A DNA stretch of 47,963 nucleotides from an uncultured Methanosarcinaceae archaeon (GTDB lineage: Archaea > Halobacteriota > Methanosarcinia > Methanosarcinales > Methanosarcinaceae), in NCBI GenBank assembly GCA_963721455.1, contig CAVRJG010000073.1, positions 1 through 47,963 on the forward strand, read 5' to 3'. This document shows, piece by piece, positions 1-47,963 of this stretch. The first letter of the stretch is position 1, and each line of letters opens with the position of its first letter. Position numbers and translations under genes: made by a program. Under the pieces are notes generated by a model. It was not told the DNA's origin. It ran no database searches and was given only the letters and a program-made list of their open reading frames with translations.

Positions 1-658
1 CATTAACAGTGGCATTCTCTCCTTCAACCCAGTCACCTACTGTAGTATTGATCTGCCATGTTATATTGCCGGTTTTCTTATCGAGGGCAGTCACCGTCCC
101 CTTCGTAGCAGGAGGCCCCTCAAGGACCACATCTCCAAACGCGGATCCAAGAATCAGGTAATCCTTCCATACAAGCGGGGGTGAAGTAAGAACAAATGAT
201 CCTCCCAAAGGTTGTAAAGCCGGCGATTCCCAGATTTTGGTGCCGTTCTCAGCATTTAAGGCGACTACAGTACCGTTAGGACCAGTTGGAGCGTAAATTG
301 CTCCGTTGTCGTAGGCTATGCCATGTGATGGTGCAGGTCTTGTTTTAGGGTCGTACTTCCAATTATTAAGTCCAGTATCCATATCAAAAGCAATGACCTG
401 GTACTTGTTATTCTGAACATACCCGGTCTTTCCTACGATTAAAGGCGAGTCCTCAATTACAGATCCTGTGTTAAGAATCCACTTGACCTCTAGCTGATTT
501 ACATTATCCTTGCCTATCTCCGTCTGATTACTATGCCTGGACATAGAATTACTGCAGTAATTAACCATAGTCCAGTCCTGTAACCCTCCAACCAAATAGT
601 GGCGAGCTAGGATAATCAAGATCAGAGATATGTAAAGTTATGGATAAAATTTTTCCAC
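1..658 (-). CDS. PQQ-binding-like beta-propeller / quinoprotein dehydrogenase-like protein, runs off window start; possible pseudogene (in-frame TAA at 638-640 after GTG 658; alternative ATG at 568)
   Basis: Manual translation: QDWTMVNY..SRHSNQTEIGKDNVNQLEVKW..SPLIV..VIAFDMDTG..W..VVALNAENGTKIW..TVTALDKKTGNITW, typical PQQ-propeller repeats. Not in ORF track. Confidence 0.75.
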
Positions 659-768
659 TAGATACCTCTTTTATAAAGTTACACTTCGGAACTGAAAAAC
701 GTCTGTTTTAAGTTGGTAAGAACAGTTTTGCTAAGAGGCTTTTGTCTGCAATACTAAAATTAGGCAGG

Positions 769-925
769 TCAGTCAGAAGCTAGCGTTACGCTTGTGGCTT
801 TAATTCCTGCGTATGCCTCGCGCCCTTCTCTTAAACCCAGATTATCGGCCGAGCTTTTTGTAATAATGGAAGCAATTTCCATTCCTCCCGGCAGTTCAAT
901 TATTCATTCGAGTTGACCGATCTAT
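769..925 (-). pseudogene. TOBE/Mop molybdate-tungstate-binding protein remnant
   Basis: Translation IIELPGGMEIASIITKSSADNLGLREGREAYAGIKATSVTLASD*, matches Mop domain pattern; frameshift near 905 and no start. Confidence 0.65.
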
Positions 926-1084
926 GAAATACTGTTTAGATTTTATCATCAGAACGTTGACTGTGCCTATTTTAGTTCTACCATCCAATCCAGGCAGCAT
1001 ATTTTGTTATCAATAAGGCTTGACTTTTAATTCTGAATGTTCGGAATCTTGTTTCCTGAACTCAAATCGTCTATTACCAAACTC

Positions 1085-1234
1085 GGTTCAGTTGCAAAAA
1101 ATCTGGCTATGTTACAAAATCAGTGAAAAACATCACAATTAGGAAAGTTAATCATCTTCATTAGGGAAAAAATGACACATAAAGGTAAGAATCATAGTCT
1201 CAAACTGCGGAAATATTATTTTTGCACCACAACC
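1085..1234 (+). mobile_element. ~150 bp MITE with IS6-like ends, copy 1
   Basis: GGTTCAGTTGCAAAAA ... TTTTTGCACCACAACC; internal sequence homologous to copies at 2330, 2404, 6696, 31680. Confidence 0.8.
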
Positions 1235-1515
1235 GAATATAGTTTAGTATCTCAAAAATTTAATTATTTGTCACCTTAATAAGCCGGTCGTCCATCATTT
1301 TACTATTGAGGTTTTCATGATTAATTTTCCAGTGCTATAGCTACTTATTTTTTTTCATTATATTTTATAGTAATAATATCATTCTAATTATTGGTATGTT
1401 GAACTATATCTGTCAGCAACATTTTACCTTAAAACGTTCTGTCATTATTATAAGTCTGATAGATTCCAACTATAAATCGATACTATTTTAAAATTTGGAG
1501 TTAGTATAGAGAAAG

Positions 1516-2092
1516 TTAGAACTCAAAAAAGTCAGACCCAAAGAAAGCTAGAACTGCTGTAATTATAATCGCCAATAATATAATCGCCAATAATATGGCT
1601 AGTATATATGGCAGGAGTATAGCTAAAGCCGGATTTCGCCATACTTACCTTGTGTCCAAATGTACCAACCACAATATAGCGTTATCTGCCGTAAATCCAA
1701 GCAATCAAGTTTAATAAAGGAATCCAGGAAACTACCAGTATGGCACTTGCATAGGACATGAATCTTACAGTGCCCTCGTAACTACCAGTTCCACCAAGTA
1801 CTTTATAAGTAATATAAAATATTGCTCCAACTATAAAAAGATAAATAATGCCTGAAATAGGAGTCATAATTACAGCTGTAAGTAGCATAGAAAAACTAAA
1901 TTCACTACTATCCACCCCATACATATCGCCTATATGCAACCCACGAATGAAAATTACAGTTAAAAGCCCGGATATGATATAGCTTATTGCTGCAAAAGTT
2001 AGCGGTTCGCTGTATCCTCCAGTTGTTGGCATTTCTCTGTAAAAATCAGAAGGTCTTAGCATAACCTCTTTCCAGGTTTTGAAGTAATCCAT
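1516..2092 (-). pseudogene. YIP1-family membrane protein, frameshifted near 1682 (hydrophobic C-terminal coding continues to ~1516)
   Basis: MDYFKTWKEVMLRPSDFYREMP..GGTGSYEGTVRFMSYASA typical archaeal YIP1; other frames downstream give ALAILLPYILAILLAII. Confidence 0.7.
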
Positions 2093-2329
2093 AGAATCCC
2101 AATTTGAAATATGTAATGCTTAATATAAAATTATCACGCAAACTAATATATGCTTATATTAAGATCCTTAATATTGGGGAATTCACGATTTGTTTTAAAA
2201 GAAGAAACGGCTACTGTAAGATCTCTTTTTTAAACAATGGCATATTTAAAAATACTGAAAAATACGGAGTGTATGGTATATGGAAAGACAAATCAAAAAT
2301 AAAATAGCTGTTTTGCTGGCAGTATTTAT

Positions 2330-2551
2330 GGTTCCGTTGCAAGAAATCTGACTTTGTTACAAAATCAGTAAAAAACCTCACAATTAGGAAAGTTAATCAA
2401 TCTGGTTCTGTTGCAAAAATAATTTTTCTACCCTTTTAGGCTATAATAATTTCTTTTTGCGTTATTATTGACCTGCTTATGACATATTAATATCCCAATT
2501 GTGATGTTTTTCACTGGTTTGGTGAAACAGACAATTTTTTGCAACAGAACC
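2330..2551. mobile_element. Truncated MITE (2330-~2399) abutting a complete inverted MITE (2404-2551), IS6-like ends
   Basis: GGTTCCGTTGCAAGAAATCTG..CACAATTAGGAAAGTTAATC then GGTTCTGTTGCAAAAA ... TTTTTGCAACAGAACC. Confidence 0.8.
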
Positions 2552-2586
2552 AGTTTTTGTATCTTTGTCAATTTACAGAGATAATA

Positions 2587-3612
2587 TTACTTTATTGGTC
2601 CTTTCCCTATAAACTGGCCAATGAAAAGATGGGCACTTCCTACTTTCACCGTGGCTAAAACAGTGTTATTTGCTGGTGTCAATTTCAGAGACTGTTCCGT
2701 TTATGTTTGCCAGCCATACACCTTCGTTCCATCTGGGGTGACTGCAATTCCAGAAGGATTGGCTCCTAAAGGCACCGTGGCTGTAACATTATTATTTGTT
2801 GTGTCAATTACTGAGGTAGTGTTGCTAAAGAAATTCGCTACATATGCTTTTTTCCCATCCGGACTAACTGCAACTCCCCATGGCCAGGCTCCTACAGGTA
2901 CCGTGGCTATGACATTATTATTTGTTGTGTCAATTACTGAGGTAGTGTTGCTAAAGAAGTTCGCTACATATACTTTTTTCCCATCCGGACTAACTGCAAC
3001 TCCAGTTGGACTGGTTCCGACTTTCACCGTGGCTGTTATGTTGTTTGTTGCAGTGTCAATTACAAAGAGAGTGCTGTTATAATCTAAGTATGCAATATAA
3101 TCCGAGCTTGTCACGTACACCTTTGATCCATCTGGACTAACTGCAACTCCAGCCGGATAGATTCCTACGTTCACTGTAGCTGTAACGGTATTGTTTGAGG
3201 TGTCAATTACTGAAATATTACTGTTACCATGGTTCGTCACATATACCTTCGTTCCATTGGAGTTGACTGCAACTGCAGATGGATTAGTTCCTACTTTTAC
3301 CGTATCTATAACAGTGTTGTTTGTGGTGTCAATTACAGAGACATCGCTACTGTTTTTGTTCGCTATATACACCTTTGATCCATCCGGACTAACTGCAACT
3401 CCCCATGGCCAAGCTCCTACAGGTACCGTGGCTGTAACATTATTGTTTGCTATGTCCATTACAGAGGTAGTGTTGCTGTCATAGTTTGGAATATATGCAA
3501 ACGGTGCTGCACCTGCAGAATTCACAAGCAATAAAAGCGTCACCATCACTACACATGAAATTTTTAAAATAGTGGCCCCTCTGCATTTATTGTCAAATGT
3601 CATTTCTCTCAT
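2587..3612 (-). CDS. Secreted YVTN-repeat beta-propeller (surface-layer/cell-surface) protein; last blade frameshifted after ~2715
   Basis: Signal peptide, AAPFAYI start, repeated GVAVSPDGxKVYVxN..SVIDT; two near-identical 126-bp blades; out-of-frame tail NNTVLATVKVG..IGQFIG ends at 2587. Confidence 0.9.
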
Positions 3613-3928
3613 TTTTACCCCCTCATATGATGATAGATATTATAATAAAACACATATATAAATAAATATATATATGTTTACATATAAAAAAGATGTTTTA
3701 ATAAAAAGTAAAAATTCCAAATTATTATTCTATGTTTCTAATATCATATTTCTTTTAGTTCTCAGAAATTATAAATCCATCGAGACAATAGTATTTTAGC
3801 TTAGATTGCAGGTTATTTACAGAAAAAAAATTTTTACTCTAAGAGACTATCGAAAAGTCAATAATGGAATGTCTAAAAAGTTAAAGAAAATCTATACAGA
3901 TTTTGAATATAAATTATCGTTTCTAGTT

Positions 3929-4117
3929 GAACTGATCCCAAAACTCAAAATTACTTCTCGAATCGCATATTATGAATAATCAATCGAGTTTTTGATCCTG
4001 AAAAATGCTCCTGAAACTCTTACTGATTGAGAAGAAAATTTTTTTTGAGATGAGCTCAATGAAAATAGTTCTGAAACTTTACTGATTTGAGAATAAAATT
4101 GGTTTTGGGATGAGCTC
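3929..4117. mobile_element. MITE-like element with duplicated right end
   Basis: Left GAACTGATCCCAAAAC; right ends TTTTGAGATGAGCTC (to 4057) and GTTTTGGGATGAGCTC (to 4117), ~60 bp tandem duplication. Confidence 0.6.
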
Positions 4118-4409
4118 GTTATTTAATTGCCTTTTGAAAGAGTAACCTGGAGCATGACATTCAATGGGATCGATAGTGTTTTGTAGTCCATGAAAAGTGA
4201 TAATAACCTTAAGTCCTGGCATTATCATAAATTCCAGCCGTTTTTTTTATAATATTTAATGTTTTATATTATTACACTTTTATTTGTCTATAGTGGATTT
4301 TCTAAGAAAAGGTCATTAACGCAGCAATCTTCCCTGATCTTAAACGGATGTTTTGAGTGATTAGGAGAATAGCGCACTAAAAAATAAAGAGTAGTAGGAG
4401 TGAGGGAAC

Positions 4410-6488
4410 ATGAAGAGGAAGGGAGTAATATATCTATTTGTCCTTAGCATCGCACTAATAAACGCTTTAACCTTTGTGGCTTTTGGTTCGTCTGAAACTT
4501 CGATAGGCAACGTGAGCACTTCTGGATATGAGAAGGCTATCGACCCTGGAAACATGAACCTCTCAGTAAAACCTGGAGACGACTTCTATGAGTATGCAAA
4601 TGGAGGCTGGATAAAAAGCCACCCTGTGCCTGCGGACAAAGGAAGTTACGGGGAGTTCGAAATAGTAAGGGACAGAACTTACGATCGTGTCAAAATAATA
4701 GTGGAGAGCGCAGCCAACAACACTTCTGCGCCTGAGGGAAGCCTCGACCAGAAGATAGGCGAGTTCTACCGCATGGGAATGGATAATGTCACCAGGGATA
4801 AGCAGCGTCTGGATCCTATCAAAGGCAAGCTGAAGCTGATAGACAATATCTCAAACACTTCTAATCTCCAGAATGTATCGTCCATCATTTGCGTCTATGG
4901 CATGGGCCCCTTCTTCTCTCTATACGCCGCGCCCGACAGAAAGAACAGCAAGATCATGATAGCAACTCTCACTCAGGGAGATCTGGGCCTTCCAGATAGA
5001 GATTATTATCTCAGGCAGGACAATGTATCTAACATGACCAGAGAGCTATACCTTGATCACATATCCAGGATGTTCATCTATCTAGGCGATAGCCCAAAGG
5101 TTGCTGAGGATAATGCCAGGACCGTGATGAGGATAGAGACCAGGCTGGCCAACGCATCCTTCAACAACGTGGACGACAACGACGTGGTCAAAACGTATAA
5201 CAAGATGAGCCTTGAGGAGCTTCAGGCTTTTGCTCCAGGCATGAACTGGTCCTGTTTCTTCTACACCCTGGGTCGCCCGGACGTAACCGAAGTCAACGTC
5301 AGAAACCCGTCCTATTTCAAGGAGCTTAGCATTGCCCTTCAAGAAGAAAGTATAGCTGACTGGAAGACCTTCCTGCGCTGGAAGTTGATCTCAGGCACGT
5401 CCCCCTACCTCAGCTCTGACCTGGAGGAGGAGTACTTTAGTTATCACAGGTTTAGTCTCAATCAGACGATGCAGCCCCGCTGGAAGAGGGTCATCGACGT
5501 GGAAAACAATGTCATGGGTGAGGCTATAGGCCATATTTATGTGGATAGGTATTTCGACCCATACTCCAAGGCTAGAATGGAGGAGATGGTATCCAACCTG
5601 AAGAAGGCCGAAAGGGAAAGAATTGAAAACCTGACATGGATGGAGCCTCAAACAAAGCAGAAAGCCCTCATGAAGCTAGAGCTTCTAGATGTCCAGGTAG
5701 GCTACCCTGATGAGTGGCTGAATTATTCAGAGCTTGAAGTAAAGAATGATTCATATGTCAATAATACCATGAGAGCCGCGAATTTCAATTTCTACCATGG
5801 TCCTGCCGGCTTGGATAGAATAGGCAAGCCAGTAAATCGCAATCTCTGGTTAATGAATCCCCAGGAAACTAATGCTTATGCAGACTATAACAAGATTATT
5901 ATATTCTTCCCAGCGGGCATCCTTCAGCCGCCCTTTTTCGACAAAGACGCCGATGATGCAGTCAACTACGGAGCCATAGGCTTCGTTATAGGACATGAGA
6001 TAACTCACCACTTCGATAGCCAGGGCAGGAAGTTTGATGCCACTGGAAATTTGACGGATTGGTGGACGCCAAAAGACGCAGAAAACTTCAACAAAAGCAC
6101 TGCCGTTCTGGTAGATCAGTATAACAGGTTCGAAGTCCTGCCAAGTCTGTACATCAACGGCAACCTGACCCTGGCAGAAAACATAGCAGACTTTGGAGGC
6201 TTACCCGTAGCTTATCACGCCTATAATTACTCATCTAAAGAAGAGCCGGAAATGATCGATGGATTCACCAAAGATCAGAGGTTCTTCTTAAGCTTCGCCC
6301 AGACATGGAGGGAATCAGACACTGACGAATACCTGAGGCTTCACACGCAGGTAGAGAGACACTCGCCCTCCAAGTTCAGAGTTAACGGCGTGGTCTTCAA
6401 CATGCCTGAATTTTACAAGGCATTTCCAGACGTAAAGCCAGGAGATAAACTTTACAGAGCAGAGAATGAGAGACCGGTGATCTGGTAA
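4410..6488 (+). CDS. M13-family (neprilysin/PepO-like) zinc metalloendopeptidase with N-terminal signal peptide
   Basis: PGDDFYEYANGGW, TNAY, PAGILQPPFF, VNYGAIGFVIGHEITH (HExxH), ENIADFGG, HSP motifs. Confidence 0.95.
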   Translation: MKRKGVIYLFVLSIALINALTFVAFGSSETSIGNVSTSGYEKAIDPGNMNLSVKPGDDFYEYANGGWIKSHPVPADKGSYGEFEIVRDRTYDRVKIIVESAANNTSAPEGSLDQKIGEFYRMGMDNVTRDKQRLDPIKGKLKLIDNISNTSNLQNVSSIICVYGMGPFFSLYAAPDRKNSKIMIATLTQGDLGLPDRDYYLRQDNVSNMTRELYLDHISRMFIYLGDSPKVAEDNARTVMRIETRLANASFNNVDDNDVVKTYNKMSLEELQAFAPGMNWSCFFYTLGRPDVTEVNVRNPSYFKELSIALQEESIADWKTFLRWKLISGTSPYLSSDLEEEYFSYHRFSLNQTMQPRWKRVIDVENNVMGEAIGHIYVDRYFDPYSKARMEEMVSNLKKAERERIENLTWMEPQTKQKALMKLELLDVQVGYPDEWLNYSELEVKNDSYVNNTMRAANFNFYHGPAGLDRIGKPVNRNLWLMNPQETNAYADYNKIIIFFPAGILQPPFFDKDADDAVNYGAIGFVIGHEITHHFDSQGRKFDATGNLTDWWTPKDAENFNKSTAVLVDQYNRFEVLPSLYINGNLTLAENIADFGGLPVAYHAYNYSSKEEPEMIDGFTKDQRFFLSFAQTWRESDTDEYLRLHTQVERHSPSKFRVNGVVFNMPEFYKAFPDVKPGDKLYRAENERPVIW

Positions 6489-6695
6489 AGTAGCGGGAGA
6501 CAAAATCTGAAAAAGTGATCTTATAAGGAGGGGTTTTCATGACTCCTACTCCTTTACTTATTCTCTCAAAGCCTATTTTTCGATATTCTGTAGTAGGTTC
6601 CGTTGCAAAAAATTCAAAATAAGCATACAAATCTATGAATAATGAATTAAAAGCAAAAGATCCAAGGGAAAGATCCAAGGGAAATGTACAAACAT

Positions 6696-6845
6696 GGTTC
6701 TGTTGCAAAAATAATATTTCTGCAATTTGAGACTATAATTCTTACCTTTGTGTATTATTTTTTCCCTAATGAAAATGATTAACTTTCCTAATTGTGAAGG
6801 TTTTTTCTGATTTTGCAAGGGAGCCAGATTTTTTGTAACGGAACC
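6696..6845 (-). mobile_element. ~150 bp MITE with IS6-like ends (plus an isolated end at 6596)
   Basis: GGTTCTGTTGCAAAAA ... TTTTTGTAACGGAACC; reverse-complement homolog of 1085-1234. Confidence 0.8.
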
Positions 6846-6869
6846 TATTTCCTATCACTACAAAAATAA

Positions 6870-7145
6870 ACCAATCACCGAATATTTACAGGGCATGGCT
6901 ATGGAAACTGTGAGTCTCTAAAAAGGTATGTTAGTACAGCACTTCTTAATATTCCAGAAATTGAGAAGGGGGTATTCTTTGAATTTGTGATGTGTGATGA
7001 CCACCTTAAGGAGATGAAAGAGTATAACGTAGCTATGATGCCCCTTTCTGTGCTCTATGCTATTAATGGAAAACCTGTCTGGCATGCAAGTGGATGGCAC
7101 AGCACTGAAGAAGTGCTAAAACAGGTTAAAGGTATACTGAAGTAA
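6870..7145 (+). pseudogene. Thioredoxin-fold protein remnant lacking a start codon
   Basis: IFTGHGYGNCESLK..EYNVAMMP..NGKPV..G..STEEV; CxxC degenerated to YGNC; begins just after a MITE. Confidence 0.45.
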
Positions 7146-7329
7146 ACAGATTATGCCTTTCTTTTAACTGTAGGCTTCTTTTTACTCCTTTTTCTACTCC
7201 CACCGTCTAAATAATCTTTCCAAAGTGGGCTGAAATTTGAATGATATATTCACGTTAGCGTTAACATTCCTCACAATAAGAGTAATTAAGAGGAATTTTA
7301 TATATAATTTAACGTTTAAAATAGCTTTT

Positions 7330-7605
7330 TCAGCGCGTGAAATTCTGCAATTCCTGGATACGAACCTGTTGATTCTAAAGATGGAAAACTCCTGTACGCT
7401 GATATCGTTCATCCTGAGGATCTTGAAGCCTTTAATATCTGGGTAATCAGCAACTCGATAAGGGTATCAGGGGTCATACCCTGAAATACCGGATACTTAC
7501 AAAAAATGGAGAGGTACACCGGGTTGAGGACAGAACTCTTATCCAGTAAGGAAAAAATGGAAGATAAGCTGTTATCTTGGGATCTTTTCAGATGTTACCA
7601 GGCAC
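7330..7605 (+). pseudogene. PAS_3-type domain remnant
   Basis: Fragments GYEPVD..LLYADIVHPEDLE and KYRILTKNGEVHRVEDRT in different frames with stops. Confidence 0.6.
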
Positions 7606-7669
7606 GGGAAAAACACAAGATATGTAGAAAAAACACAAGAAATGTGGAAAAAACACAAGAAATATATTA

Positions 7670-8027
7670 GAACCTATCCGAAAAGTTTTCTGCATCATAA
7701 TCAACAAGACCAGCTTTCCATATGTTCTCTAAGAATCCTGCTCTTCGCCATTCCTGAAAGCGATCATGGACGGTACTTGGAGCTCCATAAAATCGTGGCA
7801 AAGCTTTCCATTGGCAACCAGTAAGGAGAAGACAGAAGATACCACTCATTATTCTTCTATCATCTTTTCTGGGTCGTCTAAGCTTCTTTTTAGGCTTTGA
7901 AGGTGGTAGTAAAAGTTTTATTTTAGTCCAGAATTTATCAGAGATCTCGTAGTCATGTACGATTTTTCGTTTTGTCACTAACACTTATTACCATAAATCG
8001 CAGTTATTCTACTTTTCGGATCGGCTC
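7670..8027 (-). mobile_element. Internally deleted IS5-family element retaining only the transposase N-terminus (ORF 7667-7984)
   Basis: IRs GAACCTATCCGAAAAGT / ACTTTTCGGATCGGCTC flanked by TTA on both sides; peptide ISDKFW..RPRKDDR..TGCQWKALP..STVHDRFQEW. Confidence 0.85.
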
Positions 8028-8175
8028 TTAATCGATAGATCTATTGTAAGCCTGATCCCTGCAAGCCCTACCCATTGGATTTGGTCAGTTGACGGAATTC
8101 TACTTAAAAATATAAGTAGCTCGGAGGCTTTAAAAACTACTGCAAGCCGTCAGGCGTCTCTCAGTTGTTATAGGG

Positions 8176-9918
8176 TCACTTAAAATTGTATATTTTCTTG
8201 TACTTGCTGTTCAGGTAGTTTAGGAAATCATAAGCCTCTGTCTCGTTCCCTGTTGCTTTCTTCATCAGCTCAGGCGTATCGTAGATGGCACCGTACTTGT
8301 ATACGTGCTCCTGCATCCAGGTAGCAGGAATGGAGAAGTCGCCTGAAGCGAATCTCTGGTCCAGGTCAGGGTGGTCTCTTCTCATGGCCGCCTCCAGCTG
8401 AGCAGCGTTCATGGAACCTATGGCATAAGCCGGGAAGTAGCCAAAGCTTCCTGAAGCCCAATGAATGTCTTGAAGTGTGCCGTTTTTGTCGTCGGTGATG
8501 TTCACTCCTAAATACTCCTTGTACTTCTGATTCCAGATCATCGGCACGTCGTCTACGTTAATCTTTCCATCGAAGAGGTCGCGTTCGATCTCATAACGGA
8601 TGATGATATGGAGAATGTAAGATACCTCGTCCGCATCTAGACGGACAGGGACGATGTTTAGCCTATTGGTATGTCTGTACATATCATCCACTGAGACATT
8701 ATCCATTTCTGGTCTGAATTCCTTCTTCATCTGAGGTAACCAGTGCTCCCAGAATGCTCTGCTGCGGCCCAGGTTGTTCTCGAATAGCCTCGACTCAGCC
8801 TCTGCCATGTCCATACCTGGTTCGGTACCTATTGGCATTCCATAGTACCCATCTGGAATCCTCTGGGCGGCTATGCCATGCCCACTCTCGTGTATTGCTG
8901 ACAGGATAGCTTCCTCCGGGTTGTGTTCTTTATACCGGAGGCTGGTCCTGACATCATGGGCTCCAATGCTGTACGTTGACGGGTGTCTCTTGGTCTTTAC
9001 CATCAGCCCAGATCCGTAATCGTAGCCCAGGGCAGACGTTATATTCTTCGTGAACTCCTCCTGCTTGTCCTCTGAATAGGAGGCGTTGCCGTAGATATTC
9101 TTTGAAGCAGTCTCGTTAGATTCTTTTATTTTCTTTATCAGCTCTATGGTCTCGGGCTTGATGACATCGAAGAGCTTGTCGCACTTGTCAACGGTCATGC
9201 CAGGCATGAAGTCATCCAGGAGAGCATCATACGGGTGTTCCTCATAGCCCAAGTATCTGGCCTTCTCTTTGTTCAGCTCAACCATAGCCTTCAGGTGGGG
9301 CTGGAATATGGAGTAATTGTTCTTCTCCCTGGCTTCCTCCCAGGCGGCCTGGGACAGAGATGCCATCTGTGACTCACGGGCAGCGAAGTCTGGGGGGAGT
9401 TTTATCTTCTTGTTGTAATCACGATTCCAGAGCCTTATGTTGGCGGCTTCGATCGTCGACCAATTACTGCCATTATTGGCAATGGAGAGAAGCTTGCCGA
9501 ACTCAGGATCGATCCACTTCTTGTTTTCCTGATCCACTAGGTAGCTTTGAGCCTTGGCCCGATATTCAATCGCATTCGGAGGCATTGAAATGGATTGATC
9601 CCAATCAGAGAGGCTTATCATCGTATCGAGGTAAGCTATCTCAACGGAAGTGTTCAGGAGCCGGTTATAGGCTTCTCTAGGCGTCATATCAGGTGTGACT
9701 GCAACTTCCACAGGTAAGTATCCTACAGGCACAGTAGCTGTAACATTGTTGGTTACTGTGTTATTTACAGATACGGTATCGCTGTTTCTGTTCGTAATAT
9801 ATGCATATGGCGCTGCACCTACGATACTAACAAGCATTATAAGTGCCAGCGCCGTAATTCCTAAAATTTTTATAAGGATATACTCTCTATGTGTTTTATC
9901 ACATGTCGCTTCTTTCAA
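8176..9918 (-). CDS. M32-family carboxypeptidase fused to a signal peptide and one YVTN-like blade
   Basis: HPYDALLD, HPS, IHESGHG (HExxH), ESRLFEN, VRLDADE, GTLQDIHW, GYFPAYAIG; N-terminus AAPYAYITN..VAVTPD. Confidence 0.93.
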   Translation of the reverse strand: MKEATCDKTHREYILIKILGITALALIMLVSIVGAAPYAYITNRNSDTVSVNNTVTNNVTATVPVGYLPVEVAVTPDMTPREAYNRLLNTSVEIAYLDTMISLSDWDQSISMPPNAIEYRAKAQSYLVDQENKKWIDPEFGKLLSIANNGSNWSTIEAANIRLWNRDYNKKIKLPPDFAARESQMASLSQAAWEEAREKNNYSIFQPHLKAMVELNKEKARYLGYEEHPYDALLDDFMPGMTVDKCDKLFDVIKPETIELIKKIKESNETASKNIYGNASYSEDKQEEFTKNITSALGYDYGSGLMVKTKRHPSTYSIGAHDVRTSLRYKEHNPEEAILSAIHESGHGIAAQRIPDGYYGMPIGTEPGMDMAEAESRLFENNLGRSRAFWEHWLPQMKKEFRPEMDNVSVDDMYRHTNRLNIVPVRLDADEVSYILHIIIRYEIERDLFDGKINVDDVPMIWNQKYKEYLGVNITDDKNGTLQDIHWASGSFGYFPAYAIGSMNAAQLEAAMRRDHPDLDQRFASGDFSIPATWMQEHVYKYGAIYDTPELMKKATGNETEAYDFLNYLNSKYKKIYNFK

Positions 9919-10108
9919 TTTAATCCCCCAATACCGTTGTTAATGAAAAAATAGCTTACAGTACTCATCTCCACTAAAAAAACAACTACTTGCAATTCCC
10001 CAGGTTTAAAAAAAGAGTATATTAATCAAGGAATATAATAATTTACATATGTGGAAATATAAGTAGGTTTTGTATAAGTAAAGCATTGAGAGATCTATTT
10101 TCGTCTAA

Positions 10109-10240
10109 GGGCCTAGCCGAAAAGTGTTGTAACCTGCTGTAGATTTTACACTTGGAAATATGCACAACGTAGCAGATACTCGATATTAGGACCTATTGTA
10201 ACTTCTACAACATGCAATGACTGACTTTTCGGCTAGGATC
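10109..10240. mobile_element. ~130 bp MITE with IS5-like ends
   Basis: GGGCCTAGCCGAAAAGT ... ACTTTTCGGCTAGGATC, similar to ends of 7670-8027. Confidence 0.7.
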
Positions 10241-10527
10241 TTAGTAGCTGTGAGCTGTAGCATCCAGGAAAGCTCAGACCGGTACTCTGGTTCTACAGAT
10301 ATAGTGAACCCTGAAAGGGGCACAAATCAATACTCATGCGAACAGACTGTTGCAGCCAGAGTAGCTTTAAGATTTCTTTTTTGAATAATTTCACTGCCGG
10401 ACACACGTTTTCAAACCGGAGAAAAGCCTTTGTTGAAGTTCTGGGAAATATATTTAATTCTATCCACCTTTTTATTAAATTGAAAGCATAAAATTACTGT
10501 AGATCCATACCTTGAGGGGAGGGTACC

Positions 10528-10824
10528 ATCGTTACGAAAGAAGAAGTAATTGAAGTTCTAAAGACATGCTACGACCCTGAAATTCCGATCAACCTTATTG
10601 ACCTCGGACTTGTTTATGGGGTAGAGGTAAAAGGGGACCGGGTCCATATCAAAATGACTCTAACCATGCCTGGCTGTCCTATGGGAGAGCTTATTACAGA
10701 GAACGTGAAGCGAAAGGTCGAAGCGATAGATGGAGTAAAAGAAGCAAAAATAGAGCTTGTTTGGAACCCACCGTGGACTCCTGACAGGATTTCGGAAGAA
10801 GCAATGAAGCGGATTACGGAATAA
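10528..10824 (+). CDS. Metal-sulfur cluster assembly factor (DUF59/SufT-like), 98 aa, apparent ATC start
   Basis: VTKEEVIEVLKTCYDPEIPINLIDLGLVY..MTLTMPGCP..LVWNPPWTPDRISEE; GGGGAGGG upstream of ATC; missed by ORF track. Confidence 0.9.
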   Translation: MVTKEEVIEVLKTCYDPEIPINLIDLGLVYGVEVKGDRVHIKMTLTMPGCPMGELITENVKRKVEAIDGVKEAKIELVWNPPWTPDRISEEAMKRITE

Positions 10825-10864
10825 TTACAGAATAATCAAGGAATAAAAACGTTGTACAAAAAGT

Positions 10865-11503
10865 ATGGGGGAAATAAATATGGGAAATCAGGGTATCACC
10901 GACCTGCCAATAAAAGTCAAAATGCCTGAGCCGCATGCTGCAGGTAGAAGCCGTATCGAGGAACTCATTGCAAAGCGGAGGTCCGTACGCAAATATGCCG
11001 ACAGGGAATTGTCCGAACCGCTCATTTCCCGTTTTCTCTGGGCAGCCCAGGGGATCAGTTCAAAGGAAGGTTTCAGGACATCTCCTTCTGCAGGCGCACT
11101 TTATCCGCTTGAAATCCATGTCATTGCTGGAAAAGGCAGCGGGCTTGAGCCCGGAATTTACAGGTATATCCCTGAAGAACATACCCTTGTCCGGGAAATC
11201 GCAGGAGATGTGAGGGAAAAACTTTCAAAAGCTGCTCTTTCCCAGCCCATGATCAAAAATGCTCATGTCTCAATCGTAATCTCTGCGGTTTATCCTCGAA
11301 TAACAGGCAAATACGGTAAAAGAGGAATTCGCTATGCCCATATGGAAGCAGGGCACTCTGCCCAGAACGTATATCTTCTGGGAGTAGAGCTTGGGATCGG
11401 AACCTGTTCAATAGGAGCTTTTGAGGATGAAGAGGTAAAAAAAGTGCTTAAACTGCCAGCAGATGAAGAACCTCTTTATATCCTGCCTCTGGGCTACACA
11501 TAA
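10865..11503 (+). CDS. SagB/ThcOx-type nitroreductase family protein (start may be 10880)
   Basis: RRSVRKY, LWAAQG, RTSPSAGALYPLE, EAGHSAQN. Confidence 0.92.
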   Translation: MGEINMGNQGITDLPIKVKMPEPHAAGRSRIEELIAKRRSVRKYADRELSEPLISRFLWAAQGISSKEGFRTSPSAGALYPLEIHVIAGKGSGLEPGIYRYIPEEHTLVREIAGDVREKLSKAALSQPMIKNAHVSIVISAVYPRITGKYGKRGIRYAHMEAGHSAQNVYLLGVELGIGTCSIGAFEDEEVKKVLKLPADEEPLYILPLGYT

Positions 11504-11555
11504 ACTCCTTTCAATACGTTAACACGCAAAACTGTGAACTAAGAAAAACAGAAAC

Positions 11556-12287
11556 TCAGAGGTTTCTTTTTGTCTCAGCACTCATTTCAGCGTTCTCCCT
11601 GACCAGCCTTCCTTCGGAAAAATAATATATTGCAAGCTCACCTGTGGAGAACCTGACTTCCCTTATGTCCTCATCTGAAATCCCTTCTATGTATTTGACC
11701 AGGGCTCTCAGGCTGCTCTGGTGGGCGCAGATTATCACATTTTTTCCCTCTTTTACTGCAGGCAGGATTTTCTGCTCGAAATAAGGCACTGCACGTTCAT
11801 ACACGGCTTTGAGGCTTTCTCCTTCAGGCGGACCCGGCTCAAAGTTCCACCGCCAGCAGGAAAGCTTTTCTGCCCCGTATTTTTCTTCCATTTTCTGCTT
11901 TTTCCTGCCCTGGAGCTTTCCGTAATAGCGCTCGTTTAAAGAAGCTGTGATATAAACCGGAATAAGTTCTTTGCCGAGCTTTTCGGGATAGGAGTACCAT
12001 TCAATCTTCCCTGAATCCCCTTCATCACCTGCCCTTTCATGGACAAGTACCCCTGTTTTTTTCTGCCCGGAAAGTATGATGAAAAGAGTTTCCTGCGTCC
12101 GGACAAGGTTTGAGGCAAAAGCAAGGTCCAGTTTGATATTTTCAAGTTCTACTGCGCACTCAAGAGCTTCTTCGATCCCTTTCCCGCTGAGAGGAACATC
12201 CACCCAGCCGGCAAGCCTGTCTTCAGGCTTCAAGCCGGGTTCTCCGTGCCTGACAAGTATAAGATGACCCATAGAATTATACCCCAT
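11556..12287 (-). CDS. gpmA: Histidine phosphatase superfamily, 2,3-BPG-dependent phosphoglycerate mutase-like
   Basis: LILVRHGE, GWVDVPLS, LNERYYGKLQG, PPEGESLK, AHQSSLRAL. Confidence 0.75.
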   Translation of the reverse strand: MGYNSMGHLILVRHGEPGLKPEDRLAGWVDVPLSGKGIEEALECAVELENIKLDLAFASNLVRTQETLFIILSGQKKTGVLVHERAGDEGDSGKIEWYSYPEKLGKELIPVYITASLNERYYGKLQGRKKQKMEEKYGAEKLSCWRWNFEPGPPEGESLKAVYERAVPYFEQKILPAVKEGKNVIICAHQSSLRALVKYIEGISDEDIREVRFSTGELAIYYFSEGRLVRENAEMSAETKRNL

Positions 12288-12360
12288 CGGTTAATACCGT
12301 AGACAAAAGCCAGTAAACACTCCGGTTCTGTGTTTTGAGATTTTCATGTTACCTGGTATA

Positions 12361-13005
12361 TCACTTCTTCGGTGCAGGCCTGAACTCAAGCTTCGTATCA
12401 TAGAGAAGGTGCCAGAGGTCACCTTTTTTTGCCATTCTCTCCGCATCAATTGCAGCTCCCTGCCCTTCGATCTCGAACCTGATACCCCGTTTCCCGAAAG
12501 TGACCTTCCCGAGCCTGCTTTCCATCCTGCTGTAATCAAGGGCATCGGCAAGCCGGACAAGGGCAGCCACTCTCAGGGTAAGGTCCTGCAGATCCTCAGG
12601 CATTTTCCCGAAGTCTTTTCCTTTAAGTTTCCTGAGTTTCTTTTTCCCGATCGTCTTTTTATGCAGGAAAGCCGTCCAGGCAACAACAGGCCACAGCCGT
12701 TCAGGCAGTTCGGAAGGCGGGTGCAGGCGCAGGATATCTCTTCCTGCTTTGTGATGGTCTTCAAAGTCTGTAACCGCGCCTGCATCATGAACAAGGGCAT
12801 CTATCTCCACAAACTTTCGCAGTTCGGGGTTCAGCCCGTGGATAGACTGAAGAATATCAAAAAGTTCAAGAGCATTCCTTGCCACATTATCGGCATGGCT
12901 GCGCTCGATCCCGTACTTATGGAAAAGGGCTTCCAAAGGCAGAGGTTCGGGAAATACTCCTTCCCCAGCCCGGCCATCTTCTGAAGATCTGTCATCTGAA
13001 TTCAC
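12361..13005 (-). CDS. HD-domain protein resembling the Ppx/GppA C-terminal domain
   Basis: HADNV..ALELFD, LVHDAG, HHKAG, RLADALD. Confidence 0.8.
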   Translation of the reverse strand: MNSDDRSSEDGRAGEGVFPEPLPLEALFHKYGIERSHADNVARNALELFDILQSIHGLNPELRKFVEIDALVHDAGAVTDFEDHHKAGRDILRLHPPSELPERLWPVVAWTAFLHKKTIGKKKLRKLKGKDFGKMPEDLQDLTLRVAALVRLADALDYSRMESRLGKVTFGKRGIRFEIEGQGAAIDAERMAKKGDLWHLLYDTKLEFRPAPKK

Positions 13006-13220
13006 ATTGAACTCCTATTTCATTTGTCTTTCATTTGTATTATAATTAGATTAACTTAAACTTATTTTCGACCTCTCTTCTTTATATAAACTGCATATTC
13101 TTTCTGCAATAAAACTAAACCTCGAACGTAAATATTTACACTTTACTCATTTCAGTTTTTACAATCACGGAAAATCACACAAAATGCCGACGGACACAGA
13201 AAAATTGAGCCTTTATTTGC

Positions 13221-13414
13221 AAATTAGTCCGCTTGAGCGCAGCGAAACGGACCCCGTGCTGTTGCGATTGCATCGCAACTCCCAGAAAATCTCCGATTTC
13301 CTGTGATCCCGAAGCGGAACTCGGGCGGAAAAGCTAACACATTATAAATTAGTCCTCTCGAGCGCAGCGAGAAGGACAGCGCACTGCAGAGCCGCAACTC
13401 TGCTGGCGCAACTC
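13221..13414. repeat. REP-like palindromic repeat cluster (two units)
   Basis: AAATTAGTCC(G/T)CT(T/C)GAGCGCAGCGA..GGAC units with CCCGAAGCGGAACTCGGG hairpin; homologous to 33578-33789. Confidence 0.75.
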
Positions 13415-13450
13415 GTGTATTATATATAACGTCCAGACTTTTAATAAACA

Positions 13451-14965
13451 ATGATCGAAATCAGCTTCAAGCAGGGAACTTTGCTTATACAGGGCAATGT
13501 CAGGGTTCCCAATGCAGTCTGGGACGAAAGGAGCGGAAGTTTCAGGGCTCTTGCCATGTATTACAGGGACACGGTTAACTATCTGAAAAATTCAGGAATT
13601 CAGTTTGAAGACAACGTGCTTGACCTCCTTCCCTGTCCTGACCTTGCAGCAGCATATGAGGCTTCAGGACATAAACTTAAATTAAGGGACTACCAGGCAG
13701 AAGCTCTTGTGTCCTGGAGTGAGAATGAGAAGTGGGGAGTGCTCGTTCTGCCAACAGGAAGCGGAAAAACCCTTGTTGGAATCCGGGCAATTGCAGGGTG
13801 CAATACCCCTGCCCTTGTCGTTGTCCCGACCCTTGACCTGCTTGAACAGTGGAAAAAGCAGCTTGAAGAAGCCTTTTCAATGGAAATCGGAAAGCTTGGG
13901 GGAGGAGAGAAAAAAATTCTTCCGATAACAGTTTCCACATACGACTCTGCCTATATCCACGCCGAAACTCTTGGGAACAGGTTCGGCCTCCTTATTTTTG
14001 ACGAAGTTCACCATCTGCCTGCAGCCGGGTACAGGAGCATTGCCGAGTTTTCCGCAGCCCCTTGCAGGCTCGGGCTGACAGCCACTTACGAACGGGAAGA
14101 CGAGCTGCACTCGGAACTGAACAGGCTTGTGGGGGGGAAAGTATATGAAAAGCAGGTCTCGGAACTTGCAGGCGGACATCTTGCCCCTTACAGGATTCAA
14201 CGGATAGCTATTGCACTTACGGACGAGGAACGGAAAGAGTATGAACAGCACTATTCCGTGTTCCTCAACTACCTCAGGAAAACCGGAATGGTAATGAAAG
14301 GTCAGCAGGACTTCCGGAAGCTGGTTATGAAAAGCGGGAGAGATCCTGAAGCCAGAAAAGCTCTCCTTGCAAGAAATGCGGCAAGAGACCTTGCTTTCAA
14401 CAGCGGCTCAAAACTTGTAAAACTGAAAGAAATCCTGAAAGAACATCGAGAAGACAGGATCTTCATTTTCACGGAACATAACCGGCTTGTCCACCGGATT
14501 TCCAGGGAATTTCTCATCCCTGCAATTACCTACAGGACGCCTGCAAAAGAAAGGAATTCCATTCTAGAAAAGTTCAGAACCGGAAAATACAGGGCTGTGG
14601 TCACCTCAAGGGTGCTTGACGAAGGCATCGATGTCCCTGAAGCAAACGTAGGGATTATAGCAAGCGGGACAGGCAGCAAGCGAGCATATATCCAGCGCCT
14701 CGGAAGGATCCTCAGGAAAAAAGAAGGAAAAGAAGCCGTACTCTACGAAATCATAGCCGAAGAAACAACAGAAACCGGAACTGCAAGGAGAAGAAAAGAG
14801 GCCGTTTCAGCCCGAAAAAATCCTGAAGAAAAGGCAGGACGGGGAAAAAAGGTTACAGAAAAAGAAAGTCAGGTTGATGGAAAAAAGATTGCAGACAAAG
14901 AAAATCAGATGAAAGGAAATCAAAACGCTGAAAGTCCCGGAGGTGGCTCTTCTGCTCACATCTGA
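13451..14965 (+). CDS. xpb: XPB/Rad25-like superfamily 2 DNA helicase
   Basis: LRDYQ, PTGSGKT, DEVHH, TAT..RED, LDEGIDVP, QRLGRILR. Confidence 0.92.
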   Translation: MIEISFKQGTLLIQGNVRVPNAVWDERSGSFRALAMYYRDTVNYLKNSGIQFEDNVLDLLPCPDLAAAYEASGHKLKLRDYQAEALVSWSENEKWGVLVLPTGSGKTLVGIRAIAGCNTPALVVVPTLDLLEQWKKQLEEAFSMEIGKLGGGEKKILPITVSTYDSAYIHAETLGNRFGLLIFDEVHHLPAAGYRSIAEFSAAPCRLGLTATYEREDELHSELNRLVGGKVYEKQVSELAGGHLAPYRIQRIAIALTDEERKEYEQHYSVFLNYLRKTGMVMKGQQDFRKLVMKSGRDPEARKALLARNAARDLAFNSGSKLVKLKEILKEHREDRIFIFTEHNRLVHRISREFLIPAITYRTPAKERNSILEKFRTGKYRAVVTSRVLDEGIDVPEANVGIIASGTGSKRAYIQRLGRILRKKEGKEAVLYEIIAEETTETGTARRRKEAVSARKNPEEKAGRGKKVTEKESQVDGKKIADKENQMKGNQNAESPGGGSSAHI

Positions 14966-16676
14966 CCTTCTTGTAACCCGTGTTTCCAGAGGGAAAATAA
15001 AGCCTGAATATGCAGCCTTTGACTCCGAATACCTGGAACTTGCAAGGCTTCTGATAGAAACCTTCGAGCAGCATATTGGGAAAACCTACGGGGATCTTCT
15101 GGCCGAACTTGAGGGCTATGAAGAGATGAATTACCGCTTCATAAGGGGCCTCTCTCAGCTGCTTGGAAGGCGGGCTGTGATCGAAACGGATGCTGCTGTC
15201 GATCCCTCCCTGGCCAGGGAAGCAGTCTTTGAAGCCTGCGGAGGAATGGCTCTTTCTCCTGCCGAAAAAAAAGAGGTGCTGCAAAAAGCGGCAAAAAAAC
15301 TCTCAATTTCGGTCCGGGAACTTGAAAAGGCACTCTGGGCTGACCTTGAGGAAAATCAGGTAATGAAAAGTTTCCTTCCTCTTTCGCCCGCAGAACTTCT
15401 CAAACAGTATAACATTTCCCTGACCCAGACCCTGCTTTTCCGCGCAGTTGATCTTGATATCTGGATAAAGGGCGATTTTCAGAAGATACTCTGGAAGATC
15501 CTTCGTTCGGGGCTTATGTATTCCCTGGAAGACGCTGAAGAAAACGGGGAACCAGAAGAATTAAAAGGTGTTCACCTCCATCTTGACGGCCCAGCTTCTC
15601 TTTTCCGTATGTCGGAACGCTATGGGAATTCCTTTGCAAAACTCTTCCCGGCCCTCCTTCGATCAAAAGGCTGGAGGCTGAAGGCAGGTATTCTCCACAA
15701 AGGTTACCAGGGAAAGCGCATCCTCGAGTTTACCCTTAACGACTCGGAAGAGGCTTTTAAACTCTCATCCAGAGCAATCCGATATCCGGAAGCCCTCTCT
15801 TCAGGACTTCAACTTGAAGAAGCAAAGGAAGGGTACGAAGCCGGAAAAAGGGAAGAAGCCGGGAAAGAAGATGAAACCGGATTTGAGGAAGAGGAAGTTG
15901 AAGCTCAGGAGATAGGTGCTGAAATTGAAACATATGACAGCATGCTTGAAAAGATATTCAGCAGCTTCAGTTTAGGGAGCTGGAAGGTAAAAAGGGAACC
16001 CACGATTCTCAAAGCCGGAAAATATGCTTTTGTGCCGGACTTTTCCCTTCAGAGGGACGGCATGAAGGTGTACCTGGAAATTGTGGGCTTCTGGACTCCG
16101 GAATACCTTGAAAAGAAAGTTGAGAAACTCAAGGAAGTGAAAGAACCTCTTATTCTCCTGATTGACAGAAAGCTGAAATGCTCTGAAAAAGACTTCCCTG
16201 CCCAGGAAGTGATTTTCTTTGACAAAAAGATTCCGGCAAACGAAGTCATGAAGGTGCTTAGAAAATACGAGGAAAAAAGGCTTTCAGAAGACCGGTCAAA
16301 ACTGGAGGAAAAGGAGATTCCGCTTTCAGGAGAACTGGTAAGCCTTGAGGAAATCGCAGCTGAGAGAGGAGTTCTGCTTGATGCCTTAAAAGAAGAGATT
16401 GCAGACAGGCTTGAAAAATCCAGGAAATCCGGGAATTATGTTCTCCTTGAAAACTACGTGATCCACAGGCAGCTGCTTGAGAGAATCAACCTGGAACTTG
16501 AAAAACCCGGAGCAGCGGAGACATACGCTGGCGCAGTAAAGGTTTTTGAGGGGTTCGGGCTTGACCGCAGCCTCTATTACCCTGTGCTCGAACAGCTCGG
16601 GTATAAGGTTATCTGGGCAGGGCTGAGTGAAGAAGATGCGAGGGTGAAAAAAATTAAGAGATTTAACAACGAATAG
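14943..16676 (+). CDS. bax1: DUF790 / Bax1 endonuclease, partner of XPB
   Basis: LLTSDLL start, DGPASLF..ERYG, YDSMLE, REP, VPDF, EIVGFWTPEYL; overlaps XPB 3' end. Confidence 0.88.
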   Translation: MALLLTSDLLVTRVSRGKIKPEYAAFDSEYLELARLLIETFEQHIGKTYGDLLAELEGYEEMNYRFIRGLSQLLGRRAVIETDAAVDPSLAREAVFEACGGMALSPAEKKEVLQKAAKKLSISVRELEKALWADLEENQVMKSFLPLSPAELLKQYNISLTQTLLFRAVDLDIWIKGDFQKILWKILRSGLMYSLEDAEENGEPEELKGVHLHLDGPASLFRMSERYGNSFAKLFPALLRSKGWRLKAGILHKGYQGKRILEFTLNDSEEAFKLSSRAIRYPEALSSGLQLEEAKEGYEAGKREEAGKEDETGFEEEEVEAQEIGAEIETYDSMLEKIFSSFSLGSWKVKREPTILKAGKYAFVPDFSLQRDGMKVYLEIVGFWTPEYLEKKVEKLKEVKEPLILLIDRKLKCSEKDFPAQEVIFFDKKIPANEVMKVLRKYEEKRLSEDRSKLEEKEIPLSGELVSLEEIAAERGVLLDALKEEIADRLEKSRKSGNYVLLENYVIHRQLLERINLELEKPGAAETYAGAVKVFEGFGLDRSLYYPVLEQLGYKVIWAGLSEEDARVKKIKRFNNE

Positions 16677-16773
16677 TAATTTTTCAGTGTTATTTCGGAA
16701 CCTAAAGATATTAGAAGCTAAACTCGATTTTTTTCAAAAACCTTAATAATAGTAACTTAAGTACAATATTTAT

Positions 16774-17142
16774 ATGGCAGGTCTTGCAAAAGATAATCCT
16801 TTTACTGAGCGAAACATCATCAAAAATCCAGATGAGTTTTTTGGGAGAAAGGATGAACTCAGGACAATATTTACAAGACTTAAAAAACTCCAAAGTACTT
16901 CCATTTATGGAGAAAGAAAAATTGGGAAATCATCTTTACTTTATTATGTATTTAATCAAATTCCTGAGGAACTAGGAAGCGATTACAAAGCTATATACTT
17001 TGACGTGCAGGATCCAAACTATCACACAGCTTACGATTTATTAAGAAATGTTTTAACAAAGATGGACTGTAATCCTAAGGTTATTCTAGAAAACAATACT
17101 GATGATAAAGCTAATAACAGAGAAATATATATAAAAATTTAA
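16774..17142 (+). pseudogene. Truncated P-loop ATPase (archaeal ATPase/STAND-like N-terminus)
   Basis: NPF..FFGRKDEL..GERKIGKSSLL Walker A; ends before Walker B; AT-rich. Confidence 0.7.
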
Positions 17143-17205
17143 GCTTAAATAAGCTTCTTCTCATGTTCCCAGTTCCATTTATTTCGGCTAATTTTGACTC
17201 CAGGC

Positions 17206-18090
17206 CTACTCGATATATTCCACATTCCTCTTTACAGGCTTGAATAGTTTCATGAACTCATGCACATCGTCGGGAAAATCCGTGCTTACGGAAAGCCCTA
17301 TCTCTTTTGCCTCATTTGCTGAGAGGGGAGTGCTGTGGATCATCTCCCCGCTGACCAGCTTTTCGACCACTTCATCGAGCCTGTTTTCCCCGTTTGGGCC
17401 TGGCTGTATTTTACCTTCAAGAAGCTCTTTTGCAATGTGTCTGGTGAGTTTAAGGGCTTTTCTTGAGATGTCGCTCATGACAAGGGTGGTATCGTCTGCG
17501 TTTTCTTTTTTTGTTTCTGCAGCATAGATCCAGGAAGGAGCAGGATAAGTCCCGCGCAGGAAATCTCCTATCTGGGGATCGATAGGCCCGATAACGGCAT
17601 CTTTATCCATCACGATTTCGTTTGCGGCAAGGGCGATGACTGTGCCCCCGGACATCGAGTAATGTGGAATAATGACCCTGGTCTTTTTGGGGTGCTTCCT
17701 GAGGGCACGGGCAATCTGGATGCTGGCATGGAGCTGCCCGCCTGGGGTGTGCAGGATAAGCTCAAGCGGGTAATCTTTGTACTGCCTTATCCAGCGCAGG
17801 ATCTGTTCGGCATCCTCTTCGTCTATGAACTGGTAAGCAGGCAGCCCGAAAAAAGAGACTGCTTCTCGCCTGTGAATCATGGTGAGCACTTTATAGCCGT
17901 GGCTTTTTTCCATAGCTTTCAGTCTTGCCATACGCAGCATCCGAATTCTTTTGAGCTGCGACTGTGGGTAGATTACTGCATATAGAAAGAAAAATATGAA
18001 TAAAAGAGACATTAAATCCCAGAGACTGATTGTCGAAGTGTCAAATGTAGCCAGAAGATTCCCCCGAAAACTTCCCGTGGGCACCGCCAA
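17206..18090 (-). CDS. SDH-family ClpP-fold serine protease with N-terminal TM helix
   Basis: LILHTPGG, PHYSMSGGT, LAANEI, GPIDPQ. Confidence 0.9.
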   Translation of the reverse strand: MAVPTGSFRGNLLATFDTSTISLWDLMSLLFIFFFLYAVIYPQSQLKRIRMLRMARLKAMEKSHGYKVLTMIHRREAVSFFGLPAYQFIDEEDAEQILRWIRQYKDYPLELILHTPGGQLHASIQIARALRKHPKKTRVIIPHYSMSGGTVIALAANEIVMDKDAVIGPIDPQIGDFLRGTYPAPSWIYAAETKKENADDTTLVMSDISRKALKLTRHIAKELLEGKIQPGPNGENRLDEVVEKLVSGEMIHSTPLSANEAKEIGLSVSTDFPDDVHEFMKLFKPVKRNVEYIE

Positions 18091-18325
18091 AGCTAACCAA
18101 AGGCGCGATTAAAACCCCCGGGCTTAATCCTATTATATATAGTCCTGCAGGTTTTTAATTTTTGGCTATCCGCACTGCAGGAAAAAGCGATCGTATAAGG
18201 AGATTACAAAAATCCCAGAGAAAAAGAAGGAGAAGAAAAGAAGGAGAAGAAAAGAAGGAGAAAGATATAGAAAGATATAGAAAGAGATAGATCAGCAGAA
18301 GAGATTCTGTAAACTTTACACGGTT

Positions 18326-18643
18326 TCATGGAGAAATCAGTTTGAGCCCCACTATCCCTGAGAAAATCAGAATGATGCAGACAAGCCTGCCGAAATCCAG
18401 GGACTCATTAAAGAGCAAGAACCCCAGGATAGTGGTGCCGATAATCCCGATTCCTGTCCAGACTGCATAGCCGGTCCCTATTGGAAGAGTTTTCAGGGCC
18501 TGGGAAAGGAAATAAAAGCTAAGTAACATGCAGACGGCCGTAAAGATGCTGGGATAAAGCCTCGTGAAACCTTCTGTATATTTCAGCCCGATTGCCCAGG
18601 CTGCCTCAAAAAGACCGGCAATGAAAAGAAAGACCCATTCCAT
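18326..18643 (-). CDS. sugE: SMR-family transporter, Gdx/SugE type (105 aa from ATG 18643)
   Basis: MEWVFLFIAGLFEAAWAIGLK..GFTRL..PIGTGYAVWTGIG. Confidence 0.9.
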   Translation of the reverse strand: MEWVFLFIAGLFEAAWAIGLKYTEGFTRLYPSIFTAVCMLLSFYFLSQALKTLPIGTGYAVWTGIGIIGTTILGFLLFNESLDFGRLVCIILIFSGIVGLKLISP

Positions 18644-18864
18644 TTTTGTTCCAGAACCTGCGTATGTGAATTTTATGGGATTACAGTGATGATAGCAATT
18701 GAAATGTATTAAAAGCCTCTTTCTCTTATAACCTTGCCTGAAAGAACCCCTGGAAAAACCTGTTAAATTTCTCAAAGGTAAAAATTCTCGAATCTTGAAA
18801 CCAGGACTAAAGATCGAAGGAAGCAAACAATAAGCCTTTAACCCATGCGGGATAATATTTTAAT

Positions 18865-19953
18865 ATGGCAGCCCCTAAGTACCTGAAGCGTTACCTCAAG
18901 GTGCAGAGAGACGAAATGCCTGCCCTTTTCAAGATCACGGAGAGAATTCCTGTCAGCTTCGATCCTGAAATGCCGCTTGAAGAGCTCAGGGAAATTCACA
19001 GGAAAGGCATCGTAGAATATCGGAAACTTCATGAAAACCTTGAGATCCAGGCTATGGAAGCTTTTGCCTACAAAGATCCGGCTGACAGGTTGACACTGTT
19101 TACCGAGAGCTTTCTGGAACTGCCGAAAGCCAGCCCGTCCCTCCTCGACCTTAAGGTTGAAATCGTGGACAGGATGCTGGAGAACTGCAACTGCTGCGGG
19201 TGGCGCTGCGGGGTTGACAGGAAAAAAGGCGAAAAAGGCTTCTGCAGGCTGACCGACGTTTCCCGTTATGCCTCGGAGTTCCTGCACATGGGAGAAGAAC
19301 CCGAACTTGTGCCCTCTCATACTATCTTTTTTACAGGCTGTACCTTTGCCTGCGTTTACTGCCAGAACTGGGACATCTCAACTGCCCCCGAAACCGGAAC
19401 CCGCATAGAGCCCAGGAAGCTTGCAAAGCTGATCGACCTCAGGAGAATGCACGGAGCAAGGAACGTAAATTTCGTAACCCCGACCCCTCATGCGCATACC
19501 GTCCTGAAAATTATCCGGGAAATGTCCGTAAATAACCCTGTTGTCTGGAACGCAAATATGTACCACTCCCCCGAAATTGCTGAAATTCTGGAAGGGGTCG
19601 TGGACGTCTACCTCGGGGATTTCAAATACGGAAACGACGAGTGTGCCAGAAAATATTCAAAAGTGAAGAACTACCTCGAAGTCGTCCAGCCCAACTTCGA
19701 ATTCGCCTACAAGACCGCTGAAATCCTCCTTCGTCACCTCGTTCTCCCAGGCCATCTCGAGTGCTGCACAAGACCGATTGCCGAATGGGTTGCAAAAAAT
19801 ATCCCGCAAATCAGGTTCAACCTTATGTTCCAGTACAGGCCCTCCTACCGGGCAATGGAGTATCCTGAACTGGACCGCTTCCTGACCACTGAAGAAGAGG
19901 CTGCGGCAATATATATTGTGAGAGAGGCAGGGATTGAGGATTTACTGGTCTGA
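18865..19953 (+). CDS. Radical SAM protein, PflX-like
   Basis: CNCCGWRCGVDR, HMGEEP, CTFACVYCQNWDIS (CxxxCxxC), RHLVLPGH. Confidence 0.88.
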   Translation: MAAPKYLKRYLKVQRDEMPALFKITERIPVSFDPEMPLEELREIHRKGIVEYRKLHENLEIQAMEAFAYKDPADRLTLFTESFLELPKASPSLLDLKVEIVDRMLENCNCCGWRCGVDRKKGEKGFCRLTDVSRYASEFLHMGEEPELVPSHTIFFTGCTFACVYCQNWDISTAPETGTRIEPRKLAKLIDLRRMHGARNVNFVTPTPHAHTVLKIIREMSVNNPVVWNANMYHSPEIAEILEGVVDVYLGDFKYGNDECARKYSKVKNYLEVVQPNFEFAYKTAEILLRHLVLPGHLECCTRPIAEWVAKNIPQIRFNLMFQYRPSYRAMEYPELDRFLTTEEEAAAIYIVREAGIEDLLV

Positions 19954-20075
19954 TTGTAAATGCAAATGAACTGAGTAGCTGTTGAAAAGTTAAAGGCAAA
20001 ATATGTTGGAATAATTTTTTTAGTTATAAATATATAAAAGTACGTATATATAATTTGAGTTACAAATTACTGTCT

Positions 20076-21623
20076 ATGGGGAGGGGAAGCGGAGTCTGTA
20101 AATTTTTAGGAATAATCTTCATTTTTAGTCTGCTGGTTAATGGGAGTTGTGCAGCAGAAGAAAACGATGAAACGAATACTAATTTAAATGACCCAATAAA
20201 TAGCACATTAATTGGCACAATAAATGGTACAATAAATAGCACAATAAATGACGCAACAAATGAAACAATAATTGGGGTAATAAATGGCACGATAAATGGT
20301 ACAATAAGTAACAAAGAAATGTTTTCAAGTATTCTTTTATTGCCACTTTTTCTTGGAGCTCTTATTTTTTTGTTCTGGCTGTGCCGGTTTTTCGATAGAA
20401 TGAACTTTTGTTTTGTTATTTTTTTACTTATAGCGTTATTATTGGAGCTTCTGTGGCTTCACGCAGTTGATTTGATCTCAAAAGTAGTTCCTTATATCAT
20501 TGTTTTGATATTGATTTCTATACTCTACGTTATTTATTATGAACGTAAAAAAAGAGATGAAAATAACGCAAGCGGTAAAAGTAACCTGATAATGGGGCTT
20601 CACGATATATTAAGAAATTTTATTGTAATTTTTGCAGTTCTAATATGGCCTATTGTACTTTTATATTTTGATCGAAATAGAATAAACTATGTTACATTTT
20701 ATGGAATAAAGGAATTGCAATTCCCGGTCTATATAATAGCTGCGTCATTTATTGGCATCCTCTCTTACCTTTTTTTAAGTATTGAAGAAACCTTTGGCCA
20801 CCTTATTCCGGAATACGAAAAGATGAGCATTGTCTGGTCGTATTTAAGAAGAATTTTTATTGCACCTTTTATAGCGATAATAGGCTTTTACTTGCTAAAT
20901 GACCTTCAAAATAGAGATGAATTCAGTGAGATAAATGACTACTTTGTATTCGTATTTTCTTTTTTTGCCGGCGTATTCACCAAAACTATAGAAGAATGGA
21001 TTTATGCATGGGTTCAAAAACTTCTTCCCGGCGCTAAAAATAAAGAATTTAGTGCCAGAATCAAATATGAAGTTAAAGAATCAGACTTTGTCAAAAAACT
21101 TGGGTGCGATGAAGATCTGGCATATATGCTGTACAATGCAAAGATAAGGACAATAGAAGAACTTGCAAGCTTCAATAATAATATGGGTATACTTATAAAC
21201 AAAGTTAACATTGATACCCGAAATCAGGGAGAAGGAACTAACTGTCCACTTAACGAGATGAAAAACACTCTTGGAAGTTATACGGAGGAACAACTCCAAC
21301 TGTATATAGACAGAGCAGAGCGTTACACGAAGATGGATGAAATATCGGATTTAGTCAAATACCTCAAAATGGACAGAGATTTAGCGTTCAAACTTTGGCT
21401 CCGTGCCGGTATAAAAGATACTGATGGCCTGAAAAACTGTGATCCAAAATATGTTCATAAAAAAATTTGTGACTACAAAAAGGAGTCTCAAGAGGTTCAT
21501 GACAGATTGTGTGAATGTTCAGAAGATATAATTCAAAAGTTCAAAGAGGAAGCACAGAAAGAAAAAGAAAAGGAAGAATCGAAGCTAAATTATAACTCAA
21601 ATTCGACAGATCCCATTAATTAA
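20076..21623 (+). CDS. Uncharacterised multi-pass membrane protein with Asn/Thr repeat linker and two C-terminal HhH-like repeats
   Basis: Signal-like N-terminus, INGTINST repeats, about seven hydrophobic segments, LAYMLYNAKIRTIEELA and LAFKLWLRAGIKDTDGLKNCDP. Confidence 0.8.
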   Translation: MGRGSGVCKFLGIIFIFSLLVNGSCAAEENDETNTNLNDPINSTLIGTINGTINSTINDATNETIIGVINGTINGTISNKEMFSSILLLPLFLGALIFLFWLCRFFDRMNFCFVIFLLIALLLELLWLHAVDLISKVVPYIIVLILISILYVIYYERKKRDENNASGKSNLIMGLHDILRNFIVIFAVLIWPIVLLYFDRNRINYVTFYGIKELQFPVYIIAASFIGILSYLFLSIEETFGHLIPEYEKMSIVWSYLRRIFIAPFIAIIGFYLLNDLQNRDEFSEINDYFVFVFSFFAGVFTKTIEEWIYAWVQKLLPGAKNKEFSARIKYEVKESDFVKKLGCDEDLAYMLYNAKIRTIEELASFNNNMGILINKVNIDTRNQGEGTNCPLNEMKNTLGSYTEEQLQLYIDRAERYTKMDEISDLVKYLKMDRDLAFKLWLRAGIKDTDGLKNCDPKYVHKKICDYKKESQEVHDRLCECSEDIIQKFKEEAQKEKEKEESKLNYNSNSTDPIN

Positions 21624-22554
21624 TATAGTATTTTATTACAAAAAACGGATTGTGTCGACACAATGTCTTTAGAAAAAATGAAAATGTCAAAAATCAAAAA
21701 TCAAAAAACACAAGACAGAACTTCGAATTGTATGAAGAAAACAGAAGTTCAAAGCCCATTTATACATTGTAAAATGTATACTTCTGTCAAATTGGGGTAA
21801 TAATGCAACCAGTAACCCTGAGCCCGGAAATACGGCAGAGAATAACACAGAGTCAAAAAACATGGTAGAGAATCAATCAGATAAAGAAAACGAAGGTCCG
21901 ACGGAAAGCCAATAAAACTTATTGATCCACTTCCGGACATGAAACCTGTAAGATCCTCACTTTAATCTAACCTTCCCAAATCTTTTTTACAATTTCATTT
22001 TTTAATTTTCCGGCACCCCATTTTATTCTTCACTTTGCAGAACCCCAAGCTCTCACCGGGCGCGAAGCGGCCGGCTTTTACATGATTTCATGAAAGAATT
22101 TAAAGAAATGAGCTGTGCGATTTTTGATTTCAGGCAATTCCTTCAAATGCATTTTTGATTCACGGAGTTCAGATTATTATTTTTCAGAACTCATAATTCC
22201 ACTTCACAGAAAAGGAAAAACATGATTTATACATGATTTATGATAGTGGAATCTCTCCTTAAATTTGAAGAAATTGTAAAAAAGAGCAAGAGTTAAAAGG
22301 ATTAGAGGATATACCTGAACAGAAAATCCTTAAAGAATAATATTAGAAATCTTATCGAAATCCTCATTAGGGAATGAATTGAGGATATATGCCAGGCTGA
22401 AAATAAGCGGGAATAATTTAATTCACGACTAAGAAATCATAAAAACCGCAAGCCTCGGAAGCACAGGATAGTATATCCCTAAAGAACATGAGAATAATTT
22501 CCATGTGCCTGCTTTTTCCATGCATTCCAACCTCCTGATTTAGAGGAATAAAAA

Positions 22555-24093
22555 ATGATCAATGGTGAACTAAAAAACCAAATAGACAGCATCTGGAACG
22601 CTTTCTGGTCCGGAGGAATCTCCAACCCCCTCGAAGTTATCGAACAAATTACCTACCTGCTGTTTTTACGGCGACTGGATGACCTGCACACGCTGGAGGA
22701 AAATAAATCCGCACGCCTCAAGCGCCCTATGGAGCGCCGTGTCTTTCCTGAAGGAAACGACCCAAAGGGTCGCCCATATGAGGATTTGCGCTGGTCCCAC
22801 TTCAAGCACTTCGCCCCTGCCGAGATGTTCACAGTTGTCGACGAGCACGTCTTCCCCTTCCTGCGCACCCTCGGAGGCGACGGTTCCACATATGCTCAGC
22901 ACATGGAAGGTGCCCGTTTCACCATTCCCACGCCTGCACTGCTGTCCAAGGTAGTTGACCTTCTGGACAATGTTCCTATGGAGAACCGTGACACCAAAGG
23001 CGACCTCTATGAATACATGCTTGGCAAGATCGCCAGCGCCGGCCAGAACGGCCAGTTCCGAACCCCGCGACACATCATCAGCCTGATGGTGGAACTAACC
23101 GCTCCCCAGCCGACAGATATCATATGCGATCCAGCATGCGGTACTGCAGGATTTCTCGTAGCTGCGGGCGAACACCTGCGAGAGTACCATCCGAACCTCC
23201 TGCACGATGAGAGGCTGAAACAGCACTTCCACCACGGCATGTTCCACGGCTTTGATTTCGATAACGTCATGCTCCGCATAGGCAGCATGAACATGCTGCT
23301 TCACGGAGTGGAAAACCCGGATATCCGTTACCGCGACTCTCTTGCCCAGGAGAACGCCAGCGACGAGGAAGCCTACACGCTGGTGCTGGCCAATCCTCCA
23401 TTTGCAGGTTCGCTGGACTACGAAAACACTGCAAAAGACCTTCTGCAAATCGTCAAGACCAAGAAAACAGAACTGCTTTTCCTGGCCCTTTTCATGCGCC
23501 TGTTGAAGCCAGGCGGCCGGGCTGCTGTTATTGTTCCTGACGGCGTGCTCTTCGGCTCAAGCAAAGCCCACAAGGAACTTCGCCGCATGCTTGTCGAGGA
23601 GCAGAAACTTGATGCCATTGTTTCACTTCCCGGCGGCGTTTTCAAGCCCTATGCCGGCGTTTCAACCGCTATCCTCCTTTTCACCAAAACAAATTCAGGA
23701 GGCACAGACCACGTCTGGTTCTACGATGTCCAGGCCGACGGCTGGAGCCTTGACGATAAGCGCTCTCTTCTCCTGAGCGAGGACAAACTGGGCCCTGTTC
23801 CCTCAACCGAGCTTGGCGAGGACGAGCACGCCAAAAATAACCTTCCTGATATCCTGGCCCGCTGGCAGGAACGCAATAAGAACGAACTCAAACGCTCCCG
23901 AACCGAGCAGAGCTTCTGCGTGCCAAAAGCTGAAATCGCCGCTCAGGGCTACGACCTTTCCCTCAACCGCTACAAAGAAGTCGTGCATGAGGAAGTGGAA
24001 CACAGGCCCCCGAAAGAGATACTCGAAAGCCTCGCAAAGCTGGAAGCTGAGATTCAAAAGGGGATGAAAGAACTGGAAGGGATGCTAGGATGA
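22555..24093 (+). CDS. hsdM: Type I restriction-modification methyltransferase subunit
   Basis: GQFRTPR, DPACGTAGFL, NPPF; intact 512 aa. Confidence 0.96.
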   Translation: MINGELKNQIDSIWNAFWSGGISNPLEVIEQITYLLFLRRLDDLHTLEENKSARLKRPMERRVFPEGNDPKGRPYEDLRWSHFKHFAPAEMFTVVDEHVFPFLRTLGGDGSTYAQHMEGARFTIPTPALLSKVVDLLDNVPMENRDTKGDLYEYMLGKIASAGQNGQFRTPRHIISLMVELTAPQPTDIICDPACGTAGFLVAAGEHLREYHPNLLHDERLKQHFHHGMFHGFDFDNVMLRIGSMNMLLHGVENPDIRYRDSLAQENASDEEAYTLVLANPPFAGSLDYENTAKDLLQIVKTKKTELLFLALFMRLLKPGGRAAVIVPDGVLFGSSKAHKELRRMLVEEQKLDAIVSLPGGVFKPYAGVSTAILLFTKTNSGGTDHVWFYDVQADGWSLDDKRSLLLSEDKLGPVPSTELGEDEHAKNNLPDILARWQERNKNELKRSRTEQSFCVPKAEIAAQGYDLSLNRYKEVVHEEVEHRPPKEILESLAKLEAEIQKGMKELEGMLG

Positions 24094-25290
24094 GTGACGC
24101 CCCACAATGGAAAAGCTTTGCAATATTGCTGAACTTAACCAGAGATTCAAGGAAAAGTTGGAAAGCGACTCGAATGTTTCTCTTTGTGCCAATGGCAGCA
24201 GTTATAGCCGATATGGGCACAGTAACTGGAGAAGAAAAACAATATTGTGAAGTAAGTAAAGGCTATACATCCTTTGCTGATGGCGATGTGCTTGTTGCAA
24301 AAATCACTCGCTTGTTTCGAGAACGGGAAAATTACCCAAGCAAAACTAAAACATAAGGTAGGATTCGGTTCTACGGAGTTTCATGTAGTTCGTCCCCTAG
24401 AAGGAAAATTAGATGCACGTTATCTACTTCATTTCTTGAGGCAGGAACGTATCCGATTAGAGGGTGAACGAAAGATGACTGGCAGTGCAGGACAGCGCCG
24501 TGTACCTGCGAAGTTTCTTGCTAGTTTGGAAATCCCTCTTCATTCCTTGCCAGAGCAACAAAGAATTGCAGACATTCTGGACCGTGCGGAGGCTCTTCGA
24601 GCCAAACGCCGTGATACCCTTGCCCAGCTTGATGAACTTGCTCAATCAATTTTTATAGATATATTCGGTAATCTTAATCTTCCAGAGCAAACTATAGGCG
24701 ATCTTTTGGATTCGGGTGCTCTGTTGCTCCACAAGGATGGAAACCATGGAAGTCTCTACCCACGAGCTGATGATTTTGGTGACGAGGGTATTCCATTTCT
24801 CTCTGCAAAAGCTCTAACTGATGACGGTCTCATCGAAAATGCGCTCATTGAAAAATTGAAAGAAGATAAAGCAATTAAGCTTAAGATTGGTTGGATTGAA
24901 AAAGGAGATGTTCTGCTCGCTCATAATGCTTCAGTTGGAAAGGTTGCATTCTATGACGGACGCTTTGAAAAAGCATTGATTGGAACATCCTTGACCGCTT
25001 TTCGTCCCAATCCTGAAGCTTTGGATTCTCGATATCTTACAGCTTCGCTCCGATTTCCTATGTTCCAGCGTCAGCTAGAGAAGAATATGGGACAAACAAC
25101 TCGAAATCAAGTTCCGATTACCGCCCAAAGAAAACTTCTGATTGTTCAACCGCCTCTCCTTCTCCAACAGGAATTTGCCCGCCGTATAGAATATATCGAG
25201 AAACTAAAAACAGCACACAAAACCTCTTTAGCGGAACTGGATGAGCTTTTCGCCTCTCTCCAGTACCGAGCTTTCAGGGGGGAACTGTGA
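24090..25290 (+). pseudogene. hsdS: Type I R-M specificity subunit with frameshifts in the first TRD
   Basis: Segments IAELN..SNVS / FVPMAAV..KGYTSFADGDVLVAKIT / CFENGK..GFGSTEFHV lie in different frames; LPEQQRIA and LFASLQYRAFRGEL conserved regions. Confidence 0.9.
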
Positions 25291-25334
25291 ATGAACCCCG
25301 CAGCCCATGAACTAAGTTTTAGTGGAGCCGATCT

Positions 25335-28300
25335 ATGAGCAATTTCGCCTTTCTCGAAGCCGAATGGCCTTCTTTGTATGAGGCTGCCATAAAAGCCTCA
25401 AATGCAGTTTATCCTGACCCGCGTACTGCCTGTTTTTACGCTCGCAGGGCTCTGGAGCTGGCTGTGCAGTGGATGTATAAGCACGATTATTCACTGCTCC
25501 TGCCCTATCAGGATAATTTGAGTGCTCTAATTCATGAGCCTACATTCAAGGAAGTTGCGGGAGAGGCTGTTTTCAATAAGGCACGGGTTATTACCCGGCT
25601 TGGAAATCAGGCCGTGCACAGCAACCGTTCCATTCTGGAATATGATTCAGTGACAGCCGTACGTGAGCTTTTTCATATTAGCTACTGGCTGGCCCGCACC
25701 TATGCAAGGAAAGGAAAGCCTGAACACGAATTGAGTTTTGATCCCGAGGAGCTGCCCAGAACAACTGTCCCGAAACAGACTATAGAACAGCTTCAGAATC
25801 TGGAAAACAGCCTGCGGGAAAAGGACGAAAAACTCTCGGAACTTCTGGCCGACAAATCCGCGCTGGATGAAGAACTCAAACGCCTGCGGGCCGAGGTTGC
25901 AAAGGCAAAAGAAGCTTCAGCCTTACAGCCGGACACACACGATTATTCCGAAGCTCAGACCCGCGACTACTATATTGATCTTCTGCTCAAAGAGGCCGGC
26001 TGGGCCCTGAATAAAGCTCAGGACAGGGAATTTGAAGTCTCAGGCATGCCCAACGAAAGCGGGGTTGGCTTTGTAGACTATGTGCTCTGGGGCAACGATG
26101 GCAAACCCCTGGCACTGGTAGAAGCAAAAAGAACCAAACGCGACCCTCGGGTTGGCCAGCAGCAGGCAAAACTCTATGCCGATTGTCTTGAAAAACAATT
26201 TGAGCAGAGGCCGGTGATCTTCTATTCAAACGGTTACGAACACTGGATCTGGGATGATACCAACTACCCGCCAAGGCAGGTTCAGGGCTTCTACAAAAAG
26301 GCTGAACTGGAACTGCTTATCCAGAGGCGCAGTACCCGTAAATCTCTCTCTGAAGCTGAGATCAACTCAAACATTGCCGACCGCTACTATCAAACCCGCG
26401 CCATCCGCCGCATTTCAGAATCTTTTGAAAAAGACAATGACCGAAAAGCTCTGGTAGTAATGGCTACAGGTGCAGGCAAGACCCGAACTGTTATTGCACT
26501 CTGCGACCTGCTAATGCGTTGTAACTGGGCCAAACGCGTGCTCTTCCTGGCCGACCGCGTGGCTCTGGTCAAACAGGCGGAAAATGCCTTCAAGCAAAAT
26601 CTGCCCGATTCCTCACCTGTGAACCTTGTCACGGAAAAAGATACTGAAGGGAAGAGTATTCGTTTCGACCTATCCGACAATGATGAAACAGATAGATGAG
26701 ATGAACGACGGGCAGCGGCGCTTCGGGGTTGGACATTTCGATCTTGTGATTATCGACGAAGCCCACCGCTCGGTCTTCAAGAAATACCGCGCCATTTTCG
26801 AATACTTTGACTCCCTGCTTGTGGGCCTTACAGCGACGCCCAAGGACGAAATTGAACGTAATACATATCGCCTCTTTGACCTTGAAAACGGCGTGCCTAC
26901 TGATGCTTATTCTCTCGACGAAGCAATAAAGGACGGATTTCTGGTTCCCCCAAAAGCGGTGTCAGTGCCTCTGAAATTCCAGCGTGAAGGAATCAATTAC
27001 GATGAGCTCCCTGACGAGGAAAAGGACCAGTGGGATTCTCTGGAGTGGGACGAAGAAGGGGAAGTCCCTGACCGGATAGAAGCCGAAGCCGTCAATAAAT
27101 GGCTTTTCAACAAGGATACCGTCGATAAGATACTTGGGCACATGATGACCCGAGGGCTGAAAGTCGCTGGCGGCGACCGTCTGGGTAAAACCATCATCTT
27201 CGCCAAAAATCAGGCACATGCTGAGTTCATTGCCGAGAGGTTCAATGTCAACTACCCCCATTTTAAAGGCGAATTTGCTCGCGTTATTACCTTCAAAACA
27301 GAGTATGCCCAGAGCCTGATAGACAGTTTCTCAATCAAGGAAAAAGCCCCACATATTGCTATCTCAGTGGACATGCTCGACACAGGCATCGATGTGCCAG
27401 AAGTCGTGAATCTGGTTTTCTTTAAACTGGTTCGTTCCAAAACAAAATTCTGGCAAATGGTAGGGAGAGGTACACGGCTCTGTCTTAACCTGCTTGGACC
27501 CGGAAAGGATAAGCCGTTCTTTTATCTCTTCGACTACTGCCAGAACCTTGAGTTCTTCAGTCAGAACCCTGAAACTACCGACGGCACACTTGGGGAAGCG
27601 CTCGGTACACGCCTGTTCAAAACCCGGCTTGAGCTAATCTCCGAACTGGATGAAAAACTCAAGGCTGATGCCGAATACAATGTTGTGGAGCACAAAGAAA
27701 CTTACGGTGAGCCAAAAACAGAAGCCGAAGTTCGCTTCTCGATTGCCACAATGCTGTACAGAGAAATTGCCTCAATGAACATGGAGAACTTTATAGTACG
27801 GCCAAAGAGGAAGCTCATAGAAAAATACTCAAAGCCTGATACATGGGTCAGGTTATCGAGTGAAGAACTGGACGAACTGTCCTATGAAGTCGCGGGTCTG
27901 CCATCAGAATTGGACCCGGAAGCAGAAGAATCAAAGCTTTTTGATCTTCTGATACTGAATATTCAACTGGCTTTACTGCGTGCAGAGCCTTCCTATGAAC
28001 GTCTGACCACTCAGGTGAAGGATATCGCAGGTCTCCTTGAAGAGAAGTCAGCTATTCCGATGGTGCGTGAACAGATGCTGCTGATTCAGGACGTGCAAGC
28101 CGATGAGTGGTGGCAGGATGTAACAATTCCCATGCTGGAAACGCTTCGAAGGCGTCTGCGTGCCCTTGTAAAACTGATCGAAAAACAACGAAGAAAGCCT
28201 ATATACACCGATTTCGAAGACGAAATGGGCAATGAAATTGATGTAGAGCTTCCAATCTTCGCTGAAACTGGAGATTTTGAGAAGTTCCGTGCGAAAACTA

Positions 28301-28770
28301 GGACTTTTCTCCTTGAGCATCAGGACCACATCGTCATTCATAAGCTTCGGATGAACATAGCATTGAACCCTTCAGATCTTAATGAGTTGGAACGACTGTT
28401 TTCTGAAAGCGGCGTAGGAAAACCAGAAGATATTGCTCGCGCTAAAGAGAAGTCGAAAGGTTTAGGTCTGTTCGTACGCTCACTTGTGGGGTTGGACCGT
28501 GAAGCTGCAAAACAGTCGCTGGCCATATTCATATCAGATAAGACTTTGACTGCAAACCAGATCGAATTCATAAACCTGATTATTAATCACCTTACCGAAC
28601 ACGGAACAATGGAAACTGCATTACTTTACGACTCCCCATTTACTGATTTTACACCACATGGTCCTGATGGGCTTTTCACCTCAGCTCAAGTGGAGGAGTT
28701 AATAAAAGCACTTGAACAGATAACAGCAACAGCACTTGCATCCCCGAGTTCGCAACAAACCACTGCTTGA
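25335..28770 (+). pseudogene. hsdR: Type I restriction endonuclease subunit R (EcoAI/EcoEI-like), split by a single frameshift at ~26650
   Basis: VDYVL..LVEAKRT, ATGAGKT in ORF1; DEAHRS, TATP, QMVGRGTR in ORF2; junction at GGG 26649-26651. Confidence 0.92.
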
Positions 28771-28993
28771 GGGTCTTTGAGATACCAGGTAATTCTCGTG
28801 TCAGGCCTGTAGCTCAGAGGTGAGATCCAAACTCACAGCTGCAAGAACATATGCATTTCGGTAGTCAGTATTCAGAGTTATTTCTGGAAAAGGAAATTCT
28901 CGCCGCACCGAGGCGACAATTCGATGAGCAAATTGCCTACTCACTGCGTAGACAATTGGCAGCCGAGCGGGTAAGGGTCTCAAGGAGGAAAAC

Positions 28994-29164
28994 TTGAGAC
29001 AGATATCTGATGGCTACTGGATAATGCTGGCGCCTCTTTCTGCAGGTAAACACACGATTTACATTTACGGTAAGGCGGAGAATGTGTTTCCGGATGGCTC
29101 TGACTTCGTAACGGAAATGACTTACAATCTTGACGTACAACCTAAAAGTCAAATGAAGCCGTAA
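28994..29164 (+). pseudogene. C-terminal fragment (56 aa) of a probable secreted protein
   Basis: SDGYWIMLAPLSAGKHTIYIYG..FVTEMTYNLDV; TTG preceded by AGGAGG. Confidence 0.4.
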
Positions 29165-29262
29165 ATCTCTATATGGAGAGTGTTATTTCTGAAGTGTCTC
29201 TATCATCGGTTTTTAAGATCGATGATAGTGTGCTTTTTTGGCTGAATGTGGAAAAGAGAAAG

Positions 29263-30561
29263 TTATTCCAGCATCCACTTCCAGACCGGTTTAACTGTGA
29301 TCGTTTTCTTCCCATCTTTGCCTTCAATCCTCAGGACTTCTTCATCGTCCATAGTTAGAATAAGCCCCTCTTCAAGCCCGTATTCATCCAGAGCTTCCAT
29401 AAGCCCTAGAATCTCTCTCTCCCTGGCTGCCGGGCTTCCGAAGTAAACCGAGACCTGAATTGCAGCCGAGATTTTCTGGCTGTCTTTTTCCTTGATAAGG
29501 AAATCGCATTCCTTCTGACCCTGGAAATAAGATATCTGTTTTTCCCGCCTGAGCAACTCCAGAAATACGAGGTTCTCAAATCTCAGCCCAAGGCTGTCCG
29601 GGTAATTGGGATATACCGCTTTAAAGAAACCCGTATCGCCTGCGTAAACTTTACAGGGAACATCTTTTCCCATCCCGTTTTCCTGGAGATTATTGAGTTT
29701 CGGGACCCTATACAGCAAAAAAATGTCTTCCAGATAGTCCAGATAGCTGCTTATAGTCTCTTCATCCTCGATCCCGCTCACCTTTTTCAAAGTATCGAAA
29801 GAGTATTCCGAAGCCATGTTCGAAATCAGGAATATGGCAAGCTTTTTTAGCCCTCCGGTATTCTGGATATCATAACCGGCTGCAACTCCTTTTTGCAGGC
29901 TTTCTTCAAAATATTTCTGAGAAATCCGGATGTCGCCGTTTTTGATTACATCCGGAAAGCCGCCGTTTTCAAAATACTGCAGAAACATGCATAACATTTC
30001 ATCGCTCAGGGAAGGTGTAAGAAAGTTCGGCTCTGGTATTCTGGCACCTTTCATGAGCAGGTATTCTTTGAAAGAGAATGGGAAAAGCTTTAAAATCTTA
30101 CTTTCGCCTGTAAACCTGGATGAAAACTCATGCCTCAAGTTTGATTTAGACGAGGTTATAAAAATTCCTGCCCCTTGCCTGTGAAGCCTGTCAACCCAGC
30201 TCTCCCAGCCCCGGATATTATGGATCTCATCGAGAAAATAGTAAACCTGCGCGGCCTCGTTTCTTTCAGGTTCTTTTCTGCAAATTTCGGCTGCAATTTC
30301 CTCAATTGCCTGAAAACTTTCGGACCCGAACTCCTGTATCCGGCTGTCTTCAAAATCAATATAGATTTTTAAACCCTGGAGATTACTGGCAACCTGCCTC
30401 AGGAGAGAAGTTTTGCCTGTATGGCGGGGGCCACAGATAAATTTAATTTCACTGTCTTCCAGGCAGGGGAAGAAGGAAATGTTACGGGGGGTAAAATCTG
30501 AGGAATTTTGAAAAAAACTTTGGTTACTGAGTATCAGGGGTAGAAGTTCCAGTTTTTTCAT
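29263..30561 (-). CDS. AAA_14 + DUF4143 ATP-binding protein
   Basis: GPRHTGKT, FLDEIH, LFPFSFKEY, GGFP, KVYAGDTG, FENLV, ECDF. Confidence 0.9.
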   Translation of the reverse strand: MKKLELLPLILSNQSFFQNSSDFTPRNISFFPCLEDSEIKFICGPRHTGKTSLLRQVASNLQGLKIYIDFEDSRIQEFGSESFQAIEEIAAEICRKEPERNEAAQVYYFLDEIHNIRGWESWVDRLHRQGAGIFITSSKSNLRHEFSSRFTGESKILKLFPFSFKEYLLMKGARIPEPNFLTPSLSDEMLCMFLQYFENGGFPDVIKNGDIRISQKYFEESLQKGVAAGYDIQNTGGLKKLAIFLISNMASEYSFDTLKKVSGIEDEETISSYLDYLEDIFLLYRVPKLNNLQENGMGKDVPCKVYAGDTGFFKAVYPNYPDSLGLRFENLVFLELLRREKQISYFQGQKECDFLIKEKDSQKISAAIQVSVYFGSPAAREREILGLMEALDEYGLEEGLILTMDDEEVLRIEGKDGKKTITVKPVWKWMLE

Positions 30562-30873
30562 ATGATCAGAGTGTTTGTGAAGTGGAGCTATATAGTTATT
30601 CTGGCACGAATAAGTACATTAAAGCAATTATAACCCCTGTGCATAAATCTGGATAATTAACAAAGACAGAAAAAAGTTTTGGAAGACTATAAGCTTATAT
30701 TTTTCGATGGCGGAAAGGAGTTTTTTATAAGCTCCTGCGTAAATCAAGTGCAAATCAAATTTGGCTGAAACAAATCCACAGAAACATATAAATAAAGGAG
30801 TGAATATGGACTCTGGCAGCACATTGTAAGTGCAAAATAGGAAGGAGAAGTTTACTCCCTCAACCTGGAGAAA

Positions 30874-31398
30874 TTAACTCTTTCCTGACACTTCTTTGCT
30901 CTCTTTATCAATCAGTATCTTTAATAAAGCAGCAGCTACATCTAAAGAGGTATATTCCTCCTGAATAAGTTTTTCAACTAAATTACTATATTCTCCCAGA
31001 TGCCCTGCATCAACAATATCTTTTACATTCTCTAAAAGTATATTTGTTCTAATCTCTTCAACGTCACTGACAGAAGGAATTCTTTGAGCTATAATTTTAG
31101 TCTTTGTAAACTGCTGAATCTGCCTTATTCGATATACTTCTTTGCCTATCACAAAGGTGAACGCACGTCCTGCCTTTCCTGCCCTGGCTGTTCTTCCGAT
31201 TCTATGCACGTAATACTCGTCATCCGTAGGTATGTCGTAGTTAAAAACAGCTTCCAGGTCTCCTACATCGATTCCCCTGGCTGCCACGTCAGTGGCTACC
31301 AGGACCTCGATATCTTTCTTCCGGAACCTGGACATCACAATGTCTCTTTGCTTCTGCTGCATGTCCCCATGCAGGCCATCAGCCAGGTATCCTCTTAT
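30874..31398 (-). pseudogene. 5'-truncated DEAD-box RNA helicase (C-terminal RecA domain only)
   Basis: RGYLADGLHGDM, ATDVAARGID, YVHRIGRTARAG; no DEAD motif upstream. Confidence 0.85.
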
Positions 31399-31679
31399 CC
31401 TACATTCGGCAGGTCGACATTAGATATTGAAAATTTTTACTGATGGCGTTTTTTAAACATTATGCAAATATATATTGGGTTTGTAACTGGTTAACGTATA
31501 ACCCAAATCTCACGACATATATGAACAATGAATCATTTTTGCAATAACGTTTGGTATCAGATAATATGTGTTTTCGAGCAAAAACGCTAGCAGTAAAAAT
31601 ATTGCGAAAAATACAAGTTACCTGCCGAAAGTAGGTCTTATCTTGAGATCCTCGACCAGTTCGTCTACACGTTTTTTCG

Positions 31680-31830
31680 GGTTCTGTTGCAAAAAATCTG
31701 TCTGTTTTACAAAATCAGTGAAAACCTTCACAATTAGGAAAGTTAACCATTATTATTACCTCGAAAAATGGTACGTAAAGGTATCAATTATAGCCTTAAA
31801 GTGCAAGAAGAAAATTTTTGCAACACAACC
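31680..31830 (+). mobile_element. ~150 bp MITE with IS6-like ends
   Basis: GGTTCTGTTGCAAAAA ... TTTTTGCAACACAACC. Confidence 0.8.
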
Positions 31831-31853
31831 ACCCGGTCTCCTCTTGGCAGCCT

Positions 31854-32585
31854 TTATTTAGAGCTGAGAGACTCTGCTATGTCTGTTTTGGTGTCACTGC
31901 CGATAGCACGATATGCAATGCCAGCCAGAATAGCTCCAATGATCGGCGCTACCCAGAATAACCACAACTGCTGAATTGCCCAGCCGCCGACGAATAGTGC
32001 CTGCGATGTGCTGCGGGCTGGATTCACTGAAGTATTTGTTACCGGAATGCTTATCAGATGAATCAAAGTCAGCCCCAGCCCGATAGCTATCGGAGCGAAA
32101 CCGGATGGAGCACGGTAATCGGTCGAACCAAGGATGATGAAGAGAAACATGAAAGTCATCACGAGCTCACAGACCAGCGCTGCGAACATTGAGTACCCTC
32201 CTGGTGAGTGTTCTCCAAATCCGTTAGCAGCGAAACCGCTTTCGACCAGATCGAAGCCTGGTTTACCGCTGGCAATCTGAGAGAGCACAAAAGCTGCGAC
32301 GATTGCTCCTGTCAACTGTGCAACAATGTACGGGATAATGTCTTTTGCGGGAGTGCGACCGCCTACGAACAGGCCGATCGTAACAGCGGGATTGAGGTGA
32401 CAGCCTGAGATATGACCGATTGCGTAAGCCATCGTCAGAACGGTCAGTCCAAAAGCCAGGGCAACACCAACGAAGCCGATGCCTAACTTGGGGAAACCGG
32501 CCGCCAGAACTGCGCTTCCACAGCCGCCAAGAACCAACCAGAAAGTACCTACGAACTCTGCTAAAAATCTATGAGTTAAGTTCAT
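31854..32585 (-). CDS. aqpZ: Aquaporin Z
   Basis: [37 protein letters not shown]; start ATG 32585. Confidence 0.95.
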
Positions 32586-33082
32586 GAGAATCTCCTTCCT
32601 ATAAGAGTATTTTTGCATATCCCGCCGACATTTTAACGAAAATATTCGTTAAGCCTTTCGGCGTGGTCGGATTAGTTATTTACCTAATTCATAGTAGTCC
32701 TTATTGATACCCAATAAACCTCGCTTGCTTTTCAGTACATGACATGGATGCTGGTAATACTTTAGCATGAATGATATCATTCCAGAATTGGCTCTGTTAC
32801 AGATCTCACAATAATTAACTTAAGTCTCAAAAAAATTATTTTGGTCTACAAAGCGCTAATGACCCTTTTTAGCGGGATATGCAAAAATACCCATTTTCTA
32901 CTCTGTAACAGGTAATGTAGAATATCCCGTCTCTATTCCAGATACCGGCATAATACTTGTAGTCGTGATAATATGCCATTTGCATGCCAAAGTCAGGTAA
33001 ATATACTCCCGATAAATAAAAGCGAGCATAATATAAAAAGTTATTATAAAACTATAATTATATTGAGCATGCCCCAAAATCA

Positions 33083-33196
33083 GGTCGTGGGTGTGAGTTA
33101 TTGAAAACCGTAAACGCAAGAATCTCTCTACATTTTCCTCAAATACAGGAGATATACTCGCTTTTTCGGAATTGATCAATAACTCGTGTCACGACC
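33083..33196. mobile_element. 114 bp MITE with 8-bp target duplication
   Basis: GGTCGTG..GAGTTATTGA / TCAATAACTC..CACGACC; flanks CAAAATCA and CAAAAACA (7/8). Confidence 0.65.
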
Positions 33197-33577
33197 CAAA
33201 AACAAAACTTGTCTTAATTTCCAAAAAACTGGACTTTTGAGTCTCCTAACATTTTTCCATGTGATTCCATATGAAAGGCAAAGACCAGCATTACATCCCG
33301 AAACCGAAAGGATTCACACATGAAATTGCAGAGGAATCCAAACTACTTCGACAGGAGATCACCGAGGGAATTACCCGGATTTAGAGATTTTTTTATTGAT
33401 GGTGGCCAAATGCCAGCGAAATTAATCTAAATTTTAACGATCACAGAAAATATTAACAAGCGTCAGTGTTCGCGTCCGTTTTCTTAGGAGATAAAGGGAG
33501 AGCAATCTCCCTGACTTATCCGACAATTCAATAATCACCAGATTAGATTTTGGAACAGAGCCGTTATTCAGTCCTAT

Positions 33578-33789
33578 TTTAGTCCGCTTGAACGAGCGAA
33601 GAGAGTGAAACTTACCCACTGCCAGCTATAAATTGAACGTGGATTTACAGTAAGCCCACTTAAGCAAAAAACGATATCCCTTGTCCATAAATTAGTCCTC
33701 TCGAGCGCAGCGAGAAGGACACCGTGCTCCCGAAACGGAACTCGGGAAGGACACCGTGCTCCCGAAGCGGAACTCGGGAGGCACAACTC
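33578..33789. repeat. REP-like palindromic repeat cluster downstream of gad
   Basis: Same units as 13221-13414, with tandem AAGGACACCGTGCTCCCGAA.CGGAACTCGGG. Confidence 0.75.
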
Positions 33790-33792
33790 AGC

Positions 33793-35196
33793 TTATGTAA
33801 CAAAATGTCCTTCATCAGTTGATCTTTCTGGTTCGTGTCTCTCTTTTTTGCCTCCCTCAAGGATTTCACAAGCTTTCATAATGTCGTCAAAAAGCATGTC
33901 TGCCATTTCCTGGCTGAAATTCTCCTTTACCACCACGCGCATAAGAGCAAGATTTTCTGCGTTTTTGGGGAGAGTATATGCAGGAAGGATCCATCCTCTT
34001 TCTCGAAGTTTATGTGAAAGTTCAAAGATTGTGTAATTTGCAGGTTCCTTCAGTTTGACAGTAACGACAGGAAAAAACTCAGCTGAATTCAACAAGTCAA
34101 ATTTGCCTGAGCTCTCAAGTAATTTGGCAAGATAGCGGGCGTTTCCCATGATACCGATCATGATTTGTTTATAACCTTCCCTGCCAAAATGGAGAAGGTT
34201 ATAGTACTGTGCAAGCATCATGGAGCTACTTGATGAAAAGTTGAGGGAGTAAGTTGGGGTCTCATCCCCAAGATAATTCACATAAAATATAAGGTCCTTG
34301 GGAATTTCGCTTTTTTCACGGAAAAGAAGCCATCCCATGCTGGGATATACAAGTCCGTATTTGTGGCCTGAGACGTTTATGGATTTCACATGGGATAGCC
34401 TGAAGTCCCATTCAAGTTCTGGATTGACAAACGGAATTACGAAGCCTCCGCTAGCAGCGTCCACATGAATTGGAATATCCCATCCTTTTGTCTCTTTGAT
34501 ACTTACAAGCAGCTCGTTTATTTCCTGTATGGGATCCATTTCCCCCGTAAATGTAGTCCCCAGGATCGTCCCGACACAAATAGTGTTCTCGTCAATCAGT
34601 TCTTCTACCGTATCCCTGGAAATCGTAAAGCGGTCGGGTTCCATGGGTATGATCCTGGGTTCAACGTCAAAATATTTCGCAAACTTGTTCCAGCATACGT
34701 GTGCATCGGCACCGAAAATGATATTTGGTTTATCGACCGCTTTTTTCTCTTCCTCCCTGCGATTTTTCCATGTCCATTTATGAGCCAGAAGTGCCAGCAT
34801 TATCGCTTCGGAAGAGCCAACACAGCCCGTACCTGTAAAATCGGCATCTTCAGGTGCGTTATACAGGCGTCCCAGAATGTTGACAATTCGATCTTGGATT
34901 ACCTGGGTTTGTGGATATTGGAAATGGTCTATGAGGTTCTTCCCGATATTCTCTATAATTAGTCGGTCTGCTTCAGGTTCCATCCAGGTAGTCACAAAGC
35001 TGGAAAGATTAAGGGTAGGGTTCCCGTCAAGACACAGTTCGTCATGAATAAGGCGGTATGCCAGATTGGAAGGTGTTTTTTTCTCGGGAATTTCATATTT
35101 CGGCAAGTATCCTTCAGAATAAACACTGCTGTAAGCCTTAAGATACCATTTTTTCGAATCCTGGAGTTTCTTTAAATCTTTTTTCTCTGATAGCAA
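33793..35196 (-). CDS. gadB: Glutamate decarboxylase (PLP-dependent)
   Basis: LDGNPTLNLSSFVTTWME, GSSEAIML, HVDAASGG, WDFRL, SGHKYG. Confidence 0.93.
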   Translation of the reverse strand: MLSEKKDLKKLQDSKKWYLKAYSSVYSEGYLPKYEIPEKKTPSNLAYRLIHDELCLDGNPTLNLSSFVTTWMEPEADRLIIENIGKNLIDHFQYPQTQVIQDRIVNILGRLYNAPEDADFTGTGCVGSSEAIMLALLAHKWTWKNRREEEKKAVDKPNIIFGADAHVCWNKFAKYFDVEPRIIPMEPDRFTISRDTVEELIDENTICVGTILGTTFTGEMDPIQEINELLVSIKETKGWDIPIHVDAASGGFVIPFVNPELEWDFRLSHVKSINVSGHKYGLVYPSMGWLLFREKSEIPKDLIFYVNYLGDETPTYSLNFSSSSSMMLAQYYNLLHFGREGYKQIMIGIMGNARYLAKLLESSGKFDLLNSAEFFPVVTVKLKEPANYTIFELSHKLRERGWILPAYTLPKNAENLALMRVVVKENFSQEMADMLFDDIMKACEILEGGKKERHEPERSTDEGHFVT

Positions 35197-35628
35197 ATTC
35201 TTCTCCCCCTACTTTTTTGAGACTCTGTTCCAAAATCAAGTGATTTTTGGGTTATAGTTGAAAACGCAACAGTTGTAACTAACCCTCTTAAGGTTCTCAT
35301 GTACCTGCAATGGTTGCTAGATTATAGCCCAAATTTGATAGAAGCATAAATAGTGTAATGTATAGATGGACTTCACGCTTCTGTTTTCTTCGTACTATTC
35401 AAAGTTATATCCTGTATTTTTTGATTTCTGATATTTTTCATTTATCTAACAACATTGTACCGATGCAATGCGTTTTCTGTGATAAAATACTGTATTAATT
35501 CGCAGGATCTGTCAAACTTAGGTTACATAATGGATGTTCCGATATTAATAATTATGAGTTTGATAAAATTCCCCTCCACTAACTTGCATTTTGAGGCAAA
35601 AAGTTCAAAATTTTAAAGCTGGATGAGT

Positions 35629-36681
35629 CTAAAGGGGTAGATCACGTTGACTTATCGGGTAGGTATGTCCCCCTTCAAATGCCACATGTTTTGCAATGAG
35701 TCCATGATAAAGCTCTGGTCTTCGATCTTTCAGATAATCGCCTTCCGGATGAGTGGGTCCAAAATCGCTGGGAATAACATCTGCTATCAGGAGGGTTTCT
35801 TCCGGTCTGGCCACTAATAACAGATCGCCATTCGGACCGCATATAATCGAATTCCCTCTATATTGCCATGAATTATTACCAACTGTTTCATAACCACAGC
35901 GATTGGAATAAGCGATGAATATTTTGTTAAAATAGGCATTGGCGGGAATAATTTTTTTTGTAACATCAGGATAAGGCACTTGAGTACGTTTTCCATCTGA
36001 TAGTGTATAATAGTAATCAGCAGCTGTGGGAATTATGATTAACCTGGCTCCCTTAAGCGCCAGAATTCTCGACAATTCTGGAAATTCCGCTTCATAGCAA
36101 TTTAAAATCCCTACAGGAAAATCAGCTACTTTGACAACCGGAAACAGGTTTTCAGTACCTATTTCGGCATATCCAGATGAAAAATTATCTTTTTCAGCCT
36201 GTCCAAAAAGATGGGTTTTGCGGTAATTTTGCAGCAAGGAACCATCAGAATTTATAAAAGCGATAGAATCATAGTAACGAACTTCTCCTGGACTGGAATC
36301 CCTTTCAGGATAAGGAAAGATAATAGCCATATCATTGTCTTTGGCTACTTCGGAAACTTTTCTTATGGAGGGGCCATTAACCTCCTCTGCTAATTGTTTT
36401 ACCAATTCAGGGTTGAGAGCGTAACCAGTCAAGTACAACTCTGGAAAGCTGATTAGCTGGGCATCATACTTTTTAGCCTGCTTTACAACATCTTCAAGCT
36501 TTTCAATATTGACTTGTACTGCTTCAGGTGTTCCAACGGGACCTTCGCCCTGATAAATGGCCAGCCGTATTCCCTTCCCACGTTGCGGGCGATCTTTTTT
36601 TACTCTAGTGAGATAAATCATAATCTTGCTCCTTTTGGATATTTTCAACATTTTGAAATTTGGGTCATTGAGGTCAGTCAC
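35629..36681 (-). CDS. Carbon-nitrogen hydrolase (nitrilase superfamily amidase); start uncertain
   Basis: FPELYLTGY, YRKTHL, NCYEAEFPE (E-K-C triad), DRRPELY. Confidence 0.92.
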   Translation of the reverse strand: MTDLNDPNFKMLKISKRSKIMIYLTRVKKDRPQRGKGIRLAIYQGEGPVGTPEAVQVNIEKLEDVVKQAKKYDAQLISFPELYLTGYALNPELVKQLAEEVNGPSIRKVSEVAKDNDMAIIFPYPERDSSPGEVRYYDSIAFINSDGSLLQNYRKTHLFGQAEKDNFSSGYAEIGTENLFPVVKVADFPVGILNCYEAEFPELSRILALKGARLIIIPTAADYYYTLSDGKRTQVPYPDVTKKIIPANAYFNKIFIAYSNRCGYETVGNNSWQYRGNSIICGPNGDLLLVARPEETLLIADVIPSDFGPTHPEGDYLKDRRPELYHGLIAKHVAFEGGHTYPISQRDLPL

Positions 36682-36909
36682 TGAAAACCATAGCGAAAAG
36701 AAGACTCAGTTCCAAAATATAGGGCTAAAAGTGATTGTAACATCATTACTTAAAATGTAACTACTCAGATTTTAGAAGTATGGCTATTGATTTCAGTCGA
36801 ATACCCCGCAGCTTGGAGGCTGTCCGACAATTACTGTTGGTAATGAAATAATATCGTCTGCTGGTAAATTGGAATTTTTTTATGAGATTTGTTTTCTATT
36901 CCTTATTAC

Positions 36910-37633
36910 TCAAGTCTTAAAGTGAAAAGTTCCATTTATTCCATTTCTTTTTCTAATGATCTCGTTTTTATTTGAGTAAATCCATATTTTCTTCAAGTTA
37001 ACTGCTGTACATACCAAATTAAATTCATTTCTGACTGATTTTATTCCCCTTGTGAGAAATTCTCTAAACCCAAGATTCTCTTTATAGTTTCCAATTGCAG
37101 GTTCTACTACCTGCTGCCTTTGTCTGAATATTTCTTTTGCTTCTTCGGTTTTCATTTTATCTGCTAATTGCTTTCTTTCTTTTGAAAACTCAGCTATTTT
37201 TAACTGTCTAATTCCATCCTTTCTTTTTGTACAATTTTTGGTAAATTCACATTTTGACATTCGGTTCCCTTGTAAATTCTGTACTTTCTCATCCTTTCTT
37301 TCTCATAACCTTTACGCAAAAACTTCAATCTTTGATTTTCAGGGCAAATAAATTCATCAATTTCTTCATTATAGTCAAAATTACTAATATCGAACCTAAC
37401 ATCTTCTACGTTTTCTGTTATTGTTTTAGATACTTCTTGCTCTGGAATATATGGATCCAATTTTTTATCATTCAAATAATGTATGTTGTTTCCGCTATAG
37501 TATCCAGTGTCTGCACATAGTTTAGTGCCTACTTTTAATAAACCACAATTTTCTTCTACAAGTTCAATTTGAGGCTTCAATTGATACGTATCGTTTCTGT
37601 CTTGACATACATCGTTTGCAACTATAATTCCTA
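36910..37633 (-). pseudogene. IS1182-type transposase C-terminal part, frameshifted; continues at 38879-38902 beyond the IS630 insertion
   Basis: ADTGYYSG, DEFICP, RQQVVEPAIG..K..LGFREFLTRG; excising IS630 restores QITVDHKLGIIVANDV. Confidence 0.85.
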
Positions 37634-38876
37634 GTGCATCGATTCTGAATTATATGCATAAATCATTATATTAGTAAGACTATAAATGTACTTATGCCTC
37701 GCATAAGTCTTCGTCCCAAATTATCATTTACTCAACAAGAGTTAGACTATCTGACCAAGTTAAGTCGTTCTAGAAATCAAATTGCAAGCATTGTTGAAAG
37801 ATCCAAGATTGTACTTTTGAGCTATCAGGGAAAAAACGATACTGAGATCTCCAGAGAGTTGAAAGTAGATTACAAAACTGTGAGAGAATGGATAAAAAGG
37901 GTTTTGGATCTTGGAGTTAAAGAAGGCCTGGTAGACAAATCAAGAAGTGGAAGACCTCAAGATATTAGTGCTGAATCACGAGCTTGGGTAGTCTCACTTG
38001 CTTGTATGAAACCAAAAGATCTTGGTTATCCTCATGAAATATGGACTCAGAGGCTCCTTGTTGAATATATCAGGGAGAATTGTATCAAAGAGAAACATCC
38101 TGATTTATCGAAGATAAATCAGGGGACAATTTCAAAGATTCTCAATGCAAGCAAAATAAAACCACATAAGATTAGCTGTTACATTGCTAAAGTTGATCCC
38201 GATTTTGATCAAAAAGCAGCCAATGTCCTGGATACATATAGAGAGTCTAAAAGACTAAGTGAAAAAAAAGAAAAACGAAGAAATTAAAACAGTGATTATT
38301 TCTTACGATGAAAAACCAGGTATTCAGGCAATTGGAAATGTTTATCCAGATCTTATGCCAGTAGAAGGGCATTATTCTACAATAGCAAGAGATTATGAGT
38401 ATAAAAGACATGGGACTCTTTCACTATTAGCTGGAATTGACTTGATATCTGGGATAATTTATTATAAAGTATTTGAGCAGCATAGAAGCTGCGAATTCGT
38501 TGAATATCTCAAAGGACTTGAGTCAACATACTTAGAAGAAAAAATCATAATTATACTGGATAATCTAAAAATTCATACATCAGAAGAAACTCGGGAATAC
38601 CTGGCGACGGTTCCTGATAAATTTGAATTCGTATTCACGCCCAAACATGCTTCGTGGTTGAATATTATTGAGAGTTTTTTCAGTAAAATGGTGAGGAGCT
38701 TGTTGAGAGGAATAAGAGTAGACTCAATGAATGAATTAAAAGAAAGAATTAGTCAATATATAAACCAGATTAACGAAAAGCAAGTTCTATTTACGTGGAG
38801 ATATAAAATGGAAAAAATGGATGAAATGCCTGGTGGAATCACAGTCTAAAAGGGCGTTAATTAGGAATCGATGCAC
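37634..38876 (+). mobile_element. IS630-family element; transposase in two frames (37694-38287, 38259-38849)
   Basis: IRs GTGCATCGATTC / GAATCGATGCAC, TA duplication in CTAG; YDEK, LDN, PKHASWLNIIE; frame junction at A8 run 38262-69. Confidence 0.93.
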
Positions 38877-38902
38877 TAGTTTATGATCGACCGTTATTTG
38901 AG

Positions 38903-40170
38903 GGCAGTGTACCGAAAGTTCTGTAAAATATGATTGACTCTGTATCCTTTTCTTTTCACCACAAAAAAACAGGATGCAGAGTCAATGGTTAATTTATTCT
39001 CACTTATAAAAGATTATCTTGTCGATCAGGAAGATGGAATTCGCCAGCTAATTACCTGGTTTTTAAACCTTATAATGGAGGAGGAAGCCCTCCTCCAAGC
39101 TGGCGCACAACGTTATGAGCGGATTGATTCACGTAAAGCCAGTAGAAATGGCTACAAACCCCGAACTCTTCTGACCAAGCATGGAAAACTTGAATTGTCA
39201 AAGCCTCAATTCCGTGAGTTTCCCTTTGAAACCCAGGTTTTTGAGAAATATTCGAGAGTTGAAAAGGCCATCTTAACCGCTATAGCGGAATCTTACCTTC
39301 AGGGTGTTTCCACCCGTAGGGTGGAAAAGATCATGATCGCTTTAGGAGTAGGTGAAATCTCAGCCTCTTCTGTTTCCAGGATTACTAAAGAACTGGATGA
39401 GAAGGTTGAAGAATTCCTCTCAAAACGAATAGAACATGAAATTCCTTACTTGTTTATTGATGCGACTTATTTCAAGGTAAGAGATGGGCTTCATTATGAA
39501 AACAAAGCTCTCTTCGTAGTTGCTGGAATCAGGGATGACGGTTACCAAGAGATACTTGGAACAAGATTGGCAGACAGTGAAGCTTCTATGTTCTGGGAAG
39601 ATCTATTCGAGGATCTGAAAGAAAGAGGGTTAAGAGGTGTCAAGTTAATCGTTTCTGATGGTCATAAAGGAATACAGAAAGCAGTAAGAGAATCCTTTAT
39701 TGGATCAAGTTGGCAGATGTGTCATGTACATCTGACAAGACAAGTTCTCAAGAAGGTGCCAAAAAAGAAGCAGAAAGAAGTGGCTGAGAAGATAAAAGAA
39801 GCATTAGTCGACCGTCAGAACTTGAATCACCTGATTAGGGAACTGGACAGTATGGGGTATAAAAGCGCAGCTGATACCCTTGAAAGTTTTCAGTATGATG
39901 TAATGAACTATATGCAGTTTCCAGAAAAACACTGGAAAAAAATAAGGACAACAAATATGATGGAAAGGACTAACAAGGAACTCAAAAGAAGAAGCAAGGT
40001 AGTTGGAGCATTTCCTAACCAGGACTCAGTATTGAGACTTGTAGTCTCAATACTAATTGATATAAATGAAGACTGGATCACAGGAAACAAGTATATAGTA
40101 ATGGAACAGTAATCAAAAAAGAAGACGAAGGGGTAGAGAGTAGATTTTACAGAAAATTAGGCACACTGCC
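38903..40170 (+). mobile_element. IS256-family element with intact transposase ORF 38934-40112
   Basis: IRs GGCAGTGT..TTCTGTAAAAT / ATTTTACAGAA..ACACTGCC; RNGY, IDATYFKVR, VSDGHKG, CHVH, TTNMMERTN; no target duplication. Confidence 0.93.
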
Positions 40171-40576
40171 TTGTTTTCATATCCGTTGGAATAATAAGTA
40201 ATATTATTTCAACAAATTTTTGCCTATTTTTTACGATTCAATTTGACAGATGATTCTCTTTCTCTTGATGGCTATTTTCATAATTTTTGATCAAATTTTT
40301 GGTATAGAATTTGACAGATAGCATGAATCTCAGATAAAACATAGATACTATCCAAAAAGTCAGGTGCCAAAAGTGTCAAAATTGGACAAAAATTTCTACT
40401 TATTTGCCTTATAGTGATTGTGAAGCTGGAAAATCAGAGGCAATTTGATGAGATTTATGAATACTGTCAATTGTTTTTAGACGAAAAATTGAGGCTTCTC
40501 ACTAAATTGAATTTATACTGTCAAACTAAGGTAATAATTGATATATTCAAAGCAGAAACTTCAATTACCTAAGGTA

Positions 40577-41651
40577 TAGTCACCATTTTAAATAATGCGA
40601 CATTTTGTGTGTAAATGTATGTTTCTCCCAAAACTCATCCAGTTCTTCTTTCAATACTTTAATATTTTTGAATGATTTTATTGACGTTAACTCTTCTCTT
40701 GTCGTTTTCCAACAATATTCTGTTGGGTTCCTATCTGGAGTAGCTGGAGGGAAAAATAGTATTTGCAACCAATGTTTGTTATTTTGATAGAATTCCTTTA
40801 CCTTTGTGGATCTATGCCATGGAGCTCTGTCCAGTAGAAGAAATATCCTTGTTCCTATATCTCTTTGAAACTTGATTAATGATTTTAAGAAAGAGTCTGT
40901 ATTCTGTTTACTTCCTAAATCATACCAATAAAAGTCTCCGTTTTCAGTGTAGAATCCCCCAATATTGATTTTGGCTTTTGAACCACTTGTAAATTTAATA
41001 GGTTTAGAGCCTTTGATTGCCCAACATTTTGATCTATTTGAATCCACACAAAAACTACTCTCATCGTGAGTGACGAATAAATGGTTAGGGTTTAGTAGTC
41101 TTTTTTTGAATTTCGGCAATAAATTCGTTTGTGAGTGCCTCATTTCGCCTTTTTGATCTAGGTCTACATGTAATTCTACTAAACCCTAAATTTTTAATAA
41201 TTTGTCTCATTCTTGATTTGGAATAAGATATTCCGAATTTCTCTCTGACAAATTGAATTGCATCTTTTGTTTGCCAACCGCGAGAATAGCCATCGTCTGT
41301 TGGTATTGGCTCTGATAATGCTTTCCTTAACTCAGAAAGTTGCTTTGATGTTAAAAAAGACTTTACTCCTCGACCAGGTTTACATTTAAGGTTGTACAAA
41401 CCTTCTTTTTCAGCTCGTTTTATCCAACGATGAACTGTTGAACGGTGAACTGAAAAATCTTCTGCAACTTTAGCTGGACTCAAACCATTTTTAACCAATA
41501 ATAAGGCTTGAAGTCTTATCTTCTCATTTTTGTCACAGGAACGACATATAGCTGTGGCAATATCAGAAGTAGTAAACATTTCCAAACTCATAACTAAATT
41601 AATATAATTATTTCAAATATATAAATGTTGCATTATATGGGGAGGTGACTA
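40577..41651 (-). mobile_element. IS630-family element; transposase in two frames (41085-41591, 40580-41143)
   Basis: IRs TAGTCACC / GGTGACTA with TA duplication; HTH N-terminus, HDES, LDRAPWH, PDRNPTE; junction at A7 run 41101-07. Confidence 0.9.
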
Positions 41652-41796
41652 TAATTGTCGGACAGCCTCCTTGCCGTGGGGTGCACCAGCGCAATTTTTA
41701 TTTCAGAATCCGTTTTTTATCTATCAATGTTTACCAGGTGAACTTTAACTGAAAATATGCTTTCACCGCGTCTTTGGGTGTATAACTTCTTGAAAC

Positions 41797-43560
41797 TCAC
41801 ACCCCTCTTTTCTCTCGGTACAGTTCGATTGCTCGTCTGACCCTTTCTTCCTCGATCATCCCGGTGGTAGAGGCAGTTTCAAAAAACCTTTTCGGAAGAG
41901 TGAGGTTTTCAAACTTGAAGCCGAATTTCTTCTTCAGTTCATATTTTTTCCTGAAAACATCCTTGCCTAATTCTTTCAATTCTTCTTCGGTTCTCTCTAT
42001 CCCTATACACCTGAGGGCCTCAATTATGTTTTCATATGTATAGACATTCCTGGCAAAGAGACAGGCAACCATGCAGTTCAGGATACTTCTGCGATCTTCT
42101 TCATCGATTATATAGTCAACAATCTGTTCATCCGAAATCGGGTGGTTAAATGCTTTCTGGTCTGCTGCATAGCCTGCATTGTCAAGATGGGAATGTCGGA
42201 AACCCACACTGAGCCCAAGCACGTTTCCAAGCCCTGTATGGTAACCGGGAATTTCCAGGCCTCCGAGCTGGACTGCAAATTCTTCTCCCCCATACTTTTT
42301 TGAGGCATAATCCACCCCCTTGCCCAGGGCTGCATAGAAGTCATTTGGCGCCTGGACTACAAGGTCTATTGCCCTCAGGTATGCAGCCTTGTTTCCCCAG
42401 GAAAGATTGAGTCCCATAGTATCTTCAGTGGAAATTTTTCCGCGCTGCTGCATTTCTGTTACCCAGGCGAGCACCACTCCCATGCTGATTATGTCGACTC
42501 CGGCTTTTTCACAGGCATCGATCAATTCGAGCACGGCTTCGGGATCGGCTACTCCCAGGTTCGAACCGAGGGCATAGATCAATTCGAAATCATAGGAAAT
42601 ATTCAGGGACTCATACTCATGGGCTTTTGAGAATTGACGCTTTAGCATAGCCACATGGACACAACCTATGGGGCAGCCTGCACAGGAAACCCGCCGGATC
42701 AGGTATTTTTCCGCAAAGAGCTCTCCTGATATCGTTTCAGCCCCTTCGAAAGAAGCTACCTGCAGGTTCCGGGTAGGCAGGCCTTTGAGTTCGTTTAAGA
42801 CCAGGATGTTTTCGCTTGTGCCTAGGTTATGGTACTTCTCAGTGAGTCCTGTTTTCACAATTGTGTCGTAGAGCATGCTAAAAGTCTTTCTGTAGGCACT
42901 GTGCTCAGGGCTTTTTATCTCCCTGTTTCCGGAAATCAGAAGAGCTTTAAGTTTCTTTGCTCCAAAAACCGTTCCAAGCCCGAGGCGCCCGAAGTGACGG
43001 TAGGTATCAACATTGACACTTGCATATGTGATCCCTTTTTCTCCTGCAGGCCCTATCCGAATAATACTGCGCCTGCCGGCTCCGGGCTCTACCTCGCGGA
43101 GGATTTTCCCTACGTCAATTGCTGAAGAAAGATGCCATATGGAAGATGCGTCCCTGAAAGTAACCTTATCATCATGAACTGCCACATACACAGGGTATCG
43201 GGAAGCACCTTTGATAACAATTGTTTCGTATCCGGAATAGCGCATGGACATGGCAAGGTGTCCTCCTGCGTAGGACTCCCCTAGCTCGCCGTTAAGAGGA
43301 GAACGAAACAGTGCAACGGTTTTGGTACATGTCGGGTATACGCCGGAGAGAGGCCCTGTGCTGAGGATGACTGGCATTTCCGGGTCAAGAGGGCCGGTGC
43401 CTTCTACATATTCCTCGAGCATTAGGTTCGTGGCAACCCCTACGCCTCCCAAGTACTTTTCATAGAGGTCTCGCCTGTCCTTAATATGATAGCTCTGTTT
43501 GGTCAGGTCAATGTAAAGTACATTTGTAAGGCCCGGAATAGCATACTGCTCTGTCGTCAT
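41797..43560 (-). CDS. Aldehyde ferredoxin oxidoreductase family (tungstopterin) protein
   Basis: YLGGVG, RSPLNG..ESYAGG, IGPAGE, GRLGLGTVFGAKKLKA, CAGCPIGC. Confidence 0.93.
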   Translation of the reverse strand: MTTEQYAIPGLTNVLYIDLTKQSYHIKDRRDLYEKYLGGVGVATNLMLEEYVEGTGPLDPEMPVILSTGPLSGVYPTCTKTVALFRSPLNGELGESYAGGHLAMSMRYSGYETIVIKGASRYPVYVAVHDDKVTFRDASSIWHLSSAIDVGKILREVEPGAGRRSIIRIGPAGEKGITYASVNVDTYRHFGRLGLGTVFGAKKLKALLISGNREIKSPEHSAYRKTFSMLYDTIVKTGLTEKYHNLGTSENILVLNELKGLPTRNLQVASFEGAETISGELFAEKYLIRRVSCAGCPIGCVHVAMLKRQFSKAHEYESLNISYDFELIYALGSNLGVADPEAVLELIDACEKAGVDIISMGVVLAWVTEMQQRGKISTEDTMGLNLSWGNKAAYLRAIDLVVQAPNDFYAALGKGVDYASKKYGGEEFAVQLGGLEIPGYHTGLGNVLGLSVGFRHSHLDNAGYAADQKAFNHPISDEQIVDYIIDEEDRRSILNCMVACLFARNVYTYENIIEALRCIGIERTEEELKELGKDVFRKKYELKKKFGFKFENLTLPKRFFETASTTGMIEEERVRRAIELYREKRGV

Positions 43561-44075
43561 TTTTTCTCCTCCGACTGTTTTTCTCCGTAAAGCTCTTTAT
43601 GGGATGCAGTAGAGCTAACCGGGCTCGTATCCGGAGCCGGGCCCATGTCAGTAATTTTTATTTCCCCGCTGTCTTCTACTTCAATCATTTCCAGCACATC
43701 ATGGGGACAGAACTTCGGGCAAACCCCACAGTGCTTGCAGATTACTGCTTTTTTTTCCGCATCCAGATGGATAGCCCCCATTAAGCAGGCTTCTATACAG
43801 TTCCCGCAACCATCACAGATCTCTTTATTGAGATTGACCCCTCCCCCTTTCCGTTTTGTCAGCGCGCCAAGCGGACAGGCCCTCATACATGGGGGGTCGA
43901 TACATGCATGGCAGACAATTTGAACATAAGGAGTTTCGATTCCTCCGCGAGTCTGGATATCAATTCTGCTGTTTTTCAAAGATATGGTATCATACCAGGT
44001 TCTTGCGCAGGCCATCATACAGGAATAGCAGCCTATGCAACGGGCCGGATTTGCAACTTTTAACCTTTTTGCCAT
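43557..44075 (-). CDS. 4Fe-4S dicluster ferredoxin-like protein, coupled to AOR by ATGA overlap
   Basis: CIGCYSCMMAC, CHACIDPPCMRACP, CDGCGNCIEAC, CKHCGVCPKFCP. Confidence 0.93.
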   Translation of the reverse strand: MAKRLKVANPARCIGCYSCMMACARTWYDTISLKNSRIDIQTRGGIETPYVQIVCHACIDPPCMRACPLGALTKRKGGGVNLNKEICDGCGNCIEACLMGAIHLDAEKKAVICKHCGVCPKFCPHDVLEMIEVEDSGEIKITDMGPAPDTSPVSSTASHKELYGEKQSEEKK

Positions 44076-44191
44076 TATTTCCCACTCAGTTTCCTCTTTT
44101 AAGAAAGTCTGTGTCCTGGTTTATATAATGTATTATCGAAATGCAGCAGTAATCAAGCCAGGGATTTACGGAGCAAATTTTCAAGAGATGG

Positions 44192-44306
44192 CAAGGATTT
44201 CCTGTGTAATATCAAGGATTTCCTATGTAATATCAAAGATTTCCTGTGTAATATCAAAGATTTCCTGTGTAATATATAAGACTGCATTAATATAAGACTG
44301 CATTAA
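44192..44306. repeat. Four tandem 21-bp repeats followed by two ~17-bp repeats
   Basis: CAA(G/A)GATTTCCT(G/A)TGTAATAT x4; TATAAGACTGCATTAA x2. Confidence 0.9.
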
Positions 44307-44433
44307 AAGAAATCCTTTTTTGATGTAAATCGAAATGTCTTTATTCTCTGCTCGCATACATAGGAAAGTGGATTCCGGTTTGTTAAACAATTAATAAATA
44401 GTTATCGAAGATATCCTGATCTGGAAGGTTCGT

Positions 44434-44550
44434 ATGCAACAAAATGAAATGATACAGCAAAACAAAATGATACAGCAAAACAGAGTGATAATCGGGACTT
44501 TCAGTGTACTGTTTACTTTGTTATTGCTAATCGGTTTGTGCTTCGTCTGA
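44434..44550 (+). CDS. Small membrane peptide, 38 aa MQQNEMIQQNKMIQQNRVIIGTFSVLFTLLLLIGLCFV
   Basis: ATG after GGAAGGT; single hydrophobic helix; paralogous to 45080-45160. Confidence 0.65.
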   Translation: MQQNEMIQQNKMIQQNRVIIGTFSVLFTLLLLIGLCFV

Positions 44551-45079
44551 TCCCTTACCCCTTGCGGGTCATGGAGCTTCCGGAGCAGCGATTCAATCTT
44601 CAGAAGGATTGAGTGCTTTCTCACAGGCATAACTGCCTGGCTTGCCGTGAAGCGCAGATGCAAAAAAGTTGTTATGGGCCGGAGCCGGATATTTTCTTTG
44701 CGGCTCCTATTAGTTTGAAGTTCCCTTTAACCTCAGGGATCCCAGAATTCTCCTGGCTTTCCCTGGGCTTTTCCTAACAGGGAGGACAATTCCAGCTTAC
44801 TTGCCGGCCCGGAAAGGAAGTTTCCGTTTTCCTCAGGTTTTAGGACAATTTTTTCGAACATAATTTCCCGGCAAAAATATTTCGGGCCGGCGAAGCTGAA
44901 AAAATGCTCATCTCCCCTGTATATAAGGAAACTGTGCTGAAAAATTCCTTTTTGAGTTTAAATAGAAAACTTTTTTATTTCCGTATCACGTAAATAGGAT
45001 AGTGAATTCCGGTTTGTTGAAAAGAGAACTGATCAGCTATCGGAGATATTAGGACATAATCTGATATGGAAGGTTCCTT

Positions 45080-45160
45080 ATGCAGCAAAACAAGATGATA
45101 GCTGGCACGTATGGCTTAATGTTCGTGGTGGTCTTGTTAATCGGCTTGTTACTGGTATAA
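45080..45160 (+). CDS. Small membrane peptide, 26 aa MQQNKMIAGTYGLMFVVVLLIGLLLV
   Basis: ATG after GGAAGGT; paralog of 44434-44550 with conserved frame and stop position. Confidence 0.65.
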   Translation: MQQNKMIAGTYGLMFVVVLLIGLLLV

Positions 45161-45568
45161 CCCGAAATTCCCCAAATCTTTCCCTCTGATTTCTGGTCGT
45201 ACCCTGAGCAGACAACGAGAAACGCAACGATCGGATGTCTTTTTGGGCCTCGGCCTTAAATGTCTGATGTGTGCCTGAAAAGGTCGTAAGAAATCCTGAA
45301 TAATTGGGACTGAAACACGGAAAATGATTTTTCCATCCGTGCCTTTTTACCGGCAGCTTACAGTCAGTTCAGGTTTCATAGTTTTGGTTTAAATGATCTT
45401 TTTTGCCAATATTTTGTTACGAGACCTGTTATTGAGATCCTGTCGCTTATATACTTATAATAATTTTTTCTACGGAAAAATTATTTCTTATCAGGAATTA
45501 GATTATACCCTGAGAATATCTCTGTATTTATGAGAGAATTTAAATCACTATTTTAAGGATGAAACAAC

Positions 45569-45706
45569 ATGGAAAAATGTGAAAGCTGCGGAAGAGAAGT
45601 TGAGAGTTTTATCACTATCAAAGGACAAAAGCTCTGCATCGAATGTGCCGTTAATGCTCAGAAGGACATTGATCCTGACAGCCTAAATTTCAGTGCGTGC
45701 ATGTGA
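45569..45706 (+). CDS. 45-aa zinc-finger-like small protein
   Basis: MEKCESCGREVESFITIKGQKLCIECAVNAQKDIDPDSLNFSACM; two CxxC; AAGGATGA upstream; T-rich terminator downstream. Confidence 0.75.
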   Translation: MEKCESCGREVESFITIKGQKLCIECAVNAQKDIDPDSLNFSACM

Positions 45707-45973
45707 TTCTGTTACCATAAGGCCTTCTAAGGCTGCTTTTTTCTATTTTAAATACATTTTTTTCTCCATAAGGCCTGATCATTTTTTCGAGGTTGTCCAG
45801 TAGCCTGAACATTAATAGCTTTGACTCTGCCAGATATTCTACATATTTATGTCCTTCAACTCCTTGACCTCAGGATAGTGAATAGTTAATTGTAAGTGAA
45901 GTACAATGTGATCAGCACATACTGAAAAATATTATGATTAGGGGTTAAGTCTCCTCTGGAATATCCTTCTTAA

Positions 45974-46198
45974 GGGATCAGAGTCCTGAACAGGTCACAG
46001 ATAATCTACGCCTGCAGGTTCAAAGGAAATAAATTCGATACCGTAGACAGGCCTGGGTACGTAAAATCAATAGTGGATTTCGCTCTTGAAAACCAGAATC
46101 TCAGAGAAGACGTGCTTGAATACCTCTGGGAGATCCTTGAAGCTGAAAAGGTTCCAGTACAAAGGGGAGAGAGAGATAATAACAGAGCCATCGGCTGA
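45974..46198 (+). pseudogene. C-terminal remnant of UTP-glucose-1-phosphate uridylyltransferase (GalU-like)
   Basis: GIRVLNRSQIIYACRFKGNKFDTVDRPGYVKSIVDFALENQNLREDVLEYL; in-frame TAA directly upstream. Confidence 0.65.
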
Positions 46199-46315
46199 GA
46201 GAATCATAATTTGAGATAAATGAGAAATTCTGCGAAGAATGAGAACTTAATTGAAAACGAGAACTTAATTGAAAATCAGAACTTAAACAAAAATCCGAAC
46301 TAATAAAAAATTTAG

Positions 46316-46398
46316 TGCGAGGGAAGGGAGTCGAACCCTTGAACCCCTGCGGGAATGGATCTTGAGCCCATCGCCTTTAACCACTCGGCAACCCTCGC
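46316..46398 (-). tRNA. tRNA-Leu(CAA)
   Basis: GCGAGGGTTGCCGAGTGGTTAAAGGCGATGGGCTCAAGATCCATTCCCGCAGGGGTTCAAGGGTTCGACTCCCTTCCCTCGCA; cloverleaf with long variable arm. Confidence 0.96.
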
Positions 46399-46448
46399 AC
46401 AATTGATTTTATTTCTTGTCTAAATATTCTCTAGTCTTCCTGATTATA

Positions 46449-46487
46449 TCTTGAGCCTGTCACCGTTGACCGCTTGGTTACTCCCGC
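46449..46487 (-). pseudogene. Orphan 5' half of a second tRNA-Leu(CAA)
   Basis: GCGGGAGTAACCAAGCGGTCAACGGTGACAGGCTCAAGA: acceptor 5' strand, D arm, anticodon loop; no 3' half follows. Confidence 0.7.
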
Positions 46488-46648
46488 ATTTTATGGAAGC
46501 CAATAAGGTAACGATAGAACTAGCATATAAAGCTAATCCTATAAGTAAGCTAATCCTGTAAAATTTAAATTCCAGAGATATTACCACTATATTTTTCTGT
46601 TTTCCGGCTTCAGATTTCCTGCTTCAAACTTTAAGTCTTACCGGACCT

Positions 46649-46975
46649 TCAGGCATCTTCTCCTGAACTATTTAAATGAACCCAGTCAAGATACTCCCTT
46701 TCTCCTTCAATTCCCCAGAATTCTATTGCAGGCATTTCATACGTGTGCAATGACTTTACGAGCCTTGTGATTTCTTCAAAGCGTGAAGAATCAGTTTTTA
46801 CAAACATGGCGATCTCATTGTCTTCTTCGATCTTTTCTTTCCATCTGTAAACCGAAGATACTGGAAATATATTCACGCAGGCTGCAAGCCTCTTTGAAAC
46901 CAGTTCTCTTGCAATCTCTGATGCATTCTCCATATTTCCAGCAGTAATATATACAATTCCAAGCATAGGCATCAA
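46649..46975 (-). CDS. cutA: Divalent cation tolerance protein
   Basis: LVSKRLAACVNI..SVYRW..KT..LHTYEMPAI..YLDWV. Confidence 0.95.
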   Translation of the reverse strand: MMPMLGIVYITAGNMENASEIARELVSKRLAACVNIFPVSSVYRWKEKIEEDNEIAMFVKTDSSRFEEITRLVKSLHTYEMPAIEFWGIEGEREYLDWVHLNSSGEDA

Positions 46976-47131
46976 CAGATGTCAACCATTACTTAATTAA
47001 CTTTTTTAAATCCTTCTTTTCTCTTCAAAAAATAATTATTCTATTGCTTCAATTCAGCGAAAGTCTTGCTTGATACATAGGTTGCAACGAGTTTTGTAGT
47101 TGTCGACGGAATTGGGAGAGGGAGCGCGAAC

Positions 47132-47176
47132 ATACCCTGTTACTTGCAGCGGGGTGCGCCAGCTCAGCTTTGATTT
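47132..47176. repeat. Short palindromic repeat, homolog of the element interrupted by the IS stack
   Basis: ATACCCTGTTACTTGCAGCGGGGTGCGCCAGCTCAGCTTTGATTT versus reconstructed ATACCCCGCAGCTTGCCGTGGGGTGCACCAGCGCAATTTTTATTT (36801/41674). Confidence 0.7.
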
Positions 47177-47341
47177 ATCACTTTATATCGCGTTGCTTTT
47201 TTATCTTTTTTCTTCTATGAGGCGTCCACTATTCTGCTGACCATTAAGCCGGCAGGTCCTCATTGTTCACTCCTAAAAGGGGATTAAATCCGAATTCTGT
47301 GGGAATCGGGTAACAGCATTAGCTTCCTAAAAAATTGGCAT

Positions 47342-47660
47342 TCAATAGAAATTCAGGAGCTTTATTAACAACAGAACCCCCATGATGATAGGCCAGTACA
47401 GCACCTTCACGTACAGGTTGTCCTTTGTATCAAAGGGATCTCCATATGGGACACAAAAGCTATTGAATTCAGAGAAACGGCAAGAATTGCCAGGTACAGT
47501 ATGAGATAGAAATATTCGAGGTAGATGATACTGTCCGTGGGGATTTTAGTCCTGAGGGAGGCGTGGGAAATGATAAGAACAAAAAAGACGGAGACACAGT
47601 AGGCAAGGACTCAGGAAGAATTGAACCCGAACTGGTTTTTCCTTTCTTCCTTGGTCGTTA
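47342..47660 (-). pseudogene. C-terminal multi-TM remnant, possibly of a pentameric ligand-gated channel-like protein
   Basis: FGFNSS*VLAYCVSVFFVLIISHASLRTKIPTDSIIYLEYFYLILYLAILAV..YWPIIMG; internal stop and frameshift. Confidence 0.45.
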
Positions 47661-47662
47661 TT

Positions 47663-47963
47663 CACTGTGGAAGATTGAATAAAGCTGTTTTTCCAAAATC
47701 AGTAAAATATCCATTTCAATATGGTCCTAATATTTTAGCTTCAGCACTCAATAATTTGAGAGTTCCATTTGAGAATAACCATGCAGAAAGAGGCATCAGG
47801 ATGATGAAACTACAGCAGAAAATATCAGGAACTTTCAGAACCATACAAGGAGCGGAAGCTTTCTGCAGAATTAGAGCATATATTTCGACCATTAGAAAGA
47901 ATGGTTTACCTGTTATAGATGGTATTCTCGCGGCGTTCAGCGGAGCGCCGTTAACTATACCCT
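47663..47963 (+). mobile_element. IS66-family transposase remnant with internal deletion, runs to window end
   Basis: HCGRLNKAVFP..QYGPNILAS fused to VPFENNHAERGIRMMKLQQKISGTFRT..GAEAFCRIRAYISTIRKNG. Confidence 0.85.

Follow-up and report, generated by a model that had tools for sequence, protein, structure and literature searches.

The window, that is, the whole stretch of 47,963 nucleotides that was analyzed, carries at 44325..45350 two units on the same strand, each of which consists of a promoter, a 66-78-nt leader, the Shine-Dalgarno (SD) sequence GGAAGGT and a small peptide with a polar head and a single transmembrane (TM) segment. The features of these units, together with the repeats that precede the first one, are as follows:

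44192..44306, no strand assigned: upstream tandem repeats detected with TRF, 4 x 21 nt followed by 2 x 16 nt, with the motif GATTTCCTGTGT
44331..44345, plus strand: unit 1 core promoter, BRE-like CGAAA at 44331-44335 and TATA-like TTTATT at 44340-44345
44368..44433, plus strand: unit 1 leader, 66 nt, 5' end placed by homology
44434..44550, plus strand: sORF1, 38 aa, MQQNEMIQQNKMIQQNRVIIGTFSVLFTLLLLIGLCFV, ortholog of M. mazei sORF_305
44551..44646, plus strand: stretch after the unit 1 stop, indel-rich and poorly conserved (identity 0.50, 31% gaps)
44647..44665, plus strand: conserved 3' module GTGAAGCGCAGATGCAAAA, within alignment columns 301-330 (identity 0.73)
44681..44707, plus strand: conserved unit 1 3' hairpin, GGAGCCG-(GATATTTTCTTTG)-CGGCTCC, with a U-rich loop (identity 0.83)
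44964..44979, plus strand: unit 2 core promoter, AGAAAAC, then TTTATT at 44974-44979
45002..45079, plus strand: inferred leader of unit 2 (78 nt), which has all three blocks seen in unit 1, SD GGAAGGT at 45068-45074
45080..45160, plus strand: sORF2, 26 aa, MQQNKMIAGTYGLMFVVVLLIGLLLV
45317..45349, plus strand: unit 2 distal hairpin, CACGGA/TCCGTG, then CCTTTTT, a candidate 3' end

The two units are homologous beyond chance: when the entire 3.9-Mb genome is searched, the DNA of unit 1 matches that of unit 2 with E = 1.2e-7 (71% over ~100 nt), and the HMM of the family recovers unit 1 at E = 4.3e-22 and unit 2 at E = 5.3e-12, with the next match at E = 0.2. Unit 2 is a paralog of unit 1, and these two are the only copies of the cassette that the DNA search detects in the genome. 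The geometry of the control elements is the same as well. Both units place the first T of TTTATT (44340 and 44974, respectively) 28 nt ahead of the G in GTG[G/A]ATTCC (44368 and 45002), such that the distance from TTTATT to GTGAATTCC at 45002 in unit 2 equals that in unit 1; furthermore, 44368 aligns with the annotated 5' end, GCGGATTCCGG, of the M. mazei sRNA MM_3414. In the unit 1 leader, GGATTCCGG (44370-44378) constitutes the 5' block and TATCGAAGATAT (44403-44414) the mid block, followed by the SD at 44423-44429; the blocks common to both units are GGATTCCGG, TATCG[A/G]AGATAT and CTGAT.TGGAAGGTTC, with an 11-nt insert before CTGAT in unit 2.

The sORF1 peptide combines a Q/N-rich polar head, which contains the repeat, with a C-terminal TM helix, and sORF2 corresponds to the core of sORF1 without the repeat-derived 12-aa N-terminal extension; the best 19-aa Kyte-Doolittle means are 2.6 and 2.5, respectively. 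The 18-nt repeat of sORF1, originally described as an in-frame triplication, does exist, albeit in 2.4 copies (44447-44490) rather than three, and it is old because 14 of the 17 unit 1 orthologs retain it, the other three having two codons fewer. The pattern of substitutions shows that both sORFs are under purifying selection: for unit 1 (17 sequences), the pooled pN/pS is 0.28, the median dN/dS is 0.18 and the variable columns are distributed 22/12/34 over the three codon positions; for unit 2 (7 sequences), the respective values are 0.33, 0.21 and 14/7/20. The identity at codon positions 1/2/3 is 0.82/0.91/0.69, and of the 18 unit 1 orthologs, 17 preserve both the frame and the stop. No Pfam family matches either peptide at E <= 1, including Hok/Gef, Ldr, Ibs, Fst and TisB, and the ESM Atlas gave no usable match for the peptide. 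Thus, much of the architecture set out in the original prediction, namely two paralogous cassettes encoding sORFs of 38 and 26 aa at the positions given above, one TM helix per peptide, conserved frame and stop, a common promoter-like element and a common leader, is borne out by the DNA and HMM matches, the hydropathy windows, the pN/pS of about 0.3 in both units, the identical promoter geometry and the presence of the leader blocks in both units.

Has either of these cassettes been seen before? In M. mazei Go1, the sRNA MM_3414 (NC_003901.1:4055563-4055960, plus strand) is tabulated with two sORFs, the 38-aa sORF_305 and sORF_306 (Tufail et al. 2024, Nat Commun, PMC11456600), and the peptide and leader at locus L030 of the M. 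mazei representative (G013) are letter-identical to the published sORF_305 and MM_3414. The unit 1 peptide is 66% identical to sORF_305 of L030, and unit 1 resembles MM_3414 in peptide architecture, promoter, 66/67-nt leader blocks, 3' hairpin and the position divergent from a ferredoxin gene; on this evidence, unit 1 is the ortholog of MM_3414/sORF_305. The two loci differ in that the window genome has the unit 2 paralog, whereas the M. mazei representative lacks unit 2, and in that the sORF_306 frame of MM_3414 is conserved neither in the window nor in other species. Neither sORF_305 nor MM_3414 appears in the main text of PMC11456600, and the locus is listed in the tables only, so no function is assigned there; the searchable paper texts gave only unrelated matches for MM_3414, and the supplement of PMC12704099 has no entry for the peptide. 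A match to an already characterized sRNA or small protein, which was named at the outset as one of the outcomes that would undermine the original reading, was thus half found: unit 1 is catalogued, with its function uncharacterized in the searchable texts. The list of M. mazei sRNAs reportedly originates from the work of Jager and colleagues that appeared in PNAS in 2009.

The family is confined to two sister genera. It is present in 24 of the 40 other genomes of the genus and absent in 16, and is therefore dispensable; it is found in all 6 genomes of the sister genus and in none of 107 from other families of the order, and among 1.84 billion representatives only 11 true relatives were identified. 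Genomes that have the family hold 1-2 copies, the second being present in 12 of the 41 from the genus, counting G000; the family is vertically inherited and syntenic. It almost always lies divergent from a 4Fe-4S ferredoxin/AOR operon, the ferredoxin gene adjoining the sORF in 43 of 48 loci by tblastn (the exceptions are L028, L029, L035, L061 and L066). Functional dependence of the cassettes on this operon was considered and rejected given that in 6 genomes the ferredoxin is present without a trace of the sRNA within 1.3 kb; the relationship is therefore one of linkage and not of obligate coupling. The predicted complex of the ferredoxin with the peptide scored 0.00 in both runs, which is evidence neither way.

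With regard to expression, the tables of PMC11456600 assign to sORF_305 a 'yes' from manual curation of Ribo-seq data, a single N-terminal peptide from bottom-up MS (MQQDEIIQHHK), a TMHMM helix at residues 20-37 and a ribosome occupancy of TE about 0.5-0.9, in a row that has no Western blot entry. The log2 fold changes in the same tables are +1.35 (padj 0.029) for RNA and +2.19 (padj 1.8e-4) for RIBO, positive values denoting, by the convention of that study, higher levels under nitrogen limitation (-N). These Ribo-seq and MS data pertain to the M. mazei ortholog of unit 1 only. Both cassettes are covered by metatranscriptome contigs from 4 studies, which as RNA-library contigs show neither strand nor RNA ends; one of 1293 nt spans 44420-45715 (19 differences, 3 gaps), and another skips 44576-44641. 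In three studies, the contig starts fall not at 44368 but at 44414, 44420 and 44423, and the homologous CTGAT is where a unit-2-like contig starts. The end of a contig is not that of an RNA; 5' processing, as in some type I toxin mRNAs, could account for these starts. The intergenic promoter region, 44092-44411, has no RNA contig cover although the ferredoxin gene is covered, which is a hint and not evidence on the 5' end.

The non-coding parts of the cassettes are themselves conserved. The leader alignment across orthologs has a mean column identity of 82%; pairwise identity is 0.79-0.82 in the leader blocks and 0.83 in the hairpin, compared with 0.45-0.50 in the adjacent stretches and 0.69 at third codon positions, and by this measure both the leader blocks and the 3' hairpin are more conserved than synonymous sites. 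The reading frame upstream of sORF1 is not conserved among the orthologs (1-nt indels). On the 3' side, the conservation is not coding because the sORF_306 frame is preserved neither here nor in other species: the sORF_306-like ORF at 44613..44777 was rejected as a coding sequence on these grounds, and in L024 no frame across the hairpin exceeds 13 aa from a start codon. One pair of the 44681-44707 hairpin is AU in 15 of 17 sequences, GC in the window and GU in L020 (RNAalifold), and the GGAGCCG/CGGCTCC pattern is unique in the genome. Both terminal GC stems that had been noted at first do exist, but only this one is conserved in relatives, the CACGGA/TCCGTG hairpin being not conserved in the alignment of unit 2 orthologs. 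Unit 2 has the leader blocks of unit 1 and not its 3' modules.

Upstream, the unit 1 core promoter is kept in 18 of 18 aligned orthologs. The repeated motif GATTTCCTGTGT occurs three times in L021, whereas L016, L024 and L032 each have a single copy about 95 to 125 nt upstream of the TSS; the repeats at 44192..44306 may represent an amplified form of a regulatory element upstream of unit 1. Over the inferred TSS of unit 1, at 44363-44376, there is a GGAA-N6-TTCC sequence, which is the consensus of the NrpR operator of M. maripaludis, as given in PMC2723118. As an NrpR operator it is a weak candidate, a mere lead: the window contains 6 such matches against 1.6 expected, and the M. mazei ortholog has GGAT-N6-TTCC in its place. 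The resemblance of TCGATAACTATTTATT to the sense TCGAAATGTCTTTATT raised the notion that the mid-leader block is a minus-strand promoter. Two observations led to its rejection: the TATCGGAGATAT block is retained in unit 2 but the TATA part is missing there, and a proximal TATA-like TTATATAA is found ~50 nt before the start of the ferredoxin gene itself.

So what kind of genetic element could accommodate these observations? Each cassette is probably transcribed from its own promoter into a small mRNA that has a leader and encodes a tail-anchored small membrane protein, rather than being a member of a toxin-antitoxin pair. The peptides would insert in the cytoplasmic membrane and, given that most of the characterized sRNA-encoded small membrane proteins modulate membrane proteins or complexes, would modulate a target of this kind. 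Expression of the cassettes would respond to nitrogen limitation, and the conserved non-coding blocks would govern translation, transcription, or the processing or stability of the mRNA, and possibly also lend the RNA a regulatory role of its own.

The latter possibility, although rather unlikely in its full form, is compatible with the cassettes being small mRNAs for membrane proteins: the ~340-400-nt unit 1 RNA would double as a base-pairing or protein-binding regulator that acts through the leader blocks and the hairpin loop UAUUUUCUUUG. The identity of the non-coding blocks (0.79-0.83 versus 0.69 at third codon positions), the hairpin stem with its compensatory GC in the window, GU intermediate in L020 and unique occurrence in the genome, and the non-coding nature of the 3' conservation all point in this direction, and the authors of PMC11456600 rate translated sRNAs as candidate dual-function RNAs. 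However, the UTR blocks are equally explicable by the transcription, stability, termination and translation of the mRNA itself; a double change is seen in just 4 of the 33 predicted pairs (RNAalifold); unit 2 lacks the 3' modules; and no Rfam family maps to the cassettes, the covariance models yielding, over 43000-47963 at E <= 1, only a tRNA and one sub-threshold chance match, both outside them. The dual function suggested originally is, then, possible, considering that the unit 1 ortholog of M. mazei is a listed sRNA with a translated sORF.

Type I toxin mRNAs form well-known bacterial pairs with their antitoxins: Hok/Sok, TisB/IstR-1, DinQ/AgrB, Ldr/Rdl and Ibs/Sib. A module of this type in the window, which we consider improbable, would encode membrane-damaging peptides, with GGAUUCCGG masking the SD in an inert primary transcript until translation is freed, either by processing ~18 nt before the AUG or by the disappearance of a putative RNA antitoxin. 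The cassettes do share with the bacterial mRNAs the short hydrophobic one-TM peptides, the tandem paralogs, the long UTR (here, a partly structured 3' UTR) and a 5' block that potentially masks the SD. The arms of the proposed masking helix, the 5' block GGAUUCCGG and CUGGAAGG, are nearly invariant, and 95% of cells allow a helix between the 5' block and CUGGA..GUUC, which RNAalifold selects in both the short and the long alignments. Furthermore, the contig starts at 44414-44423 in three studies, and at CTGAT in the unit-2-like contig, would fit a processed end without the masking block; contig ends, though, are not RNA ends.

The tests of the helix itself argue against masking. There are 0 covarying pairs and no two-sided change between the 5' block and the SD, and shuffled controls score alike; the consensus helix amounts to only -2.8 kcal/mol; the leader of unit 1 folds no better than shuffles (z = +0.36) and that of unit 2 has z = -1.2; the mean ensemble probability of the pairing is 0.06, with values above 0.5 in 2 of 26 leaders; and SD pairedness is 0.59 both before and after the 5' 12 nt are shuffled. 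The pairing of ATTCC with GGAAGGT can thus be drawn, as originally proposed, but finds no support as a structure, and the same goes for the RBS-sequestering leader. A DNA search of the genome shows no complementary or antisense partner elsewhere, the best other matches being of 16-27 nt with E >= 0.1; toxin families are lacking among Pfam matches at E <= 1; in growing cultures the ortholog is translated and its peptide is detected by MS, with induction under -N at the RNA and ribosome levels; and the family is characterized by 1-2 copies, strict synteny, vertical inheritance and purifying selection. Taken together, these findings count against the type I claim. A more specific version, in which an archaeal toxin mRNA activated by processing is repressed in both paralogs by GGAUUCCGG, activated by cleavage at CUGAU ~18 nt before the AUG, induced under -N and checked by a putative RNA, is marginally less probable still. 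We know of no demonstration of a type I system in archaea. Our literature search on such systems returned bacterial systems and a preprint on M. mazei spRNAs. That the cassettes are non-coding sRNAs with incidental open frames, as the listing of the M. mazei ortholog among sRNAs and the shortness of the ORFs might suggest, is already disfavored to the point of being extremely improbable, in view of the codon-position pattern with pN/pS of about 0.3 in both paralogs, the frame and stop kept in 17 of 18 unit 1 orthologs, and the ribosome footprints and MS peptide of the ortholog.

How, then, do these small mRNAs for membrane proteins compare with other known systems? In contrast to the bacterial type I mRNAs, they have no RNA antitoxin detectable by genome search, no sequence homology and no support for the masking structure; their TM helix is at the extreme C-terminus, without a charged tail; and the ortholog peptide is made in growing cells. 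Further parallels are offered by the bacterial small membrane regulators and dual-function RNAs, such as MgtS, AcrZ, SgrS/SgrT and SR1/SR1P. Together with M. mazei sRNA154, a proposed dual-function RNA according to PMC11456600, these resemble the cassettes in being sRNA-sized, with condition-dependent expression and peptides of <50 aa that act on larger complexes or at, or within, the membrane; the cassettes differ from MgtS, AcrZ, SgrS/SgrT and SR1/SR1P in showing no homology and in being driven by an archaeal BRE/TATA promoter. Within the genus, a preprint describes M. mazei spRNA24/sP24 with asRNA94, along with four other spRNA/asRNA pairs (Jordan et al. 2025, bioRxiv 10.1101/2025.10.28.685009). 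Like the cassettes, spRNA24, which is stress-responsive, encodes a protein with one predicted TM helix, but by that description it is most likely leaderless, M. mazei-specific and accompanied by a cis-antisense RNA, whereas the cassettes are distributed genus-wide, have a leader of 66-78 nt and lack a known antisense RNA; the pairs in the preprint lie at other loci, near MM0940/41, MM1838/39, MM1870/71 and MM2375/76.

As a whole, the original reading stands insofar as it recognized paralogous small-peptide cassettes on sRNA-like transcripts, for which a dual function is possible; it finds no support with respect to the type I toxin-antitoxin assignment and the sequestered RBS, and we have to conclude that the cassettes are not evidence for archaeal type I systems. 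An anonymous intergenic feature is now tied to a catalogued but unstudied sRNA and small protein of M. mazei, and several findings go beyond the catalogue: there is a further paralog that has a separate promoter; both peptides evolve under purifying selection; the conserved non-coding elements have been mapped (a 5' block that overlies the TSS, the block TATCGRAGATAT and the 3' hairpin with its U-rich loop); and the distribution is narrow, in two genera, with a tight linkage to the ferredoxin-AOR operon. The assignment of functions to the small membrane proteins of methanogens is just beginning, with MtrR, MtrI, sP36 and sP24, and to this set the cassettes add a well-defined, genetically tractable candidate with a response to nitrogen limitation.

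The two paralogous cassettes lie on the same strand, about 640 bp apart, between a minus-strand aldehyde:ferredoxin oxidoreductase (AOR)/ferredoxin operon and a small Zn-ribbon ORF:

41797..43560, minus strand, aldehyde:ferredoxin oxidoreductase (Pfam)
43557..44075, minus strand, 4Fe-4S ferredoxin (Pfam), same operon as the AOR
44434..44550, plus strand, sORF1 of unit 1, 38 aa
45080..45160, plus strand, sORF2 of unit 2, 26 aa
45569..45706, plus strand, small Zn-ribbon ORF, 45 aa, CxxC...CxxC (weak Pfam match, Zn_ribbon_8, E = 0.003)

The observation of paired cassettes in the original prediction is confirmed, and their relatedness exceeds chance: in the whole 3.9-Mb assembly, unit 2 is the sole real match to unit 1 DNA (E = 1.2e-7; the rest are chance-level matches of 16-27 nt), and the family HMM recovers these two units only (E = 4e-22 for unit 1 and 5e-12 for unit 2, with the next match at E = 0.2). 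The promoter-like element and leader said to be common to both units are indeed present, with a BRE/TATA-like element in the same geometry (first T of TTTATT 28 nt upstream of GTG[G/A]ATTCC), three leader blocks, namely GGATTCCGG, TATCG[A/G]AGATAT and CTGAT.TGGAAGGTTC, and the same arrangement from the Shine-Dalgarno sequence (SD, GGAAGGT) to the ATG. Both peptides consist of a Q/N-rich polar head followed by a hydrophobic segment that reaches the C-terminus (hydropathy of the best 19-residue window, 2.6 in sORF1 and 2.5 in sORF2). The 18-nt in-frame repeat of sORF1 is real but comprises 2.4 copies rather than a triplication; because the 26 aa that begin at an internal Met at the repeat end run collinear with the peptide of unit 2, unit 1 can be described as a unit-2-like core with a repeat-derived 12-residue extension.

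The anticipated conservation of the sORFs is borne out by the relatives found, with a pooled pN/pS of 0.28 and a median dN/dS of 0.18 among 17 unit 1 ORFs (excluding L026, a locus whose first ATG is followed by a stop and whose C-terminus is altered), and respective values of 0.33 and 0.21 among seven unit 2 ORFs (excluding the frameshifted copy of locus L019). Pairwise identity at codon positions 1, 2 and 3 is 0.82, 0.91 and 0.69 (ATG at alignment columns 69-71). Upstream of the ATG, the reading frame is disrupted between clades by 1-nt indels, so the leader is non-coding, and yet the leader blocks and the 3' hairpin surpass third codon positions in identity, at 0.79-0.82 and 0.83 respectively, whereas the stretches next to them show identity of only 0.45-0.62.

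Of the two units, only the first has an entry in the published catalogue of M. mazei, whose sRNA list reportedly originates with Jager et al. 2009. When fragments of the peptide were searched against the supplementary files of Tufail et al. 2024 (PMC11456600), they led to sORF_305 (NC_003901.1:4055630-4055746, plus strand, MQQDEIIQHHKMMQQNKVIIGTFSVFFILITLISLYWV), which is tabulated there as 'manual curation Ribo-seq: yes', placed 'on MM_3414 / on sRNA', detected by bottom-up MS (peptide MQQDEIIQHHK), assigned a TMHMM helix at 20-37, marked BlastP 'no' and absent from the current annotation. The peptide and leader of L030, the locus in the M. mazei representative of the window's genus (G013), are letter-identical to sORF_305 and its sRNA MM_3414 (4055563-4055960, 398 nt, first letters GCGGATTCCGG; PMC11456600). 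The annotated 5' end of MM_3414 aligns to position 44368, which implies that M. mazei transcribes the conserved leader and that the unit 1 leader of the window is 66 nt long. According to the same supplements, nitrogen limitation raises both the RNA (log2FC +1.35, padj 0.029) and the ribosome footprints (log2FC +2.19, padj 1.8e-4) of MM_3414, with no significant change in translation efficiency (PMC11456600). The frame of sORF_306, a further prediction on MM_3414, proved not to be conserved. The main text of PMC11456600 names neither sORF_305 nor MM_3414, and the available portions of PMC12704099 (text and supplement), the MtrR paper and the M. mazei spRNA/asRNA preprint contain no functional work on them: the MtrR protein is sORF16, which differs from sORF_305 in having 49 aa and no TM helix, and the five pairs of the preprint all map to loci other than MM_3414. 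Unit 1 is a new ortholog of a catalogued, functionally unstudied sRNA/small-protein locus, and unit 2 is a paralog missing from that catalogue.

The inferred transcription start site is spanned by GGAA-N6-TTCC (44363-44376), the M. maripaludis NrpR operator consensus as given in PMC2723118. The M. mazei ortholog is induced under nitrogen limitation. As an operator the motif is a weak candidate, however: the M. mazei ortholog itself reads GGAT-N6-TTCC, and the window contains six such motifs against 1.6 expected. Upstream of the unit 1 promoter, tandem repeats at 44192-44306 (four of 21 nt and two of 16 nt) look like an amplified upstream regulatory site, the repeat core GATTTCCTGTGT being present three times in locus L021 and as a single copy, located around -95 to -125, in each of L016, L024 and L032.

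Metatranscriptome contigs from four studies, which reveal neither strand nor RNA ends, map to this stretch. The longest described here (1293 nt, run X1; 19 differences, 3 gaps) extends from 44420 to 45715, from unit 1 across unit 2 and the whole Zn-ribbon ORF; many loci keep this ORF on the downstream side of the cassettes, at 53-84% identity. Further contigs cover 44414-44551 (identical), 44423-44573, 44522-44684 and 44575-44736, and another two cover 44891-45171; the interval 44092-44411 is devoid of contigs although two runs cover the ferredoxin gene. In three studies, contigs start within 10 nt of each other (44414, 44420 and 44423), some 11-20 nt upstream of the sORF1 ATG, and one unit-2-like contig starts at the homologous CTGAT (about 45061); this clustering could reflect either a processed 5' end or an artefact of low 5' coverage. 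A run X3 contig omits 44576-44641 (66 nt) and carries two other letters instead; splicing is disfavoured, as the gap falls in a post-stop stretch that is indel-rich among orthologs, and this is probably a strain variant.

Unit 1 DNA (leader and ORF) matches 20 of 36 genomes of the same genus and none of 24 from the other families of the order. The peptide HMM detects the family in 24 of the 40 further genus genomes that are at least 90% complete, in six of six from a sister genus and, marginally, once in a third genus, with 0/107 in the other families of the order; a scan of 1.84 billion representative proteins yields 12 matches, 11 family members and one spurious repeat protein. Two same-strand matches occur in 12 of 41 genus genomes, mostly 0.35-1 kb apart (exceptions, 2.6 and 11.6 kb), and the M. 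mazei representative has a single one. In 43 of 48 retrieved loci, the cassette and the ferredoxin gene are divergently oriented. Among the 40 other genus genomes, which are kin rather than independent, ferredoxin is present in 23 and absent in one where the sORF is present, and present in six and absent in 10 where it is missing; the six ferredoxin-only genomes contain no sRNA remnant within 1.3 kb. This pattern shows linkage without dependence, and complex prediction for ferredoxin and the peptide gave no verdict either way. Further downstream, a tRNA gene (46316-46398, minus strand; Rfam, 54 bits) separates the Zn-ribbon ORF from CutA1 (46649..46975, minus strand), and an open-ended plus-strand ORF (47621-47962) running past the window end looks like the C-terminal region of a transposase of the IS66 type.

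The GC stems noted 3' of both sORFs fare differently. Two features recur in unit 1 orthologs, the module GTGAAGCGCAGATGCAAAA and a hairpin in which the stem GGAACCG / CGGUUCC closes the loop UAUUUUCUUUG. In the window the stem reads GGAGCCG / CGGCUCC, a compensatory pair with a G-U intermediate in L020; the hairpin is lost in L031, and its pattern occurs once in the genome. In L018, L028 and L029, the distal 3' module of unit 1 (..TTGGCCAGCCCGGCAGAGGACGTTGTAGAAAAA..) is tandemly duplicated. The distal hairpin and T run of unit 2 (45317-45349), in contrast, are not conserved, and no Rfam family matches the cassettes.

Could the cassettes then be type I toxin-antitoxin modules with leaders that mask the RBS, as was proposed? 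RNAalifold does draw the suggested ATTCC : GGAAGGT pairing, extended to GGAUUCCGG : CUGGA..GUUC, in both leader-only and full-length alignments, but the helix is worth -2.8 kcal/mol, 0/9 pairs have both sides changed, and 498-500 of 500 column shuffles reach the observed level, since both arms hardly vary. The unit 1 leader of the window folds no better than its own shuffles (z = +0.36), its MFE structure lacking the proposed helix, and in unit 2 (z = -1.2) the SD is paired elsewhere. Across 26 leaders, the ensemble probability of pairing between the SD and the 5' block averages 0.06, exceeding 0.5 in two, and SD pairedness stays at 0.59 when the first 12 nt are shuffled. The pairing is therefore possible but unsupported; the invariant 5' block sits over the transcription start site and just downstream. 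Of the defining features of type I systems, the size and hydrophobicity of the peptides are the ones in evidence here, and we have to regard this interpretation as very improbable.

The best-supported reading is that leadered small mRNAs are translated into predicted tail-anchored small membrane proteins. The conserved non-coding blocks would then serve in the control of their own mRNA and, perhaps, may also act in trans.
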